From assembly GCA_003510435.1 (NCBI GenBank), contig DOMK01000020.1:59523-123522 (forward strand): a DNA stretch of 64,000 bases. Reading direction: 5' to 3'. Shown here in pieces: positions 1-64,000 of the stretch. Position 1 is the stretch's first letter. Each line of letters starts with the position of its first letter. Position numbers and translations under genes: made by a program. This stretch comes from Candidatus Magasanikiibacteriota bacterium (GTDB lineage Bacteria; Patescibacteriota; Patescibacteriia; Magasanikbacterales; UBA922). Below the pieces are notes generated by a model. That model saw nothing but the letters and a program-made list of their open reading frames with translations, was not told where the DNA came from and did not search any database.

Positions 1-495
1 AAAGATGCCGTAAAAGTTCTAGGTTTTTTGGGAGTTGTTGGTGGTGCAGGGGAAGTTTCTGCTCAACCAAAACAATTTCATGATGTTAAGGCACGTGCTG
101 AGGCTTCTTTTGATGAGTTAGATGGAGAAGATGTTGGCGGAGATGTTGTTGAAGAAAGTGGTACTGGGCAGAAAACAAAACCAGAAGTAGGGAAAAAAGA
201 GCCTGTACAGACAGGAATAGACGCTAGATCTGGAGCTTTAGAGAAGGAAATGGAAGATGCTATAACAGGTTTTGATGCATTTTTTAGTAGTGGTGTGAAT
301 TATAAACAAGCCATGGAAGCCCTAACGGCAGTGGTAAAAGATGGTGAGACTGTAGAATTTAATGGAATGAAATTTTGGAAAAAGGGTGATAAGTTTTATA
401 TGATGGGAACAGAAATAACAGAGAAAACTAGACCAATACTTCTTAGCGATTTTCAACGGGCTCAAGAAGAAGTAATGAAAAAATTAGGACAATAA
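1..495 (+). CDS. hypothetical protein, 5'-truncated at the window edge (the frame is open from nt 1)
   Basis: The ORF reads without a stop from position 1 in frame 1. It has an acidic/Gly-rich region and no recognisable motifs. Confidence 0.4.
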   Translation, partial: KDAVKVLGFLGVVGGAGEVSAQPKQFHDVKARAEASFDELDGEDVGGDVVEESGTGQKTKPEVGKKEPVQTGIDARSGALEKEMEDAITGFDAFFSSGVNYKQAMEALTAVVKDGETVEFNGMKFWKKGDKFYMMGTEITEKTRPILLSDFQRAQEEVMKKLGQ

Positions 496-506
496 TAAAA
501 AATTAT

Positions 507-545
507 TAAAAATCCGAGGTAAAATCTCGGATTTTTATTTTTCTG
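507..545. terminator. bidirectional rho-independent terminator (aatccgag/ctcggatt hairpin flanked by A- and T-runs)
   Basis: An 8-bp stem with loop gtaaaat is followed by tttttattttt. It lies between convergent genes. Confidence 0.7.
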
Positions 546-563
546 TGTGTGTCGTTGTTCTGT

Positions 564-1235
564 TTATTTGTTTAAATGTAACGGATTAAAATTTGTATCC
601 CTATCAAAATAATCTTCATTTTCTTTTTTCTTTAAAAATGCAACTACACGGTAGGTAATTGGTAAAAAAATAATCTCAATGCCAACTTTGAAAATATAAT
701 TGGAAATCCAGATTATCCAGATTAAGTTCCACGGTAAGACGCCAGCAAAAGCGATTAATAAAAATACCGTGGTATCAAAAAATTCTCCGACCAATGTGGA
801 ACCAATGGCGCGGAGCCAGAAATATTTACCAGCGGTTTTGACTTTCAATTTTGCTAAAATATAACTGTTCAAAAATTCACCGATTAAATAAGCACACAAA
901 CTACCAAGTACTATTCGTGGTACTACACCAAGAATAGCATCATAAGCGCCTTGGTTACCCCAGTCCATGGCAGGTGGAAGTTTTCCTACTACGAAAAAAA
1001 CTATAACCATTAAAATATTCATAATAAAGCCCGTCCAAATGACGCGACGGGAATTGGCATAGCCATAGACTTCAGTTAAGACATCGCCAAAAATATAAGC
1101 CAACGGAAATAAAATTGTGCCACCGTCAAAACTAAACCAACCAAGTGATAGTATTTTACTGCTAGCAATGTTAGAGAGAATTAAAACGACGGAGAATAAT
1201 GTGGTGATGAAGGCGAGATAGCGATATTGTTTCAT
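564..1235 (-). CDS. yhhQ: queuosine-precursor transporter, YhhQ/QueT (DUF165) family membrane protein
   Basis: The protein is polytopic and carries a 'FPLAYIFGDVLTEVYGY' motif typical of YhhQ. It sits directly downstream of tgt. Confidence 0.7.
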   Translation of the reverse strand: MKQYRYLAFITTLFSVVLILSNIASSKILSLGWFSFDGGTILFPLAYIFGDVLTEVYGYANSRRVIWTGFIMNILMVIVFFVVGKLPPAMDWGNQGAYDAILGVVPRIVLGSLCAYLIGEFLNSYILAKLKVKTAGKYFWLRAIGSTLVGEFFDTTVFLLIAFAGVLPWNLIWIIWISNYIFKVGIEIIFLPITYRVVAFLKKKENEDYFDRDTNFNPLHLNK

Positions 1236-1408
1236 ATTGTTAAATGATATTGTACCCGCCTTCGCTAAAGCTTCGGCGTGGTTCGTCCTTTGCTAAAAAT
1301 AGCAAAGGCGAATAAAAAAAAGATGAGCACCTGGCCATCTAATGTCACCTTGATGGGGTAAATAAATTATGGAAGTATTATATTAGAATATTTTGGTTTT
1401 GTCAATAA

Positions 1409-2605
<1,197 letters not shown>

Positions 2606-2746
2606 TTACACAGATTAAGTATTGATTTCACCGATATAGACTCAGTGTAATTCGATAAAATCAGTGAAATCAGTGTTTAGTTTATCCTATTTTGCAATAA
2701 ATTTCAAGGTGTGGTAAGATTTGTTTATTATAATATTTATATTTAT

Positions 2747-3019
2747 ATGGAAAGAAAAGGTGATTTTCGAATCAGTTTGTCTAGTTTAGGTAAATTAGAT
2801 AGTAAAGTTCAAAAAAATAAAGAGAGAACGACTGGTGCCAGAAGAATAGATTTAAATGAACTAAGAAAAAAAGGTAGACCGGCTAGTCGACAGGAGGATG
2901 CTTTAACAAAGATTTTAGATAGACACCGAGAAAGACAGGAACATCTGAAAGCATTTGGAGATCCATCAGCTGATTCTGTGGATGGTGATGTAGATGATGA
3001 AAAAGAAAAGGGCGAATAG
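2747..3019 (+). CDS. small highly charged hypothetical protein (the start is probably the internal Met)
   Basis: The ORF is Lys/Arg/Glu-rich. A -10-like TATAAT at about 2728 lies inside the longer annotated ORF, which favours the internal start. Confidence 0.35.
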   Translation: MERKGDFRISLSSLGKLDSKVQKNKERTTGARRIDLNELRKKGRPASRQEDALTKILDRHRERQEHLKAFGDPSADSVDGDVDDEKEKGE

Positions 3020-3058
3020 ACCCTTTTTTTATTATCTTTTTTAGTCTACAATATAAGA

Positions 3059-3943
3059 ATGAAAGAATACTTTTGGTTTAATATAATGTGTTTATCAATC
3101 TCAGTGTTTTGTGGACTGGGAACTTTTTATGTTATAAATGTTCAAAATGTTGTAAATGATATAAATGAATTGAATATTGCGTTATCAATTAATGAAGAAA
3201 ATATAGAGATTGTCCCGATGAAATACGGGATCCCGTACTCTGTCGGGAAAAAATTTAAAGATTATTCGACTACAACAGTTAAAAATCTTTCAGTTATTCA
3301 ATCTTCTACACCTGACATTGTGAGTACGACAAAAAATGAAAAAATTATTGAACTTCCTAAACAATATAACCTCGCTGTCCCATTCACTTCTCAAGCGCCA
3401 GAAAAAAATTGGGATGAACCATGGCAAGATGCTTGTGAGGAAGCCTCACTTTTGATGCTAGATGCTTATTATAAAAATTATAAATTAAGTCCATTGTTTG
3501 CTAAAGATGAAATTTTAAAAATGGTAAAGTGGGAAGAAAATAAAGGCTGGGGGAATAGTATTGAAATAGAAAAAGTAAAACTGATGGCGGAAGAGTATTT
3601 TCACTTGAGCACTCTAGCACTTGAGCACTCTAGCAGTCGACAAATTAAAATAATTGAAAATCCAACAGTTGATGATATTAAAAAATCGATTGCCAATGAT
3701 AATCCAGTGTTAGTTGTGGCTGATGGAAAAGTTTTACCTAATTCTCATTTTCAGAATGGCGGGCCAGATTATCATGCTTTGATTATTCGTGGATATACGG
3801 AAAGTAAATTTATTACCAATGATCCTGGAACACAATTTGGCGAAGCGTTTGAATATGAATACAGTGATTTGATGAATGCAATAAGAGACTGGAATAATGG
3901 AGATGTGAAGAATGGACGCAGAGTAGTTTTGGTGATAGAATAG
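3059..3943 (+). CDS. membrane-anchored peptidase C39-like (papain-fold) domain protein
   Basis: It has an N-terminal TM helix, a Cys motif 'WQDACEEASLLML' and a downstream 'DYHALIIRGY...NDPG' His region typical of Peptidase_C39_2. Confidence 0.55.
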   Translation: MKEYFWFNIMCLSISVFCGLGTFYVINVQNVVNDINELNIALSINEENIEIVPMKYGIPYSVGKKFKDYSTTTVKNLSVIQSSTPDIVSTTKNEKIIELPKQYNLAVPFTSQAPEKNWDEPWQDACEEASLLMLDAYYKNYKLSPLFAKDEILKMVKWEENKGWGNSIEIEKVKLMAEEYFHLSTLALEHSSSRQIKIIENPTVDDIKKSIANDNPVLVVADGKVLPNSHFQNGGPDYHALIIRGYTESKFITNDPGTQFGEAFEYEYSDLMNAIRDWNNGDVKNGRRVVLVIE

Positions 3944-3950
3944 TGCAACT

Positions 3951-6062
3951 ATGATTGATTTTCAAAAAGAATTAAATTCAGAACAACTCAAAGTAGTACA
4001 AGACGGCAACGGCCCATGTTTAGTTTTGGCTGGAGCAGGAAGCGGAAAAACTAGAACAATTACTTATCGCGTGGCTTATTTATTAGAACAGGGTATAAAG
4101 TCAGAAAATATTTTACTAGTAACATTTACTAATAAAGCGGCGAGAGAGATGTTGGAAAGAGTGGAAAAATTAACAAGCAACCCACCCTCTGATCCCTCCC
4201 TTATAAAGGGAGGGAGGACTGTGTTACCGTGGGCGGGAACGTTTCACCATATTGGTTATAGATTATTAAAAAAGTACGCCACTTTAATTGGCCTGCCTGC
4301 GCAGGCAGGCTATAAAAATAATTTTTCTGTATTAGACAGTGAAGATAGTTTGGATTTAATTAAACTTTGTCTGAAAAGCGAAGGGATTGATCGGAAAGAA
4401 AAAAGATTTCCTTCTCCAGCCGTAGTCCAGGCAATTATTTCTTATGCCCGAAATTCTGAGACTACGATTGCTGATGTTTTGGATTTGAAGTATGAACATT
4501 TTTTATATATCAGTGAAATAATTGTCAGGATTGCTGAAGATTATCAAAAAAGAAAATTGGCGGCCAATGTTATGGATTTTGATGATTTGCTCGTGAATTG
4601 GTATATGTTACTTATTAAGGAACAAGGAGTAAGGAATAAGTTAAGTGAACAATTTGAGTATATTTTAGTTGACGAATATCAAGACACAAATAAAATTCAA
4701 GCTTCAATAATTAATTTACTAGCTTCTAAGCATAATAATTTATTGGTCGTAGGTGATGATGCTCAGAGTATTTATTCTTTTCGGGCAGCTGATATTCAAA
4801 ATATTTTAGCGTTTGAAAAAAAATACAGTCAAGCAAAAATTTTTAAACTGGAAACCAATTATCGATCTACGCCAGATATTTTAAATTTGGCCAATGATAT
4901 TATTGCTAATAATTTAAAACAATATGAAAAGAATTTAAAAGCCATTAACACTAATTTTACCAAGCCAGAATTGATTGCCTTTGCTAGCCAAGCCGAAGAA
5001 GCTCAATTTATTGTTCAGAGAATCAAAGAATTGGAAAGTGAAGGAATAGACCTAAATAAAATTGCCGTGTTATTTCGCGCGGCTTATCATTCCCAGGCTT
5101 TGGAAATGGAATTGGTGAAGCGAGGGATTGATTATGATTATCGCGGGGGAGTAAGATTTTTTGATCGGGCCCATGTCAAAGATGTTCTAGCCTATTTGCG
5201 GATTATAAATAATATTGCCGACGAGATAGCTTGGCGTCGAGTGCTTAATATGCAGATTGGAATTGGGCCAGCGAATGCGGATAAAATAATTGAAGGGATA
5301 CGAAATACGAAAAATTACGAAATTACGAACTACGAAAATATTTTTGATGGGATTGGCGCGCAATTGCCAGCCAAAGCGCAGGTGGGGTGGAATGATTTTT
5401 TACAAATCTATTCCGCCGTCGCTAAAGCTATGGCGGATAAAGAAAATATAGGAGATTTGATTTTATCACTATTGGATTCAAAATATGTAGAATATATAGA
5501 AAATGAATATCCAGATTATCGTGAACGTTTGGAAGATATAAAACAATTAGCACAATTTGCGAAAAATGAAACAGAGCTGGATAAATTTTTGGCTGAAGCT
5601 ACACTACAAGATAGTTTTAGGAATCCCGCACTTCAAATCAACTCCACATTAGAAAGTAGAAGGGGGAAGTTAATTTTATCTACGATTCATCAAGCAAAAG
5701 GACTTGAATGGGAAGCAGTGTTTGTATTGGGTTTGTCGGCCGGACAATTTCCGAATGATAGAGCTTTGCGTGAGCGTGATGGTGTAGAAGAAGAAAGGCG
5801 TTTGTTTTATGTAGCAGTCACTCGCGCTAAAAAATATTTATATCTTACATATTCATTTGGTGGTGGGTGGGGAGATTCTTTGGCTGGACCAAGTATGTTT
5901 ATTGATGAACTTAATAAAAAATTAGTGTCAGCTGAAGGTATGGGTGGTGGAAGTGTATTTGAAGATTTAGATAACGAAGCAGAATATATTGATGAAGATT
6001 CTCAAATTATAGATAGTAAAAAGTTTCCTGGGAGTTTTTTGAAAGATTTGGGTGAACTGTAA
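3951..6062 (+). CDS. uvrD: ATP-dependent DNA helicase, UvrD/PcrA family
   Basis: It has the Walker A motif 'GAGSGKT' and 'VDEYQDTN' (motif II). The C-terminal 'TIHQAKGLEW...YVAVTRA' completes the helicase motifs. Confidence 0.92.
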   Translation: MIDFQKELNSEQLKVVQDGNGPCLVLAGAGSGKTRTITYRVAYLLEQGIKSENILLVTFTNKAAREMLERVEKLTSNPPSDPSLIKGGRTVLPWAGTFHHIGYRLLKKYATLIGLPAQAGYKNNFSVLDSEDSLDLIKLCLKSEGIDRKEKRFPSPAVVQAIISYARNSETTIADVLDLKYEHFLYISEIIVRIAEDYQKRKLAANVMDFDDLLVNWYMLLIKEQGVRNKLSEQFEYILVDEYQDTNKIQASIINLLASKHNNLLVVGDDAQSIYSFRAADIQNILAFEKKYSQAKIFKLETNYRSTPDILNLANDIIANNLKQYEKNLKAINTNFTKPELIAFASQAEEAQFIVQRIKELESEGIDLNKIAVLFRAAYHSQALEMELVKRGIDYDYRGGVRFFDRAHVKDVLAYLRIINNIADEIAWRRVLNMQIGIGPANADKIIEGIRNTKNYEITNYENIFDGIGAQLPAKAQVGWNDFLQIYSAVAKAMADKENIGDLILSLLDSKYVEYIENEYPDYRERLEDIKQLAQFAKNETELDKFLAEATLQDSFRNPALQINSTLESRRGKLILSTIHQAKGLEWEAVFVLGLSAGQFPNDRALRERDGVEEERRLFYVAVTRAKKYLYLTYSFGGGWGDSLAGPSMFIDELNKKLVSAEGMGGGSVFEDLDNEAEYIDEDSQIIDSKKFPGSFLKDLGEL

Positions 6063-6090
6063 ATTTTTGGCTTTCTTAAGCCAAAAATTC

Positions 6091-6119
6091 TTGACAAAAG
6101 TAATTTTTTGTGCTACTAT
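6091..6119 (+). promoter_or_regulatory. sigma70-type promoter: TTGACA, 17-bp spacer, TACTAT
   Basis: The -35 and -10 elements are near-consensus, 25 nt upstream of the ATG at 6145. Confidence 0.6.
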
Positions 6120-6144
6120 TCTCTATATTAATGACAAAATAAGT

Positions 6145-7926
6145 ATGGATGATTCCGAAATAGAACAATCACAATTAGTACAACCAGAGTCTGAGGAACT
6201 TTCTAACGGGACTAAGTCAGAAAGTCCTCTTTTAAGGTTAAAAAAAATTATTGCGAGTGAAAGTAAGCCTTTTGAGGCAATTAGTGTAGTAATTGACTTA
6301 ATGGAAACTACCAGTTTAGAATTGGCAGAAATGCCAGGGGCAGATCATGATGAATTTATCAAAATTGTTTTGCTTTATGCTCCCTATTTATATAGTTCGC
6401 TAGAAAATGAATATAATAATCTACCAGAGGAAATTAAAAAAACAGTTTTTAAAAGATTTGTGGAAAAGGTACCAGGCTCGGTGATGATTTATATGTGGGA
6501 AAAAATGCCTGAAGCAGAAAAAAAAGCTCTTGCTTTACATCTTTGGGAAAATCTTGTAGAAGAAGGTAATGATGATGAACATCTAATCAGAGAAGAATTT
6601 CCTGACTTATTTGTTGATTATCAACCAACAGAATTGGATTTAAATGAGTATAATAGGGATAGAGAAAAAATATTTAATTTTTCTGGAGATAAAATGCAGG
6701 AGGGCTATAGGTTTGTTGCTACCGATCAACAAAAATCAGAAGGGGAAGTAGGTTCGGCAGCTCGTAGTGGTTTAAAGAATTTTTTACATCAAGATTGGTG
6801 GAGCATCGAGGATTTTTCTTATGAAAGAATAAAAAGTAATTCGGAATTATTGAAAGACGATGATCCAGAAATGGCTGGAATTTATAAACATAGCATGCTT
6901 ACGTTGTCACATTTTTTGCATGAAAATGCTATACATGGAGAAGAAAGTCTAGAACAGCAATTTGCTAGATTTAGTCAGGAGATTAAACGACAGGATGAAT
7001 ATATGGGGAAGCATTTTCGAGTAAAGTTATCTGAGCCAGAAAAAAAGTTTTTAAAAGGATTTGATCCAGAAAATTTTAAATTTGCTTTACAGGCTATTGC
7101 CAACTTAGAAGAGCACGATGTCTTAGTTCCAGATATGGCCGATAAAATGCGAGCAATGGTGGCCTTTGCAGAAGAGTATTTTTTTTATAATCTCTCTCTT
7201 AAAGACAAAACTGATGAGGGTTCGCAAGTTCTTGCGGCTGCTCTTGGACCTGTGGTAGATTTAGTGGTAAAGGAAAAAAGTCAGGAACTTAACGCAAGTT
7301 ACAAAAAAAATATAACCACGGAATTAATACCAGATTTGGTAAAAAGATTCCCCAGTCTTAAGGGGTTACCTTTGGCCGAACGAATGGCCGGTGTAGAGGT
7401 TGGTTTTATTTCAACTTTGCGAAAAAATTTATCGGACTGGACTCATACATTGGGAGCTTATTCTCACTTAGGACGATCCATAAGTTTGCCGGTTTTTTCT
7501 GAACTTCCGGCATTTGTTTCTACTCATGAATCTATTCATGCTTTTTCTCATGGTCAATCCGATGACCTAGAAATGTTACCTAGGGACACGGAAAATACCA
7601 TGCTTAACAAAGTTTTGGTTGAAGGTATAACTCAGGCCATGACAGTGCGTTTAAATCCAGAATATGGTAAACAAGTAATGTATGCTGAGCATATGAGGGT
7701 ACTTCGTCGTTTGCGTGCTTGGGATGTGGATGAATCTTGGGGTATCCCTAAGCCGGCGAATATGCCAGAAGAAATTCCATTTGATTTTTTTGTGGATTTA
7801 ATGTGTGCCGATAAAAAAGATTTAAAAGAAGCTTTGCAAAGGGATTATAGGTTTTCAGATATTGAAGTGGAAAATTTTATTAAAGCCGGGCGTAAATTAG
7901 CAGAAACGATTAGCAGAAACGATTAA
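6145..7926 (+). CDS. hypothetical protein with an HExxH (HESIH) zinc-metalloprotease-like motif
   Basis: The start is chosen at 'MDDSEIEQ', downstream of the promoter. The 'VSTHESIHAFSHG' motif is the only recognisable feature; there is no other recognisable family. Confidence 0.5.
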   Translation: MDDSEIEQSQLVQPESEELSNGTKSESPLLRLKKIIASESKPFEAISVVIDLMETTSLELAEMPGADHDEFIKIVLLYAPYLYSSLENEYNNLPEEIKKTVFKRFVEKVPGSVMIYMWEKMPEAEKKALALHLWENLVEEGNDDEHLIREEFPDLFVDYQPTELDLNEYNRDREKIFNFSGDKMQEGYRFVATDQQKSEGEVGSAARSGLKNFLHQDWWSIEDFSYERIKSNSELLKDDDPEMAGIYKHSMLTLSHFLHENAIHGEESLEQQFARFSQEIKRQDEYMGKHFRVKLSEPEKKFLKGFDPENFKFALQAIANLEEHDVLVPDMADKMRAMVAFAEEYFFYNLSLKDKTDEGSQVLAAALGPVVDLVVKEKSQELNASYKKNITTELIPDLVKRFPSLKGLPLAERMAGVEVGFISTLRKNLSDWTHTLGAYSHLGRSISLPVFSELPAFVSTHESIHAFSHGQSDDLEMLPRDTENTMLNKVLVEGITQAMTVRLNPEYGKQVMYAEHMRVLRRLRAWDVDESWGIPKPANMPEEIPFDFFVDLMCADKKDLKEALQRDYRFSDIEVENFIKAGRKLAETISRND

Positions 7927-8338
7927 GTGAAGAGAAAATAATTTTTTAAATAAAAACAGCCTTTGTTAGGTTGTTTTTAAAATATAATTTTATTTATAGG
8001 GCGCAGAGATGGAGTGCTGCGCGTTATCACGACGCCGTGCAGGCCGGTAGCACAGCCTTAGCTGAGCTAGTCGGTTTGCATTGCAACACTCCATCGGACG
8101 CTTTCACGTCCTTGCCCTCCTTTGCGCGTCTAGTGCAGCTAAAAAGTATTGAAAGACGAGTGGGGGCGGTCAGACCCTCCTCATCTTTGTAACTTTTTAT
8201 TTGCATGCGCAATTTTTCATTTTCCCCCGTTCAGAAAAACTTGAGTCGGTGTTGCGTGAACTGGGTACTTGACTGCAAGTTTTTCGTTGGTTAACGAATG
8301 TTTGAGATATACCATTGTTTATGAATTTTGTCAATAGT

Positions 8339-8367
8339 CTTGACTTTATAATAATTTTATACTATAA
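8339..8367 (+). promoter_or_regulatory. promoter of ndk: TTGACT, 17-bp spacer, TATAAT
   Basis: The hexamers are consensus and lie 30 nt upstream of the ndk ATG. Confidence 0.6.
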
Positions 8368-8397
8368 TGTAGCCAATAAATTTTAACGTATATTTAT

Positions 8398-8877
8398 ATG
8401 AATTTTGAAGGAATTTTTGAAAAAACAATTTTGATTGTCAAGCCAGATGGCGTGCAAAGAAGCTTGGTTGGTGAAGTATTGCGTCGCTTAGAACTTAAGG
8501 GTCTTAAGATCGTTGGTTTGAAAATGATGCAATTAGACGAATTAAAACTTCGTGAACACTATGCCCATCATGTAGAAAAACCATTTTATTCTGGTTTGGA
8601 AAATTTTATGAAGTCTAGCCCGGTGGTGTGTATTTGTGCCGAAGGTAAAGGGGCAGTCGAAGCTGTGCGTTTGATCGCTGGTACTACCAATGCGGCCAAA
8701 GCTGACGGTGGTACTATTCGTGGTGACCTTGCTATGGGTATGTGCAATGTAGTACATTGTAGTGATAGCGTAGAGACTGCCAAAGCAGAAGTGGATAGAT
8801 TTTTTAAAGAAGGAGAAATTTTTGATTATGATAAGACTGAATATCTACATGTATATATGGATGATGAAAGAGTGTAA
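8398..8877 (+). CDS. ndk: nucleoside diphosphate kinase
   Basis: It reads 'ILIVKPDGVQRSLVGEV...' and has the active-site region 'NVVHCSDS'. Confidence 0.93.
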   Translation: MNFEGIFEKTILIVKPDGVQRSLVGEVLRRLELKGLKIVGLKMMQLDELKLREHYAHHVEKPFYSGLENFMKSSPVVCICAEGKGAVEAVRLIAGTTNAAKADGGTIRGDLAMGMCNVVHCSDSVETAKAEVDRFFKEGEIFDYDKTEYLHVYMDDERV

Positions 8878-8905
8878 GATTACAGTATCTAAGTTTTATA
8901 AGTTT

Positions 8906-8933
8906 AAAAGCGTCTAATGTAGGCGCTTTTTTG
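8906..8933 (+). terminator. rho-independent terminator after ndk
   Basis: Stem aaaagcg/cgctttt is followed by a T-run. Confidence 0.55.
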
Positions 8934-9153
8934 TATAAGAAGTTATCCACATCTCGTCTTGCTTATTTTTTAGCGTTTTAGTAAGATAAAACAGATAGAA
9001 ACAATATGAATTTACAAAATAACAATCAAAATATATATAAGAACTGGAGTATCAAGTTGTCTGTTGTCGTACGCAATCTTTTTGTGTACGTTTTGTATTC
9101 TAGGGTGCTATATATAAATGGTTGTTATAATGATTAAAAAGATATTTATATAA

Positions 9154-9190
9154 TAAAAAAGCACTCTAGAAAACTAGAGTGTTTTAATTT
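9154..9190. terminator. bidirectional terminator hairpin (gcactctag aaaa ctagagtg)
   Basis: A 9-bp perfect stem is flanked by an A-run on the 5' side and a T-run on the 3' side. Confidence 0.6.
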
Positions 9191-9361
9191 GAAACACGGA
9201 TTATACGGATTGAAAAGGATTGTACGGAGGGTAAGTAAAATTGTTCTTTATATAAGGAGTAAATAGGGTAGCGAAAATAGAATGTTTTGGGGCTAGAATT
9301 TTTTCTAAGTAATTGGAAAATATTTTGGCCCCAGAACGACTGGGGTTTTGTAGGAGGCGGC

Positions 9362-9484
9362 CATGTCGGCTGTCGTTAATGGAGAACTCAGGGCGCACGT
9401 GGACATGCTCGCGGCACAGAACGAGGGACTGCGGTTTCTCATGAGCCAGTTTCACTGGCTGACCGCGTTCGAGCTCTGGCTCGC
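9362..9484 (+). CDS. GC-rich 40-aa ORF with a strong Shine-Dalgarno site (candidate foreign small gene)
   Basis: AGGAGG lies 6 nt upstream of the ATG. It encodes 'MSAVVNGELRAHVDMLAAQNEGLRFLMSQFHWLTAFELWLADR', and the codon third positions are GC-rich, unlike the host. Confidence 0.3.
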
Positions 9485-9611
9485 CGACCGGTGAGTCAGA
9501 AGCAGCGCGAGCTGCACGTGCGGGAGGGCTTCGCTACCCAACCCACGTATTATTTATTTTATAAAAAGTAAATAGTACGTGTGTGGGATGTTATCTTTGG
9601 AGGGAAAATGA

Positions 9612-9800
9612 ATGGGTAAACAGGAATGGGTGTGCCCGAGCTGTGGTTGCGATGTCAAGAAGAAGAATACTCGGGTTTGTCCCGAGTGTGGAGCTGGTCG
9701 GTACGACAGAAAGCGCATACCTCAGATAGGTGTGTCGCAGGCGATCACGAGCTTTTTCGAGATTGCCTATCCTCCTGAAGCTAGGAGGAAGAAGTCGTGA
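9612..9800 (+). CDS. small zinc-ribbon protein (CPSCG...CPECG) in a GC-rich segment
   Basis: A GGAGGG Shine-Dalgarno site is present. Two CxxC pairs are present and codon usage is GC-rich. Confidence 0.4.
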   Translation: MGKQEWVCPSCGCDVKKKNTRVCPECGAGRYDRKRIPQIGVSQAITSFFEIAYPPEARRKKS

Positions 9801-9931
9801 CGACAGCCAAGGGACGGCGGGAATACAGACTTGTGGTCTTTCCCGCCGTCCCAGATGAAAACAAAACCGCCAAGAACTTGAGAGAAAAAAATATTGTTCT
9901 TTCAAGGAGGTAATGGCGGTTTTGTTTTAAA

Positions 9932-9960
9932 TTTGACAAACGTTTTTTATAATCGTATAA
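9932..9960 (+). promoter_or_regulatory. strong orphan promoter TTGACA, 17 bp, TATAAT
   Basis: Both hexamers are perfect consensus. No CDS follows; the tRNA-Val promoter lies about 190 nt downstream. Confidence 0.6.
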
Positions 9961-9966
9961 TATATT

Positions 9967-10145
9967 TGATCCTGATAGCTGTGGCAGTTCATATCATATC
10001 CGCAAATATTCATACTTGGGAGATCTATATTTCTCCAGCCTGTGGGCTAGAGGTGCGATCACCCACCTGATTTTCAGGGGTATGGATATGTCCTGCCTCG
10101 GGCTGATGGATCCAAAAAGACAATCTTAAACAGGTTGTTTTTTTA
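9967..10145 (+). ncRNA. candidate small RNA (about 180 nt) between the orphan promoter and a T-run
   Basis: A consensus promoter lies upstream. The segment is mixed-GC with several short hairpins (gtggg...cccac, cctga ttt tcagg) and ends in gttgttttttt. Confidence 0.3.
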
Positions 10146-10146
10146 A

Positions 10147-10175
10147 CTTGACTTTTGGAATTAATTAGTGTATTA
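10147..10175 (+). promoter_or_regulatory. tRNA-Val promoter TTGACTTTTGG...TAGTGTATTAT
   Basis: TTGACT, a 17-bp spacer and TATTAT are present. The same extended motif recurs at the rpsU promoter. Confidence 0.55.
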
Positions 10176-10191
10176 TATTTTTGCTTTTTAT

Positions 10192-10265
10192 GGACCCGTA
10201 GCTCAGTTGGTTAGAGCGCTACATTGACATTGTAGAGGTCAGAAGTTCAACTCTTCTCGGGTCTA
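10192..10265 (+). tRNA. tRNA-Val (anticodon GAC)
   Basis: It folds as a cloverleaf: GGACCCG acceptor, GCTC/GAGC D-stem, anticodon loop TTGACAT, T-loop TTCAACT. CCA is not encoded. Confidence 0.85.
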
Positions 10266-10306
10266 CTAGGGCTTCGCTACGCTACGCCCTATAAATAATT
10301 TACTAC

Positions 10307-10335
10307 TTGAAAAAAAAATGGAAGTGTAGTATAAT
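10307..10335 (+). promoter_or_regulatory. tRNA-Ile promoter TTGAAA, 17 bp, TATAAT
   Basis: The hexamers lie directly upstream of tRNA-Ile. Confidence 0.5.
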
Positions 10336-10351
10336 CGTTTTACTTTTTTAT

Positions 10352-10428
10352 GGGCAATTAGCTCAGTTGGCTAGAGCGCAACACTGATAATGTTGAGGTC
10401 CCAGGTTCGATTCCTGGATTGCCCACCA
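10352..10428 (+). tRNA. tRNA-Ile (anticodon GAT), CCA encoded
   Basis: It has acceptor GGGCAAT/ATTGCCC, anticodon loop CTGATAA and T-loop TTCGATT, and ends ACCA. Confidence 0.85.
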
Positions 10429-10539
10429 AACACAGTTGGACAAGACTGTGTTTTAATTTACAAAAAAGATGCTTAGTAATGAGATTCTCGGAGCGAAGCG
10501 AAGATCCCGATTTATATCGGGGCTGGATTGCCCACCAAG

Positions 10540-10577
10540 CCGTCCAAAATAGGACGGTTTTAAATTTGATTTTTTTG
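10540..10577 (+). terminator. rho-independent terminator (ccgtcc aaaata ggacgg plus a long T-run)
   Basis: A 6-bp GC-rich stem is followed by ttttaaatttgattttttt. Confidence 0.6.
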
Positions 10578-10618
10578 GAAAATAGGTATATAATTGATTT
10601 TACATAATTTTATTTTTT

Positions 10619-11266
10619 ATGATACCTAACACTGTTGAAGAGCAGACAGAGGAACAAGAAAAAATTGAATCCTTACCAGAAAAAGAAGAAGTGGTAAGCG
10701 AAGTAGAAAAAGGTTTTTTGGCCAAGACTAGCCTTTTCTTTTTGGAATTAATCAAGATTGTTATTTTGGCGGCGATTACGATTGGCCTGGTACGTTATTT
10801 TTTGTTCAAACCATTTTATGTAAAAGGTCAATCAATGGAACCAAATTTTTATGAAAGTGATTACCTTATTATAGATGAATTATCTTATCGTTTTCGTGAA
10901 CCCGAGCGGGGGGAGGTTGTGGTTTTTCGCGCTCCGGTTGATAAAAAAGAATTTTATCTAAAACGAATCTTAGGTTTACCAGGAGAGAGAGTGAAAGTTG
11001 GTGAGGGAAAAGTGGTTGTTTATAATGATAATTACCCACAAGGAATTTTGGTAGAAGAAAATTATTTAACCGAAACTACGCCTGGTTCTACTATTACTAC
11101 TCTTGGTTCTGATCAATATTTTGTCATGGGTGACAATCGTGATGCTAGCTATGATTCTCGTCGGTTTGGACCAATTGAAAAAACAGATTTTGTTGGTCGA
11201 GCTTGGGTAAGAGGTTGGCCATTTAGTCGCTTGAGTGCGTTTGAAGTCCCAAAATATAATTTTTAA
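10619..11266 (+). CDS. lepB: signal peptidase I
   Basis: It has 'GQSMEPNF' (catalytic Ser), 'LKRILGLPGE' and 'YFVMGDNRDASYDSR' (GDNR box). Confidence 0.9.
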   Translation: MIPNTVEEQTEEQEKIESLPEKEEVVSEVEKGFLAKTSLFFLELIKIVILAAITIGLVRYFLFKPFYVKGQSMEPNFYESDYLIIDELSYRFREPERGEVVVFRAPVDKKEFYLKRILGLPGERVKVGEGKVVVYNDNYPQGILVEENYLTETTPGSTITTLGSDQYFVMGDNRDASYDSRRFGPIEKTDFVGRAWVRGWPFSRLSAFEVPKYNF

Positions 11267-11423
11267 TATTAATCACTAATTTTGACTCGCCCAGGGTAGG
11301 GAGAAATCCCTTTTCTAAGCAACACAAGATGCTTATATAATACACAAACTTTAATGTTAATCACATTGATTTTAAAAGGGATCCCTCTCCGCCCTGGGCG
11401 GATCGGGATTAACAAAAAAATTT

Positions 11424-12881
11424 ATGCCAACAAAAAATAAAAAAACTTTTAATAAGAAAAGTCCAGACAAAAAGATTAAAAAGAAAAATGTAGAAAAGAA
11501 AGTAGTGGCGCCAAAAAAGATTGAAAATAGAACAGAAAATCATGCTGAAGAAAAAAATAATGATGAAGTAGTGGAAGGTATTAAAACCGGTAAAGGTAAA
11601 GTCTTATCTCTGCTCAGAGGTTTTAAAGATATTTTGCCAAAAGAAGATAATTTTTGGAAAGTCATTCGTCATTCAGCAGAAAATTTGGCTGATGCTTACA
11701 ATTACAAATGGATTGAAACCCCAATATTAGAAGAAGCAAGCTTGTTCATCAGATCAATTGGTAAGGGGACAGACGTGGTGGATAAAGAAATGTATGTATT
11801 TGAAGATGCTGATGGTGATAAAATTTGTCTTCGTCCAGAGAGCACTGCTTCAATAGCCCGTGCTTATGTTTTACACGGGATGCATACCATGCCTCAGCCA
11901 GTAAAAGTTTGGTATTTGGGACCAATGTTTCGTCATGATCGACCACAGGCTGGACGATATAGAGAGTTTCATCAATTTGGTTGTGAAAGTTTGGGAGTAA
12001 AAGATCCAGTCGTGGATGCCGAATTGATTGCGGTGGCGTATTATTTTTTGAAAGATTTGAATATTAATTCGATTGTTTATATTAATAGTATTGGTACTGT
12101 AGCTGATAGACAAAATTATATTGTAGAATTAGTTGGTTATTTACGAGCCAAGAGAAGTTATTTGTGTGAGGAATGTAAAAAAAGAATAAACAAAAATCCT
12201 TTACGAGTTTTGGATTGTAAAAATCCAGATTGCAAAACTATTTTGGAAGAGGTACCTCAGATTATTGATTGGCTAAGTGATGAATCGAGAAATTTTTTCA
12301 TGAAAGTTTTGGAATATTTGGATGATCTTAATATTCCATATGAATTGAAACCAACTTTGGTGCGTGGATTGGATTATTATACTGATACCGTTTTTGAACT
12401 TTACAAAGAAAATGGTGAAGAAGGAGCCCAAAGTGCTCTTGGTGGTGGTGGTAGATATGATGGTTTGGTGGCAGAGTTAGGTAGCAAAGAAATTGTTCCG
12501 GGCTGTGGTTTTTCTTTAGGCCTTGAAAGAGTGGTAAATGTTTTGAAAGAACAACAACAAGCCAGTGGCACAGAATATCAAGAAACCAATAAATTTTTCT
12601 TTGCTCAATTGGGTGAGCAGGCAAGACGTAAGACCTTGAAAGTATTAGAAGAATTACGTTTGAATGGAATAATTGTAAAACACAATTTGGCCAAATCAGC
12701 CTTAAAGGCACAGTTGGAATTGGCTAATAAATATAAAGCCGATTACACCTTGATTTTGGGTCAAAAAGAAGTTCAAGATGGTACAATTATTATTCGGGAT
12801 ATGGAGTCTGGTATTCAGGAAATTATTGATCAAAAAAAATTGGTACCAGCTCTAAAAAAGAAATTGGAGAAAATGAACTAG
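11424..12881 (+). CDS. hisS: histidine--tRNA ligase with a Lys-rich N-terminal extension of about 55 aa
   Basis: Class II aaRS motifs are present ('LRPESTASIARAY', 'FRHDRPQAGRYREFHQ', 'GGGRYDGL'). The N-terminus is K-rich. Confidence 0.9.
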   Translation: MPTKNKKTFNKKSPDKKIKKKNVEKKVVAPKKIENRTENHAEEKNNDEVVEGIKTGKGKVLSLLRGFKDILPKEDNFWKVIRHSAENLADAYNYKWIETPILEEASLFIRSIGKGTDVVDKEMYVFEDADGDKICLRPESTASIARAYVLHGMHTMPQPVKVWYLGPMFRHDRPQAGRYREFHQFGCESLGVKDPVVDAELIAVAYYFLKDLNINSIVYINSIGTVADRQNYIVELVGYLRAKRSYLCEECKKRINKNPLRVLDCKNPDCKTILEEVPQIIDWLSDESRNFFMKVLEYLDDLNIPYELKPTLVRGLDYYTDTVFELYKENGEEGAQSALGGGGRYDGLVAELGSKEIVPGCGFSLGLERVVNVLKEQQQASGTEYQETNKFFFAQLGEQARRKTLKVLEELRLNGIIVKHNLAKSALKAQLELANKYKADYTLILGQKEVQDGTIIIRDMESGIQEIIDQKKLVPALKKKLEKMN

Positions 12882-12886
12882 TTTAT

Positions 12887-12915
12887 TTGACTTTTGGCTA
12901 GAACTAGTGTATTAT
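12887..12915 (+). promoter_or_regulatory. rpsU promoter TTGACTTTTGG...TAGTGTATTAT
   Basis: It is near-identical to the tRNA-Val promoter over about 29 nt. Confidence 0.55.
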
Positions 12916-12963
12916 TAAAACAAGATTAATTTATCTAATTTTATTCACAGGAGGTGAATAAGT

Positions 12964-13209
12964 ATGTCAGAAATAAAACGTAAAAAAGGTGAATCCTTTG
13001 AAGCTTTTATGCGCCGAATCAAACGGCGTTGGCAACAGTCCGGTAAGTTGTTACAGGCTCGCAAAATTCAATATGTCCAGCCTACCTTGAGCAAGAACAT
13101 GCAAAAGAAACATACCGTCAAAAAGTTGCAAATGGTTTCAAAAATGAATTATCTGCGTAAAATTGGTCGTTTACCAGAAGAAGAAGAAAAATTCACTAAA
13201 AGAAAATAA
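12964..13209 (+). CDS. rpsU: 30S ribosomal protein S21
   Basis: GGAGG Shine-Dalgarno site upstream. The protein is basic and matches the S21 pattern 'ESFEAFMRRIKRRWQQSGKL'. Confidence 0.75.
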   Translation: MSEIKRKKGESFEAFMRRIKRRWQQSGKLLQARKIQYVQPTLSKNMQKKHTVKKLQMVSKMNYLRKIGRLPEEEEKFTKRK

Positions 13210-13214
13210 ACTTT

Positions 13215-13658
13215 ATGTCTTTGCGTGATGAAATTCAGGAGGCGCAAAAACAAGCTATGAAAGAACGCAAAGAGAAAACCTTATCTACTTTGCGTCTTTT
13301 GTGGTCACAAATTAGAAATACAGAAATTGATAAAAAAGGTGATTTGACTGATAGCGAAATTTTGGATGTGGTCAAGCGTCAAGTTAAACAACTAAAGGAT
13401 TCATTAAAAGATTTTGAACGTGGTGGTCGACAAGATTTGATCACTGGTGTAAATGAAGAAGTGGGTTTGTTAGAAAGTTATTTGCCAGCGCAAATGGGAG
13501 ACGAAGATCTCAAAAAAATAACTGAAGAAGTTTTGCAAAAAAATAATATTACGGAAACAAAAGATATGGGAAAAGCGATTGGCCTCGTGATGAAAGAAAT
13601 TAATGGTGGGGCAGATGGTAATCGAGTGCGCGAACTGATCAGTCAAATTCTAAAGTAA
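13215..13658 (+). CDS. yqeY: GatB/YqeY domain protein
   Basis: It is a YqeY-like sequence in conserved rpsU–yqeY synteny. Confidence 0.75.
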   Translation: MSLRDEIQEAQKQAMKERKEKTLSTLRLLWSQIRNTEIDKKGDLTDSEILDVVKRQVKQLKDSLKDFERGGRQDLITGVNEEVGLLESYLPAQMGDEDLKKITEEVLQKNNITETKDMGKAIGLVMKEINGGADGNRVRELISQILK

Positions 13659-13675
13659 ATAAATAAAATTAATTC

Positions 13676-15904
13676 TTGTCCCTGGTTTCCATGCTGACTA
13701 GGACTGACAAAAAATTAAATTGGTTGAAAAAGACTACCACACTGTTTGCGGTTATTTTTGTGGTAGTTTTTTTGTTTTATCCAGTAGCCAATTCATTGGC
13801 AGCTGATCCTGTTTTTCAAGGACCGCAAGAACAGACTGATATCTATGGTTTACAGCCAGTAGCTGATACGATTGCTCTTACCCAGATGGATATCAGACTG
13901 GTAATTGCCCGAATTATAAGAGCAGTTTTGGGTTTATTGGGAATAATTGCCATTTGTATTGTACTTTATGCTGGCTTTATTATAATGACATCTGGTGGCA
14001 ATGAAGAAAAAGTAACTTATGGCAAGAGAATACTAATTAATGGTGTAATTGGTCTTATTATTATTTTGTCAGCTTTTGCGATTGTAAGTTTTGTGATAAA
14101 TGCTTTAGCTAAAATCTATGGCCTTAATATGGGTGGTAGAGTTAGTCGTACGCCAATCATTAGAACTTTTGATGGTAGTGGTGCCCTAGGTAGAGTGGTA
14201 AAAGATCATTATCCATTCCGTGATCAAAAAGATGTAGCAAGAAATACGAGCATCGTCGTGACTTTTGCTCAGCCAATATCTCCAGCTAGTGTGATTATAA
14301 ATAGTAATAATACTTGTTGGCGAGATGACGGTAGTAGTGAACCATTAAAAATAGTTGGTGGCGGAACCGGTTGTCTAAAAGTAGACAATGTGGCTGTACC
14401 ATATTATGGTGATTGTTTTACACCAGATGGTCAGGTATTTAATCAAAATACTGATTGTGATACTTTGGTAACTTCCTCAGTGCAAATATATGAAACATTG
14501 AAAGGGGAATTAGATCCTATTCCAGTGATTGAAGCCGTAGCTCTGGCTAGTTATGAAGATGGGGCACAAAAAAATGTTTATTCTTTAGTTTTCAAACCAA
14601 TTAATTTCTTGGGTAGTGACACTACTAATATAAGTTATACAGTTGTTTTGTCTGATAATATAATGAAGAAACCAATAGCTGGTGATGATGAAATAAGTGT
14701 TTTTGATGGTTATTTGGAAAATTATTATGAATGGTTGTTTGAAACTGGGACAGAATTTGATTTTGATCCACCATATGTAGAAAGGGTTTATCCTTCCTCT
14801 GATCCTAATAAACCAGGTTATCGCAATTCTGTTTTACAAATTTATTTTAATGAACCCATTGACCCCACTGTGGCTCAAGGATATTTTAGCTCCACTAGCA
14901 TTTTTAATAATATAGTGGTGGATAGTTCATCTACCTTGGATATAAAAGGTGAGTGGAAATTATCCAATGGTTATACTATAGCCGAATTTTTATCAGCCGA
15001 TGAATGCGGACTAAATAGTTGTGGTGAAATTATGTTTTGTTTGCCAGTAGGTTGTCCTGAAGAAGATGAAACGTGTAGTGAATCATATGAGGTTTTGGCG
15101 AGAACGGCTGAATTACTCAATAATCCTGATGTACCATTTGGTGCACGATTGTTTACTGGTATATATGATTTGGCTGGCAATGCTTTGAATGGTAACGAAG
15201 ACACTGAAACTGTCCGAACCGCTGAAGGTCAACCAACTAGCACTGTGGCTAATGAAATTAGAAATGATGATGAAGCACCAGACAATTATTGGTGGAATTT
15301 TTTAATTGGTAATAAAAAGGATAAGAGTGCGCCATATATAGAGTATATTACCCCGAGTATTGATCAGGGTAATATTAGTGAATTAGCTCTGGTCAATATT
15401 AGATTCAGTGAATTGATGTGGGCTAGAACTGTGCGTGATTATGTTGGTTTGGATGAATATGAAGCCAACCATTGTTATCAAATAAAAGGTAATGATGTTT
15501 GTTTGAAAGATTTATGGTTTGCTTCTAGGATAACGGTTTCTAGTACCAGTGGAGAAGAAAAGACTATTATAGATGTAAACCATCGTGAATTTGGGCCAAA
15601 TGATACTGATCTTTATTATTTTCCCAAGATTTTTAGCCAGATAAAAGATGCTAATCAGAATTGTTTTTATCCAGGAAGAGGGCCAGGATTGAATGAAGAT
15701 AGTGAGACTACAGAATGTAATGTGGTTTATGATAAGGACGGAATAATGTTGAGTCAGACTGGTTGTGTGGCTGATATGCCAAATTCTGATGCTACGCGCG
15801 ATACTGGTTGTATGACCACTTATCCAGTATCAACTACGGTGGGTAATATTCCAGAGTGTATTAATGAAATAAAAAATAATATAGTTAGCCCAATGAGTGA
15901 ATAA
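13676..15904 (+). CDS. large secreted protein with an N-terminal VirB2/TrbC-like (T4SS pilin-like) two-TM module and a Cys-rich extracellular region
   Basis: A signal peptide is followed by 'IRLVIARIIRAVLGLLGIIAICIVLYAGFIIMTSGGNEEKVTYGKRILINGVIGLIIILSAFAIVSFVINALA'. This module is paralogous to the N-terminus of the next gene. Confidence 0.6.
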   Translation: MSLVSMLTRTDKKLNWLKKTTTLFAVIFVVVFLFYPVANSLAADPVFQGPQEQTDIYGLQPVADTIALTQMDIRLVIARIIRAVLGLLGIIAICIVLYAGFIIMTSGGNEEKVTYGKRILINGVIGLIIILSAFAIVSFVINALAKIYGLNMGGRVSRTPIIRTFDGSGALGRVVKDHYPFRDQKDVARNTSIVVTFAQPISPASVIINSNNTCWRDDGSSEPLKIVGGGTGCLKVDNVAVPYYGDCFTPDGQVFNQNTDCDTLVTSSVQIYETLKGELDPIPVIEAVALASYEDGAQKNVYSLVFKPINFLGSDTTNISYTVVLSDNIMKKPIAGDDEISVFDGYLENYYEWLFETGTEFDFDPPYVERVYPSSDPNKPGYRNSVLQIYFNEPIDPTVAQGYFSSTSIFNNIVVDSSSTLDIKGEWKLSNGYTIAEFLSADECGLNSCGEIMFCLPVGCPEEDETCSESYEVLARTAELLNNPDVPFGARLFTGIYDLAGNALNGNEDTETVRTAEGQPTSTVANEIRNDDEAPDNYWWNFLIGNKKDKSAPYIEYITPSIDQGNISELALVNIRFSELMWARTVRDYVGLDEYEANHCYQIKGNDVCLKDLWFASRITVSSTSGEEKTIIDVNHREFGPNDTDLYYFPKIFSQIKDANQNCFYPGRGPGLNEDSETTECNVVYDKDGIMLSQTGCVADMPNSDATRDTGCMTTYPVSTTVGNIPECINEIKNNIVSPMSE

Positions 15905-15907
15905 AAT

Positions 15908-18900
15908 ATGTTTAATTTTAAGAAAAAATTAATTTTTATATTATTTTCTCTAATTATAGTGATGGGTACTTTTGTTTTTGTTTCCAATGTTTTTGCCCAA
16001 TCAGCTGATGTTTTTGGTTTGAAGCCGGTAGGTGATTCGATTGCCCTCGGTGGACAGGATATAAGAATAACAATTGCAAAGATAATAAGAGTGATTCTAG
16101 GTTTATTGGGTATAATCGCCATGGGAATTGTTTTGTATGGCGGTTTTGTATATATGACATCTGGTGGTAATGAAGAAAAGGTTGCTCAGGCAAAAAAAAT
16201 TATTATTAATGGCATAATTGGCTTAGCGATTATTCTTTCAGCCTTTTCTATTGCGAGTTTTATTATTAATAGTTTGGCTGGGGCAACTATAAATAAAAAT
16301 CCTCCTAATGACAACTTGTCGTGTTTGGATTCTACTTATCGTGAGGAACATCCTGCTAAGTGTGATAAATGTATTAAATGGCCACAGACATGTTGTGAAG
16401 AGTATTTTATTGTCAAAAGTATTACACCTGTCACAAATGCCACCAACATGAATAATGTGGTGATTAGGGTTTTGTTTAGCAAAAAATTGAGTAGTGACTA
16501 TACGAGTAATACAAAGTTACGTGAAGTCGTTCAGGTGTTTGGTTCATCAGGAACTAATATTACTAATAAATTTGATTTTGTTTTAAAAGATGGCTTGTTG
16601 GTAGAATTGACACCAAATAATAATTCTGGTCTGAAATGTGAAGGTACGACTAATTGTTTAGCTGATGGCAATTACACTATAAAAGTAAATGAAAATACCA
16701 AATCTATAAATAATGAACCTCTTACTACGGATGTGGAATTTTGTGGTGAGTATCCTTTGGAAGGAAAATTTATTACTAATCACGAAACTAAGGGTTTTTA
16801 TTTTGATGGGGTAAATGATTATATTGAAGTGACTAGTACAGACATGAATATTACGACGGGTGATTTTACTGTGGCAGTTTGGGCAAAATCAGTTAAGTTT
16901 ATACAAAGATCCTCAATAATTAATAAAGGAGCATATTTTCCAGAAAAAAATATTGGTTATAATATTGGTTTTATAAGTAATCCCAAAAATGTTTGGTTTG
17001 TAGTGAGTGACGGTCCAGCCTCTAGTCCGGCTAACACTCTATCTAGAACATATGATACTTCTACGAGTAGTCGAAGTGGAGTTTTTGATTGGGCACATTT
17101 TGTTCTAGTTAAAACTGGTAATCAAATAAAAGCTTACACAAATGGCGTTTTGGTTGGTACAGCTGGTGGGGTAGATAGTTCAATTTCAAATGTATCTAAT
17201 TTTTTAATTGGGAAAAGTATTGTTAGTAATAAATTTTTTAATGGTTATATTGATGATGTTTATTTTTATAGAAGAGCTTTGAATGATACAGAAATAACTA
17301 GTCTTTTTCAAAAAAATGCTAGTATCCCTAGAGATACAGCTTTGGTAGGTGAATGGAAGTTTGATAATGTCGTGGGTAATAAAGTAATAGATAGTTCTGG
17401 TAGAAATAACAATGCCGTAGTCTATGGCGCGACTTGGGTAGAGGGTACCTCAGGTGGCACATCAGCCCAGACGACTTATAATTTAGGTTTTGATGGAATA
17501 GATGATTATATAGAAGTGTCAGATAATAGTGTTTTAGATTTGACAGATGCCATCTCGGTTTCTACTTGGGTAAAATCTCGTGCTGAAGGGTATATCGTGG
17601 CCAAGGATCCCTATGTGTGGCAGACAGTGGCAAACAATTATATTCCTTTTATGGGGCCTTGGAATTGGGTACAAAATGAAATGCAAGGTACCAGATTTAC
17701 TCCAAAAAAAGATGGTACTGTTGATAAATTATGCAAATATTCAAAGGGCAACCAGACTTTAAAATTGTGGGATAGTTCATTTAATGAATTAGCTTCAGTC
17801 CAATCTTTAAATACTGTTGATGAGTGGAAATGTGAGACAATAACTTCACCTGTTTTAGTTCAAGCAAATAAACTTTATTATGTAGGCATTTGTTGTAATG
17901 ATGGTATCAATTGTATTCGTAGGGCAGAGTCTGGTAATGTGGTTTACCCACTATTAGTTGGAGATGTTGAAATGGGGCGGTCGTTTTCTGTTTCTAATAA
18001 TTCTGGCTGTGCCCTGTCTGGTTTACCAGGGACTTCAGCTAATGCTTTTTTTGTAGATATTAATTTTGTGCCAAGTGGTAGTACACCAGTGGCAGAAATT
18101 TGTAATGATAATCTTGATAATGATGGCGATGGTAAGCTTGACTGTTCAGATCCAGATTGTGTTGGTAATTCGGCCTGTCAAACTACAAAAACCAATGTGC
18201 CCTTTGCCCTTAGTACAATTGGTAAAGGACAATTTTTAATTAAAAAAGATGGGGTAGACCATGTGGTAAATTCCTCAGTAAATATAAATGATAATTTATG
18301 GCATCATGTGGTGGCTACTTATAGTAAGAGCGGTAGCGGTGAAATGAAAATTTATGTGGATGGAAATTTGACTGGCACGGCGACTGGTTATACTGGTGGT
18401 ATGCCCACAAACAATGACCCATTATTTATTGGTCGATCTTATGATCCAGCCCAAACGACAAATTATTTTAAAGGTAATATCCAAGATCTAAAAATTTACA
18501 ATCGAGCCTTGTCTTTGTCTGAGGTTGGTCAACTTTTTAATAAACAAACAGTTCCAACCGGTTTGATTTCCAGTTGGGACTTTAATCTTGGTAGTGGCAC
18601 CAGTCTTTCTGATAATGAAAGAAGAAATATTGGTACATTTAAAGGTGGGGTACAGTGGTCATCAGTGACAATTCCGGCTTCTGGCCCAAGTTCTAATGTT
18701 GGGGTCAAAGATTCTCAATCACCAGAAGTTAGTAGTTTAGCTGTAGACAACCTTATTACTACTAGTACTTATCGTTTGCGAGGGGGCAAGGATTATGATC
18801 TTACTACCCAGATTGCTGATGAAAGTGGTTTTGGTTATTTGCATATAGAAGTAGAAAAAACTAAAGATCATGAAGGCAAAATTGTTTCTCCAGCGCAAAA

Positions 18901-21900
18901 AATGATGGCCACTGATTATTATTATGGTCCGTCAGTAGCTCAGGGTTCAAATGCGCCATTTTCTGCACCATACCAATTTAGTCATCCTTTAAATTTTAAA
19001 AATAGTAGTACCACTATTTATACAGCTGGTCTTTATACTGTAAGAGTAACGGTTTATGATATTGATAATAATAGAACTATAAAGACATTAATAGTTAGTT
19101 TAATTCCAGAAAGTTGTACCAATGGTCAATTGGATCCAGGTGAAGTGACTTCTGATGAGGGTGGAGTATGTGGTCGTGGAGAAGGTGAAAGTTGTGATAC
19201 AGATAATGATTGTAGTTATAGTCTTAGATGTATTGATCACTTGGGTGATGGAAATAAAGTCTGTACAGCTTATCCAATGATAGAAGGAGTTAGTCCAATG
19301 ATGTCTGGAGCTGGCGGTAATTGGATCACTGTCTATGGTAAGCATTTTGGTGAAGAATCGGGTAATATTCAATTTGCGGTTGGTAATCACCCTACTACTT
19401 CTACGGGAAGCTGGGCAAATGCCAATTTGGCGGATTGTGAACAAGATGTGTGGCATGATAAGTGGGTGATTGTGCAGGTGCCAGAAGATAATACTACTTT
19501 ACCTCTATATAGTACTAGTACAATTAAATTGCAAACCACCTCAACTATTCAAGTTGGTGGTGTGTATATAAAACCTTATGATACAACGGTAGATGATTGG
19601 GGATTGGACAGTGGCCAACCTGGTTTATTTACAAAAAATACTGAAGTTTATCCTGGTTTGTGTAGTGTTGGTATAATCAATCCAATTATTGACCCAGAGA
19701 CAGAACTAGTTGTTGTAGAAGCTGGTGAAAATCGTGGTTTGCCTGGAGATGAAATTGAGGCGATTGGGCAAAATCTTGGTGATGATAGAAATGGGGGAAA
19801 ATTATTATTTGGTGGCGACAATGTAAATACCCAAGTTTCAGATTGGAATGATACTAACATTTTAAGCGTAGTGCCAGAATTAACAGCCGAGTGGTATGGA
19901 GTTTATGCTCAGATGGGTTCAACTGGAGGATCGAAAAAAAGTAATGCAGTGCCGTTTCATGTTTTGGATGAGGGCTTTTTGCGAGCACCAATTATAGAAA
20001 GTATTGATCCACCAACAACTACACCAGGCAGTTATATTACAATTTATGGTAAAAGATTTGGTAAACAAGTTGGTCAATATAAAGGCCGGGTATTTTTGTC
20101 AGTCTCTAAAACAGAAGCCAAAAATTGTTTGGATGGTACACCAGAGGTAGATAAATGTTTAGAATTATCTGATGCTGGTTTTCCACAAGAATGCAGTGAG
20201 ACTTGGTTTAATGATCACGTAATTGTTGGCATTCCAAAAATTATTCCCCAGATATTTAGAGATAATTATCAAAATACTTTATTGACTCAAGGTGAAGTGG
20301 CAACTGATCTTTTGTCTTCGGCTGGTTTGGGTAGTGAACATATAGTTAATTCGTATCATAATTATGTAAAAATAAATGATTCTGAAACGTTTTTATTAAT
20401 GGGTAGAAGTTTAGAAGTTGATGTTGTTTTGGATGATTTAGCGACAAGTACAGGTCAATTTTCTAAAAATTCAACACAATGGAAAAAAAATAGGTATGTG
20501 TTGATCAAATCACCTACTAGTACTGATACGTATGCTGATTTTAAAATGAGAATAGAACACACAGTGGACGTGGCAGATGGTGCTGTAAAAAGAACATTGT
20601 ATGTTGAAAGTGATACCGTAAGAGTTTATAGCATGATTCAACCTAATTATTCAGTGTCTTTTCCTCTTCAAAATGATGTAAAAAGATTTAAATTTAAAAT
20701 AAAACCAGGTTATGATGGTGCTGATAAAAAACTTTTTAGTTATTTATCCACCTCCACTGATCCAAATGTGGAACCGGGTACCCCTTCTTTAGCTAATACT
20801 AGTGATAGATTATTTACAGCATTGGTTAGTAGTACCAAACCATTATTTTTAGGTTACAATACTGTCATTGGTTCCAATAATGTCTATACTTTATTTGGTA
20901 TAATAAAAAGTTTAAAAATAAATAATGATGCTTTGGTGGATGATCCCAATGCTTATTTCCGTCCCTACATTATATTAGAGAGCAGTGCCGAAGAACCTCT
21001 AAATACTTCTGGCAATGATCAATATACCATTATTAATGGTGATCCAGCACCAGGGATTTGTCTTATTAGTCCAGCTAGTGGCCCAGCCCCTTTGCCTGTC
21101 GGAGAATTTTTAACACTCTATGGTAATAATTTTCCTTTAGATCCTTTTGTTTATTTTAGAGGTCCAAATTCTGATCCAAATAATGTTAGTAGTACTGGTG
21201 GTTGGTTGGAAGCAGAAGACGTTAGTTTAATTCCTTTGGCTGGTGGTGGACAGATGATAACCACTACTATTCCTTATAGTGAAACTATTTTATTAGGTGA
21301 AGGTCCACACACTGTAAAAGTTAAGAAAAATACTACCCCAATTGCTGTAAGTAATGGTTTGGATTATTTGGTGATAGATTGTACCAAAGCTAGTAAAGAA
21401 GAATCCACTAGAATGGAATCTCGTTATCAATGTTGTACAGCTGGTAAAGATCTTGGTAAATGGAAATTGGATAGTAGTGTTTGCGATGGTCAAGTACGCG
21501 AGGCTGGCTATGTATGGCGGTTTACGACTGGTATTATAAAATTACCTCCTTATGTAGTAGAACAGTGTGATCAAGAACATTGGAATGATCCAGGTGTGAC
21601 TTTGAAATTTCCTTCGCCAGTGCCATGGATAGGTTGGAAGAGTGGAGACTCAGTTTGTCTCAATGCCTCAGTGGCAGTTTATTTTAGCCGGTCAATGGAT
21701 GAAAATACTATAAATTCTAGTACAGTAAAAATGTACAAGTGTACGGCCACAGAAGACAATACGACTGGTTGTACAACTGCAATTCCTCTGGAAGATGATG
21801 AAATTATTCTTAGTTCACAAGTTTTGTATATTAGACAAAATCCACCTTCTAGTGATTTAACTTCTAGCACCTGGTATCAAGTTAAATTGTCCAAGGACAT

Positions 21901-24900
21901 TACTTCTTATGAAGAACAACAGCAAGTTGGAACAACCACTATAATAAGAGAACTATTAAAACCAACCGAACCTTGTGATAACGGTGATTATGCTTATTGT
22001 TATTATTTCAAAACTGGTACTGGTCAGTGTAATTTAGAGGGTGTCTATATCAATCCTTTGTATCATAGAGCGCGGTTGCTTGGAATTGTCCAAAGTCCTT
22101 TCTTCCCCTATATAATGACTTTGGAAGGTATAAATAATCCACCTCATCCTTATTATTATTTATTATGGGGCAAGGCTAATCAGCCGTGTACTATCATAAA
22201 TGTGGATGGTTTGGGTTGGGTTTGGGATTCTATAGATGATACCAAAGCTGTGTCAATAAATGCACCAAAGTCAGGTCAATACACAGACAGTAGAGCTAAA
22301 ATTAGAGCTTTACAAAATACTGCTCCAGGCACAGTTGATATTACAGCTGAAGCTACAACTACAGTGACAATTGATATTGATGGACAGACTGTGACAAGTA
22401 CAGAACACTTTTTGGCCTCTACAACTTTAAAGGTAGATTTGTATGATCCACAAGTGATTGAATGGTGGCCAGATTGTATTAATTCTTGTGCCAACGGTAC
22501 TGTTGGGGTACGGTTTAATATGCCGATGGTGACTAATACTTATCCTGGTGGTTTAATTTTAGAAAAATGTAGTGATGAATTTTGTGATACGATTGTTAAT
22601 AGTATTCCGGTGACGACCACAATCGCCAGTATAGAGATTTATGAAGTAGCACCAATAAATAATTTATTACCAAATACCTGGTATCGGGTGACGGTGACAG
22701 GGACTATTTTTTCTATTGGCAGAATTGACGCCAGTGGTAATGTGTTAGCCAATGGTGATCCTTTGATTCCGCATGTTTGGCGGTTTAGAACAAAGATGGT
22801 TGATGAAATTTGTATTTTGGACAAAGCTAGTTTATATCCAGATCCTTTTGTGGCGCATTTTATAGATGAAAAAACTATATATAATGTTATGCCGATTAGT
22901 GCACCAAACCAGTGCAATCCAAATGGACAAAAATTAAATCCTTGGAATTATGGTTGGCAATGGGACGTGGTGGCAACTTCAACCTTAACTTCAAATTACG
23001 ACGTGGCTACCTCAACTCATTTTGAAGAAGCCGGTACTTTTAAACCTTATTGTGATTTTGCTTGTTTATTGGCTGGTAGTAATTATCGCGACGATGTTCG
23101 TCAGCCATTTATTTGTGGCAATGGTGTTATAGAGCCAGGTGAAGATTGTGATATTGCCACTACGACCACATCGACTGATTCCAATCCTGCCCAGGTTCAT
23201 GAAATTGCTGGACAGAGTTGTAATTTGTCTTGTCTGCGTCCAGGTAATCCTGATATTGGTACTGGCACAAATCAATGTGGCAATGGTACTACAGAATATA
23301 TTTATGGCGAAGAATGCGATACAGCCAAACCAAGTGAAATAAATTATTGTAAGCCAAATTGTACTTGGGAAGGCTCAAGTCAATTGGTACAAAATCGGTC
23401 TAACTTGGTATCCCAGTGTGGTAGTGGTAGTGTGACCAAGGGTGAAGATTGTGATTTGGGTATTACTAGTACTACCATCCCAGAAGGAAAAATTGGTTGC
23501 TCAGACAAATGTCTTCACACCGGTACAATTTTGTCACAAATGTGGTGTGATGTTAGTACCAATACTATGCAGGTGGGGACTACCACTCGGTCAATAAATG
23601 AAATTGGCGAATGTAATCATGCGGCCAGTATTTGTGGTAATAGTGTTTTGGAATCAGGTGAAGAGTGTGAATTTGTTTATAATAGTAATGTTTGGCAACA
23701 AGAAAGAATTAAAATTTTTGGTGAGGCGGGTGATTTCCAAATTGTGACCAGTACAGTCGTGACATCAACCAAGAATATTTGTTCAAATAAATGTTTATTA
23801 GAAAATATTTGTGGACAGAATTATATTGACTTGAACACCGCCTTTACTACGAGTTCTTTCCGTTGTGCTTATCCGGGTGAAGGTTGTAGAAATGATTGTC
23901 ATATTCGTGGAGCGTCTGTGGCTTATACCTTACCTTCTATGTGTGGAGACACTGTAGATGGCGTAGGTGAATATCCAATGTGTGAGTTAAGGACTTCTAC
24001 AGCTTTGGGACAAAAGCCTTTACAAATAGTGACTGCGATTGGTGAAGGAGCAGTTGATCCAGAAACCAATTCACAAAATGCGCGGATCAAAGCTACAGCG
24101 ATAAATTATAAGAATAGTGATGGGAGTGTAGAAACTTTAATTATTCCAGTTGACGGCTTTGGTACTTATGGTTTGTATTGTGGTTATACAGAATATACTA
24201 CGGCCGATGCTAATGGTAATTATAATGATTGTCCAGGTGATAGTGTCATGGTTGGGGCTGGTTCTGATATGTGTTGTCGACCACGTCTGTATCGTCAAGA
24301 AGCTTACCCAGCCGATGGGACTGGCCTGCTTGGTGCTAGTGAAGAAGGGGTTTGTCGCAATACTTATATTGAGGCCAAATTTAGGGGTGAGATTGATCCA
24401 GATACTATTGAGAATAATGCCTACATCGTTAGTGGTCATGCTAGCGGGCACACTTGTTTGTCTACAGAAATTCTTTTTTCTAATCAAATTACTTCTACTT
24501 TGTTGGCTTATGAACCAGGTGAACAAATACCAGGTGGTTTTTGGTCCAAATTGTGGTATCACATAAAAACTTTCTTTGTTCGTTTATTTGCTGGCAATGT
24601 TTATGCTAGTCTTTTTACTGTATCAGATCCAGTTTGGTGTGCTTCTCCATTAAAATACCAAACAAATTATGAATATAATCAAGTGGGTGATGCCAAAGCT
24701 TCTACTACCACTATTTCTTTTTATATAAATAATTTACTTGAACCAGAAACTAATTATGTTGTATTTTTACGTGGAGGAGCCGAAGGCATAAAGGACACTA
24801 ATGGAGTTGGTATTAGAGGAGCGGATGATATTGATTCTGGGGCTGGTACTCTATATCAATTAAAAGATTCTTGGTTATTCAAAACTAACACTGAAATTTG

Positions 24901-27900
24901 TACGATTGATAATTTGTTAGTTTTGCCTAGTGACTATTTATTCCAAACACCAAATACTACTAGTACTTTTCATGTTTTGGCTTTGACTGATACCTTACAA
25001 AAAATAGTCCCAACAAATGAATATAATTGGGAATGGGTTTGGGGTCCACAAAATAATGAACTATTTTCTATTCCAGCGGTGGGCTATCCAGGTGATTCAG
25101 ACTATGCAGTTTTGGCTTCCACCAATTTGGAAGGTCATGTTTATGCTGTAGTGCAGGCTGAGATAGAAGATCTTACTAGACAAGCACCAGTTGATGGATT
25201 AGATCCATTACCAGTGGATCCAGATTTTGGTACGCAAAATCATACGACAGCTTATTTCAATCTTACCTCTAGTTTTTGTGAAAATCCTTGGCCACCAGTG
25301 GTTGGTGGTGTTTGGACACCTTTTGAAGATTCAGATTATAATTTTAGTTTCAATTATTGTGCTGATGCTGGTTTGACTGATAATACAACTGATGATTTGC
25401 CATATTTAGATGTGGTAGAAATGGAAAACAAAGTGTGTAATGGTAGTAATATTAGTTGTAATACTGACGCTGATTGTCCAGGTTTATTATATACTGATCA
25501 AAATTGGAATGCGCGTTTTTATGCTGTACCAGATCCAGATAAGACTGGTTTTTGTGGTTTTGTCGTTCCTGTTTCTTCTCCAGATTCACAAATCTATATT
25601 GGTCAAACTGGACCAGTGGCTTGTGCTGGTGATGCTATGTGTAAAAGTAATAGTACTTTGGTGACTTGGGCTAATGCTAAAATTGTTAGCTTACCAGCAG
25701 GGTACAATCTTTCAGTAGCCAATCATTTGCTTTGTGCTGGTATAGCCAATTCTTCACCAGCCCAGTGTGTGGTAGATCCTAATAAAGAAGTATTAAAAAA
25801 ATATTTATTTGTCGCTGATAAAAATGATGATGCGATCGGTCTCCAGATTTTACGCAATCCAGATAGATTGTCGGCTTTGAATTGGTTTAGAGACAAATTT
25901 AAACTAGCCACTACCAATCCACAAGTCATAGAGCTAAATGGTTATGATGCGATTACTGATGGAGAAAATTATTATGTCAATGCTTTGAATGCTGATACAG
26001 CCAATCATCATGTTTATAATAATATTTATCAGATTAGTTTGAACAAAGGCATGCAAGCCAATACTAAAAATGTTTTTGATCAGATTTTTAATAATTTTAA
26101 ATTTAATGCTAATTTATTAGATGTTCGCATGTGTGGTTATGCTGATGGGTCAATTGATTTGAGTCGAAATACAAAATGTAGTAGTGATCTGGATTGTTAT
26201 AATGCTGTAAATGTTGGTCATTGTGGAATAGGTAGTGGCGACTGGAATGGAGTGAATTTTGTTGGTAGCAATTTAAATAGTCTTTCTGTTTTATCAGATA
26301 ATGAACTCTGGGTTTCTGATTATAATGGCAAACTGTATTATACTAATAATGGTGGAAATACTTGGATAAATGAGGCTACTTCAACAGCTATTTTATCTGG
26401 GAAATATTTTAAAAAGGTTGATTTTGTGGATAGTAGCCATGGTTGGGCAGTGGACAATAATGGAATTGTTTTTAAGAAAACCGTAGATACTTGGCAAAAT
26501 TTAGGTTCAGTGACTAGTACGTCTGGTTTTGAATATAGAGATGCATTTTTTATTAATACTAATAATGCTTGGGTGGTGGCTGGTAAATCTGGTAATGCTA
26601 AAAGTAGAGTGTTTAAAACTTTAGATGGTGGTAGTGTTTGGCAAGAAGAACCTGTGTATTATTATCATTCCAATGGTGTAACTTTGCTGGACGCAACCAC
26701 CTTTGGGCCTAGTAAAATATTCTTCACCCCAGATAGTCAAGGGTGGGGTATTGGTTCGAGAATGGCCGGATCTGGTACTGATGTTTATGGTATAATTTTT
26801 AAGAGAGATAATGATCAAAATCGTTGGTTGGTAGTTTCTACAACCAACTACCTAGCTCTTGTAAACCAATTTAATGACATATATTTTGCCAATGACAGTA
26901 TTGGCTTTATAGTAGGTAATAATGGTTTGGTTTTAAAAACAACTGATGCTGGTAATAACTGGCTAGATATTAGCACTAGTAGTTTTAGTGATATTAATTT
27001 AACAGCAGTTCATTTTTATGATGCCAATAAAGGTGTAATGGTTGGTAATAAGACTGGTGATACAAAAGGTTATGTTTTAAAAACTCTAGATGGCGGAGCG
27101 ACTTGGGAAAAATATCATTTACCAGTCAATACTGGTGAAATGAGGGATGCCTTTATTAATAGCAGTACCAGCATGACTGTTTTAGGTGCTAATTATATTT
27201 TAAACAATGACACGGAAGAACGAATTTGTCGAAGTGATAGTGATTGCTTCAATGGCAATACTTGTTATGGTTATGAAGAAAAATTTTGCGTGGCACCAAA
27301 AGCCAAATTATTAAACGATTGGACTAGAGTACGCGATGTGGCTGACATTCAAAAAGGGATTGAAGCTTATAATTTTGTCAAAGGCTATTATCCAGATCTG
27401 AAAAAAATTCATACGTCACCATCAGATCCAAATGAAGCGCAATTTTCTTCGTATTTGCCTGGCTATGTGACCTCACGCTGGTCATCTTGGGGTGCTTTTG
27501 GTTCTAAGGTGCTTGGTTTGTCTGGGATTGCCTCTGATCCATTAAATATTTGGCAAAATTGTCCAGCGAATTTTGAACAGACTACTTGTTGGGATGAAAC
27601 TAATCTTAGTTATTATTGTGCCTATCCGTCCAGTGTTTATGAATATAAGTTTGTGTCAACTAGTCCCGGTTATTCTCTCAATATTCCCTTTGAATATCTG
27701 ACAGTTGTTGATAATGGTGAAGACGGAGATATTCTGGGTGATATGTTGCCAAATACCTCTACCATTCAGACTAATCGGGCTTGTACACCAGGCCAGATAG
27801 AGAGTCTGCTTGGTGATCATTGTGGAGATGGTATGGTCACTCCTAGCAACAATGAACAGTGTGATCCAGTTGGGTCTCTTGGTGCTTTGGTTGTTAGTAG

Positions 27901-30900
27901 CACCCACAATCGTTATTCTGCACGACAAAAATGCAATTTACAGTGCCAATGGGAATTAGGAGAGTGGGCTGTGGGTGATGTGTGTGGTAATGGTGATACA
28001 GAAGGTAATGAGGCTTGTGATGATGGAGATAAAAATGGTACCTATGGTATGTGTGCTGGCCCAAATAGTAGATATAAAACTAATATTGTGGATGCAAATG
28101 GTAATGTTATCCATACTATTAATAGTCTAGTCGGAGAGTGTCAGGGTTTACACCAAGAATATTGTGGTGATAATGTTTTACAAAGTCAGGAATTGTGTGA
28201 AAAGAAAGATGATGTACTGGTATCTTACAGTTTAAATTTGGGGACATGTGGCAAAGACGCTAGTAGGAGTTGTTCTTTAGATGATCAATGTTTTAGTGCT
28301 TTGTCTTTTGATGGTAATAACGATTCGCTGTCTTCAGAACAAGACATTCCGCTTGGTAATGGTCCATTTACTATGGAATTTTGGTTTAAACAAAGTGAAG
28401 TTTTGAGAACAGATTCAGAGCCGATTGTAGCTTTTCATAGAGGTAATAGTCCAGAAGATCCTGATAATATGAAGGCTTATTTTGCTCTAGAAATTGGTAG
28501 AAATAAAAATATTGGTTTTGGGCAAGCTGGTTTTATGAATAGAACTGGTAAATATTCTTATGTAAAGACTAATGATAATGTTTTTTATTTAAACAATTGG
28601 TTTCATATTGCTTTAATGAGTGATGGAACTGGTAAAGTTAGTATTTTTGTTAATGGAGTAGAATTGGCTTCAGTAAGTAATTTTGTCACTAGCGATAATT
28701 TGGCAGTAGATAAAATATATATTGGCAATCCACCTTATTTTTTACAATATGGTTTGACCGGAGTAGTGGATGAATTTAAAATTCATAATCAAGTGATAGA
28801 TCCTGCTCTTTTTAGAACTTATTATGATAATACAGATCTTATTAGTGAGTATCTCGATTCAGCGGTTGGCTGGCATCTTGATGAAGGTATGGGTAGTGAT
28901 ATTTATAATTATAAAAATAGTACTTTTGACGCTTCAATAAGTGGGGCAAAATGGGTGACGCCAGATATTTTTACTGATACTTGTGGTAATATTTCAAAAA
29001 AATATACTTATTTGCGTTATGGCGACCAGTGGAGAGGTGTGGCTGTTTCAGCCACTCAATGCAGTAGTGGCAGTCCGGCTGTAAAAGCTATTTGTAAAAT
29101 TCTTAGAACGGCAATTCATCTTGGTGTAACATCTTTGGTAAATGGCGGTGATTATAAAGATAATTATTGTAGTAATAGTCTAGATAATTTGGTTTTGTGT
29201 AAACAAAGTAGTGATTGTGTTGTGCCGACCACCACTGCATATATATTTACAGAAAATGAATTTTTGAATAGTGATTTGACTGGTATGATGACGTCTTTTA
29301 CCAATGCCACTACCTCTCTGGGCACTTGTGCTCCTTTCCCAACCGGAAAGAAATATGGCGCACCATATAATTTTTATAAAGATTTATCTTGCGCTTGGAA
29401 CTGTCAAAACTATGGTTCATACTGTGGTGATGGTATGAGAGATGCTGGCTATGGTGAGGAGTGTGATGATACCAATACTGTAAATGATGATGGTTGCAAT
29501 ATTTATTGTAAAACACAAGGTACTGTTCCACCTACCACTACTATTGTTACGGAGCCAGAGTCTGATTTGACTTGTGGAAATAATATAAAAGATAAAGGCG
29601 AAGAATGTGACGAGGGGGTTAATAATGGTATTGAATGTAGTATTTCTTATGGCAAGGGTTGTACTTATTGTGCATCTGATTGTAAAAAGAAAATTGTTAA
29701 AGATCCAATTAATTTTTGTGGTAATGGACAGATTGATTTAATAGGTTATGACAAGACTGCTAATGAACCAATATATGAAGCTTGTGATGTAAAAAATGGT
29801 GTTGTCCAGACTAGTAGTAGTGGCCATATTGTAGATGCTTATTGTTACAATTCACAAATGCCTGGCAAAAATAAATTTTTCGCTGGTAGTTTTAGTTGTG
29901 AAAGTAGTTGTACCAAGTTAGTAGATAAGTGTTTTGATTGTGGGGCATTTAATAGAAAATTAGAGGACAATGGTACTGCTGTGCCTAGATTTGACATTTT
30001 TAGTGTTTTGACACCGACTACGACTGCTAAAATTACTTTTAATAATCACACTGATGATAGAAAATTGAAGTTTGGTTATTTTGTCCCTGGTACCAATGTG
30101 TCTAGTAATGGTACCTCTACTCTAAATTATTCTCATGATTTAGATGTTAGTTCTACCAATCCTATTAGTTTGGGAGATGTTAATATAGAAACCAATCCAA
30201 TTTGTAATAATTATTCTAATCCTACGCCACTAGCCACCAGTTCTTATTATTGGTTTGAAGGTGATAATACTTATTCAAGTGCTGCAAATTTTGCACTTAT
30301 TCCTAATAATCGTTTATTCTATTACCCAGTTAATAATGAAGCTGATATAGTAAAAAATCAGTATATAGTAGCACCTAATCCACCCGAAGGTAGTTTCCGG
30401 GTGGTGGTGAAGTGGTCTGATAAATATGTTCCAGATACGGAAGTCAAATTTCAAGGTATAGTTTATAATTCAGGTTTGGACGAAAAGCAGACTATAAACT
30501 ATGTGGATGCCAATTTATCAACAAGTAAAGATTTGGCTGATATTACTGGTAGCGCTAATAGGGTGTGTAATAGTAATAATTATGAAGTAGATTGTATTGG
30601 TAAACAATATGATGGGGTCTATGTTCATGGGCAGGGTGATTTTAATGGTACTCATGTTCAGTCATTCACCATTGATACCTATGCTCGCGGTTTTGATACC
30701 AAGAATTATGCTTTTGTAGTTGACCAGTGGGGTAAAGTAAAACGTATTTCAGGTCAGACAGATTCTAGCCCAATTTCGCCATATATGAATAGTGATTTGA
30801 CAGTAGAAGTCTATGAACACAAGAGCGATGGTGGCAATATTTATCATCCCGATCATACGTATACAATCAAGAATGAAACCACTGCTGATCCTAAGGCTGA

Positions 30901-31735
30901 ATATTGGCATGTGTTTAATTTGGAATATAATTCTAGTCTAGACAAATATGAAGTGAAAGAAATTGGGGGTATTAGTTATGATGAGACACCGATCATTCAT
31001 GCTGTACCAGCCGTAGGTCAGGTAGCAGTGGATTATACACCGATGACAGTAGATAATAGTGGTTCAGGTCTTTATTTGGGACCAGGTACTTTTCCAACCA
31101 GCTTTTCTGATTCAGATTTGGCAATAGTTTTGGAATATCCAACAGACGTTATACAAAATTTTTGGAAGTATCAGTCATCTCTTTATGGATTGATAGCAGA
31201 TGATAACGGGTTAGTAGAAACGAATGATTGTAATCCTAGCGGAATATATGATTATCCAGATTATTATACACCAAAAGTGTGTTATAATAGTTTAAATAGT
31301 AGTAATAAAGTTGTGCGAACTATTGTATCTGGAGCTTGTAATTATGATAATGGAAGTGGAAATTACGAGTGTGAACGCCATTTTATCTTCGCAAAATTAC
31401 CCACAGCTCCAAATTATTATCGTCTAATAAACAGAAGCACTTTTCAATCGTTTAGACCAAATCTATTTTTGAATGGTAATGATAAAATACCAAGTGCTTA
31501 TTTTGACGGTTTGAAAGTTTATGTAGGATTTAATGTTAATGGTCATTTACGATTTTATAAATTTCCACTTTCATTCCTACGTCTAAATTACAGTGGTGAC
31601 TACAGTCGTTTAAACACTCAATCAGAGTGGTATGTTATGAAATTTGCCAATCTCAATGGCGATTTAAACCTTAATTTTGTGAATAAATTTTTACCTAATA
31701 TTATATATGAAGAAGACTATAAAAATTATGATTAG
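15908..31735 (+). CDS. giant (5275 aa) multidomain surface protein: pilin-like N-terminal anchor, LamG/ConA-like lectin domains, IPT/TIG repeats, Myxococcus-type Cys-rich repeats, BNR/Asp-box beta-propeller
   Basis: The ORF is uninterrupted. LamG motifs include 'GFYFDGVNDYIEVT...NGYIDDVYFYRRAL' and 'DNLWHHVVATY...FKGNIQDLKIYNRAL'. IPT-like segments include 'PMIEGVSPMMSGAGGNWITVYGKHFG'. Repeated 'CGNGxxExGEECD' units and 'DGGxxW' beta-propeller repeats are present. Confidence 0.85.
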   Translation: MFNFKKKLIFILFSLIIVMGTFVFVSNVFAQSADVFGLKPVGDSIALGGQDIRITIAKIIRVILGLLGIIAMGIVLYGGFVYMTSGGNEEKVAQAKKIIINGIIGLAIILSAFSIASFIINSLAGATINKNPPNDNLSCLDSTYREEHPAKCDKCIKWPQTCCEEYFIVKSITPVTNATNMNNVVIRVLFSKKLSSDYTSNTKLREVVQVFGSSGTNITNKFDFVLKDGLLVELTPNNNSGLKCEGTTNCLADGNYTIKVNENTKSINNEPLTTDVEFCGEYPLEGKFITNHETKGFYFDGVNDYIEVTSTDMNITTGDFTVAVWAKSVKFIQRSSIINKGAYFPEKNIGYNIGFISNPKNVWFVVSDGPASSPANTLSRTYDTSTSSRSGVFDWAHFVLVKTGNQIKAYTNGVLVGTAGGVDSSISNVSNFLIGKSIVSNKFFNGYIDDVYFYRRALNDTEITSLFQKNASIPRDTALVGEWKFDNVVGNKVIDSSGRNNNAVVYGATWVEGTSGGTSAQTTYNLGFDGIDDYIEVSDNSVLDLTDAISVSTWVKSRAEGYIVAKDPYVWQTVANNYIPFMGPWNWVQNEMQGTRFTPKKDGTVDKLCKYSKGNQTLKLWDSSFNELASVQSLNTVDEWKCETITSPVLVQANKLYYVGICCNDGINCIRRAESGNVVYPLLVGDVEMGRSFSVSNNSGCALSGLPGTSANAFFVDINFVPSGSTPVAEICNDNLDNDGDGKLDCSDPDCVGNSACQTTKTNVPFALSTIGKGQFLIKKDGVDHVVNSSVNINDNLWHHVVATYSKSGSGEMKIYVDGNLTGTATGYTGGMPTNNDPLFIGRSYDPAQTTNYFKGNIQDLKIYNRALSLSEVGQLFNKQTVPTGLISSWDFNLGSGTSLSDNERRNIGTFKGGVQWSSVTIPASGPSSNVGVKDSQSPEVSSLAVDNLITTSTYRLRGGKDYDLTTQIADESGFGYLHIEVEKTKDHEGKIVSPAQKMMATDYYYGPSVAQGSNAPFSAPYQFSHPLNFKNSSTTIYTAGLYTVRVTVYDIDNNRTIKTLIVSLIPESCTNGQLDPGEVTSDEGGVCGRGEGESCDTDNDCSYSLRCIDHLGDGNKVCTAYPMIEGVSPMMSGAGGNWITVYGKHFGEESGNIQFAVGNHPTTSTGSWANANLADCEQDVWHDKWVIVQVPEDNTTLPLYSTSTIKLQTTSTIQVGGVYIKPYDTTVDDWGLDSGQPGLFTKNTEVYPGLCSVGIINPIIDPETELVVVEAGENRGLPGDEIEAIGQNLGDDRNGGKLLFGGDNVNTQVSDWNDTNILSVVPELTAEWYGVYAQMGSTGGSKKSNAVPFHVLDEGFLRAPIIESIDPPTTTPGSYITIYGKRFGKQVGQYKGRVFLSVSKTEAKNCLDGTPEVDKCLELSDAGFPQECSETWFNDHVIVGIPKIIPQIFRDNYQNTLLTQGEVATDLLSSAGLGSEHIVNSYHNYVKINDSETFLLMGRSLEVDVVLDDLATSTGQFSKNSTQWKKNRYVLIKSPTSTDTYADFKMRIEHTVDVADGAVKRTLYVESDTVRVYSMIQPNYSVSFPLQNDVKRFKFKIKPGYDGADKKLFSYLSTSTDPNVEPGTPSLANTSDRLFTALVSSTKPLFLGYNTVIGSNNVYTLFGIIKSLKINNDALVDDPNAYFRPYIILESSAEEPLNTSGNDQYTIINGDPAPGICLISPASGPAPLPVGEFLTLYGNNFPLDPFVYFRGPNSDPNNVSSTGGWLEAEDVSLIPLAGGGQMITTTIPYSETILLGEGPHTVKVKKNTTPIAVSNGLDYLVIDCTKASKEESTRMESRYQCCTAGKDLGKWKLDSSVCDGQVREAGYVWRFTTGIIKLPPYVVEQCDQEHWNDPGVTLKFPSPVPWIGWKSGDSVCLNASVAVYFSRSMDENTINSSTVKMYKCTATEDNTTGCTTAIPLEDDEIILSSQVLYIRQNPPSSDLTSSTWYQVKLSKDITSYEEQQQVGTTTIIRELLKPTEPCDNGDYAYCYYFKTGTGQCNLEGVYINPLYHRARLLGIVQSPFFPYIMTLEGINNPPHPYYYLLWGKANQPCTIINVDGLGWVWDSIDDTKAVSINAPKSGQYTDSRAKIRALQNTAPGTVDITAEATTTVTIDIDGQTVTSTEHFLASTTLKVDLYDPQVIEWWPDCINSCANGTVGVRFNMPMVTNTYPGGLILEKCSDEFCDTIVNSIPVTTTIASIEIYEVAPINNLLPNTWYRVTVTGTIFSIGRIDASGNVLANGDPLIPHVWRFRTKMVDEICILDKASLYPDPFVAHFIDEKTIYNVMPISAPNQCNPNGQKLNPWNYGWQWDVVATSTLTSNYDVATSTHFEEAGTFKPYCDFACLLAGSNYRDDVRQPFICGNGVIEPGEDCDIATTTTSTDSNPAQVHEIAGQSCNLSCLRPGNPDIGTGTNQCGNGTTEYIYGEECDTAKPSEINYCKPNCTWEGSSQLVQNRSNLVSQCGSGSVTKGEDCDLGITSTTIPEGKIGCSDKCLHTGTILSQMWCDVSTNTMQVGTTTRSINEIGECNHAASICGNSVLESGEECEFVYNSNVWQQERIKIFGEAGDFQIVTSTVVTSTKNICSNKCLLENICGQNYIDLNTAFTTSSFRCAYPGEGCRNDCHIRGASVAYTLPSMCGDTVDGVGEYPMCELRTSTALGQKPLQIVTAIGEGAVDPETNSQNARIKATAINYKNSDGSVETLIIPVDGFGTYGLYCGYTEYTTADANGNYNDCPGDSVMVGAGSDMCCRPRLYRQEAYPADGTGLLGASEEGVCRNTYIEAKFRGEIDPDTIENNAYIVSGHASGHTCLSTEILFSNQITSTLLAYEPGEQIPGGFWSKLWYHIKTFFVRLFAGNVYASLFTVSDPVWCASPLKYQTNYEYNQVGDAKASTTTISFYINNLLEPETNYVVFLRGGAEGIKDTNGVGIRGADDIDSGAGTLYQLKDSWLFKTNTEICTIDNLLVLPSDYLFQTPNTTSTFHVLALTDTLQKIVPTNEYNWEWVWGPQNNELFSIPAVGYPGDSDYAVLASTNLEGHVYAVVQAEIEDLTRQAPVDGLDPLPVDPDFGTQNHTTAYFNLTSSFCENPWPPVVGGVWTPFEDSDYNFSFNYCADAGLTDNTTDDLPYLDVVEMENKVCNGSNISCNTDADCPGLLYTDQNWNARFYAVPDPDKTGFCGFVVPVSSPDSQIYIGQTGPVACAGDAMCKSNSTLVTWANAKIVSLPAGYNLSVANHLLCAGIANSSPAQCVVDPNKEVLKKYLFVADKNDDAIGLQILRNPDRLSALNWFRDKFKLATTNPQVIELNGYDAITDGENYYVNALNADTANHHVYNNIYQISLNKGMQANTKNVFDQIFNNFKFNANLLDVRMCGYADGSIDLSRNTKCSSDLDCYNAVNVGHCGIGSGDWNGVNFVGSNLNSLSVLSDNELWVSDYNGKLYYTNNGGNTWINEATSTAILSGKYFKKVDFVDSSHGWAVDNNGIVFKKTVDTWQNLGSVTSTSGFEYRDAFFINTNNAWVVAGKSGNAKSRVFKTLDGGSVWQEEPVYYYHSNGVTLLDATTFGPSKIFFTPDSQGWGIGSRMAGSGTDVYGIIFKRDNDQNRWLVVSTTNYLALVNQFNDIYFANDSIGFIVGNNGLVLKTTDAGNNWLDISTSSFSDINLTAVHFYDANKGVMVGNKTGDTKGYVLKTLDGGATWEKYHLPVNTGEMRDAFINSSTSMTVLGANYILNNDTEERICRSDSDCFNGNTCYGYEEKFCVAPKAKLLNDWTRVRDVADIQKGIEAYNFVKGYYPDLKKIHTSPSDPNEAQFSSYLPGYVTSRWSSWGAFGSKVLGLSGIASDPLNIWQNCPANFEQTTCWDETNLSYYCAYPSSVYEYKFVSTSPGYSLNIPFEYLTVVDNGEDGDILGDMLPNTSTIQTNRACTPGQIESLLGDHCGDGMVTPSNNEQCDPVGSLGALVVSSTHNRYSARQKCNLQCQWELGEWAVGDVCGNGDTEGNEACDDGDKNGTYGMCAGPNSRYKTNIVDANGNVIHTINSLVGECQGLHQEYCGDNVLQSQELCEKKDDVLVSYSLNLGTCGKDASRSCSLDDQCFSALSFDGNNDSLSSEQDIPLGNGPFTMEFWFKQSEVLRTDSEPIVAFHRGNSPEDPDNMKAYFALEIGRNKNIGFGQAGFMNRTGKYSYVKTNDNVFYLNNWFHIALMSDGTGKVSIFVNGVELASVSNFVTSDNLAVDKIYIGNPPYFLQYGLTGVVDEFKIHNQVIDPALFRTYYDNTDLISEYLDSAVGWHLDEGMGSDIYNYKNSTFDASISGAKWVTPDIFTDTCGNISKKYTYLRYGDQWRGVAVSATQCSSGSPAVKAICKILRTAIHLGVTSLVNGGDYKDNYCSNSLDNLVLCKQSSDCVVPTTTAYIFTENEFLNSDLTGMMTSFTNATTSLGTCAPFPTGKKYGAPYNFYKDLSCAWNCQNYGSYCGDGMRDAGYGEECDDTNTVNDDGCNIYCKTQGTVPPTTTIVTEPESDLTCGNNIKDKGEECDEGVNNGIECSISYGKGCTYCASDCKKKIVKDPINFCGNGQIDLIGYDKTANEPIYEACDVKNGVVQTSSSGHIVDAYCYNSQMPGKNKFFAGSFSCESSCTKLVDKCFDCGAFNRKLEDNGTAVPRFDIFSVLTPTTTAKITFNNHTDDRKLKFGYFVPGTNVSSNGTSTLNYSHDLDVSSTNPISLGDVNIETNPICNNYSNPTPLATSSYYWFEGDNTYSSAANFALIPNNRLFYYPVNNEADIVKNQYIVAPNPPEGSFRVVVKWSDKYVPDTEVKFQGIVYNSGLDEKQTINYVDANLSTSKDLADITGSANRVCNSNNYEVDCIGKQYDGVYVHGQGDFNGTHVQSFTIDTYARGFDTKNYAFVVDQWGKVKRISGQTDSSPISPYMNSDLTVEVYEHKSDGGNIYHPDHTYTIKNETTADPKAEYWHVFNLEYNSSLDKYEVKEIGGISYDETPIIHAVPAVGQVAVDYTPMTVDNSGSGLYLGPGTFPTSFSDSDLAIVLEYPTDVIQNFWKYQSSLYGLIADDNGLVETNDCNPSGIYDYPDYYTPKVCYNSLNSSNKVVRTIVSGACNYDNGSGNYECERHFIFAKLPTAPNYYRLINRSTFQSFRPNLFLNGNDKIPSAYFDGLKVYVGFNVNGHLRFYKFPLSFLRLNYSGDYSRLNTQSEWYVMKFANLNGDLNLNFVNKFLPNIIYEEDYKNYD

Positions 31736-31741
31736 TGTTTT

Positions 31742-32155
31742 ATGAAAAAAAATATTTTTATTGCATTGATAATTATATCAATTTTAACAATCATTGGATT
31801 GGTATATTTTTTCTTTTTTCGTAATATTAAAAATAATTTGATTCAGCAAGATAAAGATAATACACAAAAAGTTTCTGATGTGGTAGATGTAAAAGAACCA
31901 GAAGTTAAACAAAATATTGTAATAAGTAATCCTCAGGGTTTGCCAGATAGTGATTTTGATGGTGTGTCTGACGAAGATGAAGCCAAATTAGGTTTGAATA
32001 ATGCTGACTATGACACTGACCATGATGGTATTAGCGACAAAGCCGAGATTGATTATGGAACTGACCCAAAGAAATTTGATACAGATGGTGATGGTTATTC
32101 TGATGCTGTAGAAATTATGGGCGGTTATAATCCGTTGGGAGAAGGGAAGTTGTAA
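31742..32155 (+). CDS. membrane-anchored small protein with three dockerin/EF-hand-like Ca-binding loops and a C-terminal GYNPLGEGKL motif
   Basis: It has an N-terminal TM helix, then 'DSDFDGVSDEDE', 'DYDTDHDGISDKAE' and 'DTDGDGYSDAVE'. Confidence 0.6.
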   Translation: MKKNIFIALIIISILTIIGLVYFFFFRNIKNNLIQQDKDNTQKVSDVVDVKEPEVKQNIVISNPQGLPDSDFDGVSDEDEAKLGLNNADYDTDHDGISDKAEIDYGTDPKKFDTDGDGYSDAVEIMGGYNPLGEGKL

Positions 32156-32358
32156 ACTAATACACCACATTAAATTGTAGTTTTGATATTGTATACGTGT
32201 TTGTAAGTCTAGATAGAAACACAGATTAAACTGATGAAACTGATTTTAACGGATTTGTGTACGCGGATAAGTATGATCAGTTTTTATCTGTTAGATCTGT
32301 TAAATCCGTGTATCTATCTAATCTATTTTAATAAAAAATAATTTATAATTTATTTAAT

Positions 32359-33273
32359 ATGTTTGATGATCAACAAAACAATCCAGTCGGAGGTGTGCCA
32401 AATAATTTACCAATTGGTGAACCTGTTCCACTAGGTCAAGGCGAGCCAGATGATATTTTTTCTGGTGTAGAAAAAGTTGTACCAGAGCCACCACAAATGG
32501 GCGGTAGTGTTATTAGTGAAACACCAGTCGTTGGAGCATCATCGGCTTTGGGGGCAGGAATATTACGTCCAAAAGTCCAACCAGTAGATTCTTTTGCTTC
32601 GGATATGAGTGGTGATTTGCCACCTGTATTATCACAACAACCATCAACTAGAATTGAACAAAATATTGTTCAGCCTAGTAATATGGGTAATTATAATTTA
32701 GATCAACAACTACCAAGTCAGATGGCACCACAGCAAGATATTTATAAAATAAAAGAACCAGCCTTGGGTAGTGGATTAGTAAAATTATTTGTCACTGTAG
32801 TAGTATTGGGAATTCTGGGTGGTGGTAGTTGGTGGATTTATAATTCTTTTATTAAAAGTGATAATGTTTCTAATGATACTGTAGTTGATAATGGAGGAGA
32901 AGCATCTGATGTTGTTGATACATTGCCGGCCGAAGGTAAGGCTGTCAAAGTAGCGGAAGATACAGTACCAAGTGATTCCAATGTAGTTGACACTGGATTG
33001 GCTGGTGATATTAAAGATGACCAAATTTTATTTGGCGAACCAATTGATAAAGATTCTGATGGTTTGGACGATGATAGAGAATTAAGTATTGGTACTGATC
33101 CGAATAATTGGGACACTGATATTGATGATCTTGGTGACGGGGATGAAGTGACAATTTGGAAGACTGATCCTTTAAATCCTGATACTGATGGTGATACTTT
33201 TTTGGATGGAGCAGAAATAAAAAATGGTTATAATCCAGCGGGCCCGGGAAAGCTTTTTGAACCACCTAAATAA
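32359..33273 (+). CDS. paralogous membrane-anchored protein with a Pro/Gln-rich region and a C-terminal D-x-D-x-D-G / GYNPAGPGKL module
   Basis: It has an internal TM helix. The C-terminus reads 'DKDSDGLDDDRE...DTDIDDLGDGDE...DTDGDTFLDGAEIKNGYNPAGPGKL'. Confidence 0.6.
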   Translation: MFDDQQNNPVGGVPNNLPIGEPVPLGQGEPDDIFSGVEKVVPEPPQMGGSVISETPVVGASSALGAGILRPKVQPVDSFASDMSGDLPPVLSQQPSTRIEQNIVQPSNMGNYNLDQQLPSQMAPQQDIYKIKEPALGSGLVKLFVTVVVLGILGGGSWWIYNSFIKSDNVSNDTVVDNGGEASDVVDTLPAEGKAVKVAEDTVPSDSNVVDTGLAGDIKDDQILFGEPIDKDSDGLDDDRELSIGTDPNNWDTDIDDLGDGDEVTIWKTDPLNPDTDGDTFLDGAEIKNGYNPAGPGKLFEPPK

Positions 33274-33380
33274 ACAAACATTTAAACAGCACAACACATA
33301 AACATTTAAACATTTCGTTGTCTAGGGATAAAAATTGTAGGGTGTTGCTCTGTTGTTATGTTTAGTGTTTAAATGATAAT

Positions 33381-34550
33381 ATGTTTGGTAGAAATAAAAA
33401 AGAAAATAAAAATGATCAACTATTGGCAAATAATAACATTCAGGTAATACCGAATGAATTTTATGGTACAGCTGATCCTGTAATTCACTATGAAAAAAGT
33501 TCAACTGGTGCGAGTGGTGATAACCTGAAAAATGTTAATATAATGGATAATAATACAAAAATTCCTAATGCTTTTTTTGCTAGTTTAGGAAAAAATAAAA
33601 GAATTATTTTTATCGTTCTCACTAGTATTATTTTTTTATTAGCTGTAGTGGGGATTGTTTGGTATTATCTAGGTCAGGCGGGAATCATTGGTAAAACACC
33701 AGCCGATGTAGTTGTAGAAAAAACAGAAGATAATAATATTGAGACTACTAATCCTGTCAATGAAGATAACAATATTAACTCTGAAGATTCTCAAATAACA
33801 ACCGGGACTTTAGATCTCGCTATTGTTAGTACCACGATTGATAATAATGTCAATCCACAAACTCCAGATTCTTTGTTAGAACAACCAATAGATTTTCCTG
33901 GTGTAATTTTGACTAATAGTGCTGATGTAGATAGTGATTCGCTAACTGATACTGAAGAAGAACTTTTTGATACGGATAGTGGCGTGTGGGATACAGATAG
34001 TGATGGCTATTATGATGGTCAAGAAATGGTTAATTTGTATAACCCAAAAGGGATTGCTCCAGTGAAATTAATTGACTCTGGTTTAGTTCAGGATTATATC
34101 AATCCGATTTGGCAATATCGCGTTTATTATCCAATTGCTTGGCAACAGGGTGAAGTTGACAAAGGTTTAAAACAAAGTTTATTTAGTGCTATTACTGGAG
34201 ATTTTGTGGAGATCTTGGTTGATAATTTACAACCAGGGGAAAGTTTTAATAGTTGGTTTGCCAGGCGGGCTCAAGGTCAGAAGTATGAAGATTTATTGTC
34301 ATTTATTAATTTATTTAAAGAAAACGGCTATAAAAGAAAAGATGGTTTGGTAGCTTATTTTGTACAAAATAATAATGTTTACATCATGATTTATCATCCT
34401 GGTGTAACCGGCTTTATACCATTTAGACATGTGATGGAAATGATGGTAACTAGTTTTCGTCCGAGTAAGACTATAGTTGAAATACCAGACCAAGTGGCTT
34501 TGCCACCCGTACCTTCTTATGAAGATGTTAGTACCGGAACACAATTTTAG
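33381..34550 (+). CDS. paralogous membrane-anchored protein with the D-x-D-x-D-G / 'LYNPKGIAPVKL' module followed by an unknown C-terminal domain
   Basis: It has a TM helix, then 'DVDSDSLTDTEEELFDTDSGVWDTDSDGYYDGQEMVNLYNPKG'. Confidence 0.55.
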   Translation: MFGRNKKENKNDQLLANNNIQVIPNEFYGTADPVIHYEKSSTGASGDNLKNVNIMDNNTKIPNAFFASLGKNKRIIFIVLTSIIFLLAVVGIVWYYLGQAGIIGKTPADVVVEKTEDNNIETTNPVNEDNNINSEDSQITTGTLDLAIVSTTIDNNVNPQTPDSLLEQPIDFPGVILTNSADVDSDSLTDTEEELFDTDSGVWDTDSDGYYDGQEMVNLYNPKGIAPVKLIDSGLVQDYINPIWQYRVYYPIAWQQGEVDKGLKQSLFSAITGDFVEILVDNLQPGESFNSWFARRAQGQKYEDLLSFINLFKENGYKRKDGLVAYFVQNNNVYIMIYHPGVTGFIPFRHVMEMMVTSFRPSKTIVEIPDQVALPPVPSYEDVSTGTQF

Positions 34551-34555
34551 TTTTT

Positions 34556-34987
34556 ATGTTAGATATTGTTATTAATCAATCAGTAAAAAAGATAGATTTT
34601 GATCGTGCCAAATTAGTAGTAATTGTAAAAAATATTTTGAAAAAAGTTAAGAAAGAAAGATATTCTCTTAGTATAAATTTTGTTGGTGAAAAAACCATTA
34701 AAAAAATTAACTATGAGTACCGCGGTCATAATCAGGTGACGGATGTTATATCATTTGCTCTTCAAGAAGGGGAGACACAAGTAATAAATTATGACCTGGG
34801 TGATTTGTTTGTTTGTGTACCGCAGATAAAAAAACAGGCTAAATTTAACAACATATCATATAAAGAAGAACTAATTAGAATGATAGCCCATGGTATTTTA
34901 CATCTTTGTGGATATGATCACCAAAAATTACCTGATGAAAAAGTCATGTTTAAATTACAAGAAAAAATAGTGGTAGAATTTTTATGA
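34556..34987 (+). CDS. ybeY: rRNA maturation endoribonuclease YbeY
   Basis: The zinc-binding motif 'HGILHLCGYDH' is present. Confidence 0.85.
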   Translation: MLDIVINQSVKKIDFDRAKLVVIVKNILKKVKKERYSLSINFVGEKTIKKINYEYRGHNQVTDVISFALQEGETQVINYDLGDLFVCVPQIKKQAKFNNISYKEELIRMIAHGILHLCGYDHQKLPDEKVMFKLQEKIVVEFL

Positions 34988-35358
34988 ATTTTTTACGTTT
35001 AATAAAAAGTTTTAAGGAAGCTATCCAGGGGGTAGCTTATGTATTTAAGCACGAACAAAATTTTAGAATACAAGTCGTGATTTCTTTGTTAGTTTTGATA
35101 TTTGTTTGGTTTTTTGAATTGTCAAAAGCGGAAATGATTGTAATTTTTTTATTAATTATATTGGTTTTAATTTTGGAATTATTAAATAGTGCCGTAGAAA
35201 AGTTGTCTGATGTCTTGAAACCCAGATTATCTTTGCAGATTGGTGTAGTCAAAGATATCATGGCTGGTATGGTGTTTTTGTCTTCACTTGGGGCGGTAGT
35301 AATTGGCTTAATAATTTTTTGGCCACATTTGTTTGAATTTATAGAAAGAATTTGGTAA
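34984..35358 (+). CDS. dgkA: diacylglycerol/undecaprenol kinase (DgkA family)
   Basis: It has three TM helices and 'ELLNSAVEKLSD', and overlaps the ybeY stop (conserved ybeY–dgkA arrangement). Confidence 0.75.
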   Translation: MNFLRLIKSFKEAIQGVAYVFKHEQNFRIQVVISLLVLIFVWFFELSKAEMIVIFLLIILVLILELLNSAVEKLSDVLKPRLSLQIGVVKDIMAGMVFLSSLGAVVIGLIIFWPHLFEFIERIW

Positions 35359-35379
35359 AATAGAGTTCACAATTATATT

Positions 35380-36636
35380 ATGAATAGAACAAAGAATAAA
35401 ATCGAATTAATTACTGGCTTGGACATTGGTTCAACTGCTGTTAGAATTGCCATTGGCCAGCAGTCTTTTGGTGAAAAAGGAGTGGAATTGCAAATAGTGG
35501 GTGCAGTTGAAGTGCCGGCCGAGGGTATAAATCGAGGTTCTATCTCTAGTATTGAAGAATGCGTGTCTTCAATTTCCAATGCTTTGGAACAGGCTGAACG
35601 TTTGGTTGGCGTGCCTATAGAGCATGCTTGGGTAGGAATTTCTGGTACGCACATAGAATCACAGGAAAGCCGGGGAGTAGTCGCTGTAGCCAAGTCTAAT
35701 GGTGAAATAGCCGAAGAAGACGTGGCGAGGGCTGTAGAGGCCTCTAGAACAGTGGCTACACCATTAAATTACGAGATTTTGCATGTATTACCACGGAGTT
35801 TCACTGTTGATGGCCAAACTGGTATAAAAGATCCAGTAGGTATGACAGGGATAAGATTAGAAGTGGAAACCAAGATAATCCAAGGCGTCACTCAACATAT
35901 TAAAAACCTTACTAAAGCGGTTTATCGTACGGGCATTGATATCGATGATTTGGTATTATCAATTTTGGCGGTTGGTGATACGGTGGTGACATCAAGACAA
36001 AAAGATTTGGGTGTGGCAGTGGTAAATATTGGTGGATCAACTACCAGCATGATAGTTTATGAAGAAGGGGATATTATTCATACAGCAGTTTTTCCCATTG
36101 GCTCAGAACACATTACTAATGATTTGGCCATTGGACTGCGTAGTCCAATTGATGTGGCCGAAAGAATAAAAATAGAATATGGCGCTTGTATCCCAAAAAA
36201 TATTTCCAAAAAAGAAATGGTTGATTTATCATCAGTTGGTGGTGGTGTTAATGAAACAGTAGAATTAAAATATATTGCCGAAATAATCGGTGCCAGAATG
36301 GAAGAAATTTTAGAAAGAATAAATACTGAATTAATGAAAATTGGCCGGAGTGGTTTATTGCCAGCCGGGATAGTGTTTACTGGTGGGGGTGCAAAATTGT
36401 CTGGTCTGATTGATTTGTCAAAAGAAAAAAATCGTTTGCCAGCATCTTTGGGTTATCCAATTGATTTAGTTAGTATTACTGATAAAGTAAATAATTTATC
36501 TTTTGCCACTGCGATTGGTCTTGTAAAATGGGGAGCTAATATCAATCAACGGGGTAGAGGCAGGCAGAGTAGAATTAAAAGTGTGGAGCGGGTTTCTGGA
36601 CAAGTAAAAAATTGGTTTAAATCTCTTGTCCCATAG
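35380..36636 (+). CDS. ftsA: cell division protein FtsA
   Basis: It has the actin-fold phosphate motif 'LDIGSTAVRIAIG' and lies directly upstream of ftsZ. Confidence 0.9.
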   Translation: MNRTKNKIELITGLDIGSTAVRIAIGQQSFGEKGVELQIVGAVEVPAEGINRGSISSIEECVSSISNALEQAERLVGVPIEHAWVGISGTHIESQESRGVVAVAKSNGEIAEEDVARAVEASRTVATPLNYEILHVLPRSFTVDGQTGIKDPVGMTGIRLEVETKIIQGVTQHIKNLTKAVYRTGIDIDDLVLSILAVGDTVVTSRQKDLGVAVVNIGGSTTSMIVYEEGDIIHTAVFPIGSEHITNDLAIGLRSPIDVAERIKIEYGACIPKNISKKEMVDLSSVGGGVNETVELKYIAEIIGARMEEILERINTELMKIGRSGLLPAGIVFTGGGAKLSGLIDLSKEKNRLPASLGYPIDLVSITDKVNNLSFATAIGLVKWGANINQRGRGRQSRIKSVERVSGQVKNWFKSLVP

Positions 36637-36692
36637 ACAAAACTTATACACAGTCTTATTTTGACGGAAGGGCATAAAAAATATAAAATACT

Positions 36693-36721
36693 AAGTGGAG
36701 ACCTCTCCACTTATTTTATTT
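36693..36721 (+). terminator. rho-independent terminator after ftsA (aagtggag acct ctccactt plus a T-run)
   Basis: An 8-bp stem is followed by attttattt. Confidence 0.6.
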
Positions 36722-36891
36722 ACAAGTATTTGAATACAAATTGTACTCAATCATTTGTTTTAACTAGGGTAAATATTTTAAATTTTAATTCTTTTTTTGA
36801 ATAATAATTTGGTTATCAAGCTCACAAGGCCTACAAAGCTCACACAAGCCTTTTAAGCCTTGTTAGCCTTGTTAGCCTTTTAAGCTTTTAT

Positions 36892-38124
36892 ATGCCTCAA
36901 GTAAAACCAGAAATTGAAACCTTTGCAAAAATTAAAGTGATTGGTGTTGGCGGATCAGGTGGGGCGGCTGTTGACCGCATGGTAAGGACCGGTATCAGAG
37001 GGGTGGATTTTGTAGTTATGAATACTGATGTGCAAGCTCTTCATCATAATAGCGCTGCTCATAAAATTCATATTGGTAAAACAGTTACTCGGGGTTTGGG
37101 AGCAGGCATGGACCCAGAATTGGGTAAACGCAGTGCCGAAGAAGCGCAAAATGAAATTAGAGAAGCCGTGGCTGGCAGTGATATGGTTTTTCTTACTTGT
37201 GGTTTGGGTGGTGGTACTGGCTCTGGGGCTACGCCAGTGATTGCAGAAATTGCGCGGGAAGCTGGAGCTTTGACTGTCGCCGTTGTGACCAAGCCGTTTT
37301 CTTTTGAAGGTCCACAAAGAAAAAATATTGCTGACAAGGCTCATGAAGCTTTGATTCGCAATGTTGATACTATTATTACAATTCCCAATGACCGAGTTTT
37401 ACAAATTATTGATAAGAAAACCAGTCTATTAGATGCTTTTAAAATTGTGGATGATGTTTTGCGTCAAGGAGTTCAAGGGATTTCAGAAATGATTACTGTT
37501 CCAGGATTAATCAATGTGGACTTTGCTGATGTAAAAGCTATTATGCGCGATACTGGTTCGGCTCTTATGGGAATTGGACAAGCTGGTGGAGAAAATAGAG
37601 CAGTTGAGGCCGCTAAGTTGGCTATTTCTAGTCCATTATTAGATGTATCAATTGACGGCGCCAGAGGAATTTTATTTACTGTTACAGGTGGTAAAGATTT
37701 GGGCATGCAAGAAGTGGCCGAAGCTGCCAAGGTTATTACTGCTTCAGCCGATGATAATGCCAAAGTAATTTTTGGAGCAGTAATAGATGATGCTTTGGGA
37801 GAAGAGATTAGAATTACAGTTGTAGCGACTGGTTTTGATGATGATAATCGTAGTACTCTAACCGCTTCGGAAGATGAACCAAGAGCATTTTTTGGTTCAG
37901 GAAGAAATTTTTATGGCAATACTTTTTTAAAGAAAAAAGTTGAGGAAGAAAAGGAAGAAGAACCAGAAGTAAAAAGACCAGTTTTTATTAGTAAATCAGT
38001 TTCTACCAATATTAATAATGCTTTAGAAGATATTCAAAAGCCAATAATAAAAAAAGAAGAACCAAAAGATGAAGATGAAGATTTGGAAATTCCAGCTTTT
38101 ATTCGAAAGAAAATGGGTATGTAG
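36892..38124 (+). CDS. ftsZ: cell division protein FtsZ
   Basis: It has 'IGVGGSGGAAV' and the tubulin signature 'GLGGGTGSGATPVIAEIARE'. Confidence 0.95.
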   Translation: MPQVKPEIETFAKIKVIGVGGSGGAAVDRMVRTGIRGVDFVVMNTDVQALHHNSAAHKIHIGKTVTRGLGAGMDPELGKRSAEEAQNEIREAVAGSDMVFLTCGLGGGTGSGATPVIAEIAREAGALTVAVVTKPFSFEGPQRKNIADKAHEALIRNVDTIITIPNDRVLQIIDKKTSLLDAFKIVDDVLRQGVQGISEMITVPGLINVDFADVKAIMRDTGSALMGIGQAGGENRAVEAAKLAISSPLLDVSIDGARGILFTVTGGKDLGMQEVAEAAKVITASADDNAKVIFGAVIDDALGEEIRITVVATGFDDDNRSTLTASEDEPRAFFGSGRNFYGNTFLKKKVEEEKEEEPEVKRPVFISKSVSTNINNALEDIQKPIIKKEEPKDEDEDLEIPAFIRKKMGM

Positions 38125-38162
38125 TTACACTTGAGCACCTAAACACTTTAGCACTTGAACAC

Positions 38163-38189
38163 AAACCCTTAAACAGGGTTTGTTTTTTT
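38163..38189 (+). terminator. rho-independent terminator after ftsZ (aaaccct taaac agggttt gttttttt)
   Basis: A 7-bp stem is followed by a T-run. Confidence 0.7.
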
Positions 38190-38269
38190 AGTATAACTTG
38201 GTATAATATAAATAATTTGAATTTATAATTGTGCTTTTGTGCTTCGGTGCCAAAGTGCTAAAGTGTATT

Positions 38270-38731
38270 ATGTTTTGTCCAGTTTGCAAATCAAAAGAAA
38301 CCAAAGTAGTTGATTCACGTTTGACCCAAGATGGGATGGCCATTAGACGTCGCCGGGAATGTATTCTTTGTACATATCGTTTTTCCACAGTTGAAGAAAT
38401 GGAATTACTTGATATTACAGTGGTCAAGAATAATGGCAATCGCGAGTCATATTCACGCAACAAATTAGAACGAGGGATTTTACATTCCTTGACTAAACGT
38501 CCATATACTCAGGACAAGTTTGATCGGATGATCCACGCCATTGAAACTGACATCCAAAAAAAGAAAAAACGCGAAGTGACTAGTAAAGAGATTGGTGAGT
38601 TAGTCATGAAACATTTACGCAAGTTTGATAAAGTAGCATATATTCGGTTTGCTTCCATCTATCGAGCATTTGAAGATGTAAACAAATTTCAAACAGAAAT
38701 TAAGTCATTACAAGCTAATAAAAAATCTTAG
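38270..38731 (+). CDS. nrdR: transcriptional repressor NrdR
   Basis: It has the zinc ribbon 'MFCPVCKSKETKVVDSRLTQDGMAIRRRRECILCTYRFST' and an ATP-cone. The start is taken at the internal Met. Confidence 0.88.
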   Translation: MFCPVCKSKETKVVDSRLTQDGMAIRRRRECILCTYRFSTVEEMELLDITVVKNNGNRESYSRNKLERGILHSLTKRPYTQDKFDRMIHAIETDIQKKKKREVTSKEIGELVMKHLRKFDKVAYIRFASIYRAFEDVNKFQTEIKSLQANKKS

Positions 38732-38740
38732 TTATTTTTT

Positions 38741-39148
38741 ATGAACAAAAAAGATGAACAATTAATCAATCAAGAAAAAAATATCCCTGAGGTAAAGGAA
38801 GATACAAAAGTAAATATTCACGTCAATTCCAATGATGGCCTAAAAGAACTAATAGAAAAGAATATAAAATGGTCACAGGTTATTTATGAACAAAATAAAA
38901 AAATAAAACATCGTTTAACCATGATGTTGGTGGCTAGTTATTTAAAAATATTATTTATTTTAGTACCACTGATTTTGGCTTTTATTTTCTTATCTCCAAT
39001 GTTAAAAGGCGCACTAGATCAATATTCTAATTTATTAGGGGTTGTTAATAATGGTGGTGCAAAAGAAGCTCAGATTAATAATGTTTTATCACAAGTGTCT
39101 GGTGATCAAATAAATGAAGTTTTGAAAATGCTTGGGAATAATAAATAA
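38741..39148 (+). CDS. hypothetical membrane protein
   Basis: It has one TM segment and no recognisable motifs. Confidence 0.45.
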   Translation: MNKKDEQLINQEKNIPEVKEDTKVNIHVNSNDGLKELIEKNIKWSQVIYEQNKKIKHRLTMMLVASYLKILFILVPLILAFIFLSPMLKGALDQYSNLLGVVNNGGAKEAQINNVLSQVSGDQINEVLKMLGNNK

Positions 39149-39151
39149 TTT

Positions 39152-39448
39152 ATGCCAGATTTTACTGCCAAAGTTTATAAAATAGTCAAAAAAATTGCCA
39201 AAGGCAAAGTAATGACTTATAAACAAGTGGCTAGTTTGGCTGGTAATAAGAAAGCCTTTCGGGCAGTAGGAAATGCTTTGAACAAAAATAAAGATTTCCA
39301 CAACATACCTTGCCATAGAGTAGTTAGATCAGATGGTAAAGTAGGTGGTTATGCTTTTGGAAACCAATGTAAAAGGAAAAAATTGGCTTTAGAGGGGGTT
39401 ATAATTACAAAAGGTAAGATAGACTTAAAACAATATAAAACAGCCTAA
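39152..39448 (+). CDS. ogt: MGMT-family protein (methylated-DNA-protein-cysteine methyltransferase DNA-binding/active-site domain)
   Basis: The 'PCHRVV' active-site motif is present; there is a single domain of about 98 aa. Confidence 0.8.
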   Translation: MPDFTAKVYKIVKKIAKGKVMTYKQVASLAGNKKAFRAVGNALNKNKDFHNIPCHRVVRSDGKVGGYAFGNQCKRKKLALEGVIITKGKIDLKQYKTA

Positions 39449-39552
39449 AAAGCTGTTTTATTGTAACATCTAGGTTGTTTATACGTCTTCTATAATAGAA
39501 ATAGGAAATTCAATAAATATCCCAGGGAGAGGATATTTTGTTGTATGTTTTT

Positions 39553-41313
39553 ATGAAAAACAATACCAAATTGACAATTAAATATTATTTTAGACATTTG
39601 TGGAAATATAAATGGGCTTTTTTGGTAACTACGTTTGCGATTGTTGGGGCTTCTATTTTTTCAATAATTATTCCTTTATATTTTAAACATTTTTTTGATA
39701 TCCTAAGCGGGGATACAGTCGTAGATTCTATTCGTCAGAGTTTGATTAGTGTTTTGATCATAGTGGCTTTTTTGGAACTTGGTCAATGGGCTCTGTGGCG
39801 GACTTCTGGTTTTGTGGCTAGTTATTTTTATTCTCGAGTTATGGTTGATTTATCCAATTATTGTTTCAATTATCTTCATCGGCATTCTTTTAATTTTTTT
39901 AATGATAATTTTGTCGGCTCTCTAGTCAAACGGGCTAATCGGTTTGTGTGGTCATTTGAAAGTATTTTGGATAATGTCTTGTGGTTTTTGTTGCAATTGG
40001 CGGTTGAAATTACAGTAATTTTGATTATTTTGTTTCAAAGAAGATGGGAATTAGGTTTGGCAGTTTTAATTTGGGTAATTGTGTTTTTAGTTGTTAATGC
40101 TTTTTTGACTCGTTACAAATTACAATTTGATATCAAACGTAATGCAGCTGAAACCAAATCTAGCGGAGTATTGGCTGACACGATCACTAATCATCTCAAT
40201 ATAAAGTTATTCAATGCTTTTAAACGGGAGACTCGTGGTTATGCTAATCTAAATGAAGAAGTGCGGAAATTACGTTTTTTTACTTGGACATTAGACAACG
40301 TTTTTGAAGCTGGACAGACTTTACTCATGATTGGATTGGAAATTGGAATTTTTTATTTTGCAATTGATTTTTGGAAGCAAGGTTTTTTAACGATTGGGGA
40401 CTTTGTTCTAATTCAAGCTTATCTTTTAGTGATTTTTCGTCAAGTCTGGAATTTTGGTCGGACGATTCGTCATATTTATCAGAGCTTGGCCGATGCAGAA
40501 GATATGACACAGATTTTAGAAACACCCCATGAAATAGTTGACATTGCAAATGCTAAAAAATTAAAAATTGAAACTGGTAAAATAGAATTTAAGCAAGTTG
40601 ATTTTAATTATCGTCAAACTAGAAAAGTATTAAATCAATTTAATTTAATAATTAAACCCCAAGAAAAAATTGCTTTGGTTGGACCTTCTGGCGCCGGGAA
40701 GAGTACAATTGTTCGTTTGCTATTGCGTCTGCATGATATCAATGCCGGAAATATTTTTATTGATAACCAAAACATTGCCAAAGTGACTCAGGAAAGTTTG
40801 TGGTCCACAATTAGTCTCGTGCCCCAGGATCCAATTTTATTTCATCGCACTTTATTAGAAAATATTCGTTATGGTAAATCAAGTGCGAGTGATAAAGAAG
40901 TGACTAAGGCGGCTAAATTGGCTCATTGTCATGAATTTATTTCTCAATTGCCAGATAAATATAATACTTATGTTGGTGAACGAGGAATAAAATTATCTGG
41001 TGGGGAAAGACAAAGGGTGGCGATTGCTCGAGCAATTTTGCGCAATGCTCCAATCTTGGTTTTGGACGAAGCGACTTCTAGTCTTGATTCAGAATCAGAA
41101 CATTATATTCAAGATGCTTTGGATAGTTTGATGAAACAAAAAACCGTAATTGTCATTGCTCACCGTTTGTCCACCATTATGAAAATGGATAGAATTATTG
41201 TAATTGATAAAGGTGGAGTAATAGAAGAGGGTACGCATCAAGATTTGTTAACGAAGCCAGATGGCATATATAGAAAACTATGGAAAATTCAGGCTGGGGG
41301 GTTTATTGATTGA
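39553..41313 (+). CDS. ABC transporter permease/ATP-binding protein (type I exporter, MsbA-like)
   Basis: A 6-TM N-terminal domain is followed by Walker A 'GPSGAGKST', signature 'LSGGERQR' and Walker B 'ILVLDEATS'. Confidence 0.9.
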   Translation: MKNNTKLTIKYYFRHLWKYKWAFLVTTFAIVGASIFSIIIPLYFKHFFDILSGDTVVDSIRQSLISVLIIVAFLELGQWALWRTSGFVASYFYSRVMVDLSNYCFNYLHRHSFNFFNDNFVGSLVKRANRFVWSFESILDNVLWFLLQLAVEITVILIILFQRRWELGLAVLIWVIVFLVVNAFLTRYKLQFDIKRNAAETKSSGVLADTITNHLNIKLFNAFKRETRGYANLNEEVRKLRFFTWTLDNVFEAGQTLLMIGLEIGIFYFAIDFWKQGFLTIGDFVLIQAYLLVIFRQVWNFGRTIRHIYQSLADAEDMTQILETPHEIVDIANAKKLKIETGKIEFKQVDFNYRQTRKVLNQFNLIIKPQEKIALVGPSGAGKSTIVRLLLRLHDINAGNIFIDNQNIAKVTQESLWSTISLVPQDPILFHRTLLENIRYGKSSASDKEVTKAAKLAHCHEFISQLPDKYNTYVGERGIKLSGGERQRVAIARAILRNAPILVLDEATSSLDSESEHYIQDALDSLMKQKTVIVIAHRLSTIMKMDRIIVIDKGGVIEEGTHQDLLTKPDGIYRKLWKIQAGGFID

Positions 41314-41357
41314 CACGAATCACGAAACACACAACACGAGACAAAACCCCACCCCAA

Positions 41358-41389
41358 CCCCTCCCCTTAAAAATGGGAGGGGCTTTTTA
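41358..41389 (+). terminator. rho-independent terminator after the ABC exporter
   Basis: A C-rich/G-rich 8-bp stem (ccccTcccc...ggggAgggg) is followed by cttttt. Confidence 0.6.
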
Positions 41390-41491
41390 ATTTAAGAGTA
41401 AAATGTTATAATATTTATATTATTCTTTATTCCCCGCCTGCAACGCTATCGCTTGCATTGCGGGCAGGCTTACTCCTTATTCCTTTTTATT

Positions 41492-42931
41492 ATGCAAAAA
41501 CGCACGAAAATTGTTTGTACGATTGGTCCGGCTTGTGAGTCAGAAGTTACTCTAACAAAAATGATCAAAGCCGGTATGAATGTGGCTCGGCTTAATTTTT
41601 CTCATGGCATTTGGGAGTGGCATTTGGCTACCTTAAAAAAAATTAGAAAAATTTCTAAAAAACTTAATGAACCAATTGCGATTATTCAAGATTTGCAAGG
41701 ACCAAAAATTCGCGTTGGAGCTTTACCAGAAAAAGGGGTTATTTTAAAAGAAGGAAAGAAAATTTGTTTTGACACTAGTCTGTCTACTTATAAAAATGAA
41801 ACCATTCCAATTGATTACAAAGATTTGCATTTGTATACAAAAAAAGGTGAACGAATGATGTTGGATGATGGGCGCATGGAAGTTGAAATATCAAAAGTTG
41901 CCGGTAATGTTATTACTGCCGAAGTAGTAGTTGGTGGCATACTTACTTCGCACAAGGGGATTAATTTACCAGATTCCAAGTTGGCGATTCGGGCTTTGAC
42001 AGATAAAGATAAAGAAGATGCATTATTTGGAGTAAAAAATGAAGTCGACATGATGGCTTTGTCTTTTGTGAGTAGTGCTCAAGATGTTTTTGATTTAAGG
42101 TTTTTAATAGAGGAGTACGAAAGAAAATTTAAAATAAAAAGAAGTCAACCAATTAAGATTATTGTAAAGATTGAACGTTATCAAGCAGTAAAAAATATTA
42201 AAGAAATATTAGACGTCGCTGATGCTGTGATGGTAGCAAGAGGGGATTTGGGAGTAGAGATTCCACCGCAAAATGTTCCTTTAGTCCAGAAGCAATTGAT
42301 TGACGAATGTTTATTAATTGCTAAACCGGTTATAGTAGCCACGCAAATGCTTGATTCCATGCAAAATAACCCTCGGCCAACCAGAGCTGAAGTGTCTGAT
42401 GTGGCTAACGCAGTCGTGGATCATACTGACGCTGTCATGCTTTCCAATGAAACTGCGACTGGTAAGTATCCAGTTGAGACTGTGGCCATGATGACAAGTA
42501 TTATTCAAGAAACAGAAAAGTCTGTTTATGATGATTTGGAAGTAATGCAATATGTAAAGAAAAAGAAAAAAATTGATGAAGTGGTAAGTGAGATGTCCAG
42601 ACTTCTGGCCGAAAAAGTTGATGCCAAAATAATTTTAGCGGCTTCCATTACTGGTGAAACTGGCAGATTAATTTCTCGTCATCGTCCAGAGCTCCCTATA
42701 GTTGTAGCGACAGACAATGAAAGAACTATGCGCCAGCTCAATTTGTCTTGGGGAGTAAAATCATTTATTTTAAAACCTTGTCGCACAATTGAAGAATTGA
42801 TTGCCAGATCAATGGTCTATGTCAAAAAAGAAAAATTAGCTAAAAAGGGTGATAAAATAATCGTTGTGTCTGGCGAACCAGTAGGTCAAGCCGGACATGT
42901 TAATTTGTTGGAAGTGAGGGAAGTCATTTAG
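41492..42931 (+). CDS. pyk: pyruvate kinase
   Basis: It reads 'TKIVCTIGPA...MNVARLNFSHG' and has 'MVARGDLGVEIP'. Confidence 0.92.
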   Translation: MQKRTKIVCTIGPACESEVTLTKMIKAGMNVARLNFSHGIWEWHLATLKKIRKISKKLNEPIAIIQDLQGPKIRVGALPEKGVILKEGKKICFDTSLSTYKNETIPIDYKDLHLYTKKGERMMLDDGRMEVEISKVAGNVITAEVVVGGILTSHKGINLPDSKLAIRALTDKDKEDALFGVKNEVDMMALSFVSSAQDVFDLRFLIEEYERKFKIKRSQPIKIIVKIERYQAVKNIKEILDVADAVMVARGDLGVEIPPQNVPLVQKQLIDECLLIAKPVIVATQMLDSMQNNPRPTRAEVSDVANAVVDHTDAVMLSNETATGKYPVETVAMMTSIIQETEKSVYDDLEVMQYVKKKKKIDEVVSEMSRLLAEKVDAKIILAASITGETGRLISRHRPELPIVVATDNERTMRQLNLSWGVKSFILKPCRTIEELIARSMVYVKKEKLAKKGDKIIVVSGEPVGQAGHVNLLEVREVI

Positions 42932-43056
42932 GCACATAACACATAACACGAATCATATATCACATACCAACTATGAAATTTGTTATGTGATATTTGTTGT
43001 GTGGTACGTGAAAAAGTGCTATAATATATCTACTTCGTTTTAGGTAAAAAATAGAT

Positions 43057-46000
43057 ATGGAGAGAAAACAAAAAAATATTTTATGGTTTTCTGAGATTGG
43101 AATTACTGATGTGCCACTCGTGGGTGGTAAGAATGCTTCACTCGGAGAAATGTATTCCAAACTAACGCAAAAGGGAATTAGAGTTCCCAATGGTTTTGCT
43201 ATTACTGCTAGTGCTTATTGGTCGTTTTTGAAATTTGCTAAGCTAGAAGACAAAATGAAAAAGGAATTAAAGGGTTTGGATATTTCTAACATGAAAGAAC
43301 TGTCTAGGGTGGGCAAGAGTATTAGAAATTATATTTTGAATTCCCATTTTCCGAAAAGTTTAGAACAAGAAATTATTGTTGAATACAAAAAATTATCTGA
43401 GCTTGCAAAAACCAAAAATATTTCTGTTGCAGTACGTTCATCAGCTACAGCCGAAGATTTACCCGATGCTAGTTTTGCTGGTCAGCAAGAAACTTATCTA
43501 AATGTAAAAGGGGAAGCGGATTTACTTTTGGCTGTAAAAAAATGTATTTCATCACTATTTACTGATCGAGCGATTTCTTATCGTGAGACCAAGGGTTTTG
43601 AACATATGGCTGTGGCTTTGTCTGTCACAGTGCAAGAAATGGTGCGGTCAGATGTTGGTGCGAGTGGAGTTATGTTTACGCTTGATACTGAGTCTGGTTT
43701 CAAAGGTGTCGTTCTGATCAACGCGGCTTATGGCTTGGGTGAATATGTCGTAAAAGGCCGAGTGACACCCGACCAATTTTATGTTTTTAAAGAAGGGGTA
43801 AAACAAGGAAAAAAGGCTATAATTAGCAAAATTTTGGGTAGTAAAGAAGTAAAATTGGTTTATGGTAAGACTGTAGGAACAAAACAGGCCAATGTAAAAC
43901 ATGTTGATAGAAATAAATTTGCCGTTACTCCAGACGAAGTTATTCAATTATCAAAATGGGGTGTGATGATTGAGGAACATTATGGCAAGTCTCAAGATAT
44001 TGAATGGGCGAAAGATGGTATTACTGGCAAATTATATATTGTTCAGGCCAGACCAGAAACAGTCAAAGCCAGGTCAAGTCACTCAGTGATTGAAAGATAC
44101 GAACTCAAGAAAAAAGGAAAATTATTATTGCGTGGTACTGCAGTTGGTCAGAAAATTGGCGCAGGCAAAGCCAGAGTAATTGAAAATCCTAAACAAATGA
44201 AATCTTTTAAAAAAGGCGAAATTTTAGTAACACGCATTACTGATCCAGACTGGGAACCAATCATGCGCATTGCTTCGGCCATTATTACTGAACAAGGTGG
44301 TAAAACAAGTCACGCCGCGATTGTGTCGCGCGAATTGGGTGTGCCGTGTATTGTTGGTGCCAGTGGAGCGAGAAAAATGTTAAAAACTGGTAAACCAATT
44401 ACTGTTAGCTGTGCCGAAGGTGATGAGGGTTTTGTCTATTCTGGAGTTTTGCCATTTGAAGTCAAGAAAACAGAAATAAAAGATGTAGCCAAAACCAAAA
44501 CTAAGATTATGATGAATGTGGGTGATCCTGACAATGCCTTTGCTTTATCATTTTTACCCAATGACGGGATTGGTCTCGCGCGAGAAGAATTTATTTTTTC
44601 AAATTTTATTCGGATTCATCCTTTGGCTTTAATAAATTATGATAAACTGAAAGATAAAAAAGCCAAAAAAATAATTGCGGACATGACTCATGGTTACAAA
44701 AAGAAATCAGATTATTGTGTAGATAAGTTGGCCGAAGGGATTGCTAGAATTGCCGTTGCATCATACAAAAATGATGTGATTGTTCGTTTGTCAGATTTCA
44801 AAACTAATGAATATGCTACACTGATTGGTGGTAAAGAATTTGAACCAAAAGAAGAAAACCCAATGATTGGTTGGCGGGGAGCGAGTCGGTATTATTCCAA
44901 AGAATATAAAGCGGGCTTTAAACTTGAATGTGAAGCTTTGAAAAAAGTGCGCAATGAATGGGGGCTAACTAATGTCATTGTCATGGTGCCGTTTTGTCGC
45001 ACACCAGAAGAAGGAGAACAAGTAATCAAAACAATGGAAGAATTTGGTCTCAAACGCGGGGAAAATGGTCTACAGGTCTATGTTATGTGTGAAATTCCAT
45101 CCAATGTTATATTGGCCGAAGAATTTGCCAAAATTTTTGATGGCTTCAGTATTGGTTCCAATGATCTTACCCAATTAACTCTAGGAGTAGATCGTGATTC
45201 AGCTTTAGTAGCTCATATTTATAATGAAAAAAATAAAGCCGTGACAACTTTGATTCGTGATGTGATTCGTGTGGCTCACAAACACAAAAGAAAAGTAGGT
45301 ATTTGTGGCCAAGCACCGAGTGACTATCCAGAATTCGCGGAAATGTTAGTGCGTGAGGGAATTGATAGTATTTCACTCAATCCTGATACAGTAATATCAA
45401 CGCGAGAACGGATTGCCTATGTAGAAAAAACTTTGGGCAAAAAAGGTAGAAAAACTAGTCTTAAATTTTTGAGTCTAGTGGCCGTGTTTGGAATTTTGGG
45501 TGCTAGTTTAATCAGTTTAGGTGCTGGTTGTACCAAGACCACGATTGAAAAAACTATGCCAACTGTCCAAAAAAATGAATTGAGTCCAGCTCAGTTGCGC
45601 TTAAAAATTTTGGAAAATCAAAAACAAGCTCTGACCCAAAGTTTAAAAATTAACACCTTTGCTAATTTTGAAATGAAATATCCCGCCACTTGGCAAGTGG
45701 AAGAATGGACTGGTGGCGTCACTCTGCGTAATTTGGCTACGGGTGAATACGTTAGCATTTTTAAACAATTGGTTTCTCCCCCAGTAAAAGAAGTGAGTTC
45801 TTCCACCACTGTGTCTGGTATTCCGGTATTGATTTATTCCGATACGCCCAGTATTACAAGTTCTATGATGTATCTAATGGCAGAAATTCCTTATCAGGAT
45901 GAAATTATTCAGTTTGATACCAATGCTCTTGGTTTGGGAATTGAAATGATGGAAACAATGAAATTTAATAAACCAGAAGTTGGTTTGCCAGATAAGACCA

Positions 46001-46149
46001 CTAGTCATTGGGATGTTCGTGAGCGCAAAGTCTGTGTCCAAATGATTACTTACGCCAGACAAAACAAAGATAGTGATTGCCAGATGTTTTCTACCCCTTG
46101 TGAAGTCCCAGATAATTGGCAAGTATGTGATCGGGGTACTATAAATTAA
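43057..46149 (+). CDS. ppsA: phosphoenolpyruvate synthase (pyruvate, water dikinase) fused in frame to a C-terminal extension of about 240 aa carrying a signal-peptide/lipobox-like hydrophobic segment
   Basis: The N-terminal 'VPLVGGKNASLGEMY' and PEP-utilising domain are present. After about 790 aa comes 'GKKGRKTSLKFLSLVAVFGILGASLISLGAGC', then an unknown domain. Confidence 0.85.
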   Translation: MERKQKNILWFSEIGITDVPLVGGKNASLGEMYSKLTQKGIRVPNGFAITASAYWSFLKFAKLEDKMKKELKGLDISNMKELSRVGKSIRNYILNSHFPKSLEQEIIVEYKKLSELAKTKNISVAVRSSATAEDLPDASFAGQQETYLNVKGEADLLLAVKKCISSLFTDRAISYRETKGFEHMAVALSVTVQEMVRSDVGASGVMFTLDTESGFKGVVLINAAYGLGEYVVKGRVTPDQFYVFKEGVKQGKKAIISKILGSKEVKLVYGKTVGTKQANVKHVDRNKFAVTPDEVIQLSKWGVMIEEHYGKSQDIEWAKDGITGKLYIVQARPETVKARSSHSVIERYELKKKGKLLLRGTAVGQKIGAGKARVIENPKQMKSFKKGEILVTRITDPDWEPIMRIASAIITEQGGKTSHAAIVSRELGVPCIVGASGARKMLKTGKPITVSCAEGDEGFVYSGVLPFEVKKTEIKDVAKTKTKIMMNVGDPDNAFALSFLPNDGIGLAREEFIFSNFIRIHPLALINYDKLKDKKAKKIIADMTHGYKKKSDYCVDKLAEGIARIAVASYKNDVIVRLSDFKTNEYATLIGGKEFEPKEENPMIGWRGASRYYSKEYKAGFKLECEALKKVRNEWGLTNVIVMVPFCRTPEEGEQVIKTMEEFGLKRGENGLQVYVMCEIPSNVILAEEFAKIFDGFSIGSNDLTQLTLGVDRDSALVAHIYNEKNKAVTTLIRDVIRVAHKHKRKVGICGQAPSDYPEFAEMLVREGIDSISLNPDTVISTRERIAYVEKTLGKKGRKTSLKFLSLVAVFGILGASLISLGAGCTKTTIEKTMPTVQKNELSPAQLRLKILENQKQALTQSLKINTFANFEMKYPATWQVEEWTGGVTLRNLATGEYVSIFKQLVSPPVKEVSSSTTVSGIPVLIYSDTPSITSSMMYLMAEIPYQDEIIQFDTNALGLGIEMMETMKFNKPEVGLPDKTTSHWDVRERKVCVQMITYARQNKDSDCQMFSTPCEVPDNWQVCDRGTIN

Positions 46150-46171
46150 TAGTAATATTATTTAAAATCAT

Positions 46172-46200
46172 AAAACTCCTTGGTAAAAAGGAGTTTTATT
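46172..46200. terminator. bidirectional terminator (aaaactcctt ggtaaa aaggagtttt)
   Basis: A 10-bp stem is followed by a T-run. Confidence 0.65.
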
Positions 46201-46248
46201 ATAGATAAAATTGACCAGATGAAGATTTTTTAGTATTATTATATAAGT

Positions 46249-46995
46249 ATGAATAAAAGAAATAAAATTATTATATTAATTTTAGTGCTAGGCTTTATTA
46301 GTATTTATCTCAACCGAGCTTATGCTTATTTTTATAATCATATTGGCAAGGTCAATTTGGCGAGCCAGTTTTTTGATTATGAAGAGCCATTGTTAATTGG
46401 AGAGACTAAAGGAACAACCATAGATTATGTCGCTTTGGGTGATAGTCTTACTTATGGTGTGGGTGCGAGCAAAATAGAAAATAGCTTTCCCTATATTTTG
46501 GCTAATGATTTATTTCTTGATGCGGACAAGTCTTTAAAATTGTATAATCTTGGTATTCCTGGTGCCAAGATACAAGATGTGATTGATTATCAATTGGACA
46601 AAACAATCGCTCTAAACCCAGATTATATTACTGTATTTATTGGAATAAATGATATTCATGGTTTAGTTGGACCACAAGTTTTTGCCAGTGACTTAGCTTA
46701 TTTATTAGAGCGTCTAACAAAAGAAACCGAAGCCAAAATTGTTATAATAAATTTGCCATATTTAGGAAGTAAAGATTTGGTTTTATTTCCATATAATTAT
46801 ATTTTAGATTGGCGGACGGTGGAGTATAACAAATATATTGAAAAAGTGTCTAAGTTTTATGGTTTAGAATTGGTTGATTTGTATAGTTATACCAAGAGAG
46901 AATTAAAAACAAATCAGTCTTTTTATTCAGCCGATTTATTTCACCCGTCAGATGTTGGCTATAAATTGTGGGCAGATTACATTTATGCAAATTGA
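46249..46995 (+). CDS. SGNH/GDSL hydrolase family protein, membrane-anchored
   Basis: It has an N-terminal TM helix, 'YVALGDSLTYGVG' (GDS block I) and 'DLFHPSDVGY' (DxxH block V). Confidence 0.8.
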   Translation: MNKRNKIIILILVLGFISIYLNRAYAYFYNHIGKVNLASQFFDYEEPLLIGETKGTTIDYVALGDSLTYGVGASKIENSFPYILANDLFLDADKSLKLYNLGIPGAKIQDVIDYQLDKTIALNPDYITVFIGINDIHGLVGPQVFASDLAYLLERLTKETEAKIVIINLPYLGSKDLVLFPYNYILDWRTVEYNKYIEKVSKFYGLELVDLYSYTKRELKTNQSFYSADLFHPSDVGYKLWADYIYAN

Positions 46996-48103
46996 AATTT
47001 TAAATCCAATCTTACAAACCCAGATTTTTTCATTGATTTTTGTCATGGCTATTTTAATTTCTATTAGAAAGAAACCAGATAAAGAATTTTTTCCGATTTC
47101 TCTTACCAATGAATTGAAAGGGGTGGCAATTTTGGCTGTGGTTTTTTCTCATATTGGTTATTTTTTGGCGACTGACACAAGATTTTTATTTCCTTTATCA
47201 ATTTTGGCTGGAGTCGGGGTGGATATGTTTTTATTTTTATCTGGTTATGGTTTAGCCGTGTCAGCTATCAAAAAAACTTTATCGCCAGTCCAATTTTATT
47301 TGAAGCGGGTAATAAAAATTTTTATTCCCATGTGGTTTGTTCTAATTGCCTTTTTTTCTTTGGATTGGTTCATATTACATCAGACTTACCCAATTGCAGA
47401 AGTAGCGCAGAGTTTTATTGGTTTTTTCAAAGAAGCTGATTTATTTGGTGATGTTAATTCGCCTTTGTGGTTTATTACTTTGCTATTATTTTATTATTTA
47501 GTTTTTCCTCTGGTTTTTAAAAAAGATCACCCAATTTTATCCGCCCTGGTATTGTTTTTTGGTGGCTATTTTTTAATTGATTTTAATTTTGAGACAGTGT
47601 GGCGAGTAAATCATTTACATCGTTTACATTTTATGGCTTTTCCTCTAGGTGTAGTTTTTGCCGGTTTAGTAGTCGCACCAAAAGTAAAAAATTATATCCA
47701 AGTGCTAAGGAATTATTTGTCTAATAAAGAATGGTTAGTAGTTTTAAGTAAGTTATTATTAGCTAGCATAGCTTTTGCTGGATTTTTATATTTTGGGATT
47801 AATTCTGGCGTAGGTCAAGAGCCGTGGTTAGAACAGAATATTAAAATTATAACGGTGTTATCAATTGTAATATTATTTTTACTCAAACCGTTCAGTTTAA
47901 GATTTTTTAGTTTGGTTGGGATTTATTCTTACGAGATTTATCTTTTGCATTGGCCAATAATGTATCGGTATGACATCTTTTATGCCTGGCTTCCGGCTGG
48001 GGTAGCGACGGCTTGTTATATTGGTTTGTTTGTTTTACTCGGGTTTGGTTTACAAAAGTTGACTGGTTTAATAACCAAGTATTTGCCTTTTACTAAGGGG
48101 TAA
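46985..48103 (+). CDS. acyltransferase-3 (OatA/OafA-like) family membrane acyltransferase
   Basis: It has 'LKGVAILAVVFSHIGYF' and about 10 TM helices. It overlaps the SGNH gene stop by about 11 nt. Confidence 0.75.
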   Translation: MQIEILNPILQTQIFSLIFVMAILISIRKKPDKEFFPISLTNELKGVAILAVVFSHIGYFLATDTRFLFPLSILAGVGVDMFLFLSGYGLAVSAIKKTLSPVQFYLKRVIKIFIPMWFVLIAFFSLDWFILHQTYPIAEVAQSFIGFFKEADLFGDVNSPLWFITLLLFYYLVFPLVFKKDHPILSALVLFFGGYFLIDFNFETVWRVNHLHRLHFMAFPLGVVFAGLVVAPKVKNYIQVLRNYLSNKEWLVVLSKLLLASIAFAGFLYFGINSGVGQEPWLEQNIKIITVLSIVILFLLKPFSLRFFSLVGIYSYEIYLLHWPIMYRYDIFYAWLPAGVATACYIGLFVLLGFGLQKLTGLITKYLPFTKG

Positions 48104-48418
48104 AATAAAAATAATTAACAGCAGAAATAGCTAATATTAGCTATTTTTTTATTTTTAAACATGTTTAACTATTGACCCCACAGAATGTCATGCCTGGTTC
48201 GCTTCGCTTCACCATGGCTGACATCAGCGGGGCGAGATCAGGTTTTGCATTTTTTTGTCTATTATCATTATTTTGAGTTTTGCCATTATCTGGGGATAAT
48301 AACATTGACAAAGTCCTCGAAATATGGTATTTTTGTATGTTCAAAAAAGTTGGTTGGCAACTAGGTGTTCGTATAAAATGAATACCAAGGTGCCTATCAA
48401 CCCAAAGAAGGAGGTCCC

Positions 48419-48616
48419 ATGAAGGGATTCCTGCTGCGGTTTCTAGCCCTTCTGGCGATGATGTTCGTCGTCAGCGCCTGCGAGTCGGAGACGGGTTACA
48501 CCGTCTGCGAACAGCAGTGCGAGTCCAAGGGCGTGTCGTCCGAGGACTGGGACGAATGCATCGGAGGATGCGAGGCTGAGGCTGAGGTCGAAGCCAAGCG
48601 TTTTTCGGACATGTAG
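48419..48616 (+). CDS. GC-rich small Cys-rich lipoprotein-like peptide (65 aa)
   Basis: A perfect GAAGGAGG Shine-Dalgarno site is present. The signal peptide ends in lipobox 'VVSAC', followed by six further Cys. The GC-rich codon usage is foreign to the host. Confidence 0.45.
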   Translation: MKGFLLRFLALLAMMFVVSACESETGYTVCEQQCESKGVSSEDWDECIGGCEAEAEVEAKRFSDM

Positions 48617-48775
48617 TCCCAGATACGGCACGACAGGCCACATTCCCGTCGACTATTAAGAGAGGTCGACAGCGCTGGGAGCAAACATCTCTTTTCTGAA
48701 GGAGGGCTGGAGTCAATAAGCGCAATTGATTCCGTCCGATTATTATTTCTATTTTAATAGAAGTTATTGAGGAAT

Positions 48776-48810
48776 AAAAACCCCAGGCTTTGTCTGAGGG
48801 TTTTTATTTG
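48776..48810 (+). terminator. rho-independent terminator (aaacccc...gggttttt)
   Basis: A bulged hairpin is followed by a T-run. Confidence 0.55.
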
Positions 48811-48831
48811 AAGCTTGGAAAAACCCTGATA

Positions 48832-48860
48832 TTGACATAATTTGTTAAATCGTGTATTAT
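48832..48860 (+). promoter_or_regulatory. promoter TTGACA, 17 bp, TATTAT
   Basis: The spacing is consensus, about 30 nt upstream of the small basic ORF. Confidence 0.55.
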
Positions 48861-48889
48861 ATTATCACTTATATTTAAACATACTTTAT

Positions 48890-49003
48890 ATGGGAGTTAG
48901 AAAGAGTAATAATCAAAAAGCTAAATTGGAACGAGCTGTTGCCAAGATTAGACGTGACAAAAATAAACTTAAAAGATTGAGAAAAGCTGAGGCAACAAAA
49001 TAA
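48890..49003 (+). CDS. very small highly basic protein (37 aa, MGVRKSNNQKAKLERAVAKIRRDKNKLKRLRKAEATK)
   Basis: It is not in the ORF track because it is under 60 aa. It has its own consensus promoter and lies upstream of tRNA-Asp. Confidence 0.35.
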   Translation: MGVRKSNNQKAKLERAVAKIRRDKNKLKRLRKAEATK

Positions 49004-49060
49004 TCTTGTCAAAATAAATTGATTGTGATAAAATTATTTCGTCCTTTTTAGGACGTTTAC

Positions 49061-49137
49061 GGACTGGTAGTTCAACTGGTTAGAGCACCGCCCTGTCACG
49101 GCGGAAGTTGCGGGTTCGAGTCCCGTCCAGTCCGCCA
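49061..49137 (+). tRNA. tRNA-Asp (anticodon GTC), CCA encoded
   Basis: It has acceptor GGACTGG/CCAGTCC, anticodon loop CTGTCAC, T-loop TTCGAGT and discriminator G plus CCA. Confidence 0.8.
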
Positions 49138-49143
49138 ACAAAA

Positions 49144-49170
49144 ATAGAGCCAAGAGCTCTTTTTTTGTTT
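49144..49170 (+). terminator. terminator after tRNA-Asp (agagc caaga gctct plus T8)
   Basis: A short stem is followed by a T-run. Confidence 0.45.
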
Positions 49171-49411
49171 TGATTTTAGGTATTAGAAATTAGAATAATT
49201 TGATAATAATATAAAAACACACTGATGTGTGTTTAAAAGAGACTACTTGTCGTTATATCGGACTTTTCGGAATTATGATCAGACCCACTAGGTGTTCAGC
49301 GTAGGCATTGGGACCAAAGGAGGGGGTGGTCCCGCCGTACACCGAACACTCAGCAGGCCTTATGTATGCCTCATCTTAGCATGGATAAAATCATTTGTCA
49401 ATATTGGCTTG

Positions 49412-49460
49412 TGGAAAAATAAATCCGCCTCGAGTACTCGGGGCGGATTTTGTGTTTTGG
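49412..49460. terminator. strong bidirectional terminator (14-bp stem aaatccgcctcgag/ctcggggcggattt) ending the infC–rpmI–rplT operon
   Basis: The long GC-containing stem has A/T runs on both sides and lies immediately 3' of rplT on the minus strand. Confidence 0.75.
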
Positions 49461-49490
49461 TGTTTTTGTGCGGAAGTGTTTAGGTGATTA

Positions 49491-49835
49491 TTATTTTACG
49501 AACTCTACGATCTTAGCAAAAACTTTTGGTTCTTTGTCAGCAATTTGGGACAAAACTTTTCTATCTAATAAGATTTGTTTTGTCTTTAGGGCTCCCATGA
49601 ATTTGCTATAGCTTAGATCAAATAATCTGACAGCGGCATTGATTCGAACTTGCCATAAACCACGCATAGTTCTCTTTTTAACGCGACGATCGCGGTAAGC
49701 ATGAGCACCAGCTTTGGTATCAGCAGTTTGAGCCAAGGCAATAAGATTTTTTCTACCAGCTTCAAAACCTTTTACTCTTTTCATTAGTCCTCGACGTCTT
49801 TTTAAGTGTAGGACTCCACGTTTAACTCTAGGCAT
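49491..49835 (-). CDS. rplT: 50S ribosomal protein L20
   Basis: It reads 'MPRVKRGVLHLKRRRGLMKRVKGF...' and is basic. Confidence 0.92.
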   Translation of the reverse strand: MPRVKRGVLHLKRRRGLMKRVKGFEAGRKNLIALAQTADTKAGAHAYRDRRVKKRTMRGLWQVRINAAVRLFDLSYSKFMGALKTKQILLDRKVLSQIADKEPKVFAKIVEFVK

Positions 49836-49857
49836 AAAATTTTTTGTTTATAATTGA

Positions 49858-50064
49858 TTAGAAATTTTTAATCGCGCGACTGATAGTATCTCTCATGGTA
49901 TTGGACATGGTTTTATCAGAGCGTTTATTGCGTCTGGTTTTACCAGTTTCGCGAGAATTAAAATGATCTTGTCCATTGGTGCGTTTGATAAATTTTACAC
50001 CGGAAGAACTTTTCTTTACAGCAAATCTTTTTGCAGTCGCTTTGTGTGTCTTAGCTTTTGGCAT
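49858..50064 (-). CDS. rpmI: 50S ribosomal protein L35
   Basis: It reads 'MPKAKTHKATAKRF...' and is 68 aa. Confidence 0.9.
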   Translation of the reverse strand: MPKAKTHKATAKRFAVKKSSSGVKFIKRTNGQDHFNSRETGKTRRNKRSDKTMSNTMRDTISRAIKNF

Positions 50065-50161
50065 ATAAATAACTTAGATATTTTATAAAGGGATTAACGT
50101 GTTAAAAAGTGGTGAGATTATACCTTAATCTTGGTTTTAAGTCAAGATTTGTCCCTGTTGA

Positions 50162-50710
50162 TTATTTTTTAGCAATAATAGCGGTCACTTTGTTGCCTTG
50201 TTTGGTTGGCTCTTGTTCAGTTCTAATCTCCATTTTTTCCTTTATTAGAGCCAAATATTTCTTCAGAACTTCAAAAGCGAGCTGTGGTTTGGTGTTTTCT
50301 CGGCCTTTTAAAATGATTTCTACTTTTACTTTATCACCGCGATCTAGGAATTTTTCAGATTGCTCTACTCTTATTTCCAAATCGTGCTCACCAATCCGGA
50401 CAGATAGCCTTACGCCCTTAGTTTCAGTCTCATGAGTTTGAACTTTTTGTTTGCGAGCTTCTTTTTCTTTTTGATATTTAAAATGAGAAAAGTCAACTAT
50501 TTTGCAAACTGGTGGAGTGACTGTAGGGTTGATTTCAACCAAATCCATTTCTTTTTCTTCAGCCAAATGCAGAGCTTGTTCCAAAGTCATGACACCGAGA
50601 TTTTCATTATTATCACCAATCACGCGTACTTCTGGTACACGAATTCTATCATTCAGTTGATAGTGGGGGATAAGTGGTTTGTCTGGTCTTTTTTTACGAC
50701 TAATACGCAT
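50162..50710 (-). CDS. infC: translation initiation factor IF-3
   Basis: It reads 'IRVPEVRVIGDNNENLGVM...' and 'DLVEINPTVTPPVCKIVDF', and heads the infC–rpmI–rplT operon. Confidence 0.9.
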   Translation of the reverse strand: MRISRKKRPDKPLIPHYQLNDRIRVPEVRVIGDNNENLGVMTLEQALHLAEEKEMDLVEINPTVTPPVCKIVDFSHFKYQKEKEARKQKVQTHETETKGVRLSVRIGEHDLEIRVEQSEKFLDRGDKVKVEIILKGRENTKPQLAFEVLKKYLALIKEKMEIRTEQEPTKQGNKVTAIIAKK

Positions 50711-50837
50711 AATAAATAGTTATAAAGTTATAATAATGTTTGCGATGCTAATATACTAATTCATACTAATAATACTAATGTCGTATATTTCGTAATTAGT
50801 ATTATTAGTACCATTCGTATATTGGTATCGTGTTTCG

Positions 50838-51237
50838 TGGAGATGCCGGGAATTGAACCCGGGTCTAGGCGGGCTACCCCTACAGTCTACATGTGTAGCT
50901 GATTTGGTATTTCACTCGTGGCTAGAAAATCAGCAAAATAACTACGAGCTGAAGCTTGGATTACTTTCGGAAAAAAATCTCAAGCGAAATTTTTGACCTA
51001 CACTCAATAATTTACACCGCCTAACCCCTATTGAGTATCAGAGGGGCGATGGTAGAAGCACTTAAGCGACTACAGAAGCAAATGTAGGAACACTAAAGGC
51101 AGAAGCCAAAGCATTCTTTACTTTGCTAACAAAGTTTGCATTTATAATTTGTACTTTGGTATTTACGAGGAAAAAGTACAACCTCGACATGCTTGTAAAA
51201 GATAACATGGGTCCACCCATCGAACCCTGTCATCCCC
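50838..51237 (-). ncRNA. ssrA: tmRNA (ssrA)
   Basis: On the minus strand the 5' end reads GGGGAUGACAGGGUUCGAUGGG. The 3' end has the T-arm GGGUUCAAUUCCCGG plus CAUCUCCA pairing with the 5' GGGGAUG. An internal 'CCUCGUAAAU' is followed by a tag ORF ...ALASAFSVPTFASVVA then UAA. It is adjacent to smpB. Confidence 0.8.
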
Positions 51238-51328
51238 TTTATTCACTTAACCACTTTATCACTCAATCACTTCATCACTTTTGGTAAAGTGTTTAGGTGG
51301 TCAAGTGGTCAGGTGAAAGATTGAATTG

Positions 51329-51778
51329 TTAAAGATCTCCTTTTAAGGTTCTTCTCGTTTCTCTTTCAGTATCGCGTTTTTTAATACTTTCTCTTTTGTC
51401 ATACTTCTTTTTACCTTTGGCAAGGCCAATGGCCAATTTGATATGACGGCTCTTATTATACAGGGAAAGAGGAACAATTGTCAAGCCTTTTTCTAGCATT
51501 TTTCCTCTTAAATAAGAGATTTCTTTTACTTTTAAAAGTAGTTTTCGGCTTCTTTCTGGATCATAATTTTCTTCATTACCAGCAAATTTGTATTTTGGGA
51601 TATGGACATTGCTCAAAAGAACACTATCATTGTGAAAATTTACAAAGCCACCTTTTAGGTTCGCACTGCCTTTTCTGACTGATTTTACCTCTGACCCAGT
51701 CAGCACCAAACCAGCCTCAAAGGTCTCAAGGATTTCATAATCAAACTTAGCTTTTTTGTTTTCCGCGTAATAGTCCAT
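51329..51778 (-). CDS. smpB: SsrA-binding protein SmpB
   Basis: It reads 'NKKAKFDYEILETFEAGLVLTGSEVKSVR' and has a basic C-terminal tail. Confidence 0.9.
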   Translation of the reverse strand: MDYYAENKKAKFDYEILETFEAGLVLTGSEVKSVRKGSANLKGGFVNFHNDSVLLSNVHIPKYKFAGNEENYDPERSRKLLLKVKEISYLRGKMLEKGLTIVPLSLYNKSRHIKLAIGLAKGKKKYDKRESIKKRDTERETRRTLKGDL

Positions 51779-51894
51779 ATTTTTGCTTTATTAACATAAT
51801 TAGTGTATAATAAAACGTAGTTTTTTTCAAGTTTATACACTAAAACTTGAATTTAGTCGTTTTGGCTCCAAAGAAAAAATTAAACTTATAAAAT

Positions 51895-52329
51895 ATGTTT
51901 TGGCAAAAAAATAACAAAATTAATTTGGTTTTTGTGGTTTTTGGTATAGTTGCTTTGGGGATAATTTTAGCGACCGCGATTTTACTTATAAAATTATCTA
52001 TTAAAATTAAACAAGTTGACTTGAACAAACCAACTAATATGGTAGGTGTAGAAGATGTTTATCAAAGAGTTTTCCAAATCAAGGCAAACTACCAAAAGGG
52101 GATAGAGGATTTGTTGATTAGTACAACATCCACGACTGATAATAATACGATTTATGAAAATGTAGATAAAGTATTTTTTGCGATTAGAGTTCCTCAAGAG
52201 TTGCGCGAAATACACCTAAATACTCTAATGAATATTTATAAAATAAAAGAAACAAAATTGTCTGATTTAGAAAAAAGAGAAAAAGTTATGGATGAATTAA
52301 ATAAATTGCTTGTAGAAATTAAAAAATAA
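51895..52329 (+). CDS. hypothetical membrane-anchored protein
   Basis: It has an N-terminal TM helix and no motifs. Confidence 0.45.
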   Translation: MFWQKNNKINLVFVVFGIVALGIILATAILLIKLSIKIKQVDLNKPTNMVGVEDVYQRVFQIKANYQKGIEDLLISTTSTTDNNTIYENVDKVFFAIRVPQELREIHLNTLMNIYKIKETKLSDLEKREKVMDELNKLLVEIKK

Positions 52330-52331
52330 TT

Positions 52332-53102
52332 ATGCTTTGGAAACAGTATTTAATTAGTTTTTTTGTCGGGTTGATCACCATACCGAGTTTGATTTTGCTG
52401 ATATTTTTTCCTATCCCATGGATATTTTTTTCTACCATAATAGTTTGGATTGGTTTGTCTAGTTTTTTCTATTGGTATCTATATCATACAAAAGAAAATT
52501 TTTTTCTTGATTTTATTTTGCTGATTGCTACCCAGTTGAGTGTGATTGGTTTGATTTTACTAATTGAATGGCCGATTTTAAATTGGTTTTTGATTATTTT
52601 TTGTACGGGATTCATGGCATTGTTTTTTATAAAGTCTCAACTTCAAGAAAATCAGCTCTCTCACGAACAAAAACCAGTACGCAGAATGAAGATGATGCTC
52701 TGGATATTTAATATGTATGCTTTTTTTACTTTGATTTTTGCTTTTGATTTATTTTTTCCTAATTTACCTTTTTGGTTATGGATGTCATTGGCCGGAATTT
52801 TATCAGCTTTTGTGTCGGTTATGATTTGGAGAATGTATTTTGTGATTGAGTATAAAAAAATATTATTATGGGCACTGCTTATGGCCCTTTTAGTTTTGGA
52901 AATGGTGTGGGTCATTAATCTTTTGCCTATGGGGTATTTGATTTTGGGCGCCATGATTACTTGGTTATGGTTTTTATTTCAATTATTTGTCCGTTTTCAT
53001 CTTGCTCCTCAGGGTATAGATTGGAAAAGACAGACTTGGTTTTTATTGAGTAATGTAATTCTATTTTTTATATTTTTATTTTATATTGTTCGTTGGATAT
53101 GA
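52332..53102 (+). CDS. hypothetical polytopic membrane protein
   Basis: It has about 8 hydrophobic helices and no recognisable family. Confidence 0.45.
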   Translation: MLWKQYLISFFVGLITIPSLILLIFFPIPWIFFSTIIVWIGLSSFFYWYLYHTKENFFLDFILLIATQLSVIGLILLIEWPILNWFLIIFCTGFMALFFIKSQLQENQLSHEQKPVRRMKMMLWIFNMYAFFTLIFAFDLFFPNLPFWLWMSLAGILSAFVSVMIWRMYFVIEYKKILLWALLMALLVLEMVWVINLLPMGYLILGAMITWLWFLFQLFVRFHLAPQGIDWKRQTWFLLSNVILFFIFLFYIVRWI

Positions 53103-54187
53103 CCCCAAAAGCTCCTCACCTCCCAAACAAGACCTGTCGCGTAGATACTTATTATCGTTTACAAAATGTTAAGTGGTTGTTGTTGTTTGCTGGTTTAGCT
53201 TTTGTGGCGGGTGTAAGTGCCACCATGATTGTTAACGCCTGGGTTTTGCCACATTATGAATCAATTCAATTTGTCCAGAGTAATGACTTGGACGGAAAAA
53301 GATTAAATAACAATACACCCGATTTACTCGTAAAAAGCCAAGCCGAACAGAGACTAATGAATGTTTATGATAAAAAGAAAAAAGTTGAAGGCCAATATTA
53401 TAATAAAAATTCTTTTGTAGCTCAGTCTGCTGTCGTGAGTTCTGATGGTTGGTGTGTATTGTTTTCTTCAAATTATTTTTTGGGTCAAGAAAAAAATTGG
53501 GAAATAATTGACTATGTGGGTAATAGTTATGTGATAGAAAAAACTGTTTATGACAAAACAAATAAATTATTATTTTTAAAAATTCAAGCCAATGGTTTGC
53601 GAGTTATGTCGTTTGCCAATTGGCAAAATTTTGGTCTAAATACCAATGTTTGGTCAATTGATTTTGGTAATGAATGGAAAAATAATTTAGTGGCAGATTT
53701 TGTACCATTGGCCGATCCAGTAGTTGGCTATTATGCGGACAGACAATATAATTTTGGTTTATTGAATTTAACCACTCCTGGCAGTGTTTTGCTAGATGGC
53801 AATGGCCAGTTATTAGCTTTTGTAAATGTGGGTGGTCAAAATTTACTACCAAGCTGGTTAGTGGAGAGGGGAATTAATTCTATTTTGGAAACTGGCAAAT
53901 TGCAATATTTGGACGTGGGTTGGCAAGGATCCCTAGTTTATGGAGTTTTTGGTAATAATAATTCGCAACCTGAGACTGGTTTGTATATAAATATTTTGGG
54001 TGAGAAGTCAGTTGACTCAGCCGTGCAAATTGGTGATGTGGTTTTGGAAATAGAGAATCAACCAATTGATAAATTTACCTTGGCCGAGCAAATCTGGTTT
54101 GCGCCAAAAGAATTTAAAATAACTATTTGGCGAGATGGTGTTAGACAAGAAGTGTTTGCAAAAAAACATTATATTTTAGCCAAATAA
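53093..54187 (+). CDS. hypothetical membrane-anchored protein with a C-terminal PDZ-like segment
   Basis: It has an N-terminal TM helix. 'GDVVLEIENQPIDKFTLAEQIW...ITIWRDGVRQEVF' resembles a PDZ domain. No protease triad is recognisable. Confidence 0.4.
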   Translation: MDMTPKAPHLPNKTCRVDTYYRLQNVKWLLLFAGLAFVAGVSATMIVNAWVLPHYESIQFVQSNDLDGKRLNNNTPDLLVKSQAEQRLMNVYDKKKKVEGQYYNKNSFVAQSAVVSSDGWCVLFSSNYFLGQEKNWEIIDYVGNSYVIEKTVYDKTNKLLFLKIQANGLRVMSFANWQNFGLNTNVWSIDFGNEWKNNLVADFVPLADPVVGYYADRQYNFGLLNLTTPGSVLLDGNGQLLAFVNVGGQNLLPSWLVERGINSILETGKLQYLDVGWQGSLVYGVFGNNNSQPETGLYINILGEKSVDSAVQIGDVVLEIENQPIDKFTLAEQIWFAPKEFKITIWRDGVRQEVFAKKHYILAK

Positions 54188-54229
54188 TCTGTATATTTTG
54201 CAAAATTGACCTAGTTTTCCTTTTTACCT

Positions 54230-54258
54230 TGACAAAACTGCCATTTTATAGTATAATT
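54230..54258 (+). promoter_or_regulatory. promoter TTGACA, 17 bp, TATAAT
   Basis: The hexamers are consensus, upstream of the 54400 gene. Confidence 0.5.
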
Positions 54259-54399
54259 ATCTGTTTATTCTTGATTGTGATAAATTACAAAATCCTTTCA
54301 AAAAGATGAGAACTGATTATATTTGTCTATAAGATAATAATTTACAATCTTATCCTCACTATTTAAAATTTATAATTTAAAATTTAAAATTAATTTAAT

Positions 54400-55008
54400 A
54401 TGTTTGAAGAAAAAAGAATGTTTCATATTATACAAAAAAATTGGAAATTGATTGGTTTAATCGGTATTATTTTTGCTGGTTTAACAATCCTGATTAGTTT
54501 TTTATTTCATCTACAATATCGCGCTGATGCCCAGGTAATGATTATATCAAAATCACGTTATGGAGTAGATCCATATACCGTGGTAAAATCTGCCGAGCAA
54601 GTTGGTGGAAATTTGGTCCAAGTGGTAAAAAGTAATGATTTTTACAACAAGGTTATTGCTCAGCCTGGATTTAATTTGGACAAAACAATATTTGATAAAT
54701 TATCTGAACAAGACAAGCGAAAATTGTGGCAGAAAAATATTATTGTGTCTGTGGTTTATGGTACTGGGGTTTTGAATGTTAGTGCTTATCATGAAAACAA
54801 GGATCAAGCCAAAGAATATGCTGGCGCTGTGGCCAACACCTTGGTCTCCCAAGCTTGGCAATATGTGGGCGGAGATATTACTCTCAAAGTTATCAATGAT
54901 CCAGTTGTGACTTCTTGGCCAGTCAGGCCAAACCTAGTTGTTAACGCTCTAGTGGCTTTTATTTTTGGCATTTTATTATCAACTATTATTTTTGTTAAAC
55001 GTGGATAA
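54400..55008 (+). CDS. Wzz/polysaccharide co-polymerase-like protein (two TM helices flanking an extracytoplasmic domain)
   Basis: The TM-loop-TM topology and size fit chain-length-determinant proteins. Sequence similarity is only weak. Confidence 0.4.
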   Translation: MFEEKRMFHIIQKNWKLIGLIGIIFAGLTILISFLFHLQYRADAQVMIISKSRYGVDPYTVVKSAEQVGGNLVQVVKSNDFYNKVIAQPGFNLDKTIFDKLSEQDKRKLWQKNIIVSVVYGTGVLNVSAYHENKDQAKEYAGAVANTLVSQAWQYVGGDITLKVINDPVVTSWPVRPNLVVNALVAFIFGILLSTIIFVKRG

Positions 55009-55026
55009 TCAAAAAGGGTAATCCCT

Positions 55027-55227
55027 ATGACCAAAACTTCTGTCAAAAAAAATGATAGTAGTGAGGAGGAGAACTTGAAAAAAGAAATTGCTAAATATCG
55101 TAAGTATCATCGTGAACTAGATGAAATAGAAAAGAAAATAAAAGACCTGCGTGTTCGCTTGCAGTCTGTTTTGGATAAACAAAATGTAAAAAATACTTTG
55201 GAAAAAATTATTAGTCATAAAGATTAA
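55027..55227 (+). CDS. small coiled-coil hypothetical protein
   Basis: It is charged and heptad-like, and lies immediately upstream of the giant gene. Confidence 0.4.
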   Translation: MTKTSVKKNDSSEEENLKKEIAKYRKYHRELDEIEKKIKDLRVRLQSVLDKQNVKNTLEKIISHKD

Positions 55228-55230
55228 TTT

Positions 55231-58200
55231 ATGTCTGAAGAAGACAAAAAACGTGGTAAAGTTAGAAGAGATGGTAAGGTAATAGATGTTAAACCAACTC
55301 CGGGTGGTGATTTTGAATTATCTGCAGATAGAGAATCTGAGCTGCGAGTTGAATTGGAAAAATTGAAAAATGATCTGAAAGATAGAATCCCTGATATTGA
55401 CAGTGAAATATTAAAATTGCATGGTTCGTTAAATAGAGTAAAAACAGAAAAAAGTTTGGACTTATTTACTCAATTTAGTACTGCATTAAATGTATTAAGA
55501 CAGGAATTACGAAAGTTAGAACAAGAAATTTATGCAAATGAAATGATTGCAACTTATGAAAAAGATATTATTGCTTTGGATAAGAAATTAAAAAAACTAG
55601 CTAAACAAGTTGGCGTTAGTGCTTCTGAACTCATACTCAAATTAGCCAATACTAGTATTTCAGAACTAAAAAATGCTTTATTTCAAGTCGGTGATAAACC
55701 CGATGATCCTGATGTTGCAGGCCAGTTTGATGCCCTGCTTAGAAAAGCCAAAGAGTCAGTAAATGAAGCTATAAAGAAACAAAAGGAAAAAGGTGAATGG
55801 AAAGTAAATACTGATGAAGAAGTGAAAGCTATTTGGGAACAAGCTGAAACTAGAGATGCAAAGCAGGTTATAGCTTTGATCGGAGAAACTCAACAAACTT
55901 TGGAGAGAAATAAAAAAGACGGCGAAGGCAGACTAAATGGTGCAGAAAAAATTTCTGATATACAAGAAACCGTCATGACTCATGACGGTGATTTGGTTTA
56001 TCTACCAGAAAAAGGTCATGCCATTATTGTGGGTGACACCCATGGAGATGAAAGTTCTATTCAATCAATCTTAGTGGAAACAGATTTTATTGCGCGCGTA
56101 GAAAGACATGAACCAGTGTATTTAGTCTTTACTGGGGACTATGTTGATCGCGGGCCAAAGCAATTGGAAAATATTCAAGCGTTAATGGAATTGTATAATG
56201 AATATCCTGAGAATGTAATTTTGTTAAGAGGGAATCATGAACATGCTGGCTCACCTCAAATGCAAGATCCGGATTTATTTAATATAAAGGCCATGGATGC
56301 CTATGGCACTTTTGCAACAGAAATTAGAGATAAATACAACGAATTTTATGATAATTTGCCAATTAATTTAGTGACAAAGAAAGGCTTGTTGATCACCCAC
56401 GGCGGGATAGCAGAAGATCCTGAAGTAAAAAGAGCCGGAGATTTGACGAGATTAAGTAATGACCAGAAAATGCAAATGATGTGGACAGATCCAACAGAAA
56501 TTTCTGATGATTTTGTTTACATTCCCAAAAATAAAGATGGTGAGACAAAAAGTAGAGGTAGTTATGGTCAAGGCGATGATGAGAAAAAAGTTAAAAAATT
56601 TGGTAAAGGTGTTTTTGAAAAATCTTTACAAGCTGTTGGTGCCAAGGCTATGATGCGTTCACATCAGGCTGACGATAGTTTTAAAGATAATGGTTTTAAA
56701 AGACAATTTGGTGACAAATTAGTGACAGTATTTTCTACTACATCTGGACAGCGTGGTTACAAACCAGCCTATATGGAGGTAGATTTGAGTGCAGAATTAA
56801 CAGATTTTTCTACAGCTGATACGGCAGTGAACGGTCCAGTGCAACTAAGAAATGTTGGTGATACTAGACCACATTTGTTAAAAGATGAAGATTTGATAGA
56901 GTTGGAAGAAAGTGATGGAGTTTTGGGTGAAGATGACGAACCTCCAATAGTTAATACTCCACCAACTGAAGATGATCCAAAAAAATGGTGGAGATGGTTG
57001 TCTTTACATTATCATGTGGCTAAAACAAATAGTCATGAATTAAATTCAGCCATAAATACTTGTGGTGATAAAAATTTGGCTGGATTGAAAAGAATTTACG
57101 AAATAATTTTGGCTTGTGGAGACGATTTTGCCGAAGCTGGCAGACAAGCTTTGGAGTTTGCGCACAGCCTGCCTAAACCAGGTGTAGGTGAGAGTGGTGC
57201 AGATTCTTCTGATCATTTATCAGAGGATGACCAAAGTAAGTGGCAAGAAATAAAAGCTGTAAGTGGAGATGTAAAAATTGTAGATTGTTTACGCTTGTTT
57301 TCTAGTATAGAAAAAACTTATAAATTATTTACTTTATTTAAAAAAGATGGAAAAAGATTTTCTGATTTTGTGATCCAATGGGATAATCTTCCAGATCGTT
57401 CAGATATTAGTTTGGTAGTTGAAATGCTAGACAGTCATACAAAAAATCCTAAACTTTATTATGATGATCCTGATTCTAGATTAGAGATAGATGTTAGTAA
57501 TTTACAAGAGATGTTTGGTTCAATGGTTTTGTTTACTGAGTTTGCCCCGAGTGATTTGGACAGTCGGAAGAGATTTTGTGAAGAAATACCAAAAAAAGTA
57601 AATGATCTATATGAAAAAATATTTAGTCAGGCAGTAATTGATATACACGAAGTTGATTATGGTGTTCATGCTGTATCCGATCCAGCAGGAAATCTTAGAG
57701 TAAAAAATCAAGTCTTGCAAGAATTGAGTGCTGACATACTAAAAATTGATATAATTACTATTACATTTTTACATCAATTTCTTCTTCAGATGAATGAAAA
57801 GATTGGAAAAAATATTCAAGATGAGGGTGTTTATTATATGGAGGCAAACAAAAGAATTGAAGAGATTTTTAAAGATAAACGAGCAGATTTAGAGAAACTG
57901 AGGAAAAAAGTTGGAGGTGAGGAAGATGAAGCTGAAGCAAGATTGACAAAGCGAAAAGCTGAACTAGCCACGGCTTTGGGGGTGAGTTTCCCTAATCCAG
58001 CTGAAGTAAAACTTTTAGAAGATTTTCCTGATGATCGGGTTGATATTTTGGCACTGTTTTCTAAGGCTCTGGAAAGAGATTATACACAAATAAGAGCCTG
58101 GACAGAATTAAAAAATCATGAAAAGGTGAAAGATTTTTTTGCCTTAGGACAACTTATAGAAATCACTAAGGTTTGTGATGTTACCGCTGGTACAGCCCAT

Positions 58201-61200
58201 GCAAAAAAAGGCGCAGAATTTGCCAAAGTTTTTTTGAAAAGTTTTAAATCAGCGCAGAGTGCCTATGATGTTTTTATTTCTTTGAAAAAAAATGGAAATA
58301 GATTTATTGCCTTGGATTCACGTTGGCGTCATACTGATATTAGCAAAGAATCGCCAGATGATTGTGTAAAGACTATCGCTGATCTGAGTGAAGAATATCC
58401 TGGAGTGATGTCTAATTTGGAATTGATAAAGAAATTGCCTAGCAAAAAAAATCCAAAAGATTATATAGCCGAGATGATGGCTAGTATTGAAGCTAGATCA
58501 GTGGCATTTGTTGGTGATATAAAATCCAAGGTAGAAACAGAAGCTGACACTAATGCAAAGAGACGGTTGATTCATGATGCCTTGTCTAGATTTGAACGAG
58601 AAGGTTCTGACCTCATCTTGTTCATTACCAATTTGTCTGGACAGGTTAGAGAATTAATGGCTACGGCTGGAAGTGATGCTGGTAAGATAGAAGAGATTGA
58701 ACAATTGTCCACTGCTTTTTCAGATGAACAGAGGTTAAAATACCAGGCTAGAAAAAAAGAATTAGAACAAATGCTGGAGGATGTAAAAACTGAAGAAAAA
58801 ATTATTAGAGACTTTGGTACGGTGGAAGAATATAAGCGTTGGTCTGCTCTGCCGTTTGCTCATGGCAATTTTGATGATGCATTATTATTAAGAACCTGGA
58901 CCGGTGGAGATGCTGATGTGGCACAGGATTGGCAAGACAGATTTGGCGCAAAACTTGGTAATGACAGGCTTTTGTTTAGTGAAGCGCGTACTCTAGTCGG
59001 AAATGATATGACTGTTTTGGAACAATTGGTTGATGCTGTACCGGGAATAGAGAGTATGGCGCGGGTACCAGCTTTTGATGCTCTAAAAGCAGCTAAAGAA
59101 ACAAAAGATAGAGTAGCTTCAGCCGAAGTTTTACCCGGTCCAGAATTAGGAAAAAAATTAATAGAATATTTTAAGACACTTGCAGATGGCAGATTTTGTA
59201 ATTTTGGTTATAAAGAATTTGATGATGGCAATTTAACTGAATTGAAACAGCGGGTGGATTTTGTAGTTCAAAAAGTAGGGGTAATACCAGTAGACATAAT
59301 TTCTAAATTTGGTTTTGTGTGCAAAAAGTATCCTACTATTGTTGCAGATAGTGACAAGACTATTTTTCAAATCAGTATTCAAATAGATAATTGGAAAGAA
59401 GAATTTTTGAGGGTGTTAACTGTATATGAACAAGAAAATGAATATAAAGAAAAAAGAGAAGGGTTGGAAAATTTATGTATGAATATTTCCGAATATTCTG
59501 GTGGTCTTCACGTGTTAGGTGTTAAGGATGACGATGGCTATGTTGCTAGATTTAAATTACCTCTGGTTGAATTAGAGAGGAGAGCTAAACTTGTTAATGA
59601 TTTGTATCGTGCCAGCAGTTATAGTGGTTTTGTTCGTTTTACTAGTGATGATAGTAAACCAATTTGTCGTGATTGGATTCAGTTAAATATTGAGAGAAAT
59701 GACCTGGAGACAGAATTTTTGCGTTTGTTAAAAATTCAGGAACAAAGAGAACCGTTGAAAAGAGTTTGTGGAGATCATAGAATGGGAACACGAGGCGCTG
59801 GTGATTCACTTGGTCTGGATGATGATTTTGTACCAACTAAAAATCCAGATGAACAGGTAGCTGACTTTGGGCCTAAATTAGAAAAAATCCAGGCATATTT
59901 AAACGAAGCAAGAAGTGATCATATTGAAATAAGAATTTCTCGGGAATCAAAGGTGGTTGAAACTTTTGATCCAAAAGATGATTGGAGTGTTACTGTTATA
60001 AATCTAAATCTAGAAGATCCTAACTGGGAAAGGCAATTTTTTGCCTTGACTGGAATTGACCCAAAGATCAAAGAGAGTAAAGAAATTAAAAAACAAGAAT
60101 TAAAAATAAAGTATAGAGAAGATTATAGAAATGATAAACCAATATCACCGCCCACTACTGATCTAGAAAAAGAAGCCATGATAGAATTTTTATCTGCGCC
60201 AGATGTTGATGTTAGTGTAGTAATTAATCAGTCAATTCAAGACTGTAGGCAAATTCCAAATGAATTTTTTGATAGAACAAAAAAATGGTTTGAGTTTGGT
60301 AATGAAGAATATAGAAATATTCTGGTAAGTGCTGTTAGATATTGTTTATCCCCTGCAGAAGATGGTCATACAAAGCCAGAAAATTTTCTTTCGCCAACAG
60401 CATATCAGGATTTTTTTGTTAGTTTGAGTAAACTGTTGGGTGTGCCAGTAACGGGTGAATTTGAACTCAAGAATGATGATGGTTGGCGTGATCTAGATTA
60501 TTTGCTTCAACATCATGTTGATTGGAGCGAAAATAATGCTAAGACAAAATTGCTTTCTGTTTATGATGCACAGGGGTTTTTTAAAACAAGCAAAAAAGAA
60601 AGAAAGCAATTGTTAGATGGTTTACATAGTCGTCATGAGTCTTTGATTGCTACAGCGAAAAAAATAGATAGTACCAAATTTTTATATATCAGATTGAGAA
60701 AGATAGTAGATAATTTTACTTCTCACACTACTGGCAATCTCGATCTAAATGTTAATAAACTTGCAAAAGAAGAGTATAGCTTGAATTATGATTTGAGAGA
60801 TTTTTTTAATAAAAAATTACCTAAGGCTGGTAATACTGACGGACTTACTTTTTTGTTAACTAGCGGATGGAAAGGTTTTCAAGATAGGGCTGATGGAATA
60901 TCAATGGGTTTGGAAACAACACTTGCTTTCATGATTGAGGCAATGGAAGATAATGGTTTTTTGCCTCGCACTGGCAAACCTTATAAAAAAGAAGATTATA
61001 ATCCAGAATTATTATTGTTATATGAAAAATATCAAGAACTAAAAACTACTGGCAAAGTAGAAGATTTGGGTATGGCAGAAGCCGGCGCTGGTGGAGCATT
61101 AGAAGTTTTGGGTGGTGGTGATTCTGTTGACGACGCAGTTGGAGACGGAAGTGGAGCTAGAGAACCTGGACCAGATACACCCCGAGCTTCAGAATTTCAT

Positions 61201-63171
61201 GCAGTTCAAGGAGAGGGTTTGGAACAATTGTTCTCCCAATATGATTTTTCTATTTTAAAAGAAGTGATGACTGCTGACGCACAGAGAGGTAATGCTAAGA
61301 TGTATTTGTGGAGAAATAAAGGAAGTTTAGAACAGATGGTTCCTGGTGTACGCAATGCTTACAGAATTGGTGCCAAATTTAAACAGGCTTTTTTGTTTGC
61401 TAGACAATACGTAGAAAATCCTGACATTGATAGGGATTTTAATATTGTTATGCAAGAAGAGTTTGTTTTGGCCGGTGAAGTAAAAAGCATTATAGATAAT
61501 TTTGCTAATCATGTTAAGGACGAACCAAATGCGAAAAATTTAGTTGAAACTTTATTACCCCAGTTATATAAAAAGGCAAATAACATAATGGAAAAATTTA
61601 AAGTTTTAGCTCAAGAGATGGAAACTCTAATGGCGCAAGTAAATCTTACTGTGCCAGAAAATTTTCGAGTGGCTTCGGGAGATGGTATAGTGCCACCAGC
61701 AGATGGTAGTGATACTAGTGGTGATGATTTGCTAGGAGAAAATAAAAAAGCTAAAGGTGGCTTTAAGTGGTTCAAACGTATTGCTATTCCTTTAGGTCTT
61801 TTAGCTTCTGCATTTATGATAGACAAAGGAATTTCTACTGACAAAGAACCAGCTGAACCAGAAGGTACCCATCTAACTTCTACTGATTCTGATGAAAATA
61901 GTCAAGATATAATAGAGAGAGAAAAAAGAGCTGATGAATATAGAAATGCTGGCTTGTCGTCTGATGGTGAACCAACTAAGACAGAAGTACGAAAATATTC
62001 AGATTCAGATAAAATAAAAATAAAAGGATTTGAAAATTTGAAAGTAGTAAAAATTGAAAGTGGTCATTTTGAAGAAGATGGCTTGCCAGATGGTCAAAAA
62101 AATTATGTTGAGTTTGTAGATGGGGCTTATTTTAATGGCTCTATGGAACACGGACAATTTGTTTTTGGTACTTTTCGGGATTCTGGCCCAGAAGGTAAAT
62201 CACGTGAGTATTTTGGTGGTTTCAAAGATGGATTTTTTCATGGAAAAGCGAAAATAATTAATGAAGAAACAAAAGAAATAGAATATACTAGTTTTGATCA
62301 TGGTGTGAGAATGAAAGATTATGAGGATGAAAAAGAACAAAAAAGAGATAAAAATCCTGAATTATCAAAATATCAAACGCGAGAATATTCTGATTCAGAT
62401 GAAATAAAAATAAAAAGATTTGAAAATTGGAAAGTGACAAAAATTACTGGTACTTTTGACAAAGATGGTTTACCTCATGGCAGACCTACTAGGGTTGATT
62501 TTGAAGGTGGAGGTCAATTTTATGGTGAAATGGATCATGGTCAAATTGTCGGTGGTGGTGAACTCTGGTATCCTACTAATTCAGAAGGCAAAACAATTAG
62601 GTACTTGGGTGGTTTTACAGATGGACTACCACATGGAAAGGCAACTATTATTTATGAAGAAACACACACATCAGAATTGAGCCACTACACTCATGGTGTA
62701 AGAGATAAAGTTTATAAAAGTGAAGCTGAACAAGACGCTGATGATACTGATTATGACAATGAAAAAAAAGAAGATGGTGTGTTTAGAGCTGTGAAGACAT
62801 ACAAAGAATCTGTGCCAGTTTTTAAAGGTTTGCCAAAACATTTCCCCAAAGAAATATCTGGTTCATTTGATAAAGAAAATTTGCCTCATGGTCAGATTAA
62901 AATTATTTTTGAAAATGGTGATAGTTTTGATGGCATGGCAGAACATGGTAATTTAAAAAATGGCGAATGGAAATGGGCTGATGATACTGTATACAATGGT
63001 CCATTCAATAAAAATAACAAACCACATGGAGAAGGAAAATTAACTTTACCTCCCAATGGAATAGTAAAAGATGTGGTATTTGATAATGGTATTGTGATAA
63101 AGATTGGTGGCGTGGAAAAAAAACCAGTAAAAGAAAAAAAACCTAAACCAGGTAAAAAATGGACAAGATAG
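55231..63171 (+). CDS. giant (2646 aa) protein: N-terminal coiled coil, PPP-family calcineurin-like metallophosphatase domain, long alpha-helical region, predicted TM helix and three C-terminal MORN-like repeat modules
   Basis: Phosphatase motifs 'GDTHGD', 'GDYVDRG', 'RGNHE', 'THGG' and 'WTDP' are present. A TM helix reads 'IAIPLGLLASAFMI'. MORN-like units such as 'YFNGSMEHGQFVFG' and 'FDGMAEHGNLKNGEWKW' are tandemly triplicated. Confidence 0.85.
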   Translation: MSEEDKKRGKVRRDGKVIDVKPTPGGDFELSADRESELRVELEKLKNDLKDRIPDIDSEILKLHGSLNRVKTEKSLDLFTQFSTALNVLRQELRKLEQEIYANEMIATYEKDIIALDKKLKKLAKQVGVSASELILKLANTSISELKNALFQVGDKPDDPDVAGQFDALLRKAKESVNEAIKKQKEKGEWKVNTDEEVKAIWEQAETRDAKQVIALIGETQQTLERNKKDGEGRLNGAEKISDIQETVMTHDGDLVYLPEKGHAIIVGDTHGDESSIQSILVETDFIARVERHEPVYLVFTGDYVDRGPKQLENIQALMELYNEYPENVILLRGNHEHAGSPQMQDPDLFNIKAMDAYGTFATEIRDKYNEFYDNLPINLVTKKGLLITHGGIAEDPEVKRAGDLTRLSNDQKMQMMWTDPTEISDDFVYIPKNKDGETKSRGSYGQGDDEKKVKKFGKGVFEKSLQAVGAKAMMRSHQADDSFKDNGFKRQFGDKLVTVFSTTSGQRGYKPAYMEVDLSAELTDFSTADTAVNGPVQLRNVGDTRPHLLKDEDLIELEESDGVLGEDDEPPIVNTPPTEDDPKKWWRWLSLHYHVAKTNSHELNSAINTCGDKNLAGLKRIYEIILACGDDFAEAGRQALEFAHSLPKPGVGESGADSSDHLSEDDQSKWQEIKAVSGDVKIVDCLRLFSSIEKTYKLFTLFKKDGKRFSDFVIQWDNLPDRSDISLVVEMLDSHTKNPKLYYDDPDSRLEIDVSNLQEMFGSMVLFTEFAPSDLDSRKRFCEEIPKKVNDLYEKIFSQAVIDIHEVDYGVHAVSDPAGNLRVKNQVLQELSADILKIDIITITFLHQFLLQMNEKIGKNIQDEGVYYMEANKRIEEIFKDKRADLEKLRKKVGGEEDEAEARLTKRKAELATALGVSFPNPAEVKLLEDFPDDRVDILALFSKALERDYTQIRAWTELKNHEKVKDFFALGQLIEITKVCDVTAGTAHAKKGAEFAKVFLKSFKSAQSAYDVFISLKKNGNRFIALDSRWRHTDISKESPDDCVKTIADLSEEYPGVMSNLELIKKLPSKKNPKDYIAEMMASIEARSVAFVGDIKSKVETEADTNAKRRLIHDALSRFEREGSDLILFITNLSGQVRELMATAGSDAGKIEEIEQLSTAFSDEQRLKYQARKKELEQMLEDVKTEEKIIRDFGTVEEYKRWSALPFAHGNFDDALLLRTWTGGDADVAQDWQDRFGAKLGNDRLLFSEARTLVGNDMTVLEQLVDAVPGIESMARVPAFDALKAAKETKDRVASAEVLPGPELGKKLIEYFKTLADGRFCNFGYKEFDDGNLTELKQRVDFVVQKVGVIPVDIISKFGFVCKKYPTIVADSDKTIFQISIQIDNWKEEFLRVLTVYEQENEYKEKREGLENLCMNISEYSGGLHVLGVKDDDGYVARFKLPLVELERRAKLVNDLYRASSYSGFVRFTSDDSKPICRDWIQLNIERNDLETEFLRLLKIQEQREPLKRVCGDHRMGTRGAGDSLGLDDDFVPTKNPDEQVADFGPKLEKIQAYLNEARSDHIEIRISRESKVVETFDPKDDWSVTVINLNLEDPNWERQFFALTGIDPKIKESKEIKKQELKIKYREDYRNDKPISPPTTDLEKEAMIEFLSAPDVDVSVVINQSIQDCRQIPNEFFDRTKKWFEFGNEEYRNILVSAVRYCLSPAEDGHTKPENFLSPTAYQDFFVSLSKLLGVPVTGEFELKNDDGWRDLDYLLQHHVDWSENNAKTKLLSVYDAQGFFKTSKKERKQLLDGLHSRHESLIATAKKIDSTKFLYIRLRKIVDNFTSHTTGNLDLNVNKLAKEEYSLNYDLRDFFNKKLPKAGNTDGLTFLLTSGWKGFQDRADGISMGLETTLAFMIEAMEDNGFLPRTGKPYKKEDYNPELLLLYEKYQELKTTGKVEDLGMAEAGAGGALEVLGGGDSVDDAVGDGSGAREPGPDTPRASEFHAVQGEGLEQLFSQYDFSILKEVMTADAQRGNAKMYLWRNKGSLEQMVPGVRNAYRIGAKFKQAFLFARQYVENPDIDRDFNIVMQEEFVLAGEVKSIIDNFANHVKDEPNAKNLVETLLPQLYKKANNIMEKFKVLAQEMETLMAQVNLTVPENFRVASGDGIVPPADGSDTSGDDLLGENKKAKGGFKWFKRIAIPLGLLASAFMIDKGISTDKEPAEPEGTHLTSTDSDENSQDIIEREKRADEYRNAGLSSDGEPTKTEVRKYSDSDKIKIKGFENLKVVKIESGHFEEDGLPDGQKNYVEFVDGAYFNGSMEHGQFVFGTFRDSGPEGKSREYFGGFKDGFFHGKAKIINEETKEIEYTSFDHGVRMKDYEDEKEQKRDKNPELSKYQTREYSDSDEIKIKRFENWKVTKITGTFDKDGLPHGRPTRVDFEGGGQFYGEMDHGQIVGGGELWYPTNSEGKTIRYLGGFTDGLPHGKATIIYEETHTSELSHYTHGVRDKVYKSEAEQDADDTDYDNEKKEDGVFRAVKTYKESVPVFKGLPKHFPKEISGSFDKENLPHGQIKIIFENGDSFDGMAEHGNLKNGEWKWADDTVYNGPFNKNNKPHGEGKLTLPPNGIVKDVVFDNGIVIKIGGVEKKPVKEKKPKPGKKWTR

Positions 63172-63187
63172 AATATAATTAAATCTT

Positions 63188-63220
63188 AAAAAATGGCTTA
63201 TCTAAGCCATTTTTTGTTTG
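63188..63220 (+). terminator. terminator after the giant gene (aatggctta tc taagccatt plus T-run)
   Basis: A 9-bp stem is followed by ttttttg. Confidence 0.65.
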
Positions 63221-63257
63221 ATTTATAGGCTGTTAATAAACAATGCTGTCTAAGGTC

Positions 63258-63287
63258 TTGACATATTAGCAAAAATATGGTATATTA
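63258..63287 (+). promoter_or_regulatory. promoter TTGACA, 17 bp, TATATT facing the GC-rich structured segment at the window end
   Basis: The -35 is consensus with a reasonable -10. No CDS follows. Confidence 0.45.
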
Positions 63288-64000
63288 CTCTGTCATATTT
63301 GATATATGATTAAGATGGGTAAAGTGTGCCCAATTTGGCTAAAACTAGCGGATAAGTGTGAATAAGAACAATAAAAGTGCTAACTTTTGCGATCTGTATA
63401 TATAAATATATAACAAGTCTTTCTCAGAGATTGTCATGATATGGAAAAATGATGATTTGTGAAAGAAGATTTGTGGCTAGATCATTACAATTCAAAAACA
63501 TAAAAATAAAAGTATAAATATTATTCTTTCCTTTTGCTGTGCAAAAGCGAGTCTTTGGCTCGGTAGGTATTGTTTTTACTCATCCCCCTAACCCCTTCTC
63601 TACAAAGTAGAGAAGGGGAGAATAGATTAAAACGTTTCCCCCTCTCTTACTGAAAGAGAGGGGGAACAAGGGGGTGAGTTAAGAAACAAAACCCGCCGAG
63701 CCATACCTGTGGCTCGCGAGACAATGTTTCCCTTTCTCGATGACTAGTGGTCGTTGAGCGAGGGTAGAGATATGGTACCGGTTTTCTGTATCGTTTCTCA
63801 GCAACCCGTCTTCGGGCGGGTGAAAGGTTGGTGAGCCGTGAAGACGGCTCGGAAGTTGGCCACGAGCTTGTTCGTGGTATTGCTGGGTCTCGCTCACGAG
63901 ACGAATGCTTTCGGGCAGGAGTCCTTCGTGAGTGCCCCGCGCGGAGGGATGCCGTCTGAGGCGGATCTTCGCGGGGGGGCCATTGAAGCCCTCGAGGCTT

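Follow-up and report, generated by a model that had tools for sequence, protein, structure and literature searches.

What accounts for an abruptly GC-rich, hairpin-dense stretch of DNA in an otherwise AT-rich bacterial genome? The question arises at the 3' end (positions 63540-64000) of a 64,000-nt stretch, here called the window, that comprises positions 59,523-123,522 of contig DOMK01000020.1 (GCA_003510435.1), part of a groundwater Candidatus Magasanikbacteria (Patescibacteria/CPR) genome of ~35% GC. An earlier note on this DNA had described two perfect hairpins followed by further stems, saw no credible open reading frame, and proposed either the 5' part of a large structured RNA or the edge of a foreign island. 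Downstream sequence is provided by contig L001, which is identical to the window across 18,770 nt and continues past its end. For comparison we used a variant of the same locus (L004), a divergent homologous operon (L135), and relatives with analogous genes (L131, L132 and L134). Taken as a whole, the region is probably the start of a two-gene operon for envelope proteins, with a host-type promoter and a structured leader that carries an inserted double-hairpin element. What had been flagged would then be largely ordinary: a coding region and its structured leader, with a palindromic repeat inserted.

Hairpins of the region

The hairpins are genuine and occur far above chance. Both perfect hairpins reported earlier are present, at 63592-63618 (CCCCTTCTCTAC-aaa-GTAGAGAAGGGG, 12 bp) and 63636-63666 (TTCCCCCTCTCTT-actga-AAGAGAGGGGGAA, 13 bp), the stem of the second standing as described while its loop is of 5 nt and not 6. 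In 2000 dinucleotide shuffles of 63540-64000 no perfect stem of >=12 bp turned up at all, and the entire window holds six such stems where 0.05 are expected. In 63690-64000 there are also four perfect short-loop stems of >=6 bp against an expectation of 0.39, a count reached in none of 1000 shuffles. Folding as single-stranded DNA gives z = -9.4 for the hairpin element region (63545-63735), RNA folding gives -14 for the element, and 63690-63900 folded as RNA gives z = -5.2. A check for intrinsic terminators found no T run after either perfect hairpin on the + strand, and just a weak minus-strand match for the second. As for composition, GC is 59% in 63690-64000 and 54% in the full 63540-64000, the earlier figure being ~60%.

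Two GC-rich genes downstream

Extension past the window end reveals a GC-rich coding sequence in a frame that is not obvious within the window, and the earlier statement that no credible ORF is present was mistaken. ORF-A opens at a GTG at 63838 with a signal peptide (MKTARKLATSLFVVLLGLAHETNAFG), its first 54 codons occupying 63838-64000 on the + strand, and stops at L001 19666 after a total of 352 aa; because it runs off the window end, it was missed by the ORF lister. Past the window end lies ORF-B, a lipoprotein with thrombospondin type 3 repeats (Pfam TSP_3, PF02412, 30.8 bits against a cut-off of 25, E 2e-7), whose repeat region is weakly similar to myxobacterial MtsC. Relative to L004, dN/dS is 0.22 for ORF-A and 0.35 for ORF-B, and judged by this comparison both downstream genes are under purifying selection. 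The ORF that overlaps ORF-A on the minus strand is interrupted by stop codons in L004; the + strand ORFs carry a signal peptide (ORF-A) and a lipobox (ORF-B).

ORF-A is predicted to be secreted; its N-terminal region weakly resembles OmpA, it has a CWDLNGDG motif, and its C-terminal domain is rich in beta structure. This domain is without a Pfam or PDB match, and a PDB profile search for ORF-A reached no better than a pilin at E 0.18; the C-terminus (...LRLLFRF) was checked as the aromatic signal of an outer-membrane beta-barrel, and an AlphaFold2 model from a two-sequence alignment was unusable (pLDDT 35). Any fold or cell location proposed for ORF-A from such features would be a guess, the organism presumably having no outer membrane. 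The protein is a near-orphan among 5.8 billion proteins, and searches of PHROGs and PADLOC gave no matches. A metagenome scan with a conserved 23-mer of the leader recovered L004 as the sole variant, and a viral scan with a conserved intergenic 24-mer came back empty.

Promoter and mRNA leader

Upstream of the region a giant gene of 2646 aa (55231-63171) ends in an intrinsic-terminator-like hairpin on the + strand at 63187-63216 (AAAAAATGGCTT-atct-AAGCCATTTTTT plus a T run). The promoter that the earlier note placed at 63258 is borne out: a sigma-70-type sequence at 63258-63286 (TTGACA-17-TATATT, with an extended TG and 11/12 consensus matches) points on the + strand towards the GC-rich genes, and a homologue of it is found in L135. 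Between this promoter and ORF-A lies a leader of ~550 nt, at first AT-rich and then, in its distal part, GC-rich and highly structured. The AT-rich part (63259-63512, + strand) matches L135 7263-7523 (nhmmer, E 4e-7), and this counterpart likewise sits upstream of the ORF-A homologue.

The distal part contains what appears to be a pre-existing long hairpin, the 5' arm of which lies at 63556-63573 (TGGCTCGG...) and the 3' arm at 63682-63703 (...CCGAGCCA), with the double-hairpin element at its apex. The last 7 nt of the 3' arm can alternatively pair with 63710-63716, and the resulting hairpin CGAGCCA-tacctg-TGGCTCG (63697-63716) competes with the long hairpin for the CCGAGCCA segment; this three-segment arrangement of competing hairpins recurs in L135. 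The GC-rich proximal leader that follows (63704-63837) holds a hairpin at 63736-63758 and a C(UUCG)G hairpin at 63804-63821, after which comes a Shine-Dalgarno-like AAAGG (63823-63827). Around the GTG start codon (63838-63840) itself there is a hairpin GAGCCGU-GAAG-ACGGCUC at 63833-63850, and the stems CCACGA/TCGTGG (63860-63877) and GTCTCG/CGAGAC (63887-63902) lie within the signal-peptide codons of ORF-A, all on the + strand. All the further stems that had been listed earlier are thereby located.

Comparison of three homologues indicates that the start-codon hairpin is retained with other sequence, as GGGGCA/UGCCCC in L004 and as GGGGCAA/UUGCCCC in L135 (three sequences in all), and a hairpin just upstream of the Shine-Dalgarno is also preserved in L135 with a different sequence. 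The proximal leader is 90% identical to that of L004, while the synonymous sites of ORF-A have dS 0.38, and the leader fold has a z of about -5 versus mostly -0.3 to -4 in coding-sequence windows. Of 57 predicted pairs, none is broken between the window and L004; both partners differ in 3 and a single partner in 7, as scored by RNAalifold, which inherently prefers pairings compatible with both sequences. The structure idea thus survives in a weaker form: leader and first codons are structured, and some hairpins appear to be preserved by compensatory changes, as judged from three sequences. We hypothesize that the stems outside the element are mRNA structure, and the compensatory upkeep of the hairpin at the start codon hints at a part in regulating either translation initiation or mRNA stability. 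From these sequence features we infer where transcription starts, that it reads through the element, and that the hairpins may be regulatory.

The double-hairpin element

The two perfect hairpins form a single REPIN/MITE-like element of 108 nt (63574-63681, no strand assigned), in which both are enclosed by an outer stem (ACTCATCCCCC / GGGGGTGAGT) that gives the element inverted-repeat termini. R1, a model made from 22 elements from other phyla, matches this left copy at 58.3 bits (E 4e-16) on the + strand and 48.9 bits on the - strand, and a degenerate inverted copy just past the 3' end of the ~3.5-kb GC-rich region at 27.3 bits. In 73 kb of the host genome R1 detects two clear copies, both flanking the GC-rich region, as well as one or two weak ones. 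The exact 13-mer CCCCTAACCCCTT is present at each edge of this region, the two copies being inverted relative to each other, and nowhere else in the 73 kb.

A scan for the family yielded >120 loci, with one MAG supplying at least eight. A near-identical core is shared by Cyanobacteria, Binatia and 'delta proteobacterium' MAGs, Armatimonadota, Chloroflexota, Bacteroidales, Latescibacterota, and Patescibacteria, and the family is commonest in Nostocales. In many genomes the copies are dispersed and mostly extragenic, often directly 3' of genes. The outer stem covaries across the family (CCC/GGG versus AAC/GTT), and the variant AACTCAT/GTGAGTT is the form found in AT-rich hosts, not in GC-rich ones. 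Related palindromes are inserted in frame in a PcrA/UvrD-like helicase gene of the host genome. There is no Rfam entry for the family, and literature searches, including those with sequence strings, found no paper that gives the element sequence.

Because the homologous leader hairpin of L135 lacks the element, we take the element to be an insertion, with L135 as the empty site in a comparison of divergent species, not strains. No convincing target-site duplication was found around the element, and no parent insertion sequence. In a search for a mobilising gene, the 1433 ORFs that lie no more than 1.2 kb from a copy of the element family were clustered, and the best protein family reached 6/120 loci; a RAYT (Y1 transposase) was neither called in L001 nor recurrent beside family copies. 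The element is probably a selfish, non-autonomous mobile sequence, akin to REPINs and MITEs, with hairpin loops or single-stranded DNA as its likely target, and it would be tolerated because insertion merely lengthens an existing stem. With a mobile palindrome common to several phyla, one has to ask what mobilises it. Since both clear copies flank the GC-rich region, they may have a role in moving or bounding it. The difference in GC between flanks has a median of 0.04 over 93 family copies and is 0.27-0.30 for the two local ones, the largest; copies of the element are not general borders of compositional islands, and the present locus is an outlier.

Base composition of the locus

GC content rises from ~0.30 to 0.55-0.69 across ~3.5 kb with sharp borders, and GC3 is 0.73 in ORF-A and 0.87 in ORF-B versus 0.21-0.30 in flanking genes. 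The L135 operon, of which the products are 52% and 38% identical in amino acids to ORF-A and ORF-B, has the same AT-rich leader and a GC3 of 0.70 and 0.84, and its composition border falls inside the conserved transcription unit. GC-elevated analogous or homologous genes occupy the same place, upstream of wzy, in L131, L132 and L134, and over several divergent relatives the GC-rich genes of this locus have a GC3 of 0.7-0.87 versus 0.2-0.4 in the genes that flank them. BLASTP of ORF-A against the OMP-like proteins of L132 and L134 found no significant similarity, and the C-terminal domain of ORF-B is marginally similar to L132 (E 0.003). Elsewhere in the window, a gene for a 65-aa cysteine-rich lipoprotein (48419-48616, GC3 0.78) has the same pattern.

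A recent one-off transfer is unlikely because relatives share the GC-rich locus and because the border in L135 lies inside a transcription unit. High GC would then be a conserved property of the gene set and not the trace of a recent insertion. It is tempting to go further and suppose, tentatively, that extreme GC-richness is actively maintained in these AT-rich Patescibacteria (GC3 0.2-0.4) across deep divergence, with the border within a conserved transcription unit. Such maintenance could stem from selection acting on mRNA structure or on the use of rare codons in genes for secreted, cysteine-rich envelope proteins; alternatively, GC-biased gene conversion could act very locally, at a hot spot of recombination within the surface-polysaccharide locus. 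The gene pair lives in AT-rich genomes of reduced, symbiotic bacteria, and if its composition is maintained and not imported, it would be a clear-cut natural example in which to examine how local base composition is set in bacteria, where selection on mRNA structure or codons could be contrasted with biased gene conversion.

Alternative explanations

The ~3.5-kb block might instead have arrived recently, by horizontal transfer, from a high-GC donor (Myxococcota-like, for example), mobilised or integrated as a composite element bounded by two inverted double-hairpin copies. The abrupt jump in GC from 0.30 to 0.55-0.69 speaks for this, as do the 13-mer CCCCTAACCCCTT found twice in 73 kb, inverted, one per edge, the local flank differences at the top of the 93 family copies, the weak similarity of the ORF-B repeat region to MtsC, and the almost orphan status of ORF-A. 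We nevertheless consider it quite improbable, given that in L135 the promoter and AT-rich leader run straight into the GC-rich part without an element, that the analogous GC-rich genes at the same locus in relatives have none either, that the left copy is internal to the conserved leader and does not mark its edge, and that the outer stem (AACTCAT/GTGAGTT) is of the AT-rich-host variant. Neither integrase, transposase nor target-site duplication was found; the block holds two ORFs, neither of them a DNA-mobility enzyme, and the tmRNA gene is 12 kb off. A composite transposon was considered and rejected, as besides the element and the TTGTTTTTA stretch there is just a weak 19-nt direct repeat (15/19) in AT-rich DNA, judged to be chance. 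The 'edge of a foreign island' proposed earlier is sound as to atypical composition and doubtful as to 'foreign', since divergent relatives hold homologous GC-rich genes at the same locus. Nor do we give appreciable weight to the GC-rich sequence being a contaminant or an assembly chimera joined to a Magasanikbacteria contig. Most assemblies do break within ORF-B, near L001 20300-20440, because of an internal 159-nt repeat. However, the left junction is identical in JGI, ENA and Logan assemblies, the right junction is present in several groundwater assemblies, in L001, L128 and L129, and in the adjacent locus tags DEB09_05400 / DEB09_05405 of the NCBI MAG, one contig spans the whole region, and related species share the arrangement.

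Two further explanations concern the hairpins themselves. Elements of this family could be functional where they lie, by stabilising mRNA, acting as a transcriptional insulator or terminator, or binding protein, and not be selfish insertions. REP/BIME elements have roles of this kind, the folds are very stable (z -9 to -14), the family sequence is conserved across phyla with a covarying outer stem, and copies are frequently directly 3' of genes. We think this unlikely here, as neither hairpin has a + strand T run, the homologous L135 leaders and L131-L134 lack the element, and the related in-frame palindrome in the helicase gene looks like mobility and not function. As to the proposal that a large non-coding structured RNA (a ribozyme, RNase P, a group I/II intron, or retron msr/msd) has its 5' part here, stem density and fold z-scores are indeed well above chance, yet we find it barely credible, and the downstream sequence, two GC-rich protein genes under apparent purifying selection, rules it out. 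Rfam 15 gave no match to such families at gathering thresholds, none at E <=10 in 63100-64000, and none at E <=1 in L001 17900-22200, searches of the window, the region and the extended locus yielding spurious miRNA/snoRNA matches to the palindrome only, far under gathering scores. The two strongest hairpins are, moreover, members of a dispersed repeat family, the downstream ORFs include no reverse transcriptase or intron-encoded protein, and the extended contigs hold no reverse-transcriptase gene, which the earlier note had suggested looking for downstream.

Comparison with known systems

Genomic islands resemble this locus in strongly atypical composition, sharp borders, and surface-protein cargo; unlike them, the locus is without an integrase, a tRNA target or a direct repeat, and relatives hold GC-rich genes at the same position. 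Among small repeats, the small dispersed repeats of cyanobacteria (Elhai et al. 2008) are reportedly very small and enter existing hairpins in Nostocales. Their likeness to the present element lies in very small size, insertion into hairpins, and Nostocales as the group of highest abundance.

REPINs are doublets of REP sequences that form hairpins and have two alternative folds, a long hairpin or a clover (Bertels & Rainey 2011, PMC3116915). The element similarly consists of two short palindromic units inverted around a spacer, can fold as a long hairpin or a clover with an outer stem, and has dispersed, mostly extragenic copies across many genomes, two of them clear in 73 kb of the host genome. 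It differs in having no RAYT nearby, in a seemingly low copy number in the host genome, and in a core common to many phyla, REPIN families being as a rule confined to one lineage; in sequence it is unrelated to the Nostoc REP gttgggtttcgttcctcaacccaac given in the REPIN paper. MITEs, including the Rickettsia palindromic elements (reviewed in PMC10969869), are likewise small, non-coding, palindromic and inserted, and the Rickettsia elements sit in genes as the related palindromes of the host do in the PcrA/UvrD-like gene. As to differences from MITEs, neither a target-site duplication nor a parent insertion sequence was identified for the element, and its 108 nt are at the low end of their size range.

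The leader, finally, invites comparison with start-codon-occluding leaders of the RNA-thermometer-like or translational-control type. Although the Shine-Dalgarno is not clearly sequestered and an Rfam family match is absent, the start codon here likewise lies in a hairpin that appears to be preserved by compensation in three homologues, with a second conserved hairpin just upstream of the Shine-Dalgarno.

The operon at the end of the window

The end of the window is a structured mRNA leader that has been invaded by a REPIN/MITE-like element, followed by the opening 54 codons of a gene for a secreted protein, and every component of the locus is of a known kind. The perfect hairpins and further stems listed in the earlier note are all present, and their number is beyond chance. 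Hairpins of 12 bp (63592-63618, loop aaa) and 13 bp (63636-63666, loop actga) compare with no perfect stem of at least 12 bp in 2000 dinucleotide shuffles of 63540-64000, while 63690-64000 contains four perfect short-loop stems of at least 6 bp against 0.39 expected, a count reached by 0/1000 shuffles. The RNA fold of 63690-63900 is similarly strong (z = -5.2). GC is 59% in 63690-64000 versus a window average of ~35%, and the promoter noticed at 63258 was recovered as a near-consensus TTGACA-17-TATATT with extended TG (63258-63286).

A 53-kb JGI contig, L001, is identical to the window across 18,770/18,770 shared bases and continues for 9 kb more (window coordinate minus 45230 gives the L001 coordinate). 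GC rises from ~0.30 to 0.55-0.69 across L001 18300-21900 and afterwards falls back, and this block carries two ORFs on the + strand. ORF-A (L001 18608-19666; window 63838 onwards) encodes 352 aa from a GTG start, with signal peptide MKTARKLATSLFVVLLGLAHETNAFG and the ending ...LRLLFRF; ORF-B (L001 19923-21425, from a probable TTG start) encodes a cysteine-rich TSP3-repeat lipoprotein with lipobox LVGC, its Pfam TSP_3 match exceeding the curated cut-off. Some gene callers picked long minus-strand ORFs here, but in a 91% identical variant contig, L004, stop codons interrupt the overlapping minus-strand ORF, and + strand dN/dS between the window locus and L004 is 0.22 for ORF-A and 0.35 for ORF-B; the + strand ORFs are therefore real genes. 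The earlier note was mistaken in seeing no credible ORF, since ORF-A begins within the window, and its main reading, a large structured RNA, falls as well: downstream lie genes, Rfam returned nothing real over the region and its downstream sequence, and neither a reverse transcriptase nor a mobility gene is present. Large-ncRNA, intron and retron readings were accordingly rejected, a GC-rich CDS downstream having been named beforehand as the finding against them.

ORF-A is a near-orphan in a word-indexed search, and an exhaustive search divides it into three parts: an N-terminal region common to database protein P0291, a motif of the CWDLNGDG type that is repeated widely, and a C-terminal domain of ~150 aa common to P0244 and P0294. 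P0244 emerged as a homologue of the C-terminal domain (E 6e-50) when 1.84 billion representatives were searched in full with HMMER; its own match to OmpA is weak and below threshold. No match to ORF-A was found among solved structures, phage families or defence families, and its AlphaFold model was unusable. The locus has Wzz and a giant Metallophos protein to one side and a cluster of wzy, glycosyltransferase and radical-SAM genes to the other, and a cell-surface role is a reasonable guess. The giant protein (window 55231-63171, +; 2646 aa) combines a Metallophos domain with repeated C-terminal modules, and is encoded on contigs of JGI, ENA and Logan assemblies; among relatives, L132 has a 1679-aa counterpart in its position and L134 has none.

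The GC-rich block is not a chimera, as both junctions recur across assemblies. The left junction is the same in three assemblies, and L001 and further groundwater assemblies contain the right one, which runs from the 3' end of ORF-B through the flank to wzy; the right-hand copy of the element is present in L128 and L129 as well, and in an NCBI MAG (Candidatus Magasanikbacteria) a partial ORF-B, DEB09_05405, adjoins the Wzy_C gene DEB09_05400. The majority of assemblies end inside ORF-B. The tail of one contig, L002, returns from L001 20431 to 20272, spanning a repeat unit of 159 nt (53 codons), and this internal repeat explains why assembly breaks there. The unit (L001 20272-20431) lies within the cysteine-rich part, where nearly all assemblies break, and the looped-back contig points to variable copy number, or to ambiguity, within the population.

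The leader and its inserted element

Window and L004 are 90% identical in the proximal leader (63704-63837) despite a synonymous-site dS of 0.38, and this leader folds with z of about -5 versus mostly -0.3 to -4 for coding-sequence windows. In a two-sequence consensus fold, 0/57 pairs are broken, with seven changed on one side and three on both. Separate folds of the window, L004 and L135, a contig with a divergent homologous operon, each contain two hairpins: one just 5' of an AAAGG Shine-Dalgarno-like sequence (window CCCGUC-UUCG-GGCGGG; L135 CCCUGU-GAAAA-ACAGGG) and one enclosing the start codon (window GAGCCGU/ACGGCUC; L004 GGGGCA/UGCCCC; L135 GGGGCAA/UUGCCCC). Judged from these comparisons, the stems probably act as mRNA structure controlling translation initiation or mRNA stability.

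Two other non-coding stretches of the block are also structured. Over its first 200 nt (L001 19667-19866) the region between ORF-A and ORF-B is 93% identical to L004, against dS 0.38-0.55 in the flanking genes, and contains rival hairpins, GGCGG...CCGCC versus TCCAATCT...AGATTGGA; it has no Rfam match and is a candidate second regulatory RNA element. Non-coding sequence that forms the 3' tail of the block (L001 21430-21700; GC ~0.5, fold z -4 to -5.2), likewise without an Rfam match, ends in the motif AGAGTATATA(T)AA(C/T)AC, found also at the corresponding place in L131.

P0244 sits on L135, where the ORF-A homologue is 52% identical across 170 aa and the following gene is ORF-B-like (38% across 129 aa, E 4e-22). 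Upstream, L135 has a promoter of the sigma-70 type, and its AT-rich leader is homologous to window 63259-63512 (nhmmer E 4e-7); L135 and the window share a three-segment arrangement, TGGCTC(A/G)G ... CCGAGCCA-loop-TGGCTCG. Each folds as a long hairpin at that point, and in the window the probably mobile 108-nt double-hairpin element (63574-63681) occupies the hairpin's apex. L135 is an empty-site homologue, because the window aligns with it once the element is removed; no copy of the element was found in the related loci L131-L135. The element is thus an insertion into a conserved leader.

Conserved GC-richness

GC3 is 0.73 in ORF-A and 0.87 in ORF-B versus 0.21 in the giant gene and 0.30 in wzy, and GC-elevated genes stand directly 5' of wzy in all relatives found via the Wzy_C protein (L131-L134). 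L131 (Wzy identity 55%) has a TSP3 protein whose homology to ORF-B takes in the C-terminal domain (E 2e-15), with GC 0.58-0.62 and GC3 0.81, the comparison figure for its wzy region, ~0.32, being overall GC and not GC3. In L132 and L133 (43%) a 4-kb block 5' of wzy, encoding a zinc-ribbon protein, a 207-aa signal-peptide protein ending NIGWRF and a cysteine-rich lipoprotein, has GC3 0.81-0.87 versus 0.28-0.40 in the flanks. L134 (39%) encodes a secreted protein of 315 aa, with the ending ITPF, together with a TSP3 lipoprotein (GC3 0.48-0.52 versus 0.23), and the homologous operon of L135, with no wzy on its contig and host GC ~0.40, reaches 0.70 and 0.84 versus 0.41.

GC jumps at the same leader hairpin in L135 and the window, so a composition border inside a transcription unit is conserved at 38-52% protein identity. 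That the GC-richness is conserved was unexpected. Judging from the saturated synonymous divergence, loci so far apart would have lost the GC signature of a transfer by neutral decay to host composition. Either the unit moves among such genomes keeping its composition, or selection or local conversion bias maintains it. An island edge had been the earlier note's fallback, and descriptively the block is a compositional island with related palindromes about it: in the 73 kb available of the genome there are exactly two copies of the 13-mer CCCCTAACCCCTT, one in the leader element and the other inverted, just past the far end of the block (L001 21882-21894). That the block is a recent foreign island bounded by these two elements is nevertheless unlikely, given the border shared with so divergent an operon. 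A conserved GC-rich operon in AT-rich Patescibacteria deserves systematic follow-up.

The genome has a second GC-rich secreted-protein gene at 48419-48616 (+), encoding a 65-aa cysteine-rich lipoprotein (MKGFLLRFLALLAMMFVVSAC...; GC 0.59, GC3 0.78) in AT-rich surroundings, preceded by a promoter much like that at 63258 (TTGACA...AAATATGGTATTTT). Short GC-rich patches (GC >=0.6 over 63-175 nt) also lie amid AT-rich sequence at 9380-9554 and 7998-8077, just 5' of two tRNA genes (10192, 10352); the ORFs that overlap these patches are all short, and Rfam gave no match at gathering thresholds.

The element family and its likeness to known palindromic repeats

As ssDNA, 63556-63703 folds into a long outer stem bearing both perfect hairpins (-51.6 kcal/mol, z = -9.4). 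Scanning one genome per species for CCCCTAACCCCTT-N8-38-AAGGGGA yielded at least 120 loci (L007-L125 among them). Hosts among the loci listed include Nostocales and other cyanobacteria, 'delta proteobacterium' and Binatus MAGs, Armatimonadota, Chloroflexota, Bacteroidales, Latescibacterota and Patescibacteria. The window architecture recurs in many copies: ...CTCAT-CCCCTAACCCC-TTCTCCC-loop-GGGAGAA-GGGGA, a spacer, CCCCTCTCCC-loop-GGGAGAGGGG, then GGGGGTGAG... An alignment of 22 elements of other organisms has a three-way-junction consensus whose outer stem covaries (CCC/GGG in cyanobacteria versus AAC/GTT in AT-rich hosts). With the covariance model built from it, R1, window 63574-63681 reaches 58.3 bits (E ~4e-16) on the + strand; because the element is nearly symmetric, it also matches on the - strand, with 48.9 bits. 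The right-hand copy (L001 21773-21904, -) reaches 27.3 bits. A weak match (14 bits, E 0.09) at window 41344-41474, beside a GC-rich palindromic patch (41430-41477), may be a degenerate further copy.

Arrangements vary among hosts, examples being scan loci L033 4361-5195 and L050 2400-3000. Most family members in Binatus and 'delta proteobacterium' MAGs are single hairpins after a telomere-like AACCTAA-CCCCTAA-CCCC run, and Calothrix has two complete ~170-nt elements inverted about a 350-nt core, a MITE-like arrangement. No RAYT-like or other protein family recurs beside the copies. A palindrome family that crosses phyla deserves systematic follow-up.

REPINs consist of two inverted palindromic units that can form either a single long hairpin or a clover (PMC3116915). 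The element has the same architecture, with an inverted palindromic pair and both folds, although its sequence is unlike that of the published Nostoc REP (PMC3116915). Palindromes also occur within a PcrA/UvrD-like helicase gene (window 3951-6062), whose two short in-frame insertions relative to PcrA (PDB 1pjr), at 4176-4240 and 4291-4310, coincide exactly with GC-rich palindromes. One insertion, of 11 aa (SNPPSDPSLIK), lies at the hairpin TCCCTCCCTT-ata-AAGGGAGGGA, a weak R1 match (E 0.008); the other, of 6 aa (LPAQAG), lies at the palindrome GCCTGCCTGCGCAGGCAGGC, seen again with two mismatches at L001 21753-21772, in the right flank of the GC-rich block. These resemble the Rickettsia palindromic elements, which are likewise inserted in frame in genes.
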